Virus record (IMG/VR): IMGVR_UViG_3300021400_000048
Location: 1-56,790 of that record
Direction: 5' to 3' (one strand)
DNA length: 56,790 nucleotides
Source: a virus
Lineage: Duplodnaviria; Heunggongvirae; Uroviricota; Caudoviricetes
The number at the start of each line of letters is the position of its first letter. The stretch's first letter is position 1. The notes under the pieces are model-generated. The model saw only the letters and a program-made list of their open reading frames with translations, was not told the origin of the DNA and did not search any database. This document shows positions 1-56,790 of the stretch, one piece after another. A program made the position numbers and the translations under genes.

Positions 1-233
1 TCATCTAACGATAATGTTGATGGATAATCTTCAACCTGCTTCACTTCCCTCTTCGAGACGCACTGTTAAAGTAATCGAAGTCTTTGATTACACATCTACG
101 GAATACGTTCTCACGCAACCGCATCTATAATAATAGTATAGACTAATTTTACTTGCAACCTATTATTTAGTCATTTCCTCTATTACCACAGCTTCCCAAG
201 AATATTTTTATTCAATTTAGACCGTGTTTTGGT

Positions 234-318
234 TGGTTGCGGAGGTCAGGAGTCGAACCTGCTATCTCAAGGTTATGAGCCTTGAATGGTTTATAGATAT
301 CCGTGCCACTCCTCCGCA
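234..318 (-). tRNA. tRNA-Met(CAT), fMet-like 3' end, enlarged D region
   Basis: CAAGG-CTCATAA-CCTTG anticodon arm, TTCGACT T-loop, TGCGGAG/CTCCGCA acceptor, encoded CCA. Confidence 0.8.
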
Positions 319-329
319 ATATTAATAGA

Positions 330-417
330 AGTTCCAGCCTGACCCTACCAAGCCCCTCATATTTTTGAGTCTATAGCCTCTAAATATGCATGCCACAACT
401 TCCAGCACCTTGGAACT
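330..417 (-). ncRNA. Candidate small structured RNA
   Basis: Terminal stem AGTTCCA/TGGAACT, inner stem CATATTT/AAATATG, starts directly after a TTGTATAAT promoter (421-435). Confidence 0.4.
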
Positions 418-420
418 ATT

Positions 421-435
421 ATATTATACAATAAA
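421..435 (-). promoter_or_regulatory. Sigma70-like extended -10 promoter motif (TATTGTATAATAwwAT), repeated through the window
   Basis: Further copies at about 4551, 7601, 11001, 11157, 13021, 18741, 23296, 27760, 30997, 32001, 35670, 43167, 45961, 46055 (minus) and 46111 (plus, before the topoisomerase B gene), each at an operon start. Confidence 0.75.
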
Positions 436-708
436 AATTTTAAAATTATTTGAAAGTTTTTTGACTACAGGATAACTTGCAACCCGCCCACCATCCAGTG
501 CGATTTATTATATTCTCACTTATGAATACACTTTGCACAAACATTTGAAGGAAAATTTTTCCAAATAAATCGCAGTAGGCTTCCCTGTCACAGTAAACCT
601 CTTAATAGCCTGATCTTGAATTTATATAGCGAAACGCAGGGTTTTTTCGCTGGCCAGATTTTCTCAATTATGGATAGTTAGAAAATCTCGACCATATATT
701 AAATATAC

Positions 709-783
709 TGGTCCTCCCAGATTGAATTGAACAATCACTCTTGCCCTTATAAGGAGCCTGCTTTACCATTAAGCTACAGGAGG
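709..783 (-). tRNA. tRNA-Ile(TAT)
   Basis: Cloverleaf, loop CT-TAT-AA, CCA. Confidence 0.8.
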
Positions 784-785
784 AT

Positions 786-859
786 TGGTGGAGACAGCTG
801 GAATCGAACCAACATAGTTAGATGGTACCACTTCCTAACCTTTACCAAAATTCGTCCCC
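786..859 (-). ncRNA. tRNA-like RNA, reduced D-arm, 13-nt anticodon loop
   Basis: GGGGACG/TGTCTCC acceptor, TTCGATT T-loop, CCA; GTTAG-GAAGTGGTACCAT-CTAAC. Confidence 0.55.
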
Positions 860-863
860 ATAT

Positions 864-940
864 TGGTAGAAGCGGAAAGACTTGAACTTTCAACCTCTCG
901 GTTATCGGCCGAGTGCGCTAACCAGTTGTGCCACGCTTCC
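864..940 (-). tRNA. tRNA-Ile(GAT)
   Basis: Cloverleaf, loop CC-GAT-AA, CCA. Confidence 0.9.
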
Positions 941-1207
941 AGAGACCTCAGGCCCGAATGACACTGAAGTATGATCCTGCAGATTTAGCCTCATCTGCAA
1001 AAGCCTCAGTTCTTCTCAAACCTGAACACTGATAAAACGGTTGTATCGCTTAGTATGCCAAGTGCATCTGTCGATCAATTAACCAATATTTGATCCAAAC
1101 TAAGCTAGTCTGTTAGTCTCTTAACCACCCGGCACAGACAACTGGTAGCATTTCGTTTGCTCACGCCTATCTTTTTTGGTTAGAGGCATAAGAATTAGTC
1201 CTCTTAA

Positions 1208-1286
1208 TGGTGGATCCAAAGAGAATTGAACTCTTCTGATTTCCGCATTGCAGGTGCGGCGACCACCCCATGCAGTCCCTGAACCC
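1208..1286 (-). tRNA. tRNA-Ala(TGC)
   Basis: CCGCA-CCTGCAA-TGCGG, CCA. Confidence 0.85.
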
Positions 1287-1289
1287 AAA

Positions 1290-1510
1290 TTATAAATAGG
1301 GTTGCTTAAGGTGAACCCTCTAACGCCTCGTTTATGGCGACACAACCTATTAACCGAATACACCGTTTCCAGCCGTTTAATAGGACAAAATATTTTGACT
1401 TTTTAAAAATAGTACATACGATATTATAACCTTGCAGGCACAACCCTGCTAGCAAGACTTTCTCCTGGAGTTCCCCGGCTTTCTTAATCTTATTTTTGGG
1501 CATTTCAGCT
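1290..1510 (-). ncRNA. Candidate structured RNA
   Basis: Relatively GC-rich intergenic block with nested helices (CTTGC-TAGCAGG-GTTGTG-CCTGC-AAG). Confidence 0.3.
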
Positions 1511-1618
1511 TATTCAATATATTAAGTAGTCCACTTACTATTAATAATTATTCTTTTTAAAGTCGACATCCAAAGAAATTATTAATAACACTCAATTCAG
1601 TACCAGGTGGTGGAACAT

Positions 1619-1694
1619 TGGCGTGCTTAGAAAGATTCGAACTCTCGTCTGTTGGTTCGTAGCCAACTAGTTTCTCCAATTAGCCTATAAGCAC
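1619..1694 (-). tRNA. tRNA-Arg(ACG)
   Basis: GTTGG-CTACGAA-CCAAC, CCA. Confidence 0.9.
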
Positions 1695-1699
1695 AAAAT

Positions 1700-1875
1700 A
1701 ATCAGGTCTTTGGTGACTCTGCGAATTTCCACACCTAGTATGTTATCCAATTCCCTAACGCTATACTCGGGTTATCGACCTGAAGCTCCTTCGCTCTCTT
1801 TGTAGTTTATTCGAACACTATAACGATATCGATTTTATTTATTGTCTGAACAGCACGACTGTCTTTCTTTTTCGA
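1700..1875 (-). ncRNA. Candidate structured RNA
   Basis: CAGGTC/GACCTG closing stem, GGTG/CACC inner stem, AGACAG..GTCT-type hairpin, no ORF. Confidence 0.35.
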
Positions 1876-1899
1876 TAAATAGACATTTAATCCATATTA

Positions 1900-2115
1900 T
1901 TATAGCCTATCAGCAATAACTGCTAATATTACACCAATGATAATTAATAAAAGGCCTAAACCAATACTAAAAATTATTGGACTTAATACCCAAAACCAAT
2001 TCCAGTCAATAACTCCACATAATTTTAATACTACAAAAACAATTGTTAATATAGAGCCTAGTCCAAGACCTCCACTTCTTACTACTTTTGTTTCTTGTTT
2101 TGGTTCATTATACAT
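1900..2115 (-). CDS. Small two-TM membrane protein (holin-like possible)
   Basis: 71 aa, two hydrophobic segments, SD AAAGGA. Confidence 0.7.
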   Translation of the reverse strand: MYNEPKQETKVVRSGGLGLGSILTIVFVVLKLCGVIDWNWFWVLSPIIFSIGLGLLLIIIGVILAVIADRL

Positions 2116-2137
2116 ATTAATTTTTCCTTTCTTTTAA

Positions 2138-2223
2138 TGGTGGGCAGAGAAGGAGTTGCACCTCCGTTGTTTCTATGTGAGGGATTTACAGTCCCTTGCC
2201 CTCGCTGCTAGGCATACCTGCCC
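2138..2223 (-). tRNA. tRNA-Tyr(GTA)
   Basis: AGGGA-CTGTAAA-TCCCT, long variable arm, CCA. Confidence 0.9.
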
Positions 2224-2227
2224 AATT

Positions 2228-2302
2228 TGGAGCAAGTGGACGGGATCGAACCGACACTCCCAGCTTGGAGGGCTGGAGCACTAACCATTATACTACACCT
2301 GC
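2228..2302 (-). tRNA. tRNA-Gly(TCC)
   Basis: CCAGC-CCTCCAA-GCTGG, U73, CCA. Confidence 0.9.
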
Positions 2303-2310
2303 AAATATTT

Positions 2311-2375
2311 GGCCTAACTAATATGAATTTCTTAGCAGGAAAATGCCTTACGGCTAGAAATAAGTATAGGCTCTA
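2311..2375 (-). repeat. Bracket element C (short insert containing TCCTGCTA)
   Basis: TAGA-GCCTA-T-AC-TTATTTCT ... TCATATTA-GT-TAGGC-C. Confidence 0.8.
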
Positions 2376-2392
2376 TTTTATTTTTAATTTAA

Positions 2393-2505
2393 GGCTGAAC
2401 TTTTATTTTGGCGAGAATAGGATTTGAACCTATAACCTCTGGACTAGAATTCCAGTGCTCTACCAATTGAGCTATCCTGCTAAAAAGAAATAAGTATCAG
2501 CTCTA
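2393..2505 (-). tRNA. Bracket element B enclosing an atypical tRNA(TCT) (2409-2481) with shortened acceptor 3' strand
   Basis: TAGA-GCTGA-T-AC-TTATTTCT-TTTT|AGCAGGA...CTGGA-ATTCTAG-TCCAG...CCTAT-TCTCG-CCA|AAATAAAA-GT-TCAGC-C. Confidence 0.7.
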
Positions 2506-2523
2506 TTTTTATTTTTAATTTTT

Positions 2524-2642
2524 GGCTCAGCTAACATTACGGTGCTCTACCTCTGAGCTATATCCTAGGCACTGCTAGAATAGCAAGATTTGAACTTGCG
2601 ACCACCGGCTTACAAGGCAAATAGAAATAAGCATGAGCTCTA
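2524..2642 (-). tRNA. Circularly permuted tRNA-Thr(TGT) in bracket A (3' half 2576-2618, 5' half 2540-2567)
   Basis: Rejoined at 29/30 it gives a full cloverleaf: acceptor TAGGATA/TATTCTA, anticodon stem CCG|GC/GCCGG, loop CTTGTAA, T-arm GCAAG-TTCAAAT-CTTGC; 8-nt linker. Confidence 0.9.
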
Positions 2643-2644
2643 TC

Positions 2645-2736
2645 TGGCGGAGAGTGTAGGATTCGAACCTACGGTCCCCCTTACGGAGGACGACAGTTTA
2701 GCAAACTGCTGGGTTAAGCCACTCCCCCAACTCTCC
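2645..2736 (-). tRNA. tRNA-Ser(GCT)
   Basis: Loop TT-GCT-AA, long variable arm, G73, CCA. Confidence 0.9.
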
Positions 2737-2743
2737 GTATAAA

Positions 2744-2820
2744 TGGTGACCCCAGCGGGATTCGAACCCACAATCTCAGCTGTGAAGGAGCCGTGACTTA
2801 ACCAATTCGTCTATGAGGCC
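2744..2820 (-). tRNA. tRNA-Glu(TTC)
   Basis: CGGCT-CCTTCAC-AGCTG, CCA. Confidence 0.85.
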
Positions 2821-2825
2821 ATATA

Positions 2826-2903
2826 TGGCGGCCCAACTAGGACTTGAACCTAGGACCTACGGTTTAACAGACCGTTGCTACTAACCAACTGAGCTACTGG
2901 GCC
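2826..2903 (-). tRNA. tRNA-Asn(GTT)
   Basis: ACGGT-CTGTTAA-ACCGT, G73, CCA. Confidence 0.9.
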
Positions 2904-2912
2904 ATTAGCTCG

Positions 2913-4088
2913 CTATTCACAAGCTTTGAAGTTGTAAATAGGAGTTATTATATTAATTATTTCAATAGTATCACTGACTTTATCAATGATTTCTTGAGCA
3001 TTTTTATATACCATTGGTGCTTCATCAATAGTATCTTGGTCTGCAGTTGTAGTATAAATACCTTGCATTGCATTTTGGAAATCTTCTAATTGTAAATTTG
3101 CTCTTGCTTCACTTCTTGACATAATGCGTCCAGCACCATGTGGAGCAGAATAATTCCAATCTTCATTTCCTTTTCCAATACCAATTATACTACCATCTCG
3201 CATATTTAAAGGTATAATTAATTTTTGTCCTTTATAGGCAGAAATTGCACCTTTACGAACTATATTATCATCACCAATATAATTATGAATAGATTCAAAA
3301 ATATTAATTGGTCTTATATTTAAGAATTTTAATATTTTTTCTAACATTAATCTTCTATTTTCTTTTGCAAAAACTTGACAAATTCTCATATCATGAAGAT
3401 ATTGTTCTCTTAATTCACCTTCTAAAAAACATAAATCTTTTGGAATTGAATAATCTTCAAATTGCTTATGTAAATCTTTTAATGCATCAGAAATTTCTGC
3501 TTGGCGACCTTGTGCTTTTAATTTAGCAATTAGCTCAACACTTTTTTCCTTAAAGAAATCATTATGACACATTTTAACTGCTTTATCTTGATAAATATCA
3601 GCAACTTGCTTTCCTAAATTTCTTGAGCCTGAATGAATTACTAAATATTTATTATCATCAGCATCTTTATCAATTTCAATAAAATGGTTTCCGCCGCCTA
3701 ATGAACAAATACTTAATGCTAAATAATCTTTATTTCTTAATTCATTATAGCAATATAATTTAGTAATGTCAAAATCTTCAACAATATAATCATTTGCATT
3801 CATTCCGCTTGGAATTTTTGTTTTGATAAAATTATCAACAGCTTCTAAATTAATATCAACTTTACCAAGTTCTGCAACAATTACACCGCAACCAATATCT
3901 ACACCAACAATATTTGGAATTACTTTATCACCTAAGTTCGCAGTAAAACCAATTACACATCCTGCACCAGCATGAACATCTGGCATAATTCTTACCTTAG
4001 CATTTCTAAATGGCGCAAGATTTAATAAAGTATAAATTTGATTTGTTGCTTTTGGATCAATATTTTCTGTGAATATTTTTAAATTCAT
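2913..4088 (-). CDS. rtcB: RtcB family RNA ligase
   Basis: MPDVHAG, GVDIGCG, SLGGGNHFIE, IHSGSR, HNYI, SAPHGAGR, DEAPMVYK motifs; ATG at 4088 after AGGTG (ORF track starts at 4097). Confidence 0.95.
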   Translation of the reverse strand: MNLKIFTENIDPKATNQIYTLLNLAPFRNAKVRIMPDVHAGAGCVIGFTANLGDKVIPNIVGVDIGCGVIVAELGKVDINLEAVDNFIKTKIPSGMNANDYIVEDFDITKLYCYNELRNKDYLALSICSLGGGNHFIEIDKDADDNKYLVIHSGSRNLGKQVADIYQDKAVKMCHNDFFKEKSVELIAKLKAQGRQAEISDALKDLHKQFEDYSIPKDLCFLEGELREQYLHDMRICQVFAKENRRLMLEKILKFLNIRPINIFESIHNYIGDDNIVRKGAISAYKGQKLIIPLNMRDGSIIGIGKGNEDWNYSAPHGAGRIMSRSEARANLQLEDFQNAMQGIYTTTADQDTIDEAPMVYKNAQEIIDKVSDTIEIINIITPIYNFKACE

Positions 4089-4106
4089 TCTAATCACCTA
4101 ATTTCT

Positions 4107-4287
4107 GACATGACTAATATAACGCCGGCTTTACCAATTTGCCTATTTCCCCAAATTGGCCGAACTTCTTATAAAATAACCCAAATATTTGTAAAAAGAA
4201 ATAAGTATCGGCTCTATCTGGTGGGGAAAGCTGGAATCGAACCAGCATACAGCGGCTCCCAAAGCAAAGAAATAAGTACAGGTTCTA
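4107..4287 (-). tRNA. Circularly permuted tRNA-Pro(TGG) (3' half 4219-4265, 5' half 4123-4152)
   Basis: Rejoined at 29/30: acceptor GGGGAAA/TTTCCCC, stem GCG|GC/GCCGC, loop TTTGGGA, T-arm GCTGG-TTCGATT-CCAGC, A73-CCA; outer bracket ACCTG-T-AC / GT-CATGT. Confidence 0.9.
4158..4216 (-). repeat. Bracket element D nested in the linker of the permuted tRNA-Pro
   Basis: TAGA-GCCGA-T-AC-TTATTTCT ... TATAAGAA-GT-TCGGC-C. Confidence 0.8.
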
Positions 4288-4291
4288 TTTT

Positions 4292-4365
4292 TGGCAGGCA
4301 CTGAAAGAATCGAACTCTCATCAGGTGTTTTGGAGACACTTATTCTACCGTTAAACTAAGCACCT
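4292..4365 (-). tRNA. tRNA-Trp(CCA)
   Basis: Loop CT-CCA-AA, G73, CCA. Confidence 0.85.
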
Positions 4366-4379
4366 ACTATACTATTATA

Positions 4380-4454
4380 TGGTCCCAGTTGCTTGACTCG
4401 AACAAGCATTGGTCGGGTATGAACCGACTTTCCTAGCCGTTAAAAGAAACTGGG
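4380..4454 (-). tRNA. tRNA(CAT), Met or Ile2
   Basis: GTCGG-TTCATAC-CCGAC, CCA. Confidence 0.8.
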
Positions 4455-4459
4455 ATAAA

Positions 4460-4534
4460 TGGTGCCGATTGACAGATTCGAACTGCCATTAGAAGTTTAC
4501 AAGACTACTGTACTAGCCATTATACGAAACCGGC
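4460..4534 (-). tRNA. tRNA-Thr(TGT), linear
   Basis: GCCGGTT/AATCGGC acceptor, loop CTTGTAA, one T-T mismatch in the anticodon stem. Confidence 0.85.
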
Positions 4535-4740
4535 AATGTTATTTACTACATTATATTATACAATAAAATATAGTAAATTTAGTAGAATTATTTTATTTCA
4601 TTTAAGTTTAAATTATAATCAATAAATAATTCTGCAACAGTGTTTAAAAAGCTTTTAACTCTTCTTAACATTTTATTATTTCCCTTCTAGGTTTTAACGT
4701 CTTTTATCTTGACAATTTTACTAGAAGAAGATGAAGCCAT

Positions 4741-4816
4741 TGGGGTGTCCTGCCAGAATTGAACTGACAACTTCAGGGCCACAACCTAACGTGATAACCA
4801 TTTCACCAAGAACGCC
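4741..4816 (-). tRNA. tRNA-His(GTG)
   Basis: Loop TT-GTG-GC, G-1/C73, CCA. Confidence 0.85.
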
Positions 4817-4824
4817 ATATATAT

Positions 4825-4898
4825 TGGAGCATCGAGTCAGGATCGAACTGACGGTCAGGGTGTTGCAGACCCTTGCCTTACCGCTTGGCTACCGATGC
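4825..4898 (-). tRNA. tRNA-Cys(GCA)
   Basis: AGGGT-CTGCAAC-ACCCT, U73, CCA. Confidence 0.9.
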
Positions 4899-4904
4899 AA
4901 GTAT

Positions 4905-4981
4905 TGGTACCTTACATAGGAGTAGAACCTATACTGTAATGGGTTTGAGCCATCTTTCTCTACCAGTTGGAATAGTAAGGC
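4905..4981 (-). tRNA. tRNA(CAA), nominal Leu, short variable arm
   Basis: GATGG-CTCAAAC-CCATT, CCA. Confidence 0.7.
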
Positions 4982-5010
4982 ATGTAAAGCTAAGTTTAAA
5001 AACTTAACTT

Positions 5011-5430
5011 TTAATTATTTTCTCTGGCAATCTTACTTACTAAAGCCATATCAACTTGTCCATTATAGTTTGTTTTGAAAAACTTCATAATAGATGGGAT
5101 TGACTTATCAGGCAAATCATTGATTAATTCTTTTATTTTATCTTCTGATAATTGTTTTGGTAAGTATTCTTTAATTAATTCTTTTTGTTTTGTTAATTCG
5201 TCAGCTTTTTCAATTCTATTTACTTTTACATTAGCCTCAATTTCTTCATCTAATTGTTTATTTAATTTTCTTATAATATTATAAACTTCAGAATCCCCTA
5301 ATGTATCTGTTCTTAATTCAATAGTTTTATTTTTTAAACTATTATAAAGTAAACCAAGAATATTCTTCGCTAATTCATTTTTTTCTTTTCTGGCATTGAT
5401 AAAATCTGTATAAATCTTATTATATAGCAT
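5011..5430 (-). CDS. GatB/YqeY domain protein
   Basis: 139 aa helical; ARKEKN, K..REIKEYLPKQLSED, GQVDMALVSK pattern of YqeY. Confidence 0.85.
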   Translation of the reverse strand: MLYNKIYTDFINARKEKNELAKNILGLLYNSLKNKTIELRTDTLGDSEVYNIIRKLNKQLDEEIEANVKVNRIEKADELTKQKELIKEYLPKQLSEDKIKELINDLPDKSIPSIMKFFKTNYNGQVDMALVSKIARENN

Positions 5431-5453
5431 ATTTATATTCCTTTCTTGTCTTT

Positions 5454-5538
5454 TGGAAGAGTGATTAGGATTTGCACCTAAACTTGCTGTGTCTGTAATT
5501 ACCCCTGGGAGCTATGCTACTAGTTACATTATCACTCT
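5454..5538 (-). ncRNA. tRNA-like RNA with expanded non-canonical anticodon arm
   Basis: AGAGTGA/TCACTCT acceptor, TTAGG-TGCAAAT-CCTAA, U73-CCA; GCT[22 nt]AGC in place of the anticodon arm. Confidence 0.55.
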
Positions 5539-5543
5539 ATTAA

Positions 5544-5620
5544 TGGTGCGCCCAGCAGGACTCGAACCTGCAAAATTCAGTTTCTAAGACTGGCACCTAT
5601 ACCAGTTCGGTTATGAGCGC
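5544..5620 (-). tRNA. tRNA(TAG), nominal Leu, short variable arm
   Basis: CCAGT-CTTAGAA-ACTGA, CCA. Confidence 0.8.
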
Positions 5621-5623
5621 ATA

Positions 5624-5700
5624 TGGTCAGGGTAGTAGGATTCGAACCTACAACTTCTAAGTTCCAGGCCTAGTGGTCTACCAAATTGACGTATACCCTG
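5624..5700 (-). tRNA. tRNA-Pro(TGG), linear
   Basis: C1-G72, A73, loop CC-TGG-AA. Confidence 0.85.
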
Positions 5701-5706
5701 ATTTAT

Positions 5707-5796
5707 TGGCGAAGAGTGTAGGATTTGAACCCACGGTGGCTTTCACCACGTCTGATTTCAAGTCAGGTGCAATAAACCAAACTCTGCCAACTCTCC
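5707..5796 (-). tRNA. tRNA-Ser(TGA)
   Basis: Loop CT-TGA-AA, long variable arm, G73. Confidence 0.9.
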
Positions 5797-5807
5797 AAAA
5801 TTATTCA

Positions 5808-5981
5808 CTAATTTAATTCTTTTTTAGTTTCTGATTTTTCTTTTTGTCTTAAGTGCTTTCTATGAAGTCTACCTTTAACAAAATCCTTATAGACTTTGCA
5901 ATGTCTTCTAACTCGTTTATTTTTTCTTTGACAAGTTAAATAATCACACCAACAACAACAATTAATTATTTCTTTCTTCAT
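5808..5981 (-). CDS. Small basic Cys-rich hypothetical protein (57 aa)
   Basis: SD AAGGA; MKKEIINCCCWCDYLTCQRKNKRVRRH... Confidence 0.45.
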   Translation of the reverse strand: MKKEIINCCCWCDYLTCQRKNKRVRRHCKVYKDFVKGRLHRKHLRQKEKSETKKELN

Positions 5982-5998
5982 AAATAATTCCTTTTTAA

Positions 5999-6074
5999 TG
6001 GCGGTCCCCCTTGGAATTGCACCAAGTTCTGCGGATTTTCAGTCCGCTGCATAGACTACCTCTGCCAGAGAACC
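5999..6074 (-). tRNA. tRNA-Phe(GAA)
   Basis: GCGGA-CTGAAAA-TCCGC, CCA. Confidence 0.85.
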
Positions 6075-6082
6075 ATATATTT

Positions 6083-6152
6083 GGCCTAGCTTCACACCCA
6101 TTGATTAAAAGTCAATTGCTCTATTGAGCTCTAGAAATAAGCATAGGCTCTA
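6083..6152 (-). repeat. Bracket element E enclosing D- and anticodon arms of a tRNA-Lys(TTT)
   Basis: TAGA-GCCTA-T-GC-TTATTTCT-AGAGCTCAATAGAGC-A-ATTGA-CTTTTAA-TCAAT...GC-TAGGC-C. Confidence 0.8.
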
Positions 6153-6162
6153 ATTATTTATT

Positions 6163-6249
6163 TGGTGGCCCGGGTGGGATTTGAACCCACACGCCTTTAC
6201 GGGCAAGGGATTTTAAGTCCCTCGTGTCTACCTATTCCGCCACCGGGCC
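6163..6249 (-). tRNA. tRNA-Leu(TAA)
   Basis: Anticodon TAA, long variable arm, A73-CCA. Confidence 0.9.
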
Positions 6250-6253
6250 ATAT

Positions 6254-6334
6254 TGGTGCAGGAAGGCAATGACTCCAGACTTGCATTTCTCATTTCTGAG
6301 CGTTCTTTTTATCGAGCAGTTGAACTACTTCCCT
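6254..6334 (-). ncRNA. Degenerate tRNA-like RNA with GAAA-tetraloop arm
   Basis: AGGGAAG/CTTCCTG acceptor-like stem, ends ACCA, CTCA-GAAA-TGAG in place of the anticodon arm. Confidence 0.4.
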
Positions 6335-6487
6335 ACGATTTAGAACTAGCTACAAATCGAGAAAACTTGCTATTTTTAAGTTGATTTATTTGCCACCTAT
6401 CCATAATGTGGTCGTGGAGATACTTATATACCGCACTCTCTGGGTCCTTAGGGCGGTCCAACTGGTTTATTTAGTTTTCCTTCTAAT

Positions 6488-6564
6488 TGGTGCTCTGAGC
6501 ATGGATCGAACCTACGACATCTTGCTTGTAGGACAAGTGCTCATCCCAACTGAGCTATCAGAGC
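6488..6564 (-). tRNA. tRNA-Val(TAC)
   Basis: Loop CC-TAC-AA, CCA. Confidence 0.9.
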
Positions 6565-6568
6565 ATAT

Positions 6569-6643
6569 TGGAGCAGATAAACAGGATCGAACTGTCATTT
6601 CAACCATGGCAAGGTCGCGTAATAGCCATTATACCATATCTGC
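6569..6643 (-). tRNA. tRNA-Gly(GCC)
   Basis: CGACC-TTGCCAT-GGTTG, U73. Confidence 0.9.
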
Positions 6644-6651
6644 AAATTTAT

Positions 6652-6726
6652 TGGCATCCCCAGAAGGATTCGAACCTTCACAAATGGCTTAGAAGGCCAT
6701 TGGTCTTTCCGTTAGCCTATGAGGAT
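6652..6726 (-). tRNA. tRNA-Arg(TCT)
   Basis: ATGGC-CTTCTAA-GCCAT, G73. Confidence 0.85.
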
Positions 6727-6729
6727 ATT

Positions 6730-6805
6730 TGGTGCGTCTTCAGAGATTCGAACTCTGGACCAACAGATTAAGAGTCTGCTACTCTACCAGCTGAGTTAAA
6801 GACGC
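6730..6805 (-). tRNA. tRNA-Lys(CTT)
   Basis: GCAGA-CTCTTAA-TCTGT. Confidence 0.9.
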
Positions 6806-6813
6806 GCAACTAT

Positions 6814-6889
6814 TGGTGCGCTTGAACAGGCTCGAACTGTCGACCCACGGATTAAAAGTCCGCTGCTCTACCTACTGAGCTACAAGCGC
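6814..6889 (-). tRNA. tRNA-Lys(TTT)
   Basis: GCGGA-CTTTTAA-TCCGT. Confidence 0.9.
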
Positions 6890-6960
6890 ATAAAGTTTTC
6901 GATATTTAGTTGTTTGTTTAGATTTTCGCTTCATACGCTTAATCTCCTTTAATTTATTTT

Positions 6961-7035
6961 TGGCAGGGCCGTGCTGATTTGAACAGCAATTTACTGGGTC
7001 AAAGCCAGTTGAACTAACCATTGTTCTACAGCCCT
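6961..7035 (-). tRNA. tRNA-Gln(TTG)
   Basis: ACTGG-CTTTGAC-CCAGT, G73-CCA. Confidence 0.85.
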
Positions 7036-7129
7036 AAATAATTTTACAATATTATTATACTATATATTTTTTAATTTGTAAATAGTTTTTAAAACGAAAA
7101 CGTTTTCTATTTAGTAAATTCAAAACAGC

Positions 7130-7157
7130 GAAAAAAAATGGATCCTTACGGACCCAA
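7130..7157 (-). terminator. Intrinsic terminator
   Basis: GGGTCC-GTAA-GGATCC followed by a T-tract. Confidence 0.7.
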
Positions 7158-7205
7158 AGATATATATGAACATCTATTCCAAAAATATACTAAGACTTGA
7201 TATTC

Positions 7206-7397
7206 TTAACTTGCTAACAAACTTCTATTCATATTAGCTGTTTTTATATTTTTAGAATTTAAGATGGACAATATGATTGGGTCTCCTTTTAAAAGACGGC
7301 ATGTAGGCGCAACTAAAAGAGTCTTAATAGATACTAAACTATCAAAACCTGGTTCTCTATGATTATTATATTGTTTACAAATCATATTAAATAGCAT
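7206..7397 (-). CDS. Hypothetical small protein (63 aa)
   Basis: SD AAGGAG before ATG (MLFNMIC...), followed by a terminator. Confidence 0.45.
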   Translation of the reverse strand: MLFNMICKQYNNHREPGFDSLVSIKTLLVAPTCRLLKGDPIILSILNSKNIKTANMNRSLLAS

Positions 7398-7467
7398 AAC
7401 CTTGCTCCTTTTAAAAATTTTTATAAAATACAAATTAGTTTATTAACTAATTAGTTAAATGCTCTTT

Positions 7468-7487
7468 ACATTTTAATTTAGCTAATA
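7468..7487 (-). promoter_or_regulatory. Second upstream motif class (GCTAAATTAA-[A]ATGT/TAGT)
   Basis: Near-identical copies at 7468-7487, 18210-18228 and 19025-19039, each upstream of a transcription unit. Confidence 0.5.
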
Positions 7488-7622
7488 TTTTTTTAATATT
7501 TTATTATTTTAATAAATAACTTTTTATGCTCAGAAAAGTTATTGAAAAACTGTTTATACGTAATGTATTAAATTAACAAATAGGTAGTATATTTACCTAT
7601 ATATTATTATACAATAAATTTT

Positions 7623-8621
7623 TTAAAATTTTAAACCAATTTTAAAATAAATTTCAGAAATTTTTTTATCTGCTCTTATTTTAGCTTTTTCAGCGCCGGT
7701 CATTAAAATTTTATTTAATTTATTAATATCAGTTTTTAACTCATTTACTTTATTTTGAATTTTTAAACATTCTGCACAAACAATATCTGCAACAGCTTTT
7801 TTAAAAATTCCATAATCTTTTTCATCTTTAAATATTTCTACAGCATCTTCTATAGAAATATCTTTTAAGCCAGCATAGATAGAAAGTAAATTACTAATTC
7901 CAGGCTTATGCTCAGGATCATAATAAATTTTACTTTCTGCATCTGTAACTGCTTTCATAATTTTTTTACGAGTTTTTTCAATATCTTCTAAAAGATAAAT
8001 AGTTCCTTTATCAGATTCAGATTTACTCATCTTTTTTGTTGGGTCAGATAAAGACATAATTTTAGCACCAGTTTTTGAAATAATAGGTTTTGGTAATTTA
8101 AAAGTTTCACCATAAGTTCTATTAAATCTATCAGCAAGTATTTTAGTTAATTCAATATGTTGGACTTGATCAATACCAACAGGAACATAATCGGCATCAT
8201 ATAATAATATATCTGCAGCCATTAAACTTGGATACATAAAAATTCCTGTTGGAATGCCTTCATGAGCAGTTATACTAGCTGCCTTTAGCTGATATTGATG
8301 CATTTCATAAAAATGTCTCATAACAGAATTACAAGTTAATATCCACTCTAATTGATTATGAGCAGGAACATCTGACTGTTTAAATAATACTGTTTTTTTA
8401 TCATCTAACCCAGCAGCTAAATATGTTGCAATTAAATTTAGTGAATTTTCTTTTAATTCTTCTGGCTTAATTGGAAGTGTTAATGCATGCAAATCAGCAA
8501 TAAATATATATAAATTATATTCATCTTGATATTTTACAAGCGGTTTAATTGCTCCAAGCAATGTGCCAAGAGTTGGTATACCTGTTGGTTTTATACCAGA
8601 TAACATTATAGCTTTATTCAT
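7623..8621 (-). CDS. trpS: Tryptophanyl-tRNA synthetase
   Basis: SGIKPTG, HIGH-like TLG, YPSLMAADILLY, VPVGIDQVQHIELT, KMSKS. Confidence 0.95.
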   Translation of the reverse strand: MNKAIMLSGIKPTGIPTLGTLLGAIKPLVKYQDEYNLYIFIADLHALTLPIKPEELKENSLNLIATYLAAGLDDKKTVLFKQSDVPAHNQLEWILTCNSVMRHFYEMHQYQLKAASITAHEGIPTGIFMYPSLMAADILLYDADYVPVGIDQVQHIELTKILADRFNRTYGETFKLPKPIISKTGAKIMSLSDPTKKMSKSESDKGTIYLLEDIEKTRKKIMKAVTDAESKIYYDPEHKPGISNLLSIYAGLKDISIEDAVEIFKDEKDYGIFKKAVADIVCAECLKIQNKVNELKTDINKLNKILMTGAEKAKIRADKKISEIYFKIGLKF

Positions 8622-8622
8622 A

Positions 8623-10995
8623 TTAAGCCTCTAAAATATTTCTAGTTAATACTTCTGGTAATAATTCTTCAATATGACTAACTGGAATAATTTTTAAATT
8701 ATTTTTAATTTCATCTGGCAAATCTTCAATATCTCGCTCATTTTCTTTTGGAATATAAATTGTATCAAGACCTGCTGTATAAGCCGCAATTGATTTTTCT
8801 TTTAGACCACCAATTGGAAGAATACGGCCTCTTAATGAAATTTCACCAGTCATACCAACATTATGTTTTACTGGAGTATCTGACATAGCACTTAGCATTG
8901 CAGTAACAAATGTTACACCAGCAGATGGTCCATCTTTAGGTACTGCTCCTTCTGGACAGTGAATATGTAAGTCAGAGTGGAATTGTGAATTAGTCATATT
9001 AAATAACATTTTATGAGATTTAATCCAGTTATAAGCAGCTTCTGCAGATTCTTTCATTACTTCACCAAGATTACCTGTAATTGTATAACTACCATTACTA
9101 TCATCTTTACCTTGAGTTGCTACTGCTTCAATTTGTAAAACATCTCCACCAAAATCAGTATAAGCTAAACCATTAACAACGCCAACTAAATCTTCTTTTT
9201 CAACGATATCATAGTCATACTTTCTCTTGCCAAGCATTTCTTTTAATAAAGCAGTATCAACAACAACTTTATCTAAATGCTCAGACATAATCTTTTTAAT
9301 AGATCTTCTAACTACTGTATCAATACAACGTTCTAATTGACGAGCACCAGCTTCACGTGTATAATATCTAATTAATTCATCTAAAGCTTCATCAGTTATT
9401 TTAAATTTTTCAGGTTCAAGACCATTTTTTTCTAACGATTTAGCAATAGTATGTTCCCTTGCAATATTAAATTTTTCAAGTCTTGTATAGCTTGACAATT
9501 CAATAATTTCCATTCTATCTCTAAGAGGTGCTGGAATTGAATATAAATCATTAGCTGTACAAATAAACATAACTTCTGATAAATCAAATTCTAATTCAAG
9601 ATAATGATCCATAAAATGTTCATTTTGTGCAGGGTCTAAAACTTCAAGTAATGATGCGCTTGGGTCACCTTTATAATCAGCACCAAGTTTATCTATTTCA
9701 TCTAATAGGAATACAGGATTTTTAGAGCCAGCTTCTTTAATACCATTAATAATTCTACCTGGCAAAGCTCCTAAATAAGTTCTTCTATGACCTCTAATTT
9801 CAGCTTCATCTTTTACACCGCCAAGTGATTGCTTAACAAACTTTCTTCCAAGTGCTTCAGCTATTGATTTTGCAATAGTTGTTTTACCAGTTCCTGGAGG
9901 GCCAGCTAAGCAAAGAATAGTTTGTGGTGTTTTTTGAGAATATAATTTAACTGCAAGATAATCTAAAATTCTTTCTTTAGGCTTATCAAGACCAGAATGT
10001 GTTTCATCAAGTTTTGCTTTAACAGCATCAATATCTGTATTATCTTCAGTTCTTACATTCCAAGGAAGTGCAAGTAAAGTATCAAGATAGTTTCTAATCA
10101 TTGAAGATTCGGGTGAAGCGCCATTTGTTGATTGATAGCGCTTTAACTCTCTTAATGCTTGGTTTTCTGCAGCCTCATGCATACCAATAGATTTAATTTT
10201 TTCCCTTAGACTATCTATATCAGCAGTAGCTTTATCAACATCACCAAGGTCCTCTTGAATAGCTCTTAATTTTTTTCGTAAATAGTATTCTTTTTGCTCT
10301 TTCATTATATCAGCTTGTACAGAGCTTTCAATTTGTCTATCAATTTCTGCAAGCTTTTCAACCTGTAGCATTAAAGAAGCAACTTTATGAAGTCTACTAT
10401 TAAACTCAGTATCAGCTAAAAAATCATAGATATTAACTTTAACTACTGACAAATTTGCAACAATTGTATCACAAAGTAAGGACTTCTTATCTTCTGCATC
10501 TAAGTATTGCTCAACAGCAAAAATATCTGAAAAAACTTGGTCTTTATATTTTCTTGCTTTTTTACAAATTACATTAAAAAGAGCAGCTGATTCATCTGTA
10601 AGATCTTCAGTATCAGTATAAACTTGAAGGTCTGCACATTGATAGTTAAGAACTTCAGCCCCAATTGAATTATTTAATTCAAAAGTATCATCCATCATAC
10701 TTACTAAATAAGCTCTTTTTTCTAAAACAATGTTAAATGATACACTTTCATCTGAAATAAAAGTAATATTTTGAAAAGTGCCAAATAGCCCAGCTGGCTT
10801 TACTGTTAGAGTTTCTTTATCTCTAAAAAATACACTTACTTGATTCTTAAAATAATTTTGTGATACTTTACATGTATCTATAAAAAATTTACTCGCAGTT
10901 ACCAAATTAATAGTTGTTCCAGGCAAAACTGGTTCTTCATCAAATACTATTATTGGTGCTTGTTTAATTTCTTGATAAGTCATATAATACCTCAT
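8623..10995 (-). CDS. lon: Lon ATP-dependent protease
   Basis: GPPGTGKT, LLDEIDK, PKDGPSAG catalytic Ser, ILPIGGLKEK. Confidence 0.95.
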   Translation of the reverse strand: MRYYMTYQEIKQAPIIVFDEEPVLPGTTINLVTASKFFIDTCKVSQNYFKNQVSVFFRDKETLTVKPAGLFGTFQNITFISDESVSFNIVLEKRAYLVSMMDDTFELNNSIGAEVLNYQCADLQVYTDTEDLTDESAALFNVICKKARKYKDQVFSDIFAVEQYLDAEDKKSLLCDTIVANLSVVKVNIYDFLADTEFNSRLHKVASLMLQVEKLAEIDRQIESSVQADIMKEQKEYYLRKKLRAIQEDLGDVDKATADIDSLREKIKSIGMHEAAENQALRELKRYQSTNGASPESSMIRNYLDTLLALPWNVRTEDNTDIDAVKAKLDETHSGLDKPKERILDYLAVKLYSQKTPQTILCLAGPPGTGKTTIAKSIAEALGRKFVKQSLGGVKDEAEIRGHRRTYLGALPGRIINGIKEAGSKNPVFLLDEIDKLGADYKGDPSASLLEVLDPAQNEHFMDHYLELEFDLSEVMFICTANDLYSIPAPLRDRMEIIELSSYTRLEKFNIAREHTIAKSLEKNGLEPEKFKITDEALDELIRYYTREAGARQLERCIDTVVRRSIKKIMSEHLDKVVVDTALLKEMLGKRKYDYDIVEKEDLVGVVNGLAYTDFGGDVLQIEAVATQGKDDSNGSYTITGNLGEVMKESAEAAYNWIKSHKMLFNMTNSQFHSDLHIHCPEGAVPKDGPSAGVTFVTAMLSAMSDTPVKHNVGMTGEISLRGRILPIGGLKEKSIAAYTAGLDTIYIPKENERDIEDLPDEIKNNLKIIPVSHIEELLPEVLTRNILEA

Positions 10996-11042
10996 TTACT
11001 ATATTATTATACAATATTTTTATAATATTTTTAATTAAAAAT

Positions 11043-11071
11043 ACCAATTTAATATCAAATTAAACTGGTAT
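11043..11071 (-). terminator. Terminator after the suppressor tRNA
   Basis: ATACCAGTTTA/TAAATTGGTAT inverted repeat with T-tract. Confidence 0.55.
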
Positions 11072-11080
11072 TTATTTACT

Positions 11081-11155
11081 TGGCGGAGGCTGAAGGATTC
11101 GAACCCTCGATGATGGTTTTGAAGACCATAGGCATAACCACTTACCGAAGCCTCC
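11081..11155 (-). tRNA. Opal suppressor tRNA-Trp(TCA)
   Basis: GGAGGCT/AGCCTCC acceptor, ATGGT-CT-TCA-AA-ACCAT, short variable arm (not Sec), G73-CCA; has its own promoter and terminator. Confidence 0.92.
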
Positions 11156-11309
11156 ATAATATTATACAATATAATCTAGATAATTGCCGTCAATATATTT
11201 CAAGTAGGAGGAAATAAATATGAAATATGGATATTAGGAGGAATTTGCTGAATGTTTTGTTTATTTGTCATTCATTCAACGACAATTTGTTTCAAAAATA
11301 ATGCTCTTT

Positions 11310-11462
11310 ATTAATTTCACGGCTCTGGGTAGAAACTAACTAAATCCCCTTGTCATCTTTCACCGACATGGCGGTAGCATTTACCTTACGCGTCAACGCT
11401 ACAAAGAGGTCTGGTCTATCTGGCAGGAAGAGCATCCTTGCCACACGTGAGACTGCCCGTGT
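11310..11462 (-). ncRNA. Candidate structured RNA upstream of the suppressor tRNA
   Basis: CACGG(GC)/(GC)CGTG closing stem; GGCAAGGA..TCCTGCC and GTAGC..GCTAC helices; GC-rich in an AT-rich context; strand uncertain. Confidence 0.4.
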
Positions 11463-11469
11463 ATATATT

Positions 11470-12078
11470 TTAAATATGTTCTACATAAAAATCTTTTTCA
11501 ACTGGTTCTATTACATGATAAATATAATCATCATATTTACTTATTGGATTTTCTCTGTCTATTGCTCTAATAGTTTCTTTTCTAAAAATTGCAGTATTAG
11601 AATTTACTGTGTCAGTAATAACTTTAATATAATCCATAACGCTTATAGGCTTTTCAGTTAATAATATTCTTTCTTTATCTTTTAATTCATAAACATTATA
11701 TCTTGGTTCATAATCTTTTTTAAGATTTTCTAAATATTGATCTATGTTATATGGAAACCAATAAGGTTCTACTTTATGAACTTCTTGTAGGCACCAAGAA
11801 ATAAATTCTATTGCTTCTCCACGACTATTATATTCATCATCTTCGCCATCATAAAAATTCATAACTAATTGTTGACTAATACATTCCTCGCAAAGTTGTT
11901 TTAATGTATAAATTGCATACTCTTCATCAATTTTAAACATTTCTGGAAAATATTGTTTAACTTTCTCATATACTCCACTTGGCATTAAATGATTATTACG
12001 AGTATAGCCATAACGACATTCAGAAATTAAAAATTGATATAAATCTTTTAAACTAACTTTAACTGTTTTTTCTGCCAT
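11470..12078 (-). CDS. Hypothetical protein
   Basis: 202-aa ORF, coupled to the upstream gene. Confidence 0.8.
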   Translation of the reverse strand: MAEKTVKVSLKDLYQFLISECRYGYTRNNHLMPSGVYEKVKQYFPEMFKIDEEYAIYTLKQLCEECISQQLVMNFYDGEDDEYNSRGEAIEFISWCLQEVHKVEPYWFPYNIDQYLENLKKDYEPRYNVYELKDKERILLTEKPISVMDYIKVITDTVNSNTAIFRKETIRAIDRENPISKYDDYIYHVIEPVEKDFYVEHI

Positions 12079-12082
12079 AATA

Positions 12083-12961
12083 TTAACCTAAATATCTTTC
12101 ATATTCTCTAGCCTCAACATAATAAACATCCATAGTATTACCTAAAAAATGTTCATAGTCAGACAAGCTCATTTCAATTATACCATTTGCATAATCAACA
12201 ACTTTTGGTGAACACCAATGTGATTTAATTTGCTTATCAGGCCAAGACCATACTACTTTAAAATTTTCATCGATAGCTTTAGAAGTTTTGCCAATATATT
12301 TACCATCAACATTTTCAAATTTAATTGTTTCAACGTGTTCTCTTCCAGCTGGATTAAAATATCTTAAAACAACTTCTTGATAATGTTCTGCTAACTTTTC
12401 TTTATAATGTATCCACACATTAGAAAATAAGCCATGTTCATAATGTGATTCACGTTCTTCATCTACAAAACTTTGCTTAGAAATATAAACACTTTGTTTG
12501 CCATCACTGCTCACAGAAGCTGCAACTAAATATGGATAGTATTGAATTAAATCTAATAAAGTATTAAATGGAACTTCAATAGTAACATAAACACCGTGCT
12601 TATTTAATTCTTTTAATGTATATTCATGATTATAATATTTATAAGTATAAGTAATTTTTTCTTTTTTACCAAATTTTGCTCTTTTATCGTCTACAATATT
12701 TTTGTGCTCAATAATTTCGAATACATCTGGTAATTTTTCAGCAACTTCTTTTTGATTATATTCAGTTACTACAACTTTTTGATGTTGATATAATTTACCA
12801 CCAGTTGCTTTTTTAAATGCTAAAAAATCTAGCCACTCATCAGAATAATAAACATTAACATGTTCATCACCAAATTTTACTGGATTTCCGTTTTTATCAA
12901 ACCAGCCACCAGTGCCAGCTATATGGTCTGCAAGATCGCACTTGCCACTATAGTGTGACAT
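12083..12961 (-). CDS. Hypothetical protein
   Basis: 292-aa ORF, SD AGGAG, promoter at about 13021. Confidence 0.8.
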   Translation of the reverse strand: MSHYSGKCDLADHIAGTGGWFDKNGNPVKFGDEHVNVYYSDEWLDFLAFKKATGGKLYQHQKVVVTEYNQKEVAEKLPDVFEIIEHKNIVDDKRAKFGKKEKITYTYKYYNHEYTLKELNKHGVYVTIEVPFNTLLDLIQYYPYLVAASVSSDGKQSVYISKQSFVDEERESHYEHGLFSNVWIHYKEKLAEHYQEVVLRYFNPAGREHVETIKFENVDGKYIGKTSKAIDENFKVVWSWPDKQIKSHWCSPKVVDYANGIIEMSLSDYEHFLGNTMDVYYVEAREYERYLG

Positions 12962-13068
12962 AATATTTCTCCTTTTGCCTTTTGAGCTATAAAATCATCC
13001 TTTTGGGACTACTTTTGTTCTATTATATTATACAATATTTTTTACAAAATTTAAAAGACTAGTCTAAA

Positions 13069-15627
13069 CTAGTCAATTAATAGTGAATATAAATCAACTT
13101 TTGTATATATAGTTCCATTAAAATCTAAACTGTATTCACCGGATAATAGTGCTAATTTTACTAATGTTGGTTCATTTACAGTGCAAGTTACTGTATAACG
13201 CTTATTTGTTGAATCATATGAAACAGAAATATTAACATTATTAGTATTAGTACATTCATAGGATAATAAGAAAATAGAATTTTCTGCTGTATCTGGACTT
13301 GTTCTATATTCAATACTTCCAAAATTGTCTACAGTTTTCCACTCATCAGAACCGCCATTAGTTCCAATATCAAGATACATTAAATAAGCACCAGTTCCAC
13401 CATCAACAGAACCTAATGCATATTCACCCTCATTTACAGGAACTTCAAAGTAATATACAGCGTTATCTGTTAAGCTATTTTGACGTTTAATTTGTGAAGT
13501 GGTGAATATTAATGAATATTCATTTGTTAATGTTTCAGAATATGTATTATCATTATATTTATAAATATAGCTGTGTCTAGCAATTCCATCACTATAAATT
13601 TCTTTAATTTCTTTAATAGCAGTGATCTCTCCAGTTTCTTCATCACGTTCAATATGATGCAAACTAAAGAATGAATTATTATTTGCAAAATACGTTCCAG
13701 CAAAGAAATTAATATAACCTTTTTCAAGTAAATTAAAATCTATAGAATTTGCTGGTAATTGATAATTTGATTTTTCTTCACCATTTATTAAAGCATAATT
13801 AGCTGTAACAATATTATTTAAATCAATTAAACCTGACATGAAGTGAAGTCCATAAATATTATCGCTTGAAATCATGTCTAATAATTTTCCCGCTGATTCA
13901 GAGTATTTTTTAAAATTATTTGCAGAGACAGTTTGTCGATTACCATTTTTATCAATAGTATAAACTGTTCTTAATGCTCCATCTGAATAACTATTTGAAA
14001 TATCTGATGTAGAATACTTAGAGACACGAATATCACCAGATTTTACTGGGTAAGTTCCTGATGTTGTTCTATCATTTGAGCCAGATACTACATAACCTGT
14101 ATTGATGTTAGCGGCAGTATAATCTGTATTTGTAATAAGAGGAAAATAAGTATTTGTTCCATTTTCATAATCAACATAAGAAGTCCCTTCAGTTCTGATT
14201 ATTTCATAGCCTATTTGTGTATCCAATGAAATATTTGCAGAGCCTGTTGCCATTCTCCAAGCATTATTATTATATTTTATATAATATATATTATTATTTC
14301 TTCTGTAATATATCTGTGAATTATCATCATCATTTGTAATTGTCCAGTTTGTACTTGATGTCGAAACATTTAATGTATAGGTAGTTGAAATCCAGCCACT
14401 TGTTGAATAATGTAAATAATATCGAGTTCCATCAATAACTGTATAAATAGTACTTCCAGAGATTCGCCATACTGTGGCATTTGCCGCATTTGAATCAATC
14501 AAGCTTTCACCATCAGTTGATAAATAATGAGTTCCTGATGAAATTGTATAGCCAGTATATTGATTTCCTCTACTTTCAGTAATAGGTGTAACTGTAGTAC
14601 CTCCATGTAAATACATATAGTTTCCTCTTGCAGAAGAAAATACAAATGAACCAATTTTTTCTGAATAATAAGTATATGCTTGCCCAGTTAATGTATTTTC
14701 TACCTCTGTTGTACCATCTAATTTATAAATATTATTTGTATCATATACATAATTATTTCCATTTGTTGCACGACCAGCAACAGAGTATAATCTATTATAC
14801 ATTGCTTCCATATCAACAGAGCCACCCCAGCTAATATCTTCACCTTTAGCTTTTGCAGCAATTTCTTCAATTGACATAGCATCTTCGCAATATCCATAAT
14901 AACCTAAATTATTTACAACTGTTACATCACCTGTTCCAGAAATATTACAATTATTAACATAAATATTTTCTAAACTAGTCGCTGTTTCTATATGTCCTGC
15001 AATATAACCAACATAACAAACATTATCATCATGAGCAGTGTGTTCTTCATTAGTTGCTAATAATGTAGTGTCTGCTCTATCTACATTTATAGTTAAATTA
15101 TCAAAATAACAATTTTTAACATTTGCATCTAGACCTAAATAACCAAAGACTCCTACATCCGACTGTGCATCACCTGAAATATGTAAATTATTAATTGTTA
15201 ATAAATTACCATCAAAAATACCATTGAATGGGTGATCTACTGTGCCAATTGGTGTAAAATCAGTATAATGGTTCATATTTAAAGTTGTAGTTAATGTGCC
15301 ATTTTGATATTCACCATTATCATTATATAAATAAACTTTATTAGTTCCAGAATTATCTAAATCATATCCAATTTGAAAATAATAATTTTGTGTATCAAAG
15401 TCCTCTAATAATTGATATAATTGTGACAAATTATATAAATGTACAGGTCTTGTAATTACATATGGATCATCTTCTTCTCCAGTTCCACAATGAAAATAAC
15501 TTGTAACAACGCTACCTTTAAAATCTAAGTCAACAGTTGTTTGAGAAATAAACCAACCATATACTACTGAAGCACCAGAAAGCATAAATAATAAAAGAAA
15601 TAAAATAATCAATAACTTTTTCTTCAT
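13069..15627 (-). CDS. Large exported protein with SipW-class signal peptide and GLUG/ZmpB-like motifs
   Basis: N-terminal TM ending VVYGWF; GTGEEDDPYVI, PIGTVDHPFNGIFDGN, VGVFGY. Confidence 0.75.
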   Translation of the reverse strand: MKKKLLIILFLLLFMLSGASVVYGWFISQTTVDLDFKGSVVTSYFHCGTGEEDDPYVITRPVHLYNLSQLYQLLEDFDTQNYYFQIGYDLDNSGTNKVYLYNDNGEYQNGTLTTTLNMNHYTDFTPIGTVDHPFNGIFDGNLLTINNLHISGDAQSDVGVFGYLGLDANVKNCYFDNLTINVDRADTTLLATNEEHTAHDDNVCYVGYIAGHIETATSLENIYVNNCNISGTGDVTVVNNLGYYGYCEDAMSIEEIAAKAKGEDISWGGSVDMEAMYNRLYSVAGRATNGNNYVYDTNNIYKLDGTTEVENTLTGQAYTYYSEKIGSFVFSSARGNYMYLHGGTTVTPITESRGNQYTGYTISSGTHYLSTDGESLIDSNAANATVWRISGSTIYTVIDGTRYYLHYSTSGWISTTYTLNVSTSSTNWTITNDDDNSQIYYRRNNNIYYIKYNNNAWRMATGSANISLDTQIGYEIIRTEGTSYVDYENGTNTYFPLITNTDYTAANINTGYVVSGSNDRTTSGTYPVKSGDIRVSKYSTSDISNSYSDGALRTVYTIDKNGNRQTVSANNFKKYSESAGKLLDMISSDNIYGLHFMSGLIDLNNIVTANYALINGEEKSNYQLPANSIDFNLLEKGYINFFAGTYFANNNSFFSLHHIERDEETGEITAIKEIKEIYSDGIARHSYIYKYNDNTYSETLTNEYSLIFTTSQIKRQNSLTDNAVYYFEVPVNEGEYALGSVDGGTGAYLMYLDIGTNGGSDEWKTVDNFGSIEYRTSPDTAENSIFLLSYECTNTNNVNISVSYDSTNKRYTVTCTVNEPTLVKLALLSGEYSLDFNGTIYTKVDLYSLLID

Positions 15628-15629
15628 AT

Positions 15630-16337
15630 TTAATCCTCCGAACTATCGGCAGTTACTTGTAATAAATAAATATCTGGATTATAAGTAATTACTTGTGTTA
15701 AATCATCGTAAGAAATTGTTCCAGTGTCTTCTACCAAATCTGGATTATAATCTATTTGAATATATGCGTCTAAAAAGACATCACTGATAAAATCACTATA
15801 ATCAGATAAAGTATACGTAATTGTAGTATTTTTACTATTACCGTTTACAAATGATAATTTATTTTGAATATTACTAAAATTATTTTCAGCACTAGAAAAA
15901 ATTACTGCTGGGTCAGTTTCATCAATTGTAAATAAAGCGATTTTAAAATATAGTACATTTGATAGACATTTTGTTTCACTACTTGTCTCTGAGCAGAAAA
16001 AAGTTAATGTAATTGGATCACCTTTTAAAACAGCAGTTCCAGTAAGTTGTAATTTAATAATAATAGAGGAATGTTCATTTCTTGATATAATAATTGAATC
16101 ATAAGGTGGAAGTTCAAAAGCATCTATGTCATTTGTTGCATCATACCCATGCAATAATTCACTATCATACTTATAAACAGTATGCGATAAATTAATAACA
16201 TCTTGACGTGCTGATATTTGTAAATTTGTAGCTTCTATTTTATCATTCATAGCAAACCATGCAAATGTTATACCTATAAAACAGCATAGTATAAGTATGA
16301 TATTTATAATAGATGTAATTAATATTTTTTTACGCAT
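15630..16337 (-). CDS. Exported protein, SipW-class signal peptide
   Basis: TM ending ITFAWF, then IEATNLQISA. Confidence 0.75.
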   Translation of the reverse strand: MRKKILITSIINIILILCCFIGITFAWFAMNDKIEATNLQISARQDVINLSHTVYKYDSELLHGYDATNDIDAFELPPYDSIIISRNEHSSIIIKLQLTGTAVLKGDPITLTFFCSETSSETKCLSNVLYFKIALFTIDETDPAVIFSSAENNFSNIQNKLSFVNGNSKNTTITYTLSDYSDFISDVFLDAYIQIDYNPDLVEDTGTISYDDLTQVITYNPDIYLLQVTADSSED

Positions 16338-16369
16338 ACTATTTCTCCTCTCTAAATAATTTAAAAATA

Positions 16370-16393
16370 AAGCCTAGAAATGCCTAGGCTTTA
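16370..16393 (-). terminator. Internal terminator or stabilising hairpin
   Basis: AAGCCTAG-GCATTT-CTAGGCTT-TTT. Confidence 0.6.
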
Positions 16394-16412
16394 TTAAAAC
16401 TTAATTAGTTAA

Positions 16413-17165
16413 TTAGTTGCCTTGAGCAACAGTTTCTACACCAAATGATAATGTAATTGTAGCACCTGCTAAGTTAGCAATGTTGTTTGTAAATACATTA
16501 GTATCAGCACCATTGTAGTAAATGTAAATATCTAATGCGATTAAAGCTTGATCTGTAACAGTTGCAGCTAAAACTTCATTTGAAGTTGTATTAGTTGAAT
16601 CAAATTCAATAGCTTTACTTGAAGAAGCAATAACAACTTTAACTGGTGAATGAGTCTTTGAAGTTCCGCTTAAGTTTTCATCTGTTCTTTGAGTTAGAGC
16701 AAAGTTGTTAACTTTTAAGTTAGTTGCTTGATTTGAACCCTTAGCTAAAGTTACATATACAGTCTTTTTAATTACATATTTTGCAAAGTTTTCAGCAGTT
16801 AATGCATTTTTAGTGCCATCTTTAGCAGTGCTTGCATCTGGTGTAGCAGCAGTTTCAAAATACCAGTTTCCAACATTAGCAGCATCTGCAGCATTTGTTA
16901 ATTCATCATGAGCTGATGGATAAACTTTTAAGTTAGTTTCAACAGTCATAGGAATTGTAACAGCATTATTTGTTTGAACAGCATTTAAATCATTTACATC
17001 ACCGATGATTAAGAATGTTGAATCTGATTTAGCACTAATTTGCATACCAATTACTTCAACAGTTTGGTTCATTGAGAACCATGCATAAGTAGAAGTCCCT
17101 AATGCTATGAAAGCAAAAGCAACAGCAATAATAGACATTAATAATTTTGTAGTAAATTTTTTCAT
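16413..17165 (-). CDS. TasA/camelysin-like exported protein (putative major fibre subunit)
   Basis: TM ending TSTYAWF, then TVEVIGMQISA; Ala/Thr/Asn-rich. Confidence 0.7.
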   Translation of the reverse strand: MKKFTTKLLMSIIAVAFAFIALGTSTYAWFSMNQTVEVIGMQISAKSDSTFLIIGDVNDLNAVQTNNAVTIPMTVETNLKVYPSAHDELTNAADAANVGNWYFETAATPDASTAKDGTKNALTAENFAKYVIKKTVYVTLAKGSNQATNLKVNNFALTQRTDENLSGTSKTHSPVKVVIASSSKAIEFDSTNTTSNEVLAATVTDQALIALDIYIYYNGADTNVFTNNIANLAGATITLSFGVETVAQGN

Positions 17166-17255
17166 AAATTTTCTCCCATATTTTTTTATATTATATATTA
17201 TTTTTTATTGACCTTTTTAATCAGAAAATTGAATTTTCATCACATTTAAATAAAT

Positions 17256-17972
17256 CTAATCATCTTCAACAAGAGTTTTAACAATGTTAAACGTCATGTT
17301 CATTCTTAATTGTCCACCCATAACAGAGTCAATACAATCTTCATCCCAACCTTCTAACCAAATAAATAAAGTGTACTTTTTGACATCACTAGGTCTAAAA
17401 GACTCAAAAGTGTTTGTGCACACTCTACCATTTGATTCAAAGTCTTTTGACAACTCATATGGGGTATGATCGTAGTAATTTATTGGATTAGAATCCGCTT
17501 TTCTATAAATTGATAAATGTGTTAAATCATCATCTTGTATTAGCATCACTCTTGCAGCTGCATCAATATTTTTTGTAACATTTACAATATCAATATTGAA
17601 TTCTACATCTACAATTGTGTTTCCTTCGTTCATAAGATAGAAGGTATAGCCAATATAAGTTAATCCTTTCGGATCATCAAAGTCACCATCTGTTGACATA
17701 CATTCTTGTATTGCTATATCATCAAACGATACAGGCATTGAGTTGTTAACTGGGTTAACCAACAAACGAGGACTTGAAGTTGTGAATTCTTTATTATCTG
17801 ATAAGATAATACCTGTCCTAAAGGCATCATCACCAAGTGATATAACGAATGTTCCCATGTTTTGACCAAAGAACGCTAACACACCGATGATTGCTGATAA
17901 CAAACCTGTAACTAATATTCCAAGAAGTAAGAAGTTCTTGGTAATCAGATACTTCGTTGTCAGTAATTTCAT
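17256..17972 (-). CDS. Membrane-anchored protein, first gene of the riboswitch operon
   Basis: TM ending GVLAFF; KKYTLFIWLEGWD..C C-terminal motif; SD GGAGGTG. Confidence 0.75.
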   Translation of the reverse strand: MKLLTTKYLITKNFLLLGILVTGLLSAIIGVLAFFGQNMGTFVISLGDDAFRTGIILSDNKEFTTSSPRLLVNPVNNSMPVSFDDIAIQECMSTDGDFDDPKGLTYIGYTFYLMNEGNTIVDVEFNIDIVNVTKNIDAAARVMLIQDDDLTHLSIYRKADSNPINYYDHTPYELSKDFESNGRVCTNTFESFRPSDVKKYTLFIWLEGWDEDCIDSVMGGQLRMNMTFNIVKTLVEDD

Positions 17973-17994
17973 AACTAATTACCACCTCCTTAAA

Positions 17995-18085
17995 AAATAA
18001 AAACCAATTGCTTTTTGCAACTGGCTGTCTCTTCTTAGACCCTATAGCTTTGCGTCACAAGATTTCTCTTGCTTTGCCTTAAATT
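17995..18085 (-). promoter_or_regulatory. GEMM-I (c-di-GMP-I) riboswitch, downstream copy, G20 type, with terminator
   Basis: GGCAAA-GCAAGA-GAAA-TCTTGT-GACGCAAAGCTATAGGGTCTAA..GACAGCCAGTTGC; terminator CCAGTTGC/GCAATTGG-TTTTTT. Confidence 0.9.
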
Positions 18086-18116
18086 ATACGTACTAAGCTT
18101 TTTATTAAAATAAAAT

Positions 18117-18205
18117 AAAAAGCCACTCGCATAATTGCAACTGGCTACCATTTCAGGTCCTATAGCTTTGCGTCACACAGTTTCCTGTGTTTTGCTGAAT
18201 AACTT
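18117..18205 (-). promoter_or_regulatory. GEMM-I riboswitch, upstream copy, A20 type, with terminator
   Basis: AGCAAA-ACACAG-GAAA-CTGTGT-GACGCAAAGCTATAGGACCTGAAATGGTAGCCAGTTGC; terminator GCCA-GTTGC/GCGA-GTGGC-TTTTT. Confidence 0.9.
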
Positions 18206-18247
18206 TTTTACATTTAATTTAGCTAATATTTTAACTAATATTTTTAG

Positions 18248-18445
18248 CTAATTTCTTTTTTTAATCTTATTTATCTTTTCACGTCGTTTTACATTATCTG
18301 CAATTTTATTTTCTTGGTCAAATAACTTTGTTATAAAAATTCCAAAAATAAGTAAACAAACACATATAATTCCTATTAAAATGCCACAAACAATTTCATT
18401 ATCGGCTTCAACAGCTCTAGCTAAGAAATTATTGATTAGTATCAT
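18248..18445 (-). CDS. Small membrane protein
   Basis: Single TM with basic C-terminus. Confidence 0.65.
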   Translation of the reverse strand: MILINNFLARAVEADNEIVCGILIGIICVCLLIFGIFITKLFDQENKIADNVKRREKINKIKKRN

Positions 18446-18704
18446 TTGCAGAATTTTCCTCCGCTACTTCATTGTCAGTGACTTTATTTGAATCGTCTTC
18501 ACAACAATCTTCTACTACTTTTAATTTTTTAGTTTTAAAATAGGTTAACATTTCTTCTATCATTGCATAGCGTCCTTCTAATCTAAGAATTTCTTCTTTT
18601 GATTGTTCAATTTTATTTTGCTCATTAATAATAAGTTTATTAACCTTATTCGCCGTATTTGTAAGTACAACATTAATATCAATAATTTGTTTAGTGTCTG
18701 CCAT
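18429..18704 (-). CDS. Hypothetical coiled-coil protein
   Basis: 91 aa, SD AGGGAG. Confidence 0.7.
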   Translation of the reverse strand: MADTKQIIDINVVLTNTANKVNKLIINEQNKIEQSKEEILRLEGRYAMIEEMLTYFKTKKLKVVEDCCEDDSNKVTDNEVAEENSANDTNQ

Positions 18705-18767
18705 AAAAACTCCCTATAAAATATTTTATTTTATTTCATATTATTATACAATAATTTTTTTAAAATT

Positions 18768-18995
18768 TTAATATTTTGGCTTATAATTTTTCTTTTGGCG
18801 TTTTTTTGCTTCAATTGACTTTAATTTCTTTTTAAGTGATTTTGGAATAAAACATTCACGACGTTTACATTCATACAAAATTTGGTCATCTAATACCTTT
18901 TTCTTAAAACGACGAATTAATGAAGTTATATCCTCAAGCTCACCTGTTTCTCTGTTACGATATGCAATAACTTTTGCCATTTTTGAATTTGTCAC
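18768..18995 (-). CDS. rpsU: Ribosomal protein bS21 homolog
   Basis: E.ITSLIRRFKKKV...ILYECKRRECFIPKSLKKK matches the bS21 pattern. Confidence 0.85.
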   Translation of the reverse strand: MTNSKMAKVIAYRNRETGELEDITSLIRRFKKKVLDDQILYECKRRECFIPKSLKKKLKSIEAKKRQKKNYKPKY

Positions 18996-19043
18996 TCCCT
19001 CTCTAAATTATAAAATGTTAATACTATTAATTTAGCACATTTT

Positions 19044-20045
19044 TTATTCTTTTTTCTTTTCTTTCTCTTCTAACTTATGTTTATTATACAAAACAGCATA
19101 ATCTTTGGCTGCCATATTAATACAACTTTTATCTAAGGACATCTGTAAAATCTCTAAATAATTAGTATCCCCTGTATAGTAAAATTCACCAGTAGTCATA
19201 TCTGTCTTAGACCTTGAAGTTCTTAGCCAAATAGAATAATATGGACATAAATACTTTGTATCAAATCTTGCTTCTGGGTTTGTTTTACTATATATACAAT
19301 AATTACATAAAGCAGATGGTGTAGGTGCATATTCTTTGTTTTCTATCTTTTTAAATAGCTCCTTAAGTTGTGTATGACCACGCTTTATCCAACCAGCAGT
19401 ACAAGTTTCTTGATATACATCACAACAAGGTAAGTCATAAAAACAAGTAACTTTATCTAAGTCTGCATTATATAGCTTTTTAATTGCTTCAGCATAAACT
19501 AAAAACTGTAATGGTGTTTTTATATCATTTTCTTTAGCTGGCTTATCCCAAGTTTTAATGTCATGAATAATATAAGAATCTGTAGCTGTATCATATAAAA
19601 GCCTATCTATGGCACCTTGAAAACTGACACCTTCAATCTCAATATCTTTAAAGTGTAGCTCAGTTCCAATAATTTTATATGTTGGATGACATTTTATAAA
19701 GCTTTCAAGTCTATAGATTCCATTATCTAAATACTCTCGTGCTAACTTAGCATACTGCTTTTCAGCATTAAAATATTCTTTATTATATTCATATTGAACG
19801 TTGTACATTTTTAAAATAAAATCATTTTTATATTGAATATAATTTATTGGCTTTTCATCCTTAATGTCATTTGCAATAGCTTCTTCTACTGCATGAATTG
19901 CTTTACCAAAAACTGTTGCAATATTTTGTGAATATGGATTTATATGCTCATTATATAACAAATTATACATGAACGGACATTGCTTGTATTTATCTATTTT
20001 TGAATAACTTGCATTTTTTAATAATAACTTTTCTGTATCTTGCAT
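19044..20045 (-). CDS. PD-(D/E)XK exonuclease (RecB/AddB/Cas4-like)
   Basis: SYSKIDKYKQCP, FGKAIH, GAIDRL, HDIKT, Q..VY, C-terminal C..C. Confidence 0.8.
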   Translation of the reverse strand: MQDTEKLLLKNASYSKIDKYKQCPFMYNLLYNEHINPYSQNIATVFGKAIHAVEEAIANDIKDEKPINYIQYKNDFILKMYNVQYEYNKEYFNAEKQYAKLAREYLDNGIYRLESFIKCHPTYKIIGTELHFKDIEIEGVSFQGAIDRLLYDTATDSYIIHDIKTWDKPAKENDIKTPLQFLVYAEAIKKLYNADLDKVTCFYDLPCCDVYQETCTAGWIKRGHTQLKELFKKIENKEYAPTPSALCNYCIYSKTNPEARFDTKYLCPYYSIWLRTSRSKTDMTTGEFYYTGDTNYLEILQMSLDKSCINMAAKDYAVLYNKHKLEEKEKKKE

Positions 20046-20134
20046 GTCATTTATCCTTTAATTTGCAATATAAGGCTCAAAATTTAGCCTGTATCGCATT
20101 TTCTATATTTTTCTTAATAAGTTTAAGTATTTAA

Positions 20135-21076
20135 TTAAAAGCTTAAAATTCGGCTTAAAATATAATCTTCTTTTTGATATTCATCTAAATCTAATTTACC
20201 TTCTTTAATGCGTCGATCAATATCAGAAATAAATTTTAAAATATTTTTAGTTCTTTCAATCATAGCTGGATTTCTACCATATTGACTTCTTAAATAACCA
20301 AACTGCTTTGATGACATATGCAAAGCTTCAGCAGTAGCTGTTGGTGCTAATACTAGACAAATATCTCTAAATTTTGGTACTAATAAAGCTGTTAAATAGG
20401 TTGCTTGAAAATCACAATATTCTCTTACTCTCCACGCCTCTTTAATAAAATCTTTATTATTTTTAATAATTGCATCAACTAAGTCATATGTTTTTATCTG
20501 TTGAATTAAGTCTGTATTAGCTGCACATAATAAGCCATCAACAATACTATTTGCTTGTGCTTCATCAAATAATTTAATTTTATCTAATTCATTTTCAATT
20601 CTATATAAATCAACCTTTAACTTATTGTCTGTACCAAGTCTTGCACAACAGTTATATAAAGCTTCCGCGTGTTCATCATCAAGACCTTTACAAGAAACTT
20701 TAATATAATCAATTATTTGCCAAGGCTCAGGTAGCACAAATGATACACAGTATTCATCTACTCTTGCTGTAATAGATTTGTCTACTTTTTTGCATAAAAC
20801 AATAGTATTTGTAAATTGTTCATAATCAGTAAACTTTTCATCAAAATTATCAACTGTTAAAATATTTAAATATGAGTTATAATTAAATACTAAAGAAATA
20901 GCTGAAGTAACTGTTTCTTGTAGTGAATTAATTTTATTAATTGTCATATTTTTAACTGCACTTATTTCTTCAATATATTGCTTTGCTAAAAAATCAGTAT
21001 CAGGGCAAACAAAAATTAAGAAATCATCTGGAATATCTTTTTCTTTAATACTTTTCTTTAAATCAATTAATTGCAT
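20135..21076 (-). CDS. Clamp loader delta-like subunit (HolA-like)
   Basis: LYRIENELDKI motif; position in the dnaX-holB cluster. Confidence 0.6.
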   Translation of the reverse strand: MQLIDLKKSIKEKDIPDDFLIFVCPDTDFLAKQYIEEISAVKNMTINKINSLQETVTSAISLVFNYNSYLNILTVDNFDEKFTDYEQFTNTIVLCKKVDKSITARVDEYCVSFVLPEPWQIIDYIKVSCKGLDDEHAEALYNCCARLGTDNKLKVDLYRIENELDKIKLFDEAQANSIVDGLLCAANTDLIQQIKTYDLVDAIIKNNKDFIKEAWRVREYCDFQATYLTALLVPKFRDICLVLAPTATAEALHMSSKQFGYLRSQYGRNPAMIERTKNILKFISDIDRRIKEGKLDLDEYQKEDYILSRILSF

Positions 21077-21879
21077 GCTTGCACCTCATCATAAATATTT
21101 GTTAGCAAATTAACCAATGCATGTTCTTCTAAGCCACCAACAATAATCTTAGTTTGTAGAGCTTTAACTGCACAATTATAAATAATTAAATCTGTTAGCC
21201 TATTATTTTTTAAATAATTTTTATAGGCAACATAAATTAATGTATTTAAAAATAACTCAAATGTAAGTCTATCTTCATGCCATTTATCATTAATATATAA
21301 AGTTGTGGCTAATAATCTTGGATATGATAAAGCTTTTATATTATCTAAAATTAGTTGACTTAAATCATATGCTTTTTTGACATCATCAACACTTGTACTA
21401 ATTACTTGTCCAGGCGTTCTGCAAATATCATATAGTTCATCAAAAGCTTTAGTTTCAAGCCATTGAGTTTGCTTTAATTCATCTGCTGTATAACTTTCAA
21501 AATAAATTTTTGTACATCTATTTAAAATAGTTGGCAAAATACCAATTTCAGAATTAGCAGTTAAAACAATAAAAGCATTTTCACCAGGTTCTTCAATAAA
21601 CTTTAAAAATGAATTTTGAGCTTTGCCTTCTTTAGTTAAGAATTTTCTTAAATCAATTAAATATAAAGTGCCAAGAACAGTATATTGATAATCACTTAAT
21701 TGTGAAGGCGTTAAAGCATCTGTAATTTCAACAAAATTTAAATCAAGTCTATTTGCTAGATACTTAGCAAATGTTCTTTTTCCACAGCCTTCTTCACCTA
21801 AAAATAATATTGTTTTTGGTACTGTTTTTATAGTATAGCTATCTAACTTTTCTAATAGCTTTTTTTGACCTACAAGCAT
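21067..21879 (-). CDS. Clamp loader delta-prime-like subunit (HolB-like)
   Basis: GEEGCGKR, AQNSFLKFIEEPG, ILPTILNRC. Confidence 0.75.
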   Translation of the reverse strand: MLVGQKKLLEKLDSYTIKTVPKTILFLGEEGCGKRTFAKYLANRLDLNFVEITDALTPSQLSDYQYTVLGTLYLIDLRKFLTKEGKAQNSFLKFIEEPGENAFIVLTANSEIGILPTILNRCTKIYFESYTADELKQTQWLETKAFDELYDICRTPGQVISTSVDDVKKAYDLSQLILDNIKALSYPRLLATTLYINDKWHEDRLTFELFLNTLIYVAYKNYLKNNRLTDLIIYNCAVKALQTKIIVGGLEEHALVNLLTNIYDEVQACN

Positions 21880-22907
21880 TATCTCACCACTTTTAATAAC
21901 ATTGTAATAATAGTTGACTTGTAAGAAGGATCATTTTTAATTGCTGTTTTAATTTCTAAGAATAAATCAGCTAAGCCATTAAAGAAACCTAAACTTTCTT
22001 TATCATTACCAACAGTATACTTAATATTAATTGAATTATCTTGCGTATATTCTAAGTAAGCAGGAATTGTCGTTAAACTAATATCTTTAAATAAAATATA
22101 TTTAATTAAATCTAAAATAAAATCTAAATATGCATTAACAAATACTTTTAAATCTCTGCCAGAATTATACATCTTTTCAATAAACTTAATTACTTCGGCT
22201 TCATTTCTATCAATTAAATAATTTGTAAATCTCATCATAATTTCATATGAAAAGTCGCCAAGTAAATCTTTGGTATTTTCAAGACTTAAATCAGTTGATA
22301 AATCTGCACATTGTTCTAATGTTGTAATTGCATCACGCATCGAACCTTGACTAATTTTTGAAATAATATCACAAGTATCATCATAATTAGTAAAGCCTTC
22401 TTGTTGACAAATATATTTTAATCTGTCACGAATTCCGCCAGCTGATATATTAGCAAAATTATATCTTTGCATTCTATTTAGAACTGTTGCAGGAATTTTA
22501 TTTGGTTCAGTTGTACAGAAAATAAAAATTGTGTATTTTGGCGTTTCTTCAATACCCTTTAAAAATGCTTGCCAACCTTGTGTAGTTATTGCATGACATT
22601 CATCTAAAATAAAAATCTTATATTCACCAGTTAATGCTCTTTGACTTGCTTTTTCCATAATAGCTCTAACATCATCTACCCCATTATTTGAAGCACAGTC
22701 CATTTCAATTGGCTCGCCTAAACCTTGATTAATTGCTTTAGCAAAGATTCTAGCAATTGTTGTTTTACCGGCTCCCGTTTTACCTGAAAATAAATATACA
22801 TTTTTAAAACTTCTTTGCTCTATAACTTTTTCTAAAATTTTAACAGTAACAGTTTGTTCAGTTACTTCTGCAAAAGTTTGTGGTCTATATTTAACAGCTA
22901 ATGACAT
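21879..22907 (-). CDS. dnaX: Clamp loader gamma/tau subunit
   Basis: LAVKYRPQTF, GKTGAGKTT, ILDECH, LK.IEETP, SQGSMRDAIT; start moved to MSLAV. Confidence 0.9.
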   Translation of the reverse strand: MSLAVKYRPQTFAEVTEQTVTVKILEKVIEQRSFKNVYLFSGKTGAGKTTIARIFAKAINQGLGEPIEMDCASNNGVDDVRAIMEKASQRALTGEYKIFILDECHAITTQGWQAFLKGIEETPKYTIFIFCTTEPNKIPATVLNRMQRYNFANISAGGIRDRLKYICQQEGFTNYDDTCDIISKISQGSMRDAITTLEQCADLSTDLSLENTKDLLGDFSYEIMMRFTNYLIDRNEAEVIKFIEKMYNSGRDLKVFVNAYLDFILDLIKYILFKDISLTTIPAYLEYTQDNSINIKYTVGNDKESLGFFNGLADLFLEIKTAIKNDPSYKSTIITMLLKVVR

Positions 22908-22918
22908 TTTATCACCTC

Positions 22919-23281
22919 TTATATAATTGCTATTTGTTCTAAAGTAGTTGCATCTAACCAACCACTAAATATATCATTTATATCTTGACTATTATTTATA
23001 TCAAAACCTAACGCATCAACATAAATATAAGCACTTAACATTTTAGAAACATATGCTTTTAAATATTGATATTTTGGTGCTTGCCCATGATTCCAATTTG
23101 TAGCTAAAACACTATCTTTATTATTTACAATATCTAGTGGAAGCTTAATAATATAAGTTCCTCCAACTTTATACGTTGGCTTAGAATATTTTGGAATATG
23201 ATATGTATTTGTATTTGGATCATAATTATTTAAATTTGCCCAAGCACATTTTTTAAGTTGTTTTTGAATATAATCAGACAT
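22919..23281 (-). CDS. Hypothetical protein
   Basis: 120 aa, SD GAGG, promoter upstream. Confidence 0.75.
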   Translation of the reverse strand: MSDYIQKQLKKCAWANLNNYDPNTNTYHIPKYSKPTYKVGGTYIIKLPLDIVNNKDSVLATNWNHGQAPKYQYLKAYVSKMLSAYIYVDALGFDINNSQDINDIFSGWLDATTLEQIAII

Positions 23282-23336
23282 AACTAATACCTCTTATATA
23301 TTATACAATAAAAAAAGACCAAAAGTGGTCTAATTT

Positions 23337-23987
23337 TTAAAGTATTTCATCAAAAGATTCAACTATTTTATCAACAAGGCCACTTTCAAGACATTCTTGT
23401 GTATTAAAATACCAATCACTTGCCTTCTTTTTATTAAAAGTTTTCTTATCAATTTTTGTTTGTGCCAATAAAAAGTTGTCAGCTTCTTTACCTAAGCGAT
23501 CAAAGAACTTTTTAGCTGCATCAACTTGTTCTTGATTACCACCATAATAGCAACTTCCAGAATGAACTAAAGCTGTTGAACCAGGCATTGCAAAACGTTT
23601 ATGTCCTGCAGCTAAAATAGTTGCACCAGCAGAATAAGCTGTACACCAATTTATTGTCCAAACAGGAGTTTTGCTAAGTTTAATAGCATTAACAATTGAC
23701 CACATTATAATTACTGAGCCACCTGGGGTATCAATAAAAATTTTAATTGGCTTTCTTTCTTCAACTGGTATATTTTTATCTTCATAATTATATCTTAAAA
23801 TTCTATCCATCACTTTAATAGTAGAATCATCAACTTGATCATCAATCCAAATAATTCTATCTGCTTCGTCTCGATAATAGTCTCTTAAATTATTATCTGG
23901 TAATTGCAAATTAGCCATACCTGCTGGTAAACCTGCTAAAATACCATTTAAAACTTCTTCTGGAATATCTTGTTGTTTGTTATTCAT
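23337..23987 (-). CDS. ClpP-like protease
   Basis: IDTPGGSV, TAYSAG (Ser), LVHS (His), GLVDKI. Confidence 0.85.
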   Translation of the reverse strand: MNNKQQDIPEEVLNGILAGLPAGMANLQLPDNNLRDYYRDEADRIIWIDDQVDDSTIKVMDRILRYNYEDKNIPVEERKPIKIFIDTPGGSVIIMWSIVNAIKLSKTPVWTINWCTAYSAGATILAAGHKRFAMPGSTALVHSGSCYYGGNQEQVDAAKKFFDRLGKEADNFLLAQTKIDKKTFNKKKASDWYFNTQECLESGLVDKIVESFDEIL

Positions 23988-23998
23988 GTAATCACCTT

Positions 23999-24388
23999 TT
24001 ATTCTTTATTTTTTAAATGTTCTAAAAGTTCTTGAAAAAGATATTCATCAATTATATAATGCATTTCTTCACCAGGTCCAAAATTAAACGCTATTGCTTG
24101 ATGTTTCTTTCCCATAAACGCCATTTCTTGTTTATTTTTCTCAAACCAATCTTTTTTAATTGAAATTGAATCAGCATGAGTTGTTTTTGTTTTGCACTCA
24201 ATCAGCCAAGCTTCTTCACCTGAAGTTAAAACATCACCTTTTTGAAAATTTGTAGCACCAGAATTAGCAGTAGCTCTGCCGCCAACTACTTTTGCTACAT
24301 AATCTTCTTGTTTTTTAGAATAAGTACGAGTAGGAGTTTTTTTATCTCCTTCTCGTTCTCTTTTTCTCATTCCGCCGCCTAAGGCCAT
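23999..24388 (-). CDS. PD-(D/E)XK nuclease, Hjc-like resolvase
   Basis: QE..VAK, NSGA, KGDV, IECKT. Confidence 0.65.
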   Translation of the reverse strand: MALGGGMRKREREGDKKTPTRTYSKKQEDYVAKVVGGRATANSGATNFQKGDVLTSGEEAWLIECKTKTTHADSISIKKDWFEKNKQEMAFMGKKHQAIAFNFGPGEEMHYIIDEYLFQELLEHLKNKE

Positions 24389-25551
24389 TATTCTTTAACT
24401 CCAGCAAATGCATTATCAACACCTGCTTGTTGAGCATTAATTTCTGCATTTGCTCTTTCATCTAATAATTCACCATAAGACTTAGAATCATCTGCTGAAA
24501 TAACTCTGTTTAGCATAGCAAGATATTTATTTTGGAAAGGAATATTTGTTTTAATATATTCAATTAAATCAGCTTTTTTACCACGTAAATCATTTCCATC
24601 TTCATCTTGATAAATTACACCAGTTTCAAGGTCTAATAGTTCATAAGTAACATTATTAACTCTATGAATAAAGCCAAAACCAACAGCAATTTCAAGTAAG
24701 TCATTAATCCAGTCTAAACCTGTTTCATATCTAAATGTTACAAAACCACCACCACGTGCACAAGAACCACATTTATTCTTTACAATTTTATATAGTAGTC
24801 TGAAGCCATCAGCACCTTCACCATTCTTAGCACCACAAGCATCCATATCATCACCAAGAGTAAACTTTCTTGTTCCACATCTAATTATCCAAGATGAATA
24901 GAAAGAAGGAGCCAAACCACAAGGTTCTTTATATAATTGAATACCTGTAAATGTTTTACCACCATCACGAACTTGATTTGTTGCAATAAAAATATTATTT
25001 TTTCTTGCTACCATTTCAGTCATTTTAGCATAGAATGGATATAATGGTTTTGCCATAGTAGAACGCATACCATTATCTTTAGTTAAGTCACTTTCTAATA
25101 CAACTTCTGGAATAAGTGCAGGAAGTGAATCTAGAACTATCATACCAATATCATCATAAGTTTCCATTTCAAGAATCATATCTAATACTTGTTGACCAGA
25201 TTGACCATTTGGATTTAAATAATATAACTTAGATAAATCTAAACCAGTCATTTTAGACCAGAATTTTAAATCTAGTGAATGTTCACAGTCAATAAATACA
25301 CATGTTTGATCTGGAAATTTTCTTTGATATGCTGCCATAATAACACAAGCAAGTCCAGTTTTACCAGAATGAAATAAACCAGAAATTTCACCACATCTAC
25401 CAAGTGGAATACCACCACCTAAAATGTAGTCTAAACCTAAAGCATTTGTAGCAAGTCTTTCATAATTTGGTTTAATATCACTGATAATCATTAAATTATC
25501 ATCTTTATATTCTTTATTAATTTTTTTTGCAAAATCTGCAATTGTTGGCAT
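24388..25551 (-). CDS. RecA/UvsX-like recombinase
   Basis: GGGIPLGR, GLFHSGKT, IVLDSL, NQVRD, KIVKNK. Confidence 0.9.
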   Translation of the reverse strand: MPTIADFAKKINKEYKDDNLMIISDIKPNYERLATNALGLDYILGGGIPLGRCGEISGLFHSGKTGLACVIMAAYQRKFPDQTCVFIDCEHSLDLKFWSKMTGLDLSKLYYLNPNGQSGQQVLDMILEMETYDDIGMIVLDSLPALIPEVVLESDLTKDNGMRSTMAKPLYPFYAKMTEMVARKNNIFIATNQVRDGGKTFTGIQLYKEPCGLAPSFYSSWIIRCGTRKFTLGDDMDACGAKNGEGADGFRLLYKIVKNKCGSCARGGGFVTFRYETGLDWINDLLEIAVGFGFIHRVNNVTYELLDLETGVIYQDEDGNDLRGKKADLIEYIKTNIPFQNKYLAMLNRVISADDSKSYGELLDERANAEINAQQAGVDNAFAGVKE

Positions 25552-25567
25552 AAATATTTAATTCTCC

Positions 25568-26092
25568 TTATAAAGTAGTTTTGCCATTTGTTGTGGCAGG
25601 AATGCTATTATCAATTCCAATATTCATAAATTTTGTTTCTTGCATTCTACTCATTAAAATTGATTTCAATGCATCAATCAATCTGTGCAGCTGATCAAGT
25701 TTTGTTTTAAATAAATTAGCAATTAAATTATAAAGTGCTTCTGAAACAACTTCTGGAGCATTTTCAACAGTAGCTAATTTATCTTTAACTGCTGCTGAGC
25801 CTTCTAAAGCATTAAAACTTGCTGCATATTTTTCTTTTTGCAAAGCTTCAGCAAGCTCTGCTTTTAATGCAGCTTTTTCTTTAATTTCACTTAATTCAAA
25901 TGCTTTTAATTGTAATTGTAATATATAATCTCTAATTTGATCAATAGATAAACTATTAATAGTTAGATTAATTGTAGATACTAAATTATCAGCCTCAGCA
26001 GTAATTGGCTTTACAGCATTATTAGCAATATCAACTATATCAAAATAAGTTTCATCTACTCTATTTAATGCTTCTTCTAATTTTTTATTCAT
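25568..26092 (-). CDS. Coiled-coil protein (UvsY-like mediator possible)
   Basis: Helical; immediately upstream of the recombinase. Confidence 0.6.
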   Translation of the reverse strand: MNKKLEEALNRVDETYFDIVDIANNAVKPITAEADNLVSTINLTINSLSIDQIRDYILQLQLKAFELSEIKEKAALKAELAEALQKEKYAASFNALEGSAAVKDKLATVENAPEVVSEALYNLIANLFKTKLDQLHRLIDALKSILMSRMQETKFMNIGIDNSIPATTNGKTTL

Positions 26093-26582
26093 CAAGCACC
26101 TCACCATTTTGATTAATTTTTAATAAATAAGTAAAATCAACATCCATATAAACACGTTTCTTTTCAGCTGGTAAAACTACAATATTATATTTCTTATCAT
26201 TTATTGCACTAATTCCAACTGATTTGCAGCCATCTTTGACCATTTTTTCCATTTCTAATATTGGCACTCAAAAAACAATGTCTTTTTCTGAAAGCCAAAC
26301 TAAAATACCTGGATAAACATTATTAGTATTTTTATATTCTAATAATCTTTCATATTGTGGTATTGATGAAAATGGAATAGATGCTTTTTTATGTTCTTTG
26401 CATTCAACCATAAATAATTTATTATGACCTGGAAAGCAAAGAAAATCACATGGATTTTGACTTGTATCTTTATAGCCATTTAATAAGTCTTTTAATCTAA
26501 ACACAAAAGTATTTGGAAAACACTTTTTTCATGTTGTTTTAAAGACATCTTCTCAGGCTTTACCAAGATCAGTCTTTGCCAT
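26085..26582 (-). CDS. RecU-like Holliday junction resolvase, 3 in-frame TGA=Trp
   Basis: MAKTDLGKA*EDVFKTT*KK...NPCDF...VECK...IVF*VPI; joins ORFs 26268-26504 and 26085-26267 in one frame. Confidence 0.85.
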
Positions 26583-26583
26583 A

Positions 26584-27723
26584 TTAAGCAACCATTAATT
26601 CTGGAATTAAATTAGAAATATTTGGTCTGCTAAATACTACTGATTTATGATTACCAAAATTTAAAGTGATAAAGTCTGATGAACAGCCGTCTAATAATAA
26701 TTTAACATCATTTAAGTTTAAAGTCATTTTATAGTTTGTATCAGCTACTATATTATTTTCAATTTTTACAGCTTCACAATTATTAATGCTATCTGTAATA
26801 ATTAAATCATTATTATCAATAGTAAATGTAGCAGCAAATACTCGTGTATCACCAACAGATTTATCATCTTTACTAAATGACATAATTCTTGAAATTGCAG
26901 CGTTTAAACTATTGACAGAAACTACTAATTTATTTGAATAATTTTCATTTAAATAATTTTTAGTTGCATTATATGGACCTAAAACTTGATTTAATAAAAT
27001 ATCACTATTAACAATAATTGCTGCTAAATAAATATTATCTGATTCAAAGACAACTTTAGTTTGTATAACGCCATTTGCTAAAGCATCATAACCAAAACTA
27101 AAATTAACATCTGTACTGAATAATTTAAATAATTTAACAACTCTATCATTTAATAACATTTTAATTGGCTTTTCAAGTTTAAATGAATTCAAACAAGAAC
27201 CAGTTACAAATGTAAAGCAGCCTTCATCTGTAACATAATAAGACTTTTGCAATTCATTAAGTTGATCCTTATCTAAAGCCTTAGCTTTTAATAGCTCTTT
27301 ACCATTAACATTTAAAATACTTTGTAAAATATCATTACTAATTGGCATTTCAACAGTCTTATTATCAAGAGTAATTGTTGGTAAGTCCATTAAATCGCCA
27401 TTTTCATAAATCATAGCTAATTTATAGTTAGATTTGCCAGCAGTAATTTTAATAGAAGTAGCTTCTATTGATAATTCAATTTCATCAACAGTTAATGATG
27501 CAATTAAATCTAAGAATTGCTGAGCTTTTACTACTACTTTAAAAGTTTCGCTTGAGTCAATTGCAAATTTAACTGAAACATAATATTCTAAATTTGTAAC
27601 ATTTAATGATAATACATTATCTTTTGCAACTAATTCAAGATTTGCAGCTTTAGCATCTTTGTTATCAACTGCAGGTAAAATAGTTTTTGCAACATTTTTA
27701 AAATCTTTTACATTTAAAATCAT
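26584..27723 (-). CDS. DNA polymerase III beta-clamp-like protein
   Basis: 379 aa, three-domain spacing, TNLEYYV, C-terminal LIPE; located beside pol and clamp loader. Confidence 0.75.
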   Translation of the reverse strand: MILNVKDFKNVAKTILPAVDNKDAKAANLELVAKDNVLSLNVTNLEYYVSVKFAIDSSETFKVVVKAQQFLDLIASLTVDEIELSIEATSIKITAGKSNYKLAMIYENGDLMDLPTITLDNKTVEMPISNDILQSILNVNGKELLKAKALDKDQLNELQKSYYVTDEGCFTFVTGSCLNSFKLEKPIKMLLNDRVVKLFKLFSTDVNFSFGYDALANGVIQTKVVFESDNIYLAAIIVNSDILLNQVLGPYNATKNYLNENYSNKLVVSVNSLNAAISRIMSFSKDDKSVGDTRVFAATFTIDNNDLIITDSINNCEAVKIENNIVADTNYKMTLNLNDVKLLLDGCSSDFITLNFGNHKSVVFSRPNISNLIPELMVA

Positions 27724-27778
27724 TTTTGTATCTTTTTCCTTTCAAGTATTTTATTTATATTATTATACAATATTTTTG

Positions 27779-28954
27779 TTAGAAATCTAGATCACAGCCA
27801 GTTTCAATAGTCTTAATTATTGCAGCTTGTGGCAATTCACTATGAGCACTATATAGACTATTTAAAGCTTCTTCTTTTGATAAACCAGATTTTTCAAGCT
27901 TTTTATATTCTTCTTGAATTGCTACTGCATATTCATCACAATACCATCTTGTAACATTGTAAGGGTCACATTTCATTGGTACATTAATACCTGCTTGTTT
28001 TGCAGTATTAACCATAATTTCTGGTAAAATCTTTTCAACTTCATCGGCATATTTTTCTGGACATTCAACTAATACTTCATCATGTACTGTAATGATTAAA
28101 TATGCACCCATTGATTTTAATCTTTCATCTTTAAAGATATTAACCATTGCTAATTTTGTTAAAGAAGCAGCACCACCTTGAATTCTTGCATTAAAACATT
28201 GTCTTTCTGCTTGTGCAATACGACCGGTATTTGCTCTAATAACAACTTTTTCTTTAGCTGCTTCTTGAGCTAAACTTTTATAAGCTGCATTAGACATTTC
28301 TCTGTTACCATTAAAATTAGGATTTTGCTTTTTTTGCCATTCTTGTGAAGCGTTAACTTTATTTTTAATAGCTTGCTCCCATTTTTCTTTTAGCATAACA
28401 TCAGCAGGATTTTGTTTATCTTCACATTCTAAAAATGGATTAAATTCAGGTGATTCATTTTCTAAGTGTACTTCATAAGGATTTAAAGTATAATCTGGTA
28501 AATGTCTTCTACGACCAACCCAATCTTCAACATAAGGTGCTTCATCTTTATTATTAGAACGATCTCTTAATTCTTCTTTTGAATGATCAATAGCTTGTTT
28601 CAATTTGACAAACTTATTAAAGAATTTGTCCATTAATGCTTGACCTTCTTCTTTAGTTTTGCCCATTCTTTGGCCTGCTGTTGCACCAGACATACCATAA
28701 GTCGTTGCTAATTGCAAAGTTTTACCAACAGCACGACGTTCTTTTCCAGCTTTATTCAAATGTGTTTTATTACCACAAACAACTTTTTGCCCATCAACTT
28801 CAATTTCTGTGCCTGCTGGGTAAAATTCAAGATTATCTTCATAATTATTATCAAATGCTGATTGAGCAATAACTGCATATAAATCTTGGTTATTTAAATA
28901 TGCATTAATCATATTATCATCTTGCGACATATATGCTGACAATCTTGGTTCTTG
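27779..28954 (-). CDS. Family A DNA polymerase, C-terminal part
   Basis: QEPRLSAY, motif B K.LQLATTYG, RIQGGAA, motif C TVHDE. Confidence 0.9.
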   Translation of the reverse strand, partial: QEPRLSAYMSQDDNMINAYLNNQDLYAVIAQSAFDNNYEDNLEFYPAGTEIEVDGQKVVCGNKTHLNKAGKERRAVGKTLQLATTYGMSGATAGQRMGKTKEEGQALMDKFFNKFVKLKQAIDHSKEELRDRSNNKDEAPYVEDWVGRRRHLPDYTLNPYEVHLENESPEFNPFLECEDKQNPADVMLKEKWEQAIKNKVNASQEWQKKQNPNFNGNREMSNAAYKSLAQEAAKEKVVIRANTGRIAQAERQCFNARIQGGAASLTKLAMVNIFKDERLKSMGAYLIITVHDEVLVECPEKYADEVEKILPEIMVNTAKQAGINVPMKCDPYNVTRWYCDEYAVAIQEEYKKLEKSGLSKEEALNSLYSAHSELPQAAIIKTIETGCDLDF

Positions 28955-28956
28955 AG

Positions 28957-29019
28957 CTAGGCAGAGTAGTCAGATCCGATAATTTTATAGTAAGTTTTAG
29001 TTCGAATTGTTCTACTCAT
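28957..29019 (-). CDS. 20-aa ORF carrying PolA motif A (MSRTIRTKTYYKIIGSDYSA*)
   Basis: Strong SD GAGGAGGTG; ends TAG, 5 nt out of register with QEPR. Confidence 0.7.
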   Translation of the reverse strand: MSRTIRTKTYYKIIGSDYSA

Positions 29020-30979
29020 TTAGCATCACCTCCTCGTTAATATAAATTGAATAAGTTTTATTTTCAGTATTATATACAATATTTTTAATTGCAATATTTT
29101 CATTGTCAACAATTAAAATATCACCAATTTTTAATTCATTACAATATTTAAAGCCCTCAATAGTTTCAACTTCTGTAATTTCTGGAACAATAAAAGTATT
29201 ATCATCAGTTGAAATATTATTTTCTTCAACTTTAGCTTTAAAAAGCATTCTTGTGATTTTACCATCACCTCTTGATGGAATATTTTGAATGTTTATTCCT
29301 GAAGTAACAACATCATTATCATTTTCATCAAGCCAGTGCCAACGACCACCAGAAGAATAACGACCAGTGTCTGTTCCAGTTGAATTTAATCTAAATCTAA
29401 TTCTACCATCTGGCCAATGTGCAGCTAAAGTTGGAATAGTATCAAGATATGTTGTAATTAATTTTGCATAACCACGACGTTCTAATAATAAACTGCATAG
29501 TTTTGCTGCAACTGTTCTTTTAAATGTTTCAATTTTATTATTATCTACTCTTTCAAGTGCTTCATCTAAAGTATTAAATGAATCTTCATCTTCTTCAAAT
29601 TCATCTTCTTTTTCTAAATAAAATGATAACTTTTCTTTAATTGCTTTTAAATCATCTTTACCTGTTTTTCTATTATCATCAGCTGTAATAGCAGCTAAAA
29701 TATCATCAACAGATACTGCTAATTCTTCTTTAGTATCTGGTATTGTACTACCTTCTTTTAATAATATATCATAAAATAGAATAGCAAGTTGAACTGGTGA
29801 AGATAAATTAATTGGTGTTTCTAATTGTAAAGCTTTTGATTTACCAACTTTATATCTATTACCATCTTTATCTGTATTTGGATATTGTAAAGCAAGTTTT
29901 GCAAGCGAAGTTTTAGATTTCTTAGGTGCATAAACTTTACTTTGAACAGTGGCAACTTTTTTAGTCTTCCAAATACTTATTAGTTTATCTAATGATGATA
30001 ATAATTTATCAATTTCATCATCAATTTTTTCAAGCTTTTTATTATATTTATCTTTTAGTCTTGCACCAAGCTCTTCATCAACTTCGACACCAGCCATTTC
30101 CATTTCAGCTGTTACTTGAACAATTGGCATTTCAATATTATGAAATAACCATGCGCCACCTTTAATTTCACGACCAAACTCATCAAGATGTGAAACCATC
30201 GCTTCAATTTTTGGTAATTCCCAAATATAAACTTTATCTGTCATCATTGAGTCTGTTGCAGCATATAATGCAAAAATATCTGGATCAACAAATCTATATG
30301 GGATTTTTTCAAATAATTTATCTATTGAATATTTTTCTTGTTTTGGATCAATTTCAGTAGTATAAATATACTTTAAACTTGTCTTTTTCTCAGAATATTT
30401 ATTTTCATCAATTATTCTTGCTGCAACTAATGTATCCCAATCTGGTGCAACCTTAATATGACAAGTTCTATCAATTACTTCATAATCAAACTTACCATTA
30501 TGCATAACTTTAAGAATATTTGCATCAATAATTCTTTGTAGTTGCTCACGACAATCTTCTTCGGTTAATTGCCAAGCTAATCTATTATTGTTTAAATCAG
30601 TATGATTAACTGGAATATATGCTTGCTTGCCACCTTCATAATATAAACATAGTCCCATTAAACAAGTTTCAGCACCACATGGATCAGTTGAATTATTAGT
30701 TTCAGTATCTATTGCAATACGACCAAAATTAATTGCTTTTGTTACATAATCTGAAAAAGTATTTTTATCTTTAATAACTAAAACATTTTCTTTTTGCTTA
30801 CCTAATACTCTTAAAACCCTCTCTGCAATAATAGAAAGCTTTTCTACTAATGAAATAGACTTTGATTTAATTAATTTCTCAGTATCTAGTTCAGTAATAT
30901 CTTTATTTTTTATCTTTTTAAGAGTTTTTTTAACTTCAACTTTAGTTGGTGTAATTAAATTATCAAATAGACCATTCAT
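29012..30979 (-). CDS. Family A DNA polymerase, N-terminal part (3'-5' exo, thumb, Hint-like tail)
   Basis: IDTET, HNGKFD, YAATDS, TGTDTGRYSS, NIQNIP; tail ETIEGFKYCNELKIGDIL. Confidence 0.9.
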   Translation of the reverse strand: MNGLFDNLITPTKVEVKKTLKKIKNKDITELDTEKLIKSKSISLVEKLSIIAERVLRVLGKQKENVLVIKDKNTFSDYVTKAINFGRIAIDTETNNSTDPCGAETCLMGLCLYYEGGKQAYIPVNHTDLNNNRLAWQLTEEDCREQLQRIIDANILKVMHNGKFDYEVIDRTCHIKVAPDWDTLVAARIIDENKYSEKKTSLKYIYTTEIDPKQEKYSIDKLFEKIPYRFVDPDIFALYAATDSMMTDKVYIWELPKIEAMVSHLDEFGREIKGGAWLFHNIEMPIVQVTAEMEMAGVEVDEELGARLKDKYNKKLEKIDDEIDKLLSSLDKLISIWKTKKVATVQSKVYAPKKSKTSLAKLALQYPNTDKDGNRYKVGKSKALQLETPINLSSPVQLAILFYDILLKEGSTIPDTKEELAVSVDDILAAITADDNRKTGKDDLKAIKEKLSFYLEKEDEFEEDEDSFNTLDEALERVDNNKIETFKRTVAAKLCSLLLERRGYAKLITTYLDTIPTLAAHWPDGRIRFRLNSTGTDTGRYSSGGRWHWLDENDNDVVTSGINIQNIPSRGDGKITRMLFKAKVEENNISTDDNTFIVPEITEVETIEGFKYCNELKIGDILIVDNENIAIKNIVYNTENKTYSIYINEEVMLNE

Positions 30980-31047
30980 AAGTATAATACCTCTATATAT
31001 TATACAATAAAAAAAGACCTTTTTTAAGGTCTTTTTAAAATATTTTA

Positions 31048-31935
31048 TTAGAATCTGCCACCAAATTGTCTTTGTGGTCTTTCTGCTGGTTGATCAGCTG
31101 GTGTAGCTGGAGCAGCAGGAGCTTGATAAGCAGGACTTGCTGGAGCTTGAGGTGCTACATAGGAAGCAGGTTGTGCATAAGTAGGAGTAGGTTGTGCATA
31201 ACCAGTGGTAGTAGTAGTTAATGGAGTAGCTGGAGTTGCACTAGCACCTGCAGAAACTTCTTCTTGCTTAACTTCTGGGAAACTACCATTTGCTAAGTAA
31301 TAGTTAATATCTTCTGGAGATTTTTCCCAATAAGAGTGTCTATTAACTTGGAAATTATCAAATGCACTGAAATCAGCAGGAACCATTTCTGGCTTGTAAA
31401 TTTGTGGTACAGCATAATCTAAGTTATATCTTGTATCTTTTCCTGAACCAATACGTGTCATAACAAATAATTGATTAGTTAAATCACCAAAAGTTGTTAA
31501 CTTAGCAGCTAATTCTCTTGCATAGCTTGCTTTTCTTTCCCAAACAACTGGAGTTACTTCTGAAAAAGCACCAGTTACAGGATCTTTATAAGAAACTAGC
31601 ATTTGTACAAAAATAACATTTTCAGCTTTGTTAATTACTGGATGACCAGCTGCTGCTGCTGCACATAATGGACAAGTATCTGCTGAATGTTGAGTAACAC
31701 CATTAAAACAACTAATACCTGCAAATGGATTTGATAATCCTTCAAATTTCTTGCCAAATACTGGTTTATGAACCTTAACTAATTTTAAATCTGCTTGTGA
31801 ATGAATGTTAAATCTAACTAAACATTGTTCACCATCTTTTGATAGCTTAAAAAAGCCAATCTTTGGAAAATTACTTCCATTTTGTGTACGATTTGCACCT
31901 TCTTTTAAATAATCTTCATAAGTAAAAACTGACAT
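31048..31935 (-). CDS. ssDNA-binding protein (gp32-like)
   Basis: CPLC zinc motif, RIGSGKDTRY, low-complexity tail; adjacent to primase. Confidence 0.7.
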   Translation of the reverse strand: MSVFTYEDYLKEGANRTQNGSNFPKIGFFKLSKDGEQCLVRFNIHSQADLKLVKVHKPVFGKKFEGLSNPFAGISCFNGVTQHSADTCPLCAAAAAGHPVINKAENVIFVQMLVSYKDPVTGAFSEVTPVVWERKASYARELAAKLTTFGDLTNQLFVMTRIGSGKDTRYNLDYAVPQIYKPEMVPADFSAFDNFQVNRHSYWEKSPEDINYYLANGSFPEVKQEEVSAGASATPATPLTTTTTGYAQPTPTYAQPASYVAPQAPASPAYQAPAAPATPADQPAERPQRQFGGRF

Positions 31936-32012
31936 GATTTTTTTCTCCTTTTATCTTTTAAAATTTATCTTTTTGTGATTTGTCATTTCACATTATATTA
32001 TACAATAATTTT

Positions 32013-32969
32013 TTAATTTTTTACATATTTTGATAATAATTTCCAAAAAGTATCATAATCTAAATCATTTATATCTTTGAAACCTGCTGGAATATTAATT
32101 ATATCAACCAAAATACGTTTATTTAGCTTATTTTTTACCCTTTCTGCAAACTTTTGACCATAAATATCGTTATCAAACATTAATAATAGATGAGTAATTG
32201 TTGATTTTCCTATTAAAGCTATTTGTTCTTCACTTATATTACCAAGTGATGCTACTGCTGGAAAGCCATATGACCAGGCTGTAAGACAGTCAAATGGGCC
32301 TTCAGTTAAAATACAGCAATTAATGTTCTTTTTAATAATTTTATCTAGCCCATATACTGGCTTTTCAACATCTTTTGGCAAGTAAAATTGTTTATAATCA
32401 ATCTTTCTTGTCGGAATCATGACTAATTTGCCATGTTCATTATAGCAAGGAAACAAAACTTCACGCTTAACTGGATCATATTTTACATTAAAATACTCAC
32501 ATACATTACGAGTAATCTTACGTTTTTGTAAATAATAACAATAATTTTGATATTTATCTAATTCTTTTTCATCTAAATATGTTGGCATAACTTGTTGTTT
32601 TGGAACTATTGGATCGCCTAAAGAAATTGTTTCTCTTTGTCTAACTCCATAGTGATCAATTAACCATTTTTTTGCAAAGTCTTCAGATTTATCAAAACAA
32701 GCTGCAACTAATTTATAGAATTCCCCTTTTGCGTCACACGCGAAGCAGCGGCAATAACCATAAGGAAGTTTTTTATCATCACCAATATAAATATTCATAT
32801 CTGGGCGATGTTCAGCTCCGCCTGCATGAAAAGGACAAGTTACAACAATATCATCAGTACCAGGTTTTATATCTCTTAGCTTGCCATTTGTCAATACAAA
32901 TTGAATATCATATAAAATATCTAATATTGGTTTATCAATTAAATAATTATCAATAATCAATTGTCTCAT
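32013..32969 (-). CDS. DNA primase (CHC2 zinc finger + TOPRIM)
   Basis: CPFH..C..C, TEGPFD, FDND. Confidence 0.9.
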   Translation of the reverse strand: MRQLIIDNYLIDKPILDILYDIQFVLTNGKLRDIKPGTDDIVVTCPFHAGGAEHRPDMNIYIGDDKKLPYGYCRCFACDAKGEFYKLVAACFDKSEDFAKKWLIDHYGVRQRETISLGDPIVPKQQVMPTYLDEKELDKYQNYCYYLQKRKITRNVCEYFNVKYDPVKREVLFPCYNEHGKLVMIPTRKIDYKQFYLPKDVEKPVYGLDKIIKKNINCCILTEGPFDCLTAWSYGFPAVASLGNISEEQIALIGKSTITHLLLMFDNDIYGQKFAERVKNKLNKRILVDIINIPAGFKDINDLDYDTFWKLLSKYVKN

Positions 32970-34321
32970 TATAAACTAACCTCACCAGTCTCACTATTAA
33001 TAGGATCAGTTTCATAGCTATTTTTTAGTTTAGCTGCTTCTTCTTTAGTTGAAGCTTTATCAATATATTCTAATTTGCCTGTATTAAAATCCGCTTCATA
33101 AACAAGTTCAACACCATCGCCACCATCACGTGCTTTTAAAATGTTAATTACAAGTTGATCATGACCACTTTGTTCATTAAATCTACGACTTAACATTAAA
33201 ATAACAGTTGCATCTTGACCAATTCTATCTGATAAAGCAATTTGAGTGGTATCTTGAATAACTTTACCAGTATCTTTATCTTTTTCACCAGTTCTATTAT
33301 TTTGTGTTACTGAAGCAATTGGAATTCGTTTCATAACTTGTAAATTTTTAATTGCTTTAGAAATATTAGCTACTCGCTCATGTTCAGCTTTTGCATGACT
33401 TGTATCTTCTAATAAAGAATATTGGTCAATTAAAAGAAAATTAATGTTTTCTCTTTCAACAAAAGCTCGTAATGCATCAACTGTAGCTGGTCCTGCAATG
33501 TCATTTGGAGTTAAGACTTTAATTTGGCCAATTGCATTATTATTTCTCTTTTCTTGAAGTTGATCTAAATATTGTTTATAATTATCTTTAGCTGATTCTT
33601 CACCTTTAGTAATTGCTTTATTAGTAAATTTAACTTCACCAAGATTGCCAAGAATAGTATCAATACGACTTGCTACTTTATCCACTGACATTTCACCTGA
33701 ATAAAAACCAACAGTTCTTCCTTGAAGCGCTGCATATGCCGCTAATATTACCAACATCCAAGTTTTACCAATACCAGTACGAGCAGCAATAACCATATTT
33801 TCATTTTCTACATCAATACCACCAATAATTTTATCTAATTCTTCAAGGCCAGTACTAAAATAGAAATCATCTTTATGTGCAACTCTATCTAAATACTTTT
33901 TAAATCTTTCATTAGTATTGTCTGTAATATCTGTGCACTTAACACTTGTGCTCTTAATAGAGATTTCATCAAGCTGAGTTGCAACAGACTTCATTAAATC
34001 AGAAATTTCATATTTTCCATCTTCATAAGTTTCTTTTGCTTTATTAAAAATTTCTGCAAACTTTGCTGTCTTATAGTCATTAATAACAGCATCAATTAAA
34101 TAATCTATAGGTTCATTAACTTTTTGTAATTCAAAATCTGGGAAATGAGCTACAAATGTTGCTTCATCTGGCACAGTATTATACGCTGCAACATGACTTT
34201 TAATATAGTTAAATTCATTTTTATAATTAAAGAAGTAATCTGCTTGTAAATTATTTTTAGAAATAATATCATAATTTTTATCTTCAAGTATTTTATTTAA
34301 AAGTTGTAATTGACTTAACAT
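32969..34321 (-). CDS. DnaB-like replicative helicase
   Basis: ARTGIGKT, SGEM, IDQY, QNNR, DRIGQDA, KARDG. Confidence 0.9.
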   Translation of the reverse strand: MLSQLQLLNKILEDKNYDIISKNNLQADYFFNYKNEFNYIKSHVAAYNTVPDEATFVAHFPDFELQKVNEPIDYLIDAVINDYKTAKFAEIFNKAKETYEDGKYEISDLMKSVATQLDEISIKSTSVKCTDITDNTNERFKKYLDRVAHKDDFYFSTGLEELDKIIGGIDVENENMVIAARTGIGKTWMLVILAAYAALQGRTVGFYSGEMSVDKVASRIDTILGNLGEVKFTNKAITKGEESAKDNYKQYLDQLQEKRNNNAIGQIKVLTPNDIAGPATVDALRAFVERENINFLLIDQYSLLEDTSHAKAEHERVANISKAIKNLQVMKRIPIASVTQNNRTGEKDKDTGKVIQDTTQIALSDRIGQDATVILMLSRRFNEQSGHDQLVINILKARDGGDGVELVYEADFNTGKLEYIDKASTKEEAAKLKNSYETDPINSETGEVSL

Positions 34322-35046
34322 TGATTACCTCCGTCATTATTATCTAAACTATTTAAAAATTCATCTAACTTTGTTGTTGTGCCAATTGAACGTTTATCTC
34401 TACCATTAAGCTCAATTTCCATAGAAAAATTACAAACTCTACTAGCAAGTCTTTCACCAAGTGCTTCAGTTAATTCATTTTGATTTAAATTTGAAGTATA
34501 AATATTAGATTTATTTAATGAAATTCTATTATCTATATAGCTTAAAAGATGTGAAATTTCAAATTCTGTTCCAACTTTTGCTGCAATATCATCCCAAACA
34601 ACTAAGTCTGCTTTTAAAATATTTTCTTGAATAAAGTCTAAATATTCATTTTTAGTATTTTTAAAATCTTTTATTGCAAGTAAAAATCTTGGTACAGAAA
34701 TAAATAAAGCTTTACACTCAGATGCTGTCGTTGGCCAAATTTTATTAAAATAAGATTGAATCATTCTAATTGCCCAAGAGCTTTTGCCATTTCCACAAAT
34801 ATGTGAATGTAAATATAAATTACGACCTTCTTCAACAAACTTGTCAATATTTTTTTCAATTAATGATAATTGTTGAAATTCTTGTAAATCTGTATTATCA
34901 TTATCTACAAATAAATCTTTTCTACCATATTGGCTCGGTGTTAATAAAGATCTTGAAAATAAATCTTCTAGTTTATATTTTCTTAAGCAAAAGTCTTTGT
35001 TACAATCTTTATGATTACAATTTGCTGTTCAAAAACATTTTTGCAT
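34315..35046 (-). CDS. DnaC/IstB-like helicase loader ATPase, TGA=Trp at codon 6
   Basis: MQKCF*TANCNHKDC.. continuous frame through GNGKS (Walker A) and VVWDD. Confidence 0.85.
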
Positions 35047-35056
35047 AAATTACCCC

Positions 35057-35644
35057 TTACTTTAAACCTGTACTACCTTGCCAACCTTCACCACGACTTG
35101 TTTTTTCTGTGTAGAATTCTTCTGGTGTTAAGTCTAAAATTTCAATTGGATCTGTCGAAATTAAATGTGGAATAAATTGAATAACTTTTTGGCCACATTC
35201 AAGAACTTGATACTCATCAGAAGTATTAATTAAATGCAAATGCCATTCACCTTGATAACTTGCATCAATAACAGAAGCGCCAAAAACTAATTTCTTTTTT
35301 GTTGCAATACCAGATTTATTATTTGCAATTAATGCAAGTTCAGGACCAAATTTACTTCTAATACCACTTGGAATTATAATATCTTTATGTGGTGCAATAT
35401 AAATTTTACCATCAGAATCAATATAAGAAGTTTTATTTTCTCTAACTTTTGCTATTACTGTAGTATTACCAGCTTCTACCATTGTAAAATGACTATAAGT
35501 TAAATCTTCTGGCTTATTATTTTTATCTCTCAAAGCCACTCTAAAATCAATACTATTATCTGGAATATAAACATCAATACCAGCATTTTCACCCACACTT
35601 CTAATTGGGTCTTTAACATTACGTGTTTTAATGAATTGTATCAT
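35057..35644 (-). CDS. dut: dUTPase
   Basis: AGID, NKSG, VIDASYQGE, RGEGWQGSTG. Confidence 0.9.
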   Translation of the reverse strand: MIQFIKTRNVKDPIRSVGENAGIDVYIPDNSIDFRVALRDKNNKPEDLTYSHFTMVEAGNTTVIAKVRENKTSYIDSDGKIYIAPHKDIIIPSGIRSKFGPELALIANNKSGIATKKKLVFGASVIDASYQGEWHLHLINTSDEYQVLECGQKVIQFIPHLISTDPIEILDLTPEEFYTEKTSRGEGWQGSTGLK

Positions 35645-35723
35645 AAGTATCTCCTTTTTACTTTTATCATAATATTATACAATAAAAAAAGACAATATTT
35701 TTGAAATATTGCCAATTTTTATA

Positions 35724-36230
35724 CTAAAGTTTAGCCCAAGTTGTTTGTTGAATAGTATAGCCATTTGTTGTTTCGTCATTTTTACTTTGGCTGCTGGCAA
35801 TTATGTCAAAGTCAGTTTCTTGTAAATTTGGAAAAAATGCAGTTGCTTCAGCATCAACAGCATCAACAAAAGTTACATCTATTTCATCATAATAAGGTAA
35901 AAAAGCTTTATAAACACCAGCACCACCACAAATATAGATAGTATATTGTACAGATAATATTTTAATAAACTTGATCAATTGATTAAAATCGCTAAATGTA
36001 ATTGCACCTTCTAAGCAGTCCATTGAAGGTGCCTTATCCCACAATACAATATTAATTCTATTTTTAAGTGGTCTCTTAGGCAATGACATATAAGTATTAT
36101 AACCAAATACGCAAATATTACCAGTAGTTGCTTCTTTAAAATGTTGCATATCAGCTGGAATATTAAATAAAAGGCCATTCTTTTTACCTATTCCATAATC
36201 TTTTGCACAGCAAACTATGCCTTTAATCAT
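35724..36230 (-). CDS. folA: Dihydrofolate reductase
   Basis: GIG, IPADMQHFK, PLKNRINIV, GGAGVY. Confidence 0.95.
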   Translation of the reverse strand: MIKGIVCCAKDYGIGKKNGLLFNIPADMQHFKEATTGNICVFGYNTYMSLPKRPLKNRINIVLWDKAPSMDCLEGAITFSDFNQLIKFIKILSVQYTIYICGGAGVYKAFLPYYDEIDVTFVDAVDAEATAFFPNLQETDFDIIASSQSKNDETTNGYTIQQTTWAKL

Positions 36231-36685
36231 TATTTTGCCTCATTTAATATAGTTTTGCCAGTCTTTTTAGACTTTTTTGCAATTATTTTTTCTTCTGTAT
36301 CACGTTGATTATCAAAATATTGTTGAACATATTTATTTCTTGCTTCAGTATCGGCTTTAATATCAGCTAATTTTTCTTTTTGCATTTCAACTAAACACAT
36401 AACTGAATAGTTAGCAAGGTCAATAAATGTATCTTCGAGAGATTCAAAATCATTTTTTTCGCCTTTTACTAAATTTGCAGCTCTATTTAGCTTATCATAT
36501 AATCTAGTAATGCCTGAAATTGGCCCAAGTTTTGTCCAAGTTTCACCAAAACTATCACCATAATTACGATTTTTCTTTTCGTAAAGTGTTGCCATTTCAT
36601 CTAAAATATAAGCAAATATAATAATATTATCATTTATTTTTTTATTTGGTTCGTCTAAAAGTTTTTTAATTTCACTAATATTCAT
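36230..36685 (-). CDS. DUF1599/Nmad1-like protein
   Basis: KKNRNYGDSF, RLYDKLNR, DTFIDLANYSVM. Confidence 0.75.
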   Translation of the reverse strand: MNISEIKKLLDEPNKKINDNIIIFAYILDEMATLYEKKNRNYGDSFGETWTKLGPISGITRLYDKLNRAANLVKGEKNDFESLEDTFIDLANYSVMCLVEMQKEKLADIKADTEARNKYVQQYFDNQRDTEEKIIAKKSKKTGKTILNEAK

Positions 36686-36686
36686 A

Positions 36687-37502
36687 TTAATTTCCTCTCT
36701 TAGCTAATTTCATTAAATTTGTTATTAAAGCAAGTCTTGTTAATAAACCAACTCCGCCTGGAACTGGTGTTTTTTCACATACTGTAACTGCCTCACAATC
36801 ACCACAAAGTTTACCTTCATCATTTCTATTCATGCCAACATCTATGATAAAACAATTATCATATTTATCAACAAATTTAGAGTAACCTAAATCATCATTT
36901 GTTAAAGTATTTCTATGCCCTGTTGCAACTATAATCAAATCTGCATGTGCTAATAAAGTACGCTTATTTTCTATAGAAGTTTTACTATGAATAACAGATA
37001 CATTACAGCTTCTTTCTAACAATAATCTTGCCATTGGCTTACCAACAATATTGCTTCTACCAATAACAACTGCATTTTTATCAACAAAATCATAATTATT
37101 ATATTCTAAATAATCAATAATTCCTTGTGGTGTTCCTGGATTAACATAAGCTAATTTTGAAAAGCCATCAACATCTTTCTCAGGACTAATAGCTTCAATA
37201 ACTTTTTGTTCAGAAATATGTTTTGGAAGTGGAAGTTGAACAATTAAACCTGTTACTTCTTTATCATTATTTAAACAGTCAATTAAATTTAATAAATAGT
37301 GTTCATCAACATTTTCTTCTAATTTAATTAATTCTGCTTTAATTCCAACTTCTGCGCAATCTTTTAGCTTACCTTTAATATAAGCATTACTTGCAGGATT
37401 ATCACCAATTTGTACAATTACAAGTATTAAATTTTCAAATTCTTTGACTTCTTCTTTAATTTCTTCTTTTCTTTTAGCTACATATTCTTTAATTGGAATC
37501 AT
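36687..37502 (-). CDS. folD: Methylene-THF dehydrogenase/cyclohydrolase
   Basis: VQLPLP, KDVDG, GRSNIVGKP, PVPGGVG. Confidence 0.95.
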   Translation of the reverse strand: MIPIKEYVAKRKEEIKEEVKEFENLILVIVQIGDNPASNAYIKGKLKDCAEVGIKAELIKLEENVDEHYLLNLIDCLNNDKEVTGLIVQLPLPKHISEQKVIEAISPEKDVDGFSKLAYVNPGTPQGIIDYLEYNNYDFVDKNAVVIGRSNIVGKPMARLLLERSCNVSVIHSKTSIENKRTLLAHADLIIVATGHRNTLTNDDLGYSKFVDKYDNCFIIDVGMNRNDEGKLCGDCEAVTVCEKTPVPGGVGLLTRLALITNLMKLAKRGN

Positions 37503-37872
37503 TTAAAACCTCTTCTTTATATTCTCTACAGTCTATACCATTATTATTCAACCACTCGGCAATAATATGCCTGTGACAAAATTTTTCTGGAGACTCATAA
37601 CAAATTAATGCAACATCTTTATTATTACTTATACTATATAAATAATTAACTAGCTCAGTTGCGTTAAGTTTATTTAAAACCTTTTCAATATAGTCATTTT
37701 TATACTTAATTTCATCTTTATCATTTTTATAATTAAATAAAATTTCTTTTGTTGGTGCTAGTACTTTTAACTCAGTAATTAATATACCTTTTGGTAAATA
37801 TAGACTAACAGAAACAGGAAAAATACTTTGTGGAAGTTTATTTAATTTTGCAAAATAAGTAGTATAAATCAT
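37489..37872 (-). CDS. DUF488-family protein
   Basis: IYTTYF, LAPT, LICYE...CHR. Confidence 0.75.
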   Translation of the reverse strand: MIYTTYFAKLNKLPQSIFPVSVSLYLPKGILITELKVLAPTKEILFNYKNDKDEIKYKNDYIEKVLNKLNATELVNYLYSISNNKDVALICYESPEKFCHRHIIAEWLNNNGIDCREYKEEVLNDSN

Positions 37873-37876
37873 ATTT

Positions 37877-39505
37877 TTAATTAAATTTATCCAAGCAACG
37901 TGGCTCTTTTGGTAAGCCTGGCATTAATAATAAAGCGCCAGAAAGTGGCACAATTAAACCAGCACCAGCATAAAGTCTAACTTCTCTAATATGAATTTTG
38001 AATCCTTCTGGTCTACCTAAAATTTTTGGATCATCAGTTAAGCTATTTGGCGTTTTACTGATACAAACTGGTAAATTTCCATAGCCCATATCTTCATATC
38101 GTTTAATTTGTTCAAGTGCTAAATCTGTATATTCTACACCAGAAGCACCATAAATTTCTTTACAAATTTTATCTATTTTAGTTAAAATTGGTTCATCAAA
38201 GCTATAAAGTGGTTCAAAGCCACCATAGCAAGCTAAATGTTTAATATCTAAATTGACTGCAGTCATTACTTGATTAGCTAAATCTACAGCTCCAAAACTT
38301 CCATCTAGTGCTGCAGTATTTACCGAATACCAAATATTATCATTTAATAATAACTCACATAAAGTTTCTTGTTCTTTACCAGTATCATTTGGAAATCTAT
38401 TAATAGCTACAATTACTGGAACACCATATGTACACATATTTTCATAGTGTTTTTTTAGGTTACAATATCCAGCTTTTAATGCCTCAATATTTTCTTTATC
38501 TAAATCTTCAAACTTAACACCACCATGAAGTTTTAATGCTCTAATTGTTGCAACTAAAACAATAGCATCTGGTGATAAATTACCAAGTTGACACTTAATA
38601 TCTAAGAACTTCTCAGCTCCTAAATCACCACCAAAACCTGCCTCAGTAACTACAACATCAGCCATCTTTAAAGCCATCTTTGTAGCATTAATTGAATTCA
38701 CTCCAATTGAAATATTAGCAAATGGACCACAATGAACTAATACTGGATTTTCTTCAAGAGTTTGAACAATATTAGGATTCATTGCATTTCTCATCATTTT
38801 AAGAATTGCTTTACCACAATTAAATTGACCAAAATAAACAGGTTCATCATTATAAGTATAAGCAACTATAATTTTGTTAACTCTTTCAACAAATTCTTCT
38901 TCAGTTTGAGAAATGGTTAAAATAGTCATTAATTCACTCGCAACTGTAATAACAAACTCATCATGATGTGGTATTGCTTTTTTATCATCTTGCGCAACTG
39001 TTACGCTTCTTAATGCTCTATCATTAATATCAAGTGCGCGCTTCCAAGAAATTTTATTTGGGTCAATATTTAATTCATTTCCTTGGTAAATATGATTATC
39101 AATAATTGCTGCCATTAAATTAATTGTTGAGGTTAATGCATGAAAATCACCAGTAAAGTGTAAATTAATATCATCACTTGGAACAATAGTAGATTTCAAA
39201 GCACCAACAGCACCACCTTTAATTCCCCAAACAGGACCTAAAGAAGGCTCCCTTAAACAAGCAAGTGAGTTAACACCAATTCTACGTAAGCCATCATGCA
39301 AACCAATTGTAGTTGTTGTTTTACCTTCACCAGCTTTTGTTGGCGTAATAGCAGTAACTAAAACAAGCTTACCGTCTTTTTTATTTTTTAATTCTTCTTT
39401 ATATTTTAAATCAATCTTAGCTTTATCCCAACCATATGGCTGAATATATTGTCGATCTATACCTAATTCATCAGTTAATTCTAATATATTTTTCATACTG
39501 ATCAC
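37877..39505 (-). CDS. fhs: Formate-tetrahydrofolate ligase
   Basis: TPTKAGEGKTT, HCGPFANI, TEAGFG, MPGLP. Confidence 0.95.
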   Translation of the reverse strand: MISMKNILELTDELGIDRQYIQPYGWDKAKIDLKYKEELKNKKDGKLVLVTAITPTKAGEGKTTTTIGLHDGLRRIGVNSLACLREPSLGPVWGIKGGAVGALKSTIVPSDDINLHFTGDFHALTSTINLMAAIIDNHIYQGNELNIDPNKISWKRALDINDRALRSVTVAQDDKKAIPHHDEFVITVASELMTILTISQTEEEFVERVNKIIVAYTYNDEPVYFGQFNCGKAILKMMRNAMNPNIVQTLEENPVLVHCGPFANISIGVNSINATKMALKMADVVVTEAGFGGDLGAEKFLDIKCQLGNLSPDAIVLVATIRALKLHGGVKFEDLDKENIEALKAGYCNLKKHYENMCTYGVPVIVAINRFPNDTGKEQETLCELLLNDNIWYSVNTAALDGSFGAVDLANQVMTAVNLDIKHLACYGGFEPLYSFDEPILTKIDKICKEIYGASGVEYTDLALEQIKRYEDMGYGNLPVCISKTPNSLTDDPKILGRPEGFKIHIREVRLYAGAGLIVPLSGALLLMPGLPKEPRCLDKFN

Positions 39506-39508
39506 CTC

Positions 39509-40183
39509 TTAAAAACTATCAATAAAATTTAACTCAAAAGGTTTTGTTCAATCAAGTGCGTAGCCATCTTTAGTTGCAATAACATTTGGAAAAAATGCTT
39601 CTGAAGAAATTATTAAATTCATAGCATCAGCTATTAATAGTGGTTTATCTGGTCTAAAAATAAAGTATCCTTTATGTTGAGTATTTGCATAAGCCAACAA
39701 TCTATTATTATCTTTATGAAATAGCTTCTTTATTTTTTTATTCCATTCATTAATAGTCAAATTATCTTTATTTATAAACAAATCTATAGTATTTACAAGC
39801 ATTGAATTATAATCAAAATATGCTTTGCAATCACAGTATAATCCATTTAATCCAACTAAGTCTGCTTGATCTTCTCCTACACCAGCATTAAATCCACCAG
39901 TATAATGTGACGTCCAAGAAAATTCTGTATATACTTGTTGAGCTACAAATTCCCATCTATCAGCATTACCATATGATTGTCATATTTTTTCAGCTGATTT
40001 AATGGTTTCAGGATTTGGTGCCGGTTTATCTATTATTAAATGATAATTTTTACCGCCAGGCACTCAGTCAGCGGTTTCTCTTATTTCAGTAAAACCAGGT
40101 CAATCATGATTTTTTTTAGAAATTTGATATCAAGTTTCTACATATTTTGTATTATATTTTGGTAAATTATATTTTGAATACAT
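39509..40183 (-). CDS. Hypothetical protein, 5 in-frame TGA=Trp
   Basis: ATG overlaps the upstream TAA (TAATG); frame open except for TGA, to a TAA just before the fhs start. Confidence 0.8.
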
Positions 40184-40665
40184 TATTCAGCTGCCTCACT
40201 TATATTAACAATTTCAACTTTACCCTCATAAAGATCATTATCTAAAAAACCCCAATAAAGCTCGCCTGAAATATTTCTAACACAAGCATCTATGTCAATA
40301 AAATCATAATATTCTTTTAAGTGATCACCAGTGCTTGTACCACCAATAACCCAAGCAGGTCTAGACGAATCGTCAACAGTAATACCTCTATCTACTTCAT
40401 ATTGGGATAAATTAAGCTCATTAAATTCTTTACAACCTTTAAGCATTTTATCTACAAAATCATAAATATTATCAGAGTCAATATAAAACATAACTGATTT
40501 ATTGCTCTTCCAATAACCTTCTTGATCGCTACAATTTTCATTAAAATACTTAATAATATATTCTACAATAGCTTGTATGTTTCTTGGCTTATACCCTGGC
40601 GCCATAACAGTAATAACGCCAGTAGTACTTTTAATCATATTTCTTAAAGTTAATAGTCTTTTCAT
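40183..40665 (-). CDS. Hypothetical protein
   Basis: 160 aa, translationally coupled. Confidence 0.75.
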   Translation of the reverse strand: MKRLLTLRNMIKSTTGVITVMAPGYKPRNIQAIVEYIIKYFNENCSDQEGYWKSNKSVMFYIDSDNIYDFVDKMLKGCKEFNELNLSQYEVDRGITVDDSSRPAWVIGGTSTGDHLKEYYDFIDIDACVRNISGELYWGFLDNDLYEGKVEIVNISEAAE

Positions 40666-41516
40666 TATTCGGCTACCTCAAACTTTTCTTCAAGCTTAGT
40701 TGCTTGATAGTCTTCTAATTTAAAATCATCTTCTGTAAAAACATAAAAGTCTTTAATTTCAGGATTAATCCACAGCTTTGGTGCAGGATATTCTGGATTA
40801 TTCATAATTTTTTTAACTGCTTCTACGTGTCTGTCATAAATATGTAAGTTATTAACAATATGAACTAACTCACCAACTTCATAGCCACAAACTTGCGCTA
40901 ACATATGTTGAAGAATTGCATATTCCATTGTGTCCCAACCACCAGAAGCTGCTGCTGCAAGTAAATCACCAGAACGTTGAACTAATGTACAGTTTAATTT
41001 ACCATCTTTAACATCCCAGAGACTCTCATAAACACATGGCGGAAGTGCCATATCATGTAAATCTTCTGGGCACCACATAGTAACGATCATTCTACGATCC
41101 ATTGGTTTATTCTTTAATAAGTAAATTAAATTGTCAACTTGATCAAAATCACCATAAGAATAATGTGAAACTTTACCTAATTGATAGCCATAAGTTTTAC
41201 CAATAGTTCCGTCAGGTCTTTCCCAAGCTCGCCAAATACCAGCAGATTTTCCAAGTTCATTAACAACATTTGATTTCTTTTGCCACATCCAAAGTAGCTC
41301 TCTTACAACACCTTTAAAAGCTTGGGTTCTTAAAGTTAATATTGGAAATTCTTTACTTAAATCATAACGTCTAATAGCACAAAAAGTTTTAATAGTATGA
41401 GCTGGTGTTCCATCTGGCCATTTTGGTCTTACTTCGTATGCTTCATCATTAAAACCATTCTCTAATAATTCATTTACTTCTTCTTTAAAATATTTATCTG
41501 CTAGACTCATTATCAA
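40665..41516 (-). CDS. thyA: Thymidylate synthase
   Basis: RELLW, MALPPC, QRSGD, NLHIYDRH. Confidence 0.95.
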   Translation of the reverse strand: MIMSLADKYFKEEVNELLENGFNDEAYEVRPKWPDGTPAHTIKTFCAIRRYDLSKEFPILTLRTQAFKGVVRELLWMWQKKSNVVNELGKSAGIWRAWERPDGTIGKTYGYQLGKVSHYSYGDFDQVDNLIYLLKNKPMDRRMIVTMWCPEDLHDMALPPCVYESLWDVKDGKLNCTLVQRSGDLLAAAASGGWDTMEYAILQHMLAQVCGYEVGELVHIVNNLHIYDRHVEAVKKIMNNPEYPAPKLWINPEIKDFYVFTEDDFKLEDYQATKLEEKFEVAE

Positions 41517-41988
41517 GTTCCTTCTTAATATTTTCTAAAATTTCTTCAACTAATTTTCTTGTGTTTGCATGTAAAACCATGCCTTTATGTTGATTATACC
41601 AACTAAAAATTTCATCTAATTTATCAATTTTAAAACTAAATGACCACCAGTCACAAATCATTTCATAAACATAATTTTCAGGCATTTCTAAAGCTTCTTC
41701 TGGTTCATCATCATGCTTTAAAACCCAATATTGCCAATGATGTGGATTTTCATGTATATGATGAAGCCAAGCATAATTAAAATCTGATTCTACTTTTTCT
41801 GTTTTTTCTTTACCATAAAAGTATTTATCATATGCATCATATTCTTCATCTGAATACTTTGATGCATCATGTTGCATAATTTGTTTTTCTAAATTACCTT
41901 TAATAATCTTATGACTTTTTAGCCAATCATAAGCTTTCTTAACATTTTCTCTATGCGCTACAATATATTCTGTATAAGCTTTACTCAT
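41494..41988 (-). CDS. HD-like (DUF5662-like) protein
   Basis: HDASK, HHIHENPHHWQY, EMICDWW. Confidence 0.7.
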   Translation of the reverse strand: MSKAYTEYIVAHRENVKKAYDWLKSHKIIKGNLEKQIMQHDASKYSDEEYDAYDKYFYGKEKTEKVESDFNYAWLHHIHENPHHWQYWVLKHDDEPEEALEMPENYVYEMICDWWSFSFKIDKLDEIFSWYNQHKGMVLHANTRKLVEEILENIKKELDNESSR

Positions 41989-42388
41989 TATTTTCTAAAT
42001 TATCCTTTCTAAATAATTGTTCTGCTTCAAGATCATTTATCCAACGACCATATTCAGTTTGTTTCCAACCAGGATTTTCTTTTAAAAATTCATCAAGTCT
42101 TTCTTTATAATCAGCTTCATTATAACATAATTCTGTATGATTATCTGGAAAAATTTTTTCTGTCATTATAACTTGGTCTTCATCGACAAATTTAAAACTA
42201 CCAGCACCTAAATCTTCATAATTATTTGTTGTCCATTCAACTATTAAACAATAGCCATCTGTAGTAATATGAATATCATGATAATGTTTATCACTTTTTG
42301 AATTAAAGTCTAATAAAAAGTTAATTAGATCAAGATGTAATTTCTTCTCGACTTCTTCGGGTGTAAATCCTTGACTATTATATTCCAT
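41981..42388 (-). CDS. Hypothetical protein
   Basis: 135 aa, coupled. Confidence 0.75.
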   Translation of the reverse strand: MEYNSQGFTPEEVEKKLHLDLINFLLDFNSKSDKHYHDIHITTDGYCLIVEWTTNNYEDLGAGSFKFVDEDQVIMTEKIFPDNHTELCYNEADYKERLDEFLKENPGWKQTEYGRWINDLEAEQLFRKDNLENNE

Positions 42389-42711
42389 TATTTTTTCTCC
42401 TCAAACATATTATCATCTTCAATAAGAGCTCTCAATAACAATAAATAATTTATATTATCAGTAATTTTGTCCATCCATAATTGTTTTGGAAATGCCTTTT
42501 CACTCGCAACCATATCAGCTAAACTTTTAATATGCTTATACATAAACATATATAAAGTTCTTTCTGGAGATAATTTAGTTAAATCAGTCCCTTGCTTAAA
42601 AAATGAAAGTCTATCTTCATCTAAATTATACTCATCTTGTTTTTTCAGTAAAGTATTTTTACAAATCTCTAATGTTTCTTCAACAACTTTATTAAATTTT
42701 TCATGTGTCAT
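42388..42711 (-). CDS. Hypothetical protein (nucleotide-modification-associated helical fold possible)
   Basis: K..EY, KI.DNINYL. Confidence 0.65.
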   Translation of the reverse strand: MTHEKFNKVVEETLEICKNTLLKKQDEYNLDEDRLSFFKQGTDLTKLSPERTLYMFMYKHIKSLADMVASEKAFPKQLWMDKITDNINYLLLLRALIEDDNMFEEKK

Positions 42712-42728
42712 ACTATAATTACCTCTTG

Positions 42729-43154
42729 TTATTTAAAAAATTCTAAATTTATATTATGTATATTTTGAAAAACTAAATACAAAATTTCAGGCTCTGGCAT
42801 TGTATTGTAAGTGCCAAGTCCATATTCTTTATCATCTAAAAGCAATGTAAAACATTGACCACAATCATCTATTTTTATATAATAAGTATTATTAAATAGT
42901 TGAATTTGGTAGTCTGCATCAACTCTATTTGCTTCATCTGCTGATAATATTTGCATCTTTGGAATTTCATTTAAGTCTAAATTATATTGCATTAATTTAT
43001 CAACTGTTGAATAAACTCCATGTACATATGATTGCCATGTAGCTTTTGCTTCTTTTGTAAATTTATCACTTGTAAGCATTCTTTTTGCATAATCAATTTG
43101 ACAATCATAAATGTCTTTTAAGTCTTCTAATGTTAAGCTCATATCTGCCTCCAT
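42729..43154 (-). CDS. Hypothetical protein
   Basis: 141 aa, promoter upstream. Confidence 0.7.
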   Translation of the reverse strand: MEADMSLTLEDLKDIYDCQIDYAKRMLTSDKFTKEAKATWQSYVHGVYSTVDKLMQYNLDLNEIPKMQILSADEANRVDADYQIQLFNNTYYIKIDDCGQCFTLLLDDKEYGLGTYNTMPEPEILYLVFQNIHNINLEFFK

Positions 43155-43218
43155 CTATATTATACATATTATTATACAATAAAAGCTGATGATTTTTTAG
43201 ATCAACAGCTTTATTTTT

Positions 43219-43911
43219 TTATTTTTTATCTTTTGAATCAATTAATTCTCTTGTTGGATCTTTGACTAATTTAAAAATTCCAGACTTTACAATAGCATTT
43301 AAATTAATTGGATAGAAATCTAAATATTCACAACATAAGTTTAATTCTGGAATACCTTTTTCAATAGTTTTATCTAAATGTCTTTTAATAATTTCATTAT
43401 AAGACAAGCCTGTAAAGTCTAATTTAGAAAATGGGTGACAATGGCCATGAATATTTAATCTATAAGGTGAAATGTCTGGAATATGAGTTAGTCTTATTTT
43501 ATCAGAAATAGCTAATTCACCACTATAGACTTCATCGAATAAATGATTGTCATCAGTACTAGAAACTTCATTAACAAAAATATATTCTTTACCTTCATCC
43601 CAAATATTCACAGATACTTTTGCAAAATTTCTTTTATAATTTGATGCGCCTTTATCATGGTTACCCATAATTAAAACTTTATATCCACGAATTTTTTTAA
43701 TGTATTTGACATCTCCAATATCACCTAAGAAAATAATAGTATCATGTTTTCCAACTTTGCTATTAATTCTTTTAACTTGTTCTTCAGGTGTAATTTGTCG
43801 AATTCCCCATAAGTCAGTATCACCAAAATGAGGGTCAGAGTATAACCAAATACTTGAACTATTAGTTTTTTTCCAAGTTTTTTCAAAAATATCATATAAT
43901 ATTTGTGTCAT
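43219..43911 (-). CDS. Calcineurin-like metallophosphoesterase
   Basis: SDPHFG, LGDIG, GNHD, HGHCH. Confidence 0.85.
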   Translation of the reverse strand: MTQILYDIFEKTWKKTNSSSIWLYSDPHFGDTDLWGIRQITPEEQVKRINSKVGKHDTIIFLGDIGDVKYIKKIRGYKVLIMGNHDKGASNYKRNFAKVSVNIWDEGKEYIFVNEVSSTDDNHLFDEVYSGELAISDKIRLTHIPDISPYRLNIHGHCHPFSKLDFTGLSYNEIIKRHLDKTIEKGIPELNLCCEYLDFYPINLNAIVKSGIFKLVKDPTRELIDSKDKK

Positions 43912-43945
43912 TTTGGCTCACTTCCTTTCTTATATTATTATACAG

Positions 43946-44380
43946 CTATTTTTCTACAATAGTTTTATCTGTTAATTTTGTACTATTAAAATTTTTTGGT
44001 GTTGAAGTTGAAGTAATATCCTTATTATAAGTTACTTTTGGTTGTATTTTTGGACAAAATGTACAAGGTGAATCCCCAACTTGAATGCCTAATGGATTAT
44101 ATTTTGGATTACTTGGACATCTTTCACAATCATAGGCATCTCAATTAAAAGTATTTGGTCAATTAAGTTTAATATCTTTTAGATCTTTAACACCTTCAGG
44201 CCAGTATGGCATATCCGGTTTTGAAAAATGTTTACAAGTAATTTCAGCAGCAAAAATACTATCTTCAAAATCTTTTTTATCAAACATTTCATTAATCTTT
44301 TTAGCTAATGTTTGATATTCATCTCTAAATTTACAAACATCGCTGTGTTTGCAACTATCACATTTAATTACTTTGTTCAT
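43946..44380 (-). CDS. Cys-rich hypothetical protein, 2 in-frame TGA=Trp
   Basis: ORF 44159-44380 continues N*PNTFN*DAYDCERC...CTFC to TAG. Confidence 0.75.
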
Positions 44381-45314
44381 TATCTGTCTCCTTAATTGTT
44401 GATGTATAAATAATTGGTTCTTGAATATTATTATTTATAAGTTTAAATGTATTATCTTCTTGTTCTTCTAATATAATAACATTAACTTTTCCAGAAACTG
44501 CTGTACAAGCATCTATGGCAATTAAATTTTTTCCAATATATGGTGTATAATTTGGAGTTTCTTTTCAACCTTCACCAGTATCTACAAGATATTTTTTAGT
44601 TTCATAATGTAAATGAAAATCACTCGCATGTCAATGACCACAAACTAAAATTTTATTATTTTTAATTTCTTCATCAAACAGTCCAGCATCAAATAACTTT
44701 CATGGACAGCCTCAAGTAGCTTCTTCAAAAGCTTGTTTACTGGCATTTCGCCAATCTGGCATATAACTTAAGTCTGCATAAATTGGTCTATACAAATCAA
44801 TATTTACACCGAGATTTACTGGAATAAAAGCATGTGTAAAAATATAATTTCCTAATTCATAATAATCTACTCATTCATCACTAAAAATTCAGTTAAGACA
44901 CTCTTTTGTAATTTTACTTGTATAACATTTTTTCAAACAATCTTTAATATGACCTCAGCCGTTAGGCTCAGCATATAAAAAGTATTTTAAATCAAAATTA
45001 GTATATCGAAAATTATTTAATTGTAATAAGGATATAAGTGTTCCATTAGAAATATCATGATCATAAAAATCTTTTCTTTTTACTAAAGCTCTCAATAGAT
45101 ACTCATGATTGCCTCTAATTAAAATTCTTCTTTCTTTTGGAAGTGATTTTAAAAATTCATACATTTTTAAAGTATCATCTCCACGGTCAAATATATCGCC
45201 ACAAATAATTAAAATATGTTCAGGATTATTAATATCTCAACCATTTTTATCTAGTGCATCTTTATATATAGAAAAGAAGCTATGAATATCACTTGCTATA
45301 AAATAACGTTTCAT
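44364..45314 (-). CDS. Metallophosphoesterase (Ser/Thr phosphatase-like), 8 in-frame TGA=Trp
   Basis: SDIHS, CGDIFDRG, GNHE, CGH*H (GHWH), IDAC all in one frame. Confidence 0.9.
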
Positions 45315-45316
45315 TG

Positions 45317-45685
45317 TTATTTTTTATCGCTTTCCTGCTCAGCTGCTAAATTTTCACTAGCAACTTCTTTTATTTTTTTATTGCGCTTATTCTTTTTTGC
45401 ATATCTTTCAATAGCTTTTCTTAATGCTGGTGTCATTAACGACCATGCTTTTGCAGTAATTTTACCTTCAAGATAAGCTTCGCCAGCAGCTTCGATACTA
45501 ACATTACTTGTATTAAAGTTTAATCTTTGTTTTTTAAGCTTTGGCTCACGCTTTATTGGAATTTCATCGATAGGCTTTACTTCAGCTAAATTTTCAGCTC
45601 TAGCTTCAGCCAATTTATCTGCTACTTCATCTACTATTGCAGTAACAGTTTCTTCTTGTGCTTTATACTTTTCTCTATCGTCCAT
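45317..45685 (-). CDS. Hypothetical protein
   Basis: 122 aa, coupled. Confidence 0.7.
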   Translation of the reverse strand: MDDREKYKAQEETVTAIVDEVADKLAEARAENLAEVKPIDEIPIKREPKLKKQRLNFNTSNVSIEAAGEAYLEGKITAKAWSLMTPALRKAIERYAKKNKRNKKIKEVASENLAAEQESDKK

Positions 45686-45933
45686 TATTGTACCTCATTA
45701 ACTTCCGCAACTTCGCTAAAAGTTGAATAATCTAAGCCGTTTTCTACACTTGTAGCTGTTGCTTTAAAGCTTTCAAGTAATCTAACTAATAATTCTGTTT
45801 CAATACCATCAACTTTTAATTTTGCATTTCCTTTAGTTTTATTTGCATCATCTAAATCTAATAAAAGATTTGCTGCATTTTTTAATAATTCAACATCTTC
45901 AACTTTAAAATTAACGGTTAAAATTCTTTCCAT
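45685..45933 (-). CDS. Hypothetical protein
   Basis: 82 aa, SD AAGGAG, promoter. Confidence 0.7.
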   Translation of the reverse strand: MERILTVNFKVEDVELLKNAANLLLDLDDANKTKGNAKLKVDGIETELLVRLLESFKATATSVENGLDYSTFSEVAEVNEVQ

Positions 45934-46143
45934 AAAAATCTCCTTAAAATTTAATTCTAAATATTATACAATAATAAATACTAAAATTTAAGCTATATAT
46001 TAAATACTTAAATAAATACTATTATAACTTTATAATAATTTATATAATATACTATTATATTATACAATATTTTTACTTAAAATTTTTTTATTAAAAATTG
46101 CCTTAATTTTATTGTATAATAATATGATAGTTGGAGGTTTTTA

Positions 46144-48063
46144 ATGAAACAAGATAAAACTTTATATACTGAAGATAGTATTAAAACTTTAAGTCCGCGT
46201 GAATTTACTAGACTTCGTCCAGCTACATATTTAGGTTCTAATGAATATTCTACACAACTTGTTAAAGAAATGTTTGCAAATGCATTAGACGAACACATAA
46301 TAAAACATGGAAATAGAATAGAAGTTGCTGCGTATTTAGGTAAAAATGGGAATATCTATCATGTTCAAGATTATGGTCAAGGCTTTCCAATTAATGTAGA
46401 AAAAGATGGCGAAACTATTTTACAAGCTGCATTTGATCGCTTTAATACTTCTGGTAAATATGATGGCGAGAATGGCGTTTATGGTGGAGCTTCACTAGGC
46501 TTAAATGGTATTGGCTCAAAACTTACAAATTTCTTATCTAAGCAATTAATTGTTCGTTCATCTGATGGTAAAAATTTTGAAGAACTAACATTTGAAGATG
46601 GTGTTTTTAAATCTCGCCGAACTGGCAAAAATGATGATAATGAAGGATCAGGAACATTGGTTTCTTGGCAACCAGATCCTCAATTCTTTCAAAATCCAGA
46701 AGCTAATATTAATGAGCTTAAAAAACTTTTTGAAGATATTGCTGCGCTTTGTCCTACATTAACAATCAGCTTTATTGTAGATGATGATGAATTTATCTAT
46801 CATTCTAAAAAAGGTTTAGCTGATCTATTTGATAAAAAAGTAGCAAAAAAAGAAATTTTAAATAATAGATTTATTACAAAGAAAACAACAGAAAATGAAT
46901 TATTTGATATTGCTTTGACTTATACATCAGACTATTCTGAGACAATTATTCCATATGTTAATTATGGTTTAACTGAAGCTGGTGCTCATATTGCAGCTGT
47001 TAAATATGGTTTAACTCGTCAAATTAATAGATATGCTTCTGCAAATAGCTTATTAAAGAAAAATGATGATCCACTTACTCAAGTTGAATTATCTGAAGGC
47101 TTAGTTTTAGCTTTTAATGTTAAAGCAAAAAATGTAAAATATGATTCACAAACAAAAGTTAGAATTGTTGATTTAGATAAAACTTTAATTAATGATGTTA
47201 TTAATAATGAATTTGTTGACTGGCTAAATAATAATCCAAAAGATGTTAAAACTATTGTTAATAAAGCTTTAACTGCAAGAAAAGCCCGTGAGGCTGCTCA
47301 AAAAGCTAAAGATAATATTAGAAATACAGGTACTAAAAATAAAAAATTTATTTCACTACCTACAAAATTAGTTGATGCTTATACTAAAAATAGAAATGAA
47401 GCAACGCTATTCATCGTAGAAGGCGATAGTGCCATGAATGGCTTAATTGCAAAACGTGATGGAAAAACACAAGCAATATTTCCAATTCGTGGTAAAATTT
47501 TAAACTGTCAAAAAGCAACTATTGATAAAATTTATGGTAATCAAGAAATTTCTAATATTGTAAAAGCACTTGGTTTAGATATTGAGAAGTCAACAGGCAA
47601 GCTTATTTATGATGAAAAGAAATTACGTTATGGTAATATTTTTATTGCAACAGATGCAGATGAAGATGGCTTTCAAATTAGACTTTTATTAATTAATATG
47701 TTTTGGTGCTTATGTCCAGAATTAGTTCAAGAAGGCAAATTATGGGCAGTTGTTCCACCACTATTTAGAATAACTACTAAGAAAAACGAATATATTTATT
47801 TAAAAGATAAAACTGAGCTAAATAATTATAATAAAAAACATAAAGCTGAATCATATATTGTTGGGCGCCTAAAAGGTTTAGGTGAAATGAGTCCTGAAGA
47901 AAGCAAATATTGTTTATTAGATCCAGAAACAAGAAATGTTCAACAAATTTTAGTAGAAGATACAGAACAAACATCTAAATTACTTGAAATTTTTATGGGG
48001 CCTTCAGCTGATGATAGACGAGACTACTTGTTAGAGCATATTAATTCTTTGGAGGAAAACTAA
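46144..48063 (+). CDS. Type IIA topoisomerase subunit B (GyrB/ParE-like)
   Basis: TSGKY, GLNGIG, VEGDSA, PIRGKILN, DADEDG, KGLGEM. Confidence 0.95.
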   Translation: MKQDKTLYTEDSIKTLSPREFTRLRPATYLGSNEYSTQLVKEMFANALDEHIIKHGNRIEVAAYLGKNGNIYHVQDYGQGFPINVEKDGETILQAAFDRFNTSGKYDGENGVYGGASLGLNGIGSKLTNFLSKQLIVRSSDGKNFEELTFEDGVFKSRRTGKNDDNEGSGTLVSWQPDPQFFQNPEANINELKKLFEDIAALCPTLTISFIVDDDEFIYHSKKGLADLFDKKVAKKEILNNRFITKKTTENELFDIALTYTSDYSETIIPYVNYGLTEAGAHIAAVKYGLTRQINRYASANSLLKKNDDPLTQVELSEGLVLAFNVKAKNVKYDSQTKVRIVDLDKTLINDVINNEFVDWLNNNPKDVKTIVNKALTARKAREAAQKAKDNIRNTGTKNKKFISLPTKLVDAYTKNRNEATLFIVEGDSAMNGLIAKRDGKTQAIFPIRGKILNCQKATIDKIYGNQEISNIVKALGLDIEKSTGKLIYDEKKLRYGNIFIATDADEDGFQIRLLLINMFWCLCPELVQEGKLWAVVPPLFRITTKKNEYIYLKDKTELNNYNKKHKAESYIVGRLKGLGEMSPEESKYCLLDPETRNVQQILVEDTEQTSKLLEIFMGPSADDRRDYLLEHINSLEEN

Positions 48064-48064
48064 T

Positions 48065-50062
48065 ATGATAAATATTTTAGATGAGTTAAAACAAGATTTT
48101 CTTGTATATGCACAAGAAGTTAATAATAATCGTGCTTTTCCTGACTGTCGTGATGGCTTAAAGATTTCTCAACGAGCTGTTTTATGGGAAATGTATAACA
48201 AAAGTTATACAAGTAATAAACCACATGTTAAGTCTGCAAAAGTTGACGGCGGAGTTATTGCTAATTGGCATCCACATGGCTCTGAATATACAACTATTGT
48301 CCGTATGTCACAACCTTGGGTAAATAATCTTCCAGAAATTGATTTTCATGGTGCAAATGGTTCATTAATTGGTGGTCCAGATGCTGCTGCTTCACGTTAT
48401 ACAGAATGTAGACTTGCAAAAGTTTCAGAAGATGGTTTATTTAATGCAATAAATAAAAAAGTTGTTGATATGATTCCAAATTATTCTGAAGATTTAACTT
48501 GGCCATCAGTATTTCCAGCTATTTTTCCAAGATTATTTGTTAATGGTAGTCAAGGAATTGGTTATACTATTGCACAAGAATGGGAACCTGGTAATTTAAA
48601 TGAATTTATCATAAAAGTAAAACAATATATTTCTAAAAAGAAAATAACTTTTAATGATATCTATCCAGACTACCCTACTGGCGGTATAATTATAAACAAA
48701 AAAGATTTATCTGAAATCTACAAAACAGGTCATGGTAAAGTTATTTTAAGAGGAAAGACTGAAATTTTAGGTAAATATATTAATATTTATGAGCTTCCTT
48801 ATCAAGTTTATGCTGAACCATTTATTCAAAAAATTAAAGATTTAGTTAATGCTGGAACTTTAACAGGAATTGAAGATATTTGCAATAAATCGGATGACAA
48901 CGGTTTATTTATTGAAATTGAATGTTCAGCTGATCCCAAATTAGTTTTAAGTAAATTATATAAATTAACTGATTTACAAGTAACTTTTAATGCAAATCAA
49001 ATGGCACTTGTTAATGGAATTCCACAAATGCTAAATCTTCAAGATTATATTAAAGTTTATGTTGAACATAACATTAATTGTTTAGTTCGTGAATATATTT
49101 TTGATAAAGAAAAAGCTGAAAATAGACTTGAAATTGTTGATGGTTTACTTAAAGCTTTATCTATGATTGATGAAGTAATTAAAGTTATTAAATCTTCTAA
49201 ATCTGCAGAGCTTGCAAAAGAAAAATTAATAACTAAATTTAAATTTACAGAAGCTCAAGCTAAAGCAATTATTGATATGAAACTTGGAAAATTAGCTAAT
49301 CTTGAACAACAAGAATTAGTAAATGAACAAAAAGAATTAAAAACTATTATTGATAATTGTAATTTAATTTTAAATTCAACTGAACTACAAAATAAAGAAT
49401 TCTTAAAAAGATTAAATGAATTTACTAAAAAATTTGGTTGGGAACGTAGAACAGAAGTTATTGATGTTGATTTAGAAGAAGAAAAACAAACATTAAAGCA
49501 AGAAAAACAAGAAGAAAAATTTATTATTATTCTTGATAATGAAGGTAAAATTAGAAAAATTTCTTCACAAATATTTAATGTTAATAAATTAAATAAAACT
49601 GATATAAAGTTTATTGAAATAAATAAAAAAGATAGATTTGTTTTAATTTCTAATAAAGGCACAATGTATAAATGTGAAGAAAAAGCTTTAAATGCAAATG
49701 TTAAACAAAATTTATCAGGAACTTTATTTAATTGTTTAGAAAAAAATGAAAAAATTATAAATATTTTTACAGGACTTGAAGATAAAGATTATTTATTCTT
49801 CATTACAAAATGTGGCCTTGCAAAAAAGATTGAAGCAAGCATTGTATTTGGTTTAACAAAACTTGCAGGCGCTCCTGTAATGAAAGTAAATGATAATGAT
49901 GAAATTATTTATTGCGAAAATGTTAATGATGATGCAAGTATTAAAGCTATTTATAATAAGAAAAATAAACTTATTGAAGTTAAAAACTTTATCACAAAAG
50001 GACGCACTGCTGGTGGTGTGGTTGCAATTAAAACAAAACCTAATACTTATATAGAAATTTAA
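48065..50062 (+). CDS. Type IIA topoisomerase subunit A (GyrA/ParC-like)
   Basis: RAFPDCRDGLK, KSAK, WHPHG, AASRYTE. Confidence 0.95.
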   Translation: MINILDELKQDFLVYAQEVNNNRAFPDCRDGLKISQRAVLWEMYNKSYTSNKPHVKSAKVDGGVIANWHPHGSEYTTIVRMSQPWVNNLPEIDFHGANGSLIGGPDAAASRYTECRLAKVSEDGLFNAINKKVVDMIPNYSEDLTWPSVFPAIFPRLFVNGSQGIGYTIAQEWEPGNLNEFIIKVKQYISKKKITFNDIYPDYPTGGIIINKKDLSEIYKTGHGKVILRGKTEILGKYINIYELPYQVYAEPFIQKIKDLVNAGTLTGIEDICNKSDDNGLFIEIECSADPKLVLSKLYKLTDLQVTFNANQMALVNGIPQMLNLQDYIKVYVEHNINCLVREYIFDKEKAENRLEIVDGLLKALSMIDEVIKVIKSSKSAELAKEKLITKFKFTEAQAKAIIDMKLGKLANLEQQELVNEQKELKTIIDNCNLILNSTELQNKEFLKRLNEFTKKFGWERRTEVIDVDLEEEKQTLKQEKQEEKFIIILDNEGKIRKISSQIFNVNKLNKTDIKFIEINKKDRFVLISNKGTMYKCEEKALNANVKQNLSGTLFNCLEKNEKIINIFTGLEDKDYLFFITKCGLAKKIEASIVFGLTKLAGAPVMKVNDNDEIIYCENVNDDASIKAIYNKKNKLIEVKNFITKGRTAGGVVAIKTKPNTYIEI

Positions 50063-50092
50063 TAAAAATGCGATATTGAGCAAATTTTAAGC

Positions 50093-51454
50093 TTAAAATG
50101 GCAAAATAAAAAGAGACAGTAATTAATCTGTCTCTTTTTTATTATCTAAGTCTTTTAGTATTTCAAGAATAGCTTCTTTATCACTAAAGATTTCTGATCT
50201 TTCTTGATCAATTCATCAAACTTTTCTAGTACCACGTCCCATAACTACAATAATATCACCTTCATTAGAATCAACAATAGCTTTCCTAATTGCTTCTTTT
50301 CTATCTAATATTATTTCATAAGGTATAGTAATTCTACTTGCAAATTGCGCCGTTGCATATTCTGCAGTTAAATCACAAATATTATTCGTAGTGATATAAA
50401 CATAATCAGCATAATCATTGACATTTTTTGGAACAATATCAAAATTATAGTTTATATTATAATCAGGACGTCTTCTATGCATTTCTTCCATAAATAAGGT
50501 ATTTGTTAATAAATATCCAGCAACTACCTTAATTTGTCTTGGCTCTTCATCTCTTGAAATATCTATTTCATGAAGATTTAAATCTGAGCTATCTAATAAT
50601 ATTGTTCTATTATTTCACTCAATATCTTCCATTCTACCTGGTATTTGTAGCTCAGGATTACTAATAAATGCTTGGAAAGATTCTGCATTGAAAGCGCCAG
50701 CTTCATTTAAAATAGCTGCAGCACTTACAATATTAGACAAATGATAGCTTGTAGCCAAAGTTGTTTCAACATCAACTGTGCTATTTTGAATATGCAAAGT
50801 TTCAGATTGTTCCTCTAAACCTCAATCCCTATTTGTTGCATAATATTTAACATCATCAGCAGTATAGCCTAAATTAGCAATGCTTTCTCTATTTTGTAAA
50901 AAGAAATCTTGATAACTAATATTATCTAATTTATTTCTGCCGATAGAATCAAATAATATAATATTTGAAGCATTACAATCTTCCAAAAAGTTAGAAATAT
51001 GACTATTTTTATTTTTAGTAATATCTACAATATCAATTAAACATTTCGCATAGTCTTCATCTTTAAAGAATTTAAGCTTATTTTGATAAACATATTCTGC
51101 AGGATTATGTCCATTTCCACTATATCAAAAAGTCGTTAAACATTTTATATCAAATGGAATATTATCAAAGACATGATTTCTTATTGATTGTTCTCAACAC
51201 TCTATTATAATATATTCAGCTTCATATGCAACAGCTTCATTTAAAATATTTACAATTTGAAGTTCATTTGCAAATACAAACTCTACAGTTTCTTCTGGCT
51301 TATGATAGCCGCCTGGTGAATCTATTAAGGCTGAACTAAATAAAATAGATCTTTTACCAATACTTTTTAAATATTTATGGACTAGGTATGCGGTAGACGT
51401 TTTTCCACGTCTACCTGTAATACCTATAATTATTGCTTTATCTAAAGTATACAT
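50093..51454 (-). CDS. Mur-ligase-like (MurE-type) protein, 6 in-frame TGA=Trp
   Basis: IGITGRRGKTST P-loop, IPGRME, DRKEAI..A, GDIIVVMGRG, FSDKEAI in one frame; C-terminal end uncertain because it runs into the terminator. Confidence 0.75.
50107..50141. terminator. Bidirectional terminator
   Basis: AAAAAAGAGACAG-TAATTAAT-CTGTCTCTTTTT between convergent genes. Confidence 0.8.
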
Positions 51455-51456
51455 AT

Positions 51457-51579
51457 TTATTCACCTTTACTTTCATTTGATGAAGTCTCTTCAGCAATCT
51501 CTTCTTTAGACTTTACTGGGCTTAAATCATCTTTATATTGATCGAGTAAACTTTGTAATTTATCTTTTTTATCATTCAT
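51457..51579 (-). CDS. Small acidic hypothetical protein (40 aa)
   Basis: SD GGAG; fills the gap between the giant gene and the Mur-like gene. Confidence 0.5.
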   Translation of the reverse strand: MNDKKDKLQSLLDQYKDDLSPVKSKEEIAEETSSNESKGE

Positions 51580-51583
51580 AACA

Positions 51584-54500
51584 TTAATCTCCTTCACCTA
51601 CTACTGTTATTCTTTTAGGCACTGGATAATATTTTGACATAACATTACCACCAGCGTCTAACGCAATCATTGCATAATAGAATGATTCTCCTCATGCTAT
51701 TGATGGAATATAAATTTGACCAGTATCGTCTGCTGGCGCTGTAGTTAATCCATAGCTTGCTCAAGCACTTGGATCATTACCATGATTAGTTGCATCAGCA
51801 CAAATTAATACTTCATCTGCATCTCATTTATAATCATCAAATTCTCATTCAATATAAGGACCACTGCCATAGTAATTTATTCTAATAGGTGATGTTGCTG
51901 ATGTAGCACTTGCATATAAGTATACATTAGATGCAGATGTTCCAGTTCCACTTGTACTATTTGGCAAAGTAAATGTTGCAGTTGAAGATGCACTAGTTAA
52001 TGTACCACTTGCCCAAATTGTTCCAGCACCATTTCTAATACTTCAAGTTACTGGGTAGGTGTAACCACTACTTATATTTATTGTTAAAGTCTTAGCGACA
52101 CCTGCAGTTCCTGTTGTATTAGTAAAAGTTACACCAGTCAAAGATGAACCTCTAATATTATAAGTTTTAGCTACACAATTTGCAATAGCAGAGCCAGCAT
52201 AAGTAGCATTACCATTTGCAGTTTTAGTTGTAAAACTAAAGTTTGTGCTATTTAACGTCATACTTCCATAATATGTAGATGGTAAGCTATATCAAGCATT
52301 TGTTAATTCTATTCTTCAATATACTGTTGTTCCATAAGCAGCAGTTAATGTTGTTGTACCACCACTTGTTGTAATACTGCTTGTTGACCAATAAACTTGA
52401 CCTGCAGTAACAGTTTTACTTTGAATAGTATAGTTATAAGGTGTTGAGCTTTCACTTAAAGTTAATGCACCACCAGTTCCTACAGTAGTACTTGATCCAA
52501 TATCAGAACCTTTATATTTAGGTGTTATAGTTAAACTATAATAATCTCGACTACCTGAATAAGTTCTTGTTGTGCTTGCTACAGTTACAGAACCACTTGC
52601 TTTAGAAATAGCTGCACTATATTTTGCAGAAATTGTTGAAGTAGAGCTCCAAGATGAGTAGCTTCCATTTGAAAGTGTAACATTGTAACTTCTTTCAGTT
52701 GCACTAAATGTTGCATAGATGTTAATTGTTGTAGAACTTGTACTACCAGGATTCTTTGTTGTTCCTGATACTACTGTACTACCACTTGTTGAACCTAATT
52801 TTCAAGCACTAAATGAATAACTATATTGATCTGTACTTGATTTTGTAGGTGTACTACTGTTATAAGTTAATGTTGCATTATAAGCTACACTATTATCAGT
52901 TTCAAGTGCTGTAGAACCATCTGCTCCAATTCATTTGATTGTATATGTTCTAGCAGTTGTTGCTGTTACACCAGTAATTGTAGTAGCACCAGTAACTGTT
53001 CCTGAAGTAGCTGTGATAGTAGCATCCCCAGAAGTATAATCTACAGTTGTAGCACGTTTAGTATATGTACTTGAACCATAGCTACCACTTAAAGTAACTT
53101 TTAATCCACTTGTTGATCAAGTTGTTCCATAAGGAACATTTGCAATTGATGTAGTAGACCAAGAACCATTTGTAGCACTGAATGTTACAGTATAAGTTCT
53201 TACAGTTGCTGTAAATGTAGCATAAATATTAATTGTAGTTGTAGTTGTAGAACCAGGGTTTTTAGTAGTGCCTGAAACTACAGTACTTCCTGATGTGCTA
53301 CCTAATTTCCAAGCAGCGAAAGTATAGCTATATTGTGCTGTACTTGCTTTAGTTGGAGTAGATCCATTATATGTTAATACACTATTATATGTAACATTAC
53401 TATCTGTCTCTAATGCAGTACTTCCATCAGCACCTATCCATTTAATAATATAATATCTTGTAGACATTGCTGTAGAAGCAGTAATTGTTTTACTATTATA
53501 TACTGTACTTACATTAGTATAGCTTGCACCACCAGCTGTTTGTGAAACAGTTGTCGTAGCTAATGTATAAGTACGTGAAGTACTTCCTATAGTTACTGTG
53601 TTACCACTTCTTGTAATTGCAGTTCCTCATTTAATACCAGTAATATCTGTTGTTGAACTTCAAGAACCATTTGTAGCACTGAAAGATACTGTAAAGCTAT
53701 TTGCAGGACAATATTCTCAATGAATATCGAATGATACACCATTTGCTCCAGCAGTTGTAGTTTGTGCATCTCCTATCATCATTTGATGTACATAACTGTT
53801 ACTTACATAATAATAATATTCATAAGGATTACCATATTGTAAATAAGCTGTACTTGTTACAGATGAATTATAAGTAGCTGCTGAGCCTAAAATAATTGTT
53901 TCTTTTAGAGTAGGGCTTGAGCTTGAATCATCTCACATTACTAATGATACTGGTACTTTTGATGGATATACATATAAGCTACCACCAGCTGTAGAAGATG
54001 ATTTTACATCAGATGTATTTACTGTGTAGTTAGTATTAGCTGTAGCAGCATATGCTTTTACTGCAGTACCAACAGCACAAGTTACTGATACATCAGCTGT
54101 TTGTGCAGCAGAATAAGTTGTGCCACCATCAATTGAATATTTAAATGTAGCAACTCCACCTTTTTTACCAACAGTTATAGTATACTTAGTAGCAGCAGGA
54201 ACTGTTACTGATTGTGAACTATAATTAGCTGTAGCAGTAGGCTGACTATCTAATACATAGCCACTTGATGCTGTATAAGCTTGTACAGTTAAAGTAGCTG
54301 CATAATCAATATTGGTAACTGATGAAGCTGTTTGTCCAGTTACTCAAGTCGAGCCACCATCAACAGAATATCTATATGATGCAACACCAGTACCTTTTGT
54401 AACTGAAGCTGTCCAAGTAATTCTTGTTTTTGTGCAGCTTAGAGTAGTTGACAATCCAGAAGATTGTGCTCCACTGCCAAATGTACCTGTTCCTTGATAA

Positions 54501-56788
54501 TCTCCATAAGTATATCCAGCAGCACCCTCTTTACTAGTTCCTTCAATAGTTATTTTTGAAGCATAGTCTATTCCAGTTATAGTAAATGAAGCTGTTTTAT
54601 TTACTCAACTACCTGAATCAATTTTATATCTTCAACCTGTTACATAATTACTCATTGTAACTGCCATAGACCAAGTAATTCTTGTTGCAGTTGGTGCAAT
54701 AGTACCAGAAGTACCCATTGTAAATGAATTAGGACTACTTGAAGACCCAATATTATTTCCAGTATAACCAGCAGAAGCTGTTGCATATCAATATACTGTG
54801 CTATCATATTGAGCTGAAATAGTGCCACTAGATCATTCACTAAATGATGATGCACCATTTACTTTATAATAAATCTTATTAATACCAGTATTCTTTGTAA
54901 CTGTGATATTATATGAATTTATTGATTGTGTAAAGTAATTATATACTGTTGCATCGCCATAAACAGTACCTGAACCAGATCCAGATGCATAAGTATAAGT
55001 AAATTTAGTAGTATTATACTTAGTAGTTGCACCAAAATCCGTATACGAATAAGTTGATCCATAAGTTTTAGTCTCAGTTCTAGTACCTAATGCTGTATAA
55101 CTACTTGAAGTACCATTTCTATCATAACAAGTAATAGTGTAAGAACGTGTAGTTCTAGTTGAATATACAGTATAAACTGATATATTACTTGAGCTAATTG
55201 TTATAGAATTAGTTGTTTTTCCAGTATATCTATATTGAGCATTATAATCATATGGATCACTATTATAATAGTTTGCAGAATTTAAAGTTGTACCATCACG
55301 TCCTCATAAAGTTTGTGAAGTAAATGCAGATGAATTATACATTGCACCTACTGTACAATTTCTTCAAATATAAACTGTACCACTTGATATTGTTTGACCT
55401 GCAGAACTTACTGTTCCAGAAGTTGTATATGTAGTCGAACTAGACGTACTAAATGAATATCTTATGCTACTTGTTGCAGTAGTTGTAGTAAATGTAATAG
55501 TTGTACCATTTAAAATATAACCAGAGCTGTAGTTGGCAGTACAATTTGTAGCTGGACTAATAGTTACATTGTAATAAATATATGATGCTGTTTTTGAATA
55601 TGCTGTAGTATCTTCAATAACTGTAGAAGTTGTTTGCCTTTGAGCATCTGAAGGGTTTATAACAGGAGTATTACTAAAACTATATTTTAGATTTGTTCCT
55701 GTATTACCTGTCCAAGTAATATTTGTGCCAACTCTATATCAACCATTTGTTGCTGAACAATTTGTTCCTGTACAAGCACAATTCATTCAAATATAAACAG
55801 TATCACTTGTAATACTTTGTCCAGCACTTGCTACTGTTTTATTTTGAGTGTGAGTATCAGATGCAGAAGTACTATAAGAATAACGCTTATTAGTTGTATT
55901 TGTTGTTGCAGTAAATGTTACTGTAGTTCCGTTTAATAAATATCCAGAACTATAATTTGAAGAAGCTGTATTAGTTCCTTTAGTAATAGTTACATTATAA
56001 TAAATGTAAGATGCATTATGTGTATAAGCAGTTTTTCCTAGAGCCAAAGTCTCGCTTGTAGATGTTGTAGCACTTGTAGCTGAACTATTTGTAAAGCTGT
56101 ATTTAGTATTTGTAGCTGTAGAAGCTCTTCAGTACACTGTTGTTCCAACTGGATATATATTAGTATTAACCATTTCTTCTTCAGTTCCACTGCCAATTAT
56201 TCTATAAATTTTTGATACATTACTTCCACTATAAGTAGCCTTCATATAGCCAGGAGTTGGAGCAGTCATATTAGCTCCAGCAGTTATTGAAGTACTTGGA
56301 GTTGTAGTATCACCTGTACTTGTTCCACCAAATGAATAGTTACTTCCAGCTGTCCAAGTAATAGTTGTACCAGAAGCATAATATGTACTAGTATTTCTGT
56401 TTGGTGTACAATAATTACTTGATGCTATTGAGGCAGCTTTATAATTTGTTGGTGTTGCACTATATGTTGCAGGTGCATTTGAAATAGAACTATTTGTATA
56501 GCTTGTTTGTGTTGTACCTGCTGCAAATGAATAATAAGTTGTAGGCGTCCAAGTTATAGAACTTGGTTTAGTACTACTTGTATAATATCCACTTGATTTA
56601 CTAGCTGAACATCCAGTACCACTATTGATAGTGATATAAAAGTATGTTGGTGATGCAGAAGCAGTTGTTGGAACAGCTGTTGAACCACCTATAGATTTAG
56701 TATCTCTGCTGCTTCCAGCAAATGATCATCCAGTATTTGCATATACTATAGTTGAAGGCTTAGAGCCGACTTCATATCAACCAGCTGT
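51584..56788 (-). CDS. Giant Thr/Ser/Tyr-rich virion or adhesin-like protein, 5' end outside the window, many TGA=Trp
   Basis: ORFs 52043-52261, 53117-53467 and 55787-56047 share one frame; sampled stops are TGA; at least 1734 aa; internal beta-rich repeats. Confidence 0.8.
52660..53460 (-). repeat. Duplicated about 100-aa domain (InlB-B/Listeria-Bacteroides-repeat-like)
   Basis: IKWIGADGSTALETD...SYSF.AWKLGSTSGSTVVSGTTKNPGS.. present twice. Confidence 0.8.
55380..56030 (-). repeat. Second internal duplication in the giant gene
   Basis: ASYIYYNVTI...ANYSSGY.LNGTT.TF..TT...RYS.STS twice (about 55380-55600 and 55800-56020). Confidence 0.7.
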
Positions 56789-56790
56789 AT

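What the first reader, a model, noticed from the sequence alone, without database searches (positions are those of the whole stretch)
4107..4287. Permuted tRNA-Pro(UGG) whose linker contains a second, nested bracket
Seen: 3' half (GC-TTTGGGA-GCCGC...TTTCCCC-A-CCA, 4219-4265), then a complete inner bracket D (4158-4216), then the 5' half GGGGAAA-TA-GGCA-AATTGGTAA-AGCC-G-GCG (4123-4152), then the outer trailer. The acceptor is 7/7 Watson-Crick, and the anticodon stem is 5/5 only if the split is at 29/30, the same as Thr. The outer stem has one mismatch (ACCTG/CATGT). Its anticodon loop is canonical, whereas the linear Pro gene (5624-5700) has C33/A37. Inference: nesting implies ordered, two-step processing, or a bracket that can insert into other brackets.
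Basis: partly seen in the sequence, partly recalled or inferred. Interest (0 to 1): 0.88.

Follow-up and report, generated by a model that had tools for sequence, protein, structure and literature searches.

The report
Back-to-front phage tRNA-Pro gene, nested brackets
A large rumen phage encodes a proline tRNA with its second half placed before its first half, wrapped in a conserved RNA "bracket" with a second bracket in the joint, which suggests that bacterial viruses have an undescribed way of handling, and perhaps cutting and rejoining, tRNAs.

Summary
The order is outer leader, tRNA-Pro(UGG) nt 30-76 with encoded ACCA, a complete inner bracket, tRNA nt 1-29, outer trailer, then rtcB 18 nt further on.

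Rejoined, the halves give a canonical 77-nt tRNA-Pro. None of 3000 shuffles does.

A related phage about 80% identical (G001) has the same nested layout. It shows six double compensatory changes across all four tRNA stems and none that break a pair.

The bracket is a real covarying RNA family. 75 of 89 leaders have a perfectly matching trailer, against about 14 in controls, with 27 stem variants.

Four other permuted Pro homologues have linkers of only 1-6 nt. The inner bracket is therefore a lineage-specific module and is not needed for the permuted gene.

The flanks form no bulge-helix-bulge motif. The phage has no splicing endonuclease and no Ro60. Four other bracket-bearing phages lack RtcB.

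Brackets flank a conserved ~650-aa helical+TerD protein in about 25 loci, which makes it the likely partner.

No RNA data cover the locus, so cut-and-rejoin maturation (my best reading, about 0.45) is not separated from a Y-RNA-like clamped tRNA mimic (about 0.35).

Unchecked first-reader notes of this scan on other phage windows (e1-5372281, e1-5414868, e1-5428032, e1-1850673) describe covarying motif copies around a TerD-domain gene, likely the same family.

The parts
4268..4287 (-). Outer bracket leader: TAGA, stem strand ACCTG, bulged T, ACTT, then the conserved single strand ATTTCT
   Evidence: It matches the family consensus. Its homologues in L027 and L208 pair perfectly.
4219..4265 (-). 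tRNA-Pro(UGG) 3' half, nt 30-76: GC, loop TTTGGGA, GCCGC, variable loop, T arm, acceptor 3' strand, A73, CCA
4158..4216 (-). Inner (D-type) bracket in the linker: leader 4216-4197, cargo 4196-4168, trailer 4167-4158. Stem is GCCGA/TCGGC plus ACTT/AAGT.
   Evidence: The bracket stem is identical in G001.
4174..4190 (-). Cargo hairpin of the inner bracket: 5-bp stem AAATA/TATTT with a 7-nt loop TTTGGGT, a look-alike of a Pro(UGG) anticodon arm
   Evidence: It is in the centroid fold. There are two compensatory pairs against G001. The same class occurs in at least 9 other contigs.
4123..4152 (-). tRNA-Pro 5' half, nt 1-29: acceptor 5' strand GGGGAAA, TA, D arm, G26, GCG
4107..4122 (-). 6-nt spacer TTATAT and outer bracket trailer TAGT-CATGT-C (one C.U mismatch with the leader)
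2913..4088 (-). rtcB (RNA 3'-phosphate/5'-OH ligase). Its ATG lies 18 nt after the outer trailer and it is co-oriented with it.
   Evidence: Pfam RtcB E 3e-56. There is no terminator-like site between; a promoter-like site lies at 4577-4550 upstream of tRNA-Thr.
4292..4534 (-). Linear tRNA-Thr, -Met and -Trp genes of the same predicted transcription unit. Trp ends 4 nt before the outer leader.
   Evidence: Synteny is the same in G001.

Best explanation
This is a real, selected, circularly permuted tRNA-Pro(UGG) gene. It is one cargo of a phage RNA module, the 'bracket'. The bracket is a covarying 5+3-bp stem with a bulged U, flanked by invariant UAGA, UUAUUUCU and C.

Most likely pathway:
1. 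The gene is transcribed with tRNA-Thr, -Met and -Trp and with rtcB.
2. The two halves fold into a tRNA body whose anticodon stem is interrupted between nt 29 and 30.
3. The bracket arms are cut off there.
4. The nick is sealed by an RNA ligase. Candidates are RtcB encoded next door, the phage Pnkp-Rnl1 fusion, or a host enzyme.
5. The acceptor end is opened in the linker, by RNase P at G1 and 3' trimming back to the encoded CCA.

The inner bracket is an independent module carrying a Pro-anticodon-arm look-alike. It has lodged in the linker and would come off as a separate small RNA.

The bracket itself is probably the handle for a conserved helical+TerD protein.

Shown: the anatomy, its conservation, the covariation and the gene neighbourhoods. 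Inferred: every RNA-level step, the nuclease, the ligase and the protein partner.
For: - The rejoined halves give ARAGORN tRNA-Pro(tgg); 0 of 3000 shuffles do.
- G001 (about 80% nt identity) has the same nested layout. It shows 6 double compensatory changes: acceptor 2-71, D stem 11-24, anticodon stem 28-42, 29-41 and 31-39, and T stem 50-64. No pair is broken. Some of these pairs join the two halves.
- Six permuted Pro-like genes keep 20/20 to 21/21 stem pairs. All six keep A73 plus CCA, although their linkers range from 1 to 66 nt.
- The break point differs between close homologues (29/30 against 31/32) while a 5-bp stem is kept.
- Seven other permuted tRNAs in brackets have canonical loops with U33 and a purine at 37, and they carry different anticodons: Thr, Lys, Arg, Asn.
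- The bracket family is real. 75 of 89 leaders have a 7/7 matching trailer, against a mean of 13.8 with swapped stems, and there are 27 stem variants. Brackets always lie on the tRNA strand.
- rtcB starts 18 nt after the trailer. A kinase-phosphatase-Rnl1 ligase fusion is also encoded.
- G001 has no linear tRNA-Pro among its 20 tRNAs. In L208 the permuted Pro(AGG) follows a linear Pro(CGG), so the two are not redundant there.
Against: - No RNA evidence exists for any cut or joint.
- There is no bulge-helix-bulge geometry at the break. EndA is absent from the phage, and no known ribozyme is found.
- The spacers between bracket stem and break vary (leader 6-11 nt, trailer 3-9 nt), so there is no fixed-distance cut.
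- RtcB is absent from four near-complete bracket-bearing phages, and no RNA ligase family is common to all of them.
- Many bracket cargos cannot become tRNAs. Some are anticodon-arm hairpins, some are D arm plus anticodon arm, and some are T arm plus acceptor hairpins.
- Several permuted tRNAs have 2-4-nt linkers, in at least one case a tetraloop-like UUCG.
- Some relatives have odd loops: A33 or an 8-nt loop in G001.
- Permuted tRNAs mostly duplicate anticodons that are already present as linear genes.
Confidence: 0.45

Rival explanations
1. Clamped tRNA mimic, working like a Y RNA. The bracket is never removed. It is the binding stem for a protein (the helical+TerD family), and the permuted tRNA body is displayed as a non-aminoacylatable look-alike whose acceptor end is closed by the linker. 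It could act as a decoy for, or a tether to, tRNA-directed enzymes such as anticodon nucleases or repair and processing enzymes. The nested bracket is then simply a second handle.
For: - The topology (stem, T arm, closed acceptor, D arm, stem) is that of YrlA. Rfam YrlA weakly hits the sister permuted Thr, at 33.8 bits.
- Brackets cluster around one conserved protein gene in the way Y RNAs cluster around Ro60.
- Many cargos are only parts of tRNAs.
- Some acceptor linkers are very short or tetraloop-like, and some relatives have A33 or 8-nt loops.
- Anticodons are redundant with linear genes.
- RtcB is missing from other bracket-bearing phages.
- Y RNA loci sit with RtcB in bacteria (PMC4201824).
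Against: - A full anticodon arm with real, varied anticodons is kept. In YrlA the Rsr (Ro60)-binding stem occupies the place where a tRNA has its anticodon stem.
- The break always sums to an exact 5-bp stem.
- All six Pro-like genes keep ACCA.
- No TROVE gene is present and there is no GNCGAA motif.
- The partner protein shows no TROVE signal.
Confidence: 0.35
2. Two-piece tRNA. The linker is cut (RNase P plus 3' trimming, with the inner bracket lost), but the 29/30 break is never sealed. The halves stay together through the acceptor stem, the anticodon stem and the bracket clamp, as in two-piece tmRNAs from permuted ssrA genes.
For: - The gene order matches that of permuted tmRNA genes. There are weak Rfam tmRNA_permuted and beta_tmRNA hits at 4144-4246.
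- It needs no unknown nuclease or ligase.
- It fits the phages that lack RtcB.
Against: - An extra helix leaving the anticodon stem at 29/30 should, from general knowledge of tRNA-ribosome contacts, clash with the ribosome.
- The Rfam scores are far below threshold (20.4 against 47).
- Permuted genes with linkers of 1-2 nt leave little to cut.
Confidence: 0.08
3. No RNA function. The halves are remnants of a tandem tRNA-Pro duplication or deletion, and the brackets are small inverted-repeat mobile DNA elements that have scattered through the tRNA arrays.
For: - A tandem duplication followed by loss is the usual origin story for permuted genes.
- Brackets are modular, and one sits inside another.
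- The outer stem in this phage has a mismatch.
Against: - Compensatory changes keep every tRNA stem across six homologues.
- The bracket stems covary and are strand-specific with respect to transcription.
- The single-stranded motifs are invariant.
- The nesting is conserved at about 80% genome identity.
Confidence: 0.04

Closest known systems
Circularly permuted tRNA genes of Cyanidioschyzon merolae (Soma et al. 2007, cited in PMC3400036) and, from my own knowledge, of some green algae and Thermofilum pendens
   Same: The 3' half lies upstream of the 5' half on one strand, with a short intervening piece between the acceptor ends. Leader and trailer pair with each other. The proposed route goes through excision, ligation and then end processing.
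   Different: - The host is a bacteriophage.
- The flanks form a conserved sequence-specific bracket and not a bulge-helix-bulge motif.
- No splicing endonuclease is present.
- The break lies inside the 5' strand of the anticodon stem.
- A second bracket is nested in the linker.
- The same bracket also carries cargos that are not tRNAs.
YrlA-type bacterial and phage Y RNAs with Ro60/Rsr (Rfam RF02553; Chen et al. 2014, PMC4201824)
   Same: The order of T arm, closed acceptor-like stem and D arm between two strands of a terminal stem is the same. The elements cluster next to a conserved protein gene and near RtcB.
   Different: - A complete anticodon stem-loop is retained here.
- There is no GNCGAA(N)G motif.
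- No TROVE protein is encoded in the genome.
- The neighbouring protein is helical+TerD.
- The Rfam score is well below the gathering threshold.
Two-piece tmRNA from permuted ssrA genes (Rfam RF04321)
   Same: The acceptor/T-arm 3' part with CCA is encoded ahead of the acceptor 5' strand, and the piece between them is removed.
   Different: There is no tag reading frame and no pseudoknots, the body is a full tRNA cloverleaf, and the score is 20.4 bits against a threshold of 47.
Archaeal BHB-bracketed RNAs that are excised and circularised by EndA plus RtcB (pre-rRNAs, permuted SRP RNA, tRNA-intron circles; general knowledge, PMC4238349)
   Same: A leader-trailer helix encloses varied cargos and an RtcB-type ligase is at hand, so the logic of a generic excise-and-join cassette is shared.
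   Different: The motif differs, no EndA is present, it is found in a phage of bacteria, and the chemistry of the ends is unknown.

Membership tests
Circularly permuted tRNA gene (C. merolae / T. pendens kind) | The 3' half lies upstream of the 5' half on the same strand, and the two rejoin to a canonical cloverleaf | tested here: met
Circularly permuted tRNA gene (C. merolae / T. pendens kind) | Leader and trailer form a bulge-helix-bulge motif at the junction | tested here: not met
   No 4-bp central helix is possible in BHB geometry within shifts of +/-2. A different, conserved bracket is present instead.
Circularly permuted tRNA gene (C. merolae / T. pendens kind) | A tRNA splicing endonuclease is available | tested here: not met
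   PF01974 is absent from the complete phage genome, and the controls rang. The host is unknown; bacteria generally lack this enzyme (general knowledge).
Circularly permuted tRNA gene (C. merolae / T. pendens kind) | Expression goes through a circular RNA intermediate or a junction read | not testable with these tools
   No RNA run holds the locus
YrlA / Y RNA | Encoded next to a Ro60 (TROVE) gene | tested here: not met
   PF05731 is absent from the genome. The neighbouring-protein family shows no TROVE signal by Pfam. The fold comparison is inconclusive for the helical part.
YrlA / Y RNA | GNCGAA(N0-1)G Rsr-binding motif near the 5' end | tested here: not met
   No match in 4291-4089. The motif is as defined in PMC4201824.
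YrlA / Y RNA | Reaches the Rfam RF02553 gathering score | tested here: not met
   No hit on the Pro locus. The sister Thr locus scores 33.8 against 69 bits.
YrlA / Y RNA | A tRNA-like T arm and D arm with the acceptor-like stem closed, lying between the strands of a terminal stem | tested here: met
   The topology of the primary transcript matches, but a full anticodon arm is present as well.
Permuted (two-piece) tmRNA | Reaches the Rfam RF04321 gathering score, with tag ORF and pseudoknots | tested here: not met
   20.4 against 47 bits. ARAGORN finds no tmRNA.
Phage 'bracket' RNA family (defined here) | Leader UAGA-N5-U-RC-UUAUUUCU, with trailer A-GY-N5'-C complementary at all 7 variable positions | tested here: met
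   The inner bracket matches 7/7. The outer bracket matches 6/7, with one C.U mismatch.

The most novel reading that the evidence does not exclude
Large gut and rumen phages carry an RNA cut-and-join system that does not depend on the bulge-helix-bulge motif or on EndA. In this reading a ~35-nt bracket motif is bound by a conserved helical+TerD protein and marks cargos for excision at helix junctions. Ligases (RtcB, Rnl or host) then close the cargos. This would make contiguous tRNAs from back-to-front genes and small closed anticodon-arm RNAs. Nested brackets would give two products from one precursor in a set order.
Probability: 0.3. Interest if true: 0.95.

Novelty: new variant of a known kind. 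Interest (0 to 1): 0.8.

Why it matters
Permuted tRNA genes are known only from a few algae and one archaeon. There they depend on the bulge-helix-bulge motif and the splicing endonuclease, which bacteria lack.

A conserved family of permuted tRNAs in bacteriophages, flanked by a different motif, leads to one of two conclusions. Either there is an unknown RNA excision and ligation route in the bacterial world, or there is a new class of protein-bound tRNA mimics comparable to Y RNAs.

Either would change how phage tRNA arrays, phage RtcB/Pnkp 'repair' genes and the conflict with host anticodon nucleases are read. It would also mean that standard tRNA finders miss part of the phage tRNA complement.

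The nested case gives a natural experiment: the same module occurs at two levels of one precursor.

Tried and rejected
- RNA evidence. Two run searches were made. Contigs of four metatranscriptome runs were laid on 1-12000. No RNA holder of the bracket region was listed. Only cross-matching tRNAs and a few rtcB contigs of a relative were laid, and there was no joint at 4123/4265. This says nothing either way.
- Known RNA families. Rfam at E<=1 over 1-12000 gave no ribozyme and no family on the bracket. It gave only sub-threshold tmRNA hits on the Pro locus and a sub-threshold YrlA hit on the Thr locus.
- BHB geometry: none.
- EndA and TROVE in the phage genome: none.
- RtcB as an obligatory phage-encoded partner: rejected, because it is absent from G002-G005. 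Rnl1 and Rnl2 are also not universal.
- More nested relatives. Scans with a pattern from the 5' half, in the viral and metagenome collections, found only G001 and one unrelated linear tRNA-like gene, L126.
- Scan of prokaryote genomes for the leader. The 105 hits are about what I estimate chance alone would give for a pattern of this length in 596 Gb. Only 6 have a proper trailer.
- Partner protein. Pfam, PHROGs, PDB sequence search, Foldseek, VIA and AlphaFold DB show only the TerD domain and a helical repeat. No nuclease and no TROVE fold was listed, and the helical part remains barely tested. The ESM Atlas look-up was uninformative.
- ARAGORN on rotated and trimmed cargos was too permissive to locate the junctions. 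I replaced it with an explicit stem parser.
- The MFE fold of the precursor is no more stable than shuffles (z -0.19). This is uninformative for AU-rich tRNA-like RNAs.
- My early reading of a U.U mismatch in the bracket was wrong. It is a single bulged U.
- The 8-nt complementarity between the bracketed Arg tRNA 5' end and the next bracket's cargo: I now read that cargo as a D arm plus a Ser(GCU) anticodon arm, so the match may be a coincidence. I did not pursue it.
- A short proximal helix between the leader end and the trailer start appears in some members only and is not significant in AU-rich sequence.

Full report
**Context**

The window is the first 56.8 kb of a complete 223-kb phage genome with terminal repeats. 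Earlier notes of this scan describe it as a rumen phage that reads TGA as Trp, so I read ORFs outside the window with code 4. Bases 7035-700 hold a minus-strand array of 27 tRNA genes. The finding lies in the 203-nt gap between tRNA-Trp (4365-4292) and a 394-aa ORF. Pfam identifies that ORF as RtcB at E 3e-56.

**Observation**

Read on the minus strand, the gap holds these pieces in order:
- AAAA.
- Outer leader TAGA-ACCTG-T-ACTT-ATTTCT (4287-4268), then TT.
- tRNA nt 30-76 (4265-4219): GC, loop TTTGGGA, GCCGC, TGTAT, T arm GCTGG-TTCGATT-CCAGC, TTTCCCC, A, CCA.
- GA.
- A complete second bracket (4216-4158).
- AATTT.
- tRNA nt 1-29 (4152-4123): GGGGAAA, TA, D arm, G, GCG.
- TTATAT.
- Outer trailer TAGT-CATGT-C (4116-4107).
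- 18 nt containing AGGTGA, then the rtcB ATG at 4088.

Joined 29|30, the halves give a 77-nt sequence that ARAGORN calls tRNA-Pro(tgg). It has a 7/7 acceptor stem, a 5/5 anticodon stem, U33 and G37. None of 3000 shuffles of that sequence gives any tRNA call.

**The bracket is a real RNA family**

- The leader pattern occurs seven times in this genome, always on the minus strand: six times in the window and once at 96.1 kb, where a degenerate copy follows it.
- An exact-pattern scan of IMG/VR found 45 loci in about 30 contigs.
- The anatomy is UAGA, a 5-nt stem strand, one bulged U, RC, then UUAUUUCU in the leader. The trailer is A, GY, the complementary 5 nt, an invariant C, and an A-rich run.
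- Of 89 distinct leaders, 75 have a trailer complementary at all seven variable positions within 200 nt. With stems swapped among instances the mean is 13.8 and the maximum 21. There are 27 different stem variants.
- Brackets lie on the same strand as the tRNA genes around them. This argues for an RNA-level element.
- Rfam has no family for it.

**Cargos are of several kinds**

- Permuted whole tRNAs: Pro, Thr, Lys, Arg, Asn and Gly-like. They break at 28/29, 29/30 or 31/32.
- Linear tRNA-like sequences.
- Hairpins of about 30 nt that look like anticodon arms.
- A D arm plus an anticodon arm.
- A T arm plus an acceptor hairpin.

The spacers between the bracket stem and the tRNA ends vary (leader 6-11 nt, trailer 3-9 nt).

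**Conservation of the nested Pro gene**

One other phage has the same layout. It is G001, a 237-kb contig that aligns with this genome at about 80% identity over 108 kb. Its order is tRNA-Trp, outer bracket, 3' half with ACCA, inner bracket, 5' half, trailer, rtcB.

Between the two genomes:
- There are six double compensatory changes in the tRNA: one in the acceptor stem, one in the D stem, three in the anticodon stem and one in the T stem. No tRNA pair is broken. Some of these pairs join the two halves.
- The outer bracket stem has two compensatory changes.
- The hairpin inside the inner bracket has two, and its loop UUUGGGU is unchanged.
- The break has moved from 29/30 here to 31/32 in G001, yet a 5-bp stem is kept.

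Four further permuted Pro-like genes exist: L208, L027, L017 and L006. All six keep 20/20 to 21/21 stem pairs and an encoded A73-CCA. Their linkers are 66, 64, 4, 6, 1 and 2 nt.

So the nested bracket is confined to this phage and G001. It is old enough to be shared at about 80% identity, and the permuted gene does not need it as such.

The inner bracket belongs to a recognisable class: a hairpin with loop UUUGGGA or UUUGGGU. That class stands alone in at least 9 other contigs, often a few bases after a TATAAT-type promoter.

**What would process it?**

- The flanks cannot form a bulge-helix-bulge motif.
- The phage has no splicing endonuclease.
- It has no Ro60/TROVE protein.
- It does encode RtcB beside the locus. 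It also encodes a kinase-phosphoesterase-Rnl1 fusion of the bacterial Pnkp type at 89.3-91.7 kb. Iyer and colleagues read such genes in jumbo phages as tRNA repair (PMC7824862).
- Four other near-complete bracket-bearing phages that carry permuted tRNAs have no RtcB, and they share no single RNA ligase family. RtcB is therefore a plausible ligase here but not a dedicated partner.

**A candidate protein partner**

In this genome two brackets sit just upstream of a 651-aa ORF at 93.9-96.0 kb. Its homologue in G003, 47% identical, also has a bracket upstream.

The same arrangement holds in 18 of the bracket loci: one to three short-cargo brackets about 90-170 nt before the gene's start, and permuted-tRNA brackets 30-400 nt after its stop. 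It also holds in two independently fetched homologues, in G001, and in three of the six true brackets found in prokaryote assemblies.

One complete phage, G005, has a single bracket and no such gene.

The family has more than 500 members and no Pfam or PHROG match. Its model (pLDDT 81) is a helical repeat followed by a TerD-like sandwich (Z 14.7). Whole-length look-alikes in AlphaFold DB are named only 'TerD family protein'. No nuclease or TROVE fold was listed; the helical part is barely tested. Unchecked first-reader notes of this scan on other phage windows describe motif copies around a TerD-domain gene, and I confirmed the same association independently here.

**Weighing the mechanism**

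For cut-and-rejoin:
- The halves rebuild a complete, canonical tRNA across the break.
- The break position drifts while the stem stays 5 bp long.
- Anticodon loops of most permuted members are canonical and of many specificities.
- All Pro-like members keep ACCA.
- G001 has no linear tRNA-Pro among its 20 tRNAs. In L208 the permuted Pro(AGG) follows a linear Pro(CGG).

Against cut-and-rejoin:
- There is no RNA evidence.
- No nuclease is known, and there is no fixed cut distance.
- Many cargos cannot become tRNAs.
- Some acceptor stems are capped by 2-4 nt.
- Some relatives have A33 or 8-nt loops.
- Permuted tRNAs mostly duplicate the anticodons of linear genes in the same genome.

The main rival is a bracket-clamped tRNA mimic bound by the TerD-family protein. 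It would work like YrlA with Ro60, although it fails every membership test for that family.

I put cut-and-rejoin at about 0.45, the clamped mimic at about 0.35, a two-piece tRNA at about 0.08 and a functionless relic at about 0.04.

**The nesting**

Under cut-and-rejoin, the inner bracket would be released from the linker as a separate small RNA, and the tRNA ends would then be finished by RNase P and 3' trimming. An order of events is plausible but unshown. Under the mimic reading, the inner bracket is a second handle on the same RNA.

The comparative data show three things. The inner bracket is an autonomous module that is also found elsewhere on its own. It was gained in, or retained only by, one lineage. 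It has since been kept under selection for its hairpin.

**Novelty**

Searches of the paper library found no report of permuted or split tRNA genes in phages. The known cases are algal and archaeal and depend on the bulge-helix-bulge motif (PMC3400036).

Noticed in passing
G000 93944-95971, minus strand (L129:7945-9972), outside the window: A conserved ~650-aa helical+TerD protein of unknown function (more than 500 homologues, no Pfam or PHROG match). Its gene is flanked by bracket RNAs in about 25 loci from many phage contigs. It is a candidate bracket-binding protein.
   Followed up: partly
G000 89336-91681, minus strand (L129:3337-5682): A 781-aa fusion of a P-loop kinase, a metallophosphoesterase and an Rnl1-type RNA ligase, with the architecture of bacterial Pnkp. 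It gives the phage a second RNA end-healing and sealing route besides RtcB.
   Followed up: partly
window 2642-2510 (minus): A sister permuted tRNA-Thr(UGU) in a bracket, also broken at 29/30. It has an 8-nt linker and no CCA. Rfam YrlA hits it weakly (33.8 bits).
   Followed up: partly
window 2505-2311 (minus): A bracket around a linear tRNA-Arg(UCU)-like sequence with A1.C72 and A4.C69 mismatches and no CCA. The next bracket's cargo (a D arm plus a Ser-GCU-like anticodon arm) contains an 8-nt complement of that tRNA's 5' end. A relative (L011) keeps the A1.C72 mismatch.
   Followed up: no
window 6152-6083 (minus); G001 235146: A bracket carrying only a mini D arm plus an intact Lys(UUU) anticodon arm. 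It is conserved at the same array position in G001, where the D hairpin has changed but is kept. tRNA-Lys(UUU) is the classical PrrC target (general knowledge).
   Followed up: no
window 863-784 (minus): A tRNA-like gene (Rfam tRNA 25 bits, below threshold) whose T arm and acceptor stem resemble those of the permuted Pro. Its anticodon stem encloses a 13-nt loop.
   Followed up: no
window 5543-5431 and 2223-2141 (minus): Two more tRNA-like genes that ARAGORN misses. One has an 8-bp acceptor stem, a T arm and CCA but an odd middle. The other is an 83-nt Tyr(GUA)-like gene that Rfam scores at 43.9 bits.
   Followed up: no
window 3772-3744 (minus), inside rtcB: A perfect sigma-70 consensus (TTGACA, 17 nt, TG, TATAAT; 12 of 12 matches) lies within the rtcB coding sequence.
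   Followed up: no
window 6487-6250, 1618-1287, 1207-941 and 700-1 (minus): ORF-free stretches between tRNA genes that look helix-rich and comparatively GC-rich by eye (not measured). They have no Rfam match at E<=1 apart from a tRNA-Sec-like hit at 318-238.
   Followed up: no
L028, L208, L027 (relatives): The permuted Pro homologues in relatives carry anticodon AGG (A34), unusual for bacterial-type tRNAs. Two of them have 8- or 9-nt anticodon loops or A33. Several bracket hairpins also have A33.
   Followed up: partly

Follow-up and report, generated by a model that had tools for sequence, protein, structure and literature searches.

We analysed a window of 56,790 nucleotides, the first 56.8 kb of the 223,464-bp IMG/VR record IMGVR_UViG_3300021400_000048, and found that it carries two complete c-di-GMP-I aptamers, each overlapping its own terminator, in front of a four-gene operon on the minus strand. 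These elements quite probably constitute two independent c-di-GMP-I transcriptional ON switches placed in series before a host-derived, fibre-like operon. The tandem of aptamers described by the initial annotation was confirmed, and the interpretation attached to it was partly supported. The record is a complete virus genome of 223,464 bp with direct terminal repeats, in agreement with the assignment of this DNA to a phage. Megablast of window positions 13000-20000 against 50,697 phage records gave no match.

The sites were called by Rfam cmscan on the whole window, and the aptamer count was extended to the full 223,464-bp genome. The results showed 26 tRNAs and exactly two riboswitch matches in the window, both to RF01051 (c-di-GMP-I, GEMM-I; gathering score 35 bits), and these two were the only RF01051 matches in the genome. 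The upstream aptamer (18133..18206, minus strand) scored 55.2 bits (E = 4e-8) and the downstream aptamer (18013..18088, minus strand) 64.6 bits (E = 2e-10). Both spanned model positions 1-87, so that the Rfam search upheld the initial call of two complete GEMM-I aptamers, whose span of 17995-18205 was correct to within a few bases. All 17 of the 17 modelled pairs were standard base pairs in each copy. In the upstream aptamer, P1b is capped by a GAAA tetraloop and P3 is short; this aptamer scored 90.3 bits against our own model R1, of which it is one of the training sequences.

The fold of two hairpins, a GNRA-looped P1b and P2/P3, was backed by compensatory changes among related aptamers. We aligned 59 distinct related aptamers by fitting them to the covariance model, a procedure that favours the modelled structure, and 98.1% of the cells were paired, versus 79.6% in shuffles. 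In the same alignment, 11 pairs had changes on both sides, and the covariation score was 0.554, versus 0.03-0.08 in slid controls.

Vc2 numbering was placed on RF01051 through the C44 and A47 landmarks, and we take model position 11 to be Vc2 position 20. It has been reported that G20 recognises G-alpha and that C92 pairs with G-beta (PMC6140456, PMC5888326), which agrees with the mapping from Vc2 to the model. At position 20, the downstream copy carries G (18078) and the upstream one A (18196), as the initial annotation had read them. A47 was located at 18051 and C92 at 18017 in the downstream copy, and at 18169 and 18137, respectively, in the upstream copy. The ligand-contact trio G20/A47/C92 is complete in the downstream copy only, which is of the 'GAC' type, and the upstream copy is of the 'AAC' type. 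The upstream copy reads U-C-A20 and is without the usual A-A before position 20; in this context, its affinity could be much below that of model A20 RNAs.

Terminator 1 (18107..18146, minus strand) was identified by folding. It consists of a hairpin at 18146..18121, with 10 bp and two 1x1 mismatches, followed by a U-rich tract at 18120..18107 (U5AU4AU4), and its folding energy was -15.1 kcal/mol (z -4.17). Terminator 2 (17992..18026, minus strand), identified by a consensus terminator scan and folding, consists of a 10-bp hairpin at 18026..18002 and a U-run at 18001..17992, with a folding energy of -12.8 kcal/mol (z -4.24). The 5' arm of each terminator is the AGCCAGUUGC 3' strand of its own aptamer, C92 included, so that the ON-switch geometry of the initial annotation was borne out by both the folding and the terminator scan. 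Because the AGCCAGUUGC strand is common to aptamer and terminator, the two forms are mutually exclusive. When unit 1 was folded without ligand, the minimum free energy structure formed the terminator hairpin (-33.3 kcal/mol, versus -29.0 kcal/mol with the aptamer enforced), and the corresponding values for unit 2 were -26.9 and -15.1 kcal/mol. Adopting the aptamer form costs 4.3 kcal/mol in unit 1 and 11.8 kcal/mol in unit 2, a cost that would fall to ligand binding.

We propose that, without ligand, the nascent aptamer would give up its AGCCAGUUGC strand, together with C92, to the intrinsic terminator, and transcription would stop. With ligand bound, the strand would be kept in the aptamer and RNA polymerase would read through, so that the polarity in vivo would be ON. 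Both gates would be required, and the output would be the product of two read-through probabilities. Such multiplicative gating would keep leakage low and make the response to host c-di-GMP steeper and more digital.

No homotypic tandem riboswitch is more common than c-di-GMP-I, of which 347 doublets and 12 triplets have been catalogued (Sherlock et al. 2022, PMC9481103), and the same review describes the series layout with separate terminators as 'pseudo-cooperative' multiplicative gating that is more digital. The Bc3-5 triple tandem of Bacillus thuringiensis CT-43 was found to give more stringent, digital control (Zhou et al. 2016, PMC4759541). In Bc3, Bc4 and Bc5, the terminator takes the binding-site C, P1 and part of P3, a mechanism that was both proposed and tested (PMC4759541). 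The AND-gate or cooperative sensor suggested initially therefore stood as far as series gating of the Bc3-5 kind is concerned; its immune-messenger input did not, because A20 is unconserved and no SMODS match was found, as described below.

The two aptamer-terminator units are followed by the same-strand ORFs between 17972 and 13069, which agrees with the reported series arrangement before a four-gene operon. The gap from the end of aptamer 1 (18133) to the start of aptamer 2 (18088) is 44 nt and is filled by terminator 1; no ORF and no promoter was listed by the scan between the aptamers. The leader thus has the form of a 'pseudo-cooperative' tandem, with two complete riboswitches of the same class on their own platforms and no intervening ORF or scan-listed promoter.

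Several promoter candidates were considered. One of them is a TATAAT 5 nt ahead of aptamer 2, which has a poor -35 region and is absent from the scan listing. It was rejected as a promoter and taken as a chance occurrence in AT-rich DNA, being judged too near aptamer 2 for a complete aptamer to be present on the transcript; initiation there would mean that the switches do not act strictly in series. The promoter scan directly upstream of aptamer 1 gave no clear promoter. The GCTAAATTWARTGTAA motif found upstream of aptamer 1 in the window and in the related phages L151 and L003 was also rejected as a phage promoter, since its single occurrence in the window is at chance level. The leader is preceded by the genes S21-orf91-orf65, the last of which encodes 65 aa and ends at 18248.

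We then examined the regulated operon, all of which lies on the minus strand. A Shine-Dalgarno sequence, AAGGAGG (17985..17991), was read directly after the U-run of terminator 2. Gene 1 (17256..17972, 238 aa) starts with the ATG at 17972 and encodes an N-terminal membrane helix ending in LAFF and a beta-sandwich. Gene 2 (16413..17165, 250 aa) encodes a putative major fibre subunit with a signal ending in TYAWF and a beta-sandwich. The terminator scan placed a terminator-like hairpin of 13 bp (16366..16395) between gene 2 and gene 3. Gene 3 (15630..16337, 235 aa) has an N-terminus of the same type (FAWF), as does gene 4 (13069..15627, 852 aa; YGWF), a candidate tip or adhesin. A second terminator-like hairpin from the scan (13057..13074) marks the end of the operon. 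All four proteins thus open with a hydrophobic segment ending in LAFF, YAWF, FAWF or YGWF.

Searches of genes 1-4 against Pfam, NCBIfam and PHROGs returned nothing useful, and a PDB sequence search with gene 2 gave no match. For gene 2, we collected 124 homologues, which are spread over MAGs of Bacillota from rumen and gut (Oscillospiraceae, Ruminococcus, Bacilli and Anaeroplasmataceae) and share T26, A28, W29 and F30 without exception. The AlphaFold (AF2) models were beta-sandwiches, with a pLDDT of 87 for gene 1 and 79 for gene 2. Structural comparison matched them to the TasA fibre 8aur (Z 6.8 for gene 1 and 6.2 for gene 2), the archaeal bundling pilus 7ueg (6.4 and 6.1) and the Sulfolobus 0406 filament 7pnb (5.8 and 6.5). 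For both genes, these matches to TasA-like filaments are middling and tied with those to other beta-sandwich folds. The Atlas gave a weak Peptidase_M73 (TasA/camelysin) lead for gene 2. A search of the phage genome with the S24 model gave no peptidase match.

From the models and the N-terminal motifs, the product of the operon is probably a TasA-like secreted fibre dependent on a SipW-like peptidase of the host. The four exported proteins, with N-termini of the TasA/SipW type, would most likely be surface fibre subunits of the donor-strand type, and these subunits would need the SipW-like signal peptidase of the host. No GGDEF or EAL match was found in the phage genome, indicating that the phage must read the c-di-GMP of its host. 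A phage without c-di-GMP synthesis of its own would sense the host pool, and the benefit might be, for example, that adhesive fibres are made only in sessile host cells with high c-di-GMP. In each of three bacterial genomes that carry the operon, we found 5-11 GGDEF matches.

To look for signs of expression, we compared the operon with contigs from public rumen RNA runs. In three rumen RNA libraries from sheep and cattle, contigs matched gene 1 at 93-100% identity; their coverage excludes the upstream genes at 18232-18651. They are compatible with expression in vivo of this operon or of a near relative; being made on contigs, the comparison is without power on transcript starts, ends, termination or A20. 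At 17983, every contig, whether from RNA or DNA, departs from the window sequence. This position was rejected as a transcript end because it is where similarity to relatives stops.

Next, we compared the leader with those of related phages. The closest relative was L151, in which gene 2 is 80% identical and the syntenic leader is nearly the same base for base. L151 reads UUUGGC where the window reads UUCAGC, which makes its upstream copy G20. In the 237-kb phage L003 (also G005), the same four-gene operon follows two RF01051 aptamers that have a terminator apiece, and both copies have G at position 20. Terminator 1 is the same hairpin in L151, and a differently built hairpin occupies the same place in L003. 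Through gene-2 homologues, we also found the two-aptamer leader and operon on contigs L060, L061 (132 kb), L062/L063, L150 and L153-155.

In the L060, L062 and L153 clades, the aptamers stand back to back, with a terminator on the second aptamer only. Several copies in these clades have a variant core, GGCACGA-stem-YUCACGC, and score near or below the Rfam threshold (33.8 and 43.4 bits). Compensating changes account for the differences in P1b stems among phage copies. Ten other viral records with a similar aptamer were checked, and none of them has two; the viral contigs L146 and L149, whose gene-2 relatives are 35-36% identical, gave no aptamer match within 5 kb. The two-aptamer leader is present in at least five phage lineages (L003/G005, L151, L060/L061, L153-155 and L062/L150), in which gene 2 is only 57-84% identical, indicating that the leader is maintained by selection.

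These comparisons bear on whether both gates matter. The upstream copy could instead be a drifting, largely redundant gate that serves mainly as the terminator of S21-orf91-orf65, with the downstream G20 switch alone being of consequence. Consistent with drift, A20 and a neighbouring base differ from L151, the upstream copy of L151 has a C-A mismatch in P1b, and the first aptamer has no terminator of its own in the L060, L062 and L153 clades. A terminating role would also fit the stretch between the 65-aa gene and aptamer 1, in which neither the scan nor a reading of the sequence found a terminator. However, the 17 pairs, A47, C92, the GAAA loop and the terminator are all intact in the upstream copy of the window, and two aptamers have been kept across the diverged lineages described above. 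Published G20A RNAs also keep tight ligand binding (PMC6140456). We therefore regard a redundant upstream gate as unlikely and favour two working gates in series.

To assess the ligand of the upstream copy, we considered the published A20 RNAs together with the distribution of A20. For wild-type Vc2, the reported Kd is picomolar for c-di-GMP and 10 uM for cGAMP; for Vc2 G20A, the values are 53 nM and 120 nM (PMC6140456). Cbe 1-2, a natural A20 aptamer from Clostridium beijerinckii, binds c-di-GMP with a Kd of 30 nM and cGAMP with 463 nM (PMC6140456), in line with the statement in the initial annotation that some Firmicutes A20 variants bind c-di-GMP. A20 RNAs bind c-di-GMP through a stably protonated A20 (PMC6140456). 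Among the syntenic upstream aptamers, A20 is not conserved; the G20 of L151 and the two G20 copies of L003 indicate that it is a recent, lineage-specific change and not a conserved design feature.

A two-input AND gate would have the upstream A20 aptamer selective for 3',3'-cGAMP, supplied by a CBASS CD-NTase of the host or by a Hypr-GGDEF enzyme, and the downstream G20 aptamer for c-di-GMP, so that the operon would be on only with both messengers in the cell. It draws on the shift toward cGAMP that A at position 20 produces in Geobacter and Vc2 aptamers (PMC6140456), and on Desulfobacca acetoxidans, in which in-line probing of otherwise similar aptamers showed better c-AMP-GMP binding when A replaced G at this position (PMC9481103). 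Against it stand the G at position 20 in the same leader of L151 and L003, the roughly 15-fold preference of Cbe 1-2, the sole measured Clostridium A20 aptamer, for c-di-GMP, and the bispecificity of Vc2 G20A. In addition, searches of the phage, G005 and three operon-carrying bacterial genomes of the candidate host lineage, which are incomplete MAGs, gave no SMODS/CD-NTase match. The first copy of the bacterial L064 array has C, not A, at position 20, which fits relaxed affinity better than A-specific recognition.

An AND gate of this kind is accordingly quite unlikely, and a dedicated cGAMP input at the upstream aptamer has little probability. The suggestion that the A20 copy senses 3',3'-cGAMP or a CBASS signal was not sustained, given the G20 of L151 and L003, the nanomolar c-di-GMP binding of published A20 RNAs and the lack of SMODS matches. 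By analogy with the published RNAs, the upstream A20 aptamer is most likely a lower-affinity c-di-GMP gate that may bind 3',3'-cGAMP as well; it would not be a dedicated second input. A phage sensor of CBASS signals is weakly supported, and we found no good evidence of one here. If the AND gate were true, it would be a natural gate for c-di-GMP AND cGAMP, coupling an immune alarm to the production of surface fibres. A tandem c-di-GMP/c-AMP-GMP gate would then be new, and PMC9481103 lists none.

We also tallied position 20 by rank in the array, with arrays grouped into lineages to give 10 first copies and 13 later copies. Position 20 was not G in five of the ten first copies, compared with none of the 13 later copies, a pattern that speaks for the AND gate. 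Among the first copies, A is present in the window, in L153-155 (through the loss of one G), and in the bacterial arrays L067 and L156; C is present in L064, and G in five lineages. As L064, L067 and L156 are related arrays, the independent non-G events number perhaps three, and the chance that three random events all fall on first copies is about 0.08. The first-copy bias is suggestive and not significant, and it could have arisen because a weaker first gate is tolerated or because a different threshold was selected. The confinement of non-G20 to first copies hints at function rather than drift. That the first gate was selected for a different threshold or ligand, so that the phage copy could sense 3',3'-cGAMP from host CBASS during infection, is improbable on these data.

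To trace the origin of the cassette, we examined the bacterial loci with homologous genes. Arrays of three aptamers precede homologous genes in L064 (an 829-kb contig), L067 (a Bacillota MAG) and L156, and these bacterial triple arrays have a sigma-A-like promoter between the first and second copies. A c-di-GMP-I aptamer lies within 5 kb in 37 of the 80 bacterial loci with a gene-2 homologue. Gene 1 is 92% identical to its counterpart in L156 and 85% identical to that in L064, and other homologues reach 95%; for gene 2, the identities are 59% and 42%, respectively. Genes 3 and 4 have no counterpart in L156 or L064 and are specific to the phage lineage. The bacterial operon of L064 ends with a Peptidase_S26 gene. 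The gene 1 identity of 85-92% and the bacterial arrays indicate that the leader and first genes are a cassette recently exchanged with a rumen Bacillota host, and the leader and operon as a whole would have been exchanged with a rumen Bacillota host that carries double or triple arrays.

The stems of the window aptamers are identical to stems in the bacterial arrays. The upstream stem of the window equals that of the third copy of L156, and the downstream stem equals those of the first and second copies. Stems have thus been shuffled among copies, and copy-to-copy orthology cannot be assigned. Near-identical P1b stems had suggested that the window upstream copy is orthologous to the first, A20-bearing copy in the bacterial triple arrays, and this assignment was dropped on account of the shuffling. 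That the cassette is recently captured host DNA with no phage role, its riboswitches being passive baggage, would suit the 85-95% identity of gene 1 to bacterial homologues and the identical stems, but it is highly improbable, since several diverged phage lineages carry the cassette at different genome positions, genes 3 and 4 are specific to the phage lineage, the stems covary among phage copies and matching contigs are present in rumen RNA libraries.

The series reading that we prefer amounts to a standard pair of c-di-GMP ON switches in an unusual carrier. Like Bc3-5 and the catalogued tandems, the window has complete c-di-GMP-I switches in series, with an ON polarity that we infer here, before an operon for Bacillota cell-surface proteins. 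Unlike Bc3-5, the tandem lies on a 223-kb lytic-type phage genome and not on a chromosome, has two copies, one of them A20, and precedes genes for TasA/SipW-type proteins rather than wall-anchored ones. The A20 copy resembles GEMM-Ib (Geobacter Gs1761, pilM) and the bispecific Vc2 G20A and Cbe 1-2 in having A20 with A47 and C92 in a terminator-based ON switch. A20 is conserved in the Geobacter GEMM-Ib RNAs, which occur with Hypr-GGDEF synthases of cGAMP, whereas in the window A20 is unconserved and the genomes searched gave no cGAMP synthase. Judged by the phylum of the host, the closest of these RNAs to the A20 copy is Cbe 1-2, with its preference for c-di-GMP (PMC6140456).

The operon resembles tapA-sipW-tasA/calY operons in its signals, which end in an aromatic A-W-F-like motif, and in its predicted beta-sandwich subunits. 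As in tapA-sipW-tasA, the bacterial version of the operon has a gene for an S26 (SipW-like) peptidase; no such gene was found with the phage copy, for which the S24 model was searched. The window proteins differ in being sequence-distinct, with no Pfam or NCBIfam match, and in being under riboswitch control and not under SinR-type repressors.

Tandem c-di-GMP-I switches and single phage-borne GEMM-I aptamers are already known. What is new here is the presence of tandem switches in jumbo phages, the gating of a TasA-like cassette, the recent exchange with a host and the two-aptamer, one-terminator form. Within the literature searched, we found no phage-encoded tandem c-di-GMP riboswitches. That phages read host second messengers through RNA has been known in principle since GEMM-I was found in phiCD119, and it has hardly been studied. 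A clade of large rumen phages appears to keep a two-stage c-di-GMP gate before a host-derived operon for a putative secreted TasA-like fibre, which would imply that the phage decides on decorating the infected cell by the sessile or motile state of the host. Riboswitch biology gains a phage-borne tandem, a back-to-back form with one terminator and a testable first-copy pattern at position 20. With gene 1 at 85-95% identity to bacterial copies, there is also a concrete host lead for this uncultivated jumbo phage.

Finally, the window was compared with other phages that carry this aptamer class. The Clostridioides difficile phages phiCD119, CDMH1, phiCD505, phiCD27 and phiCD418 also have a GEMM-I aptamer, with 87-89% identity to the window core. 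They carry a single aptamer on temperate genomes of about 50 kb, whereas the window phage carries two. Among the rumen relatives, the leader of L062/L063 is preceded by a tRNA array, as in the window.

The related phage contigs carry two c-di-GMP-I aptamers back to back before the homologous operon (L060:5061-5213; L061:5063-5215; L062:5066-5206; L150:1835-1973; L153:3062-3214), and in each pair a terminator is present for the second aptamer only. In L062 and L150, only 2 bases separate C92 (Vc2 numbering) of aptamer 1 from the G run of aptamer 2. Among the arrangements that PMC9481103 lists for c-di-GMP-I, there is none in which two aptamers share one expression platform. The CCAGUUGC strand is identical in both aptamers of L062, and either copy could pair with the 3' arm of the terminator.

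Some of these phage aptamers have a variant core, in which GGCACGA-(5-bp stem, GAAA)-YUCACGC replaces GGCAAA-stem-GACGC (L060:5061-5134 and 5136-5211; L062:5066-5142; L153:3062-3214). The stem occurs in three versions, which covary, and the Rfam scores of 33.8-43.4 bits are near or below the gathering score. In this putative c-di-GMP-I-type aptamer, the junction adjoining the ligand pocket is altered.

The bacterial homologues are preceded by triple c-di-GMP-I arrays (L064:4560-5180; L156:2590-3170; L067:3663-4089), in which a good promoter, TTGACA-17-TAAAAT, separates copy 1 from copy 2, so that the only transcription under the control of copy 1 is read-through that started at a promoter further upstream. 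At the expected C92 site, the sequence of copies 2 and 3 is GUUGUCA, and these copies thus have either U at position 92 or a C displaced by one base. Gene-2 relatives with 35-36% identity were also found in two further viral contigs from IMG/VR, of ~135 kb each (L146 and L149). A search within 5 kb of these genes found no c-di-GMP-I aptamer, indicating that riboswitch control is not universal among the phage copies of this fibre family.

Gene 1 of the window (17256-17972, minus strand) is 92% identical to its counterpart in the bacterial contig L156 (3160-3879) and 85% identical to that in the 829-kb bacterial contig L064 (5175-5900); identity to other metagenomic proteins reaches 95%. Such similarity is a sign that gene 1 was exchanged very recently, and it points strongly to where the host of this uncultivated phage may be sought among bacterial lineages.

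Gene 2, the putative major subunit, is immediately followed by a 13-bp terminator-like hairpin (16366-16395, minus strand). It would yield more transcript of genes 1-2 than of genes 3-4, a bias shared by many pilin operons. Upstream of the riboswitch leader, at a distance of two small genes, the phage encodes a homologue of ribosomal protein bS21 (18768-18995, minus strand; PF01165, E 3e-12). About 1 kb upstream of the leader in L060, a drum RNA was detected (RF02958; L060:4080-4190), whose score of 47.4 bits exceeds the gathering score of 43.
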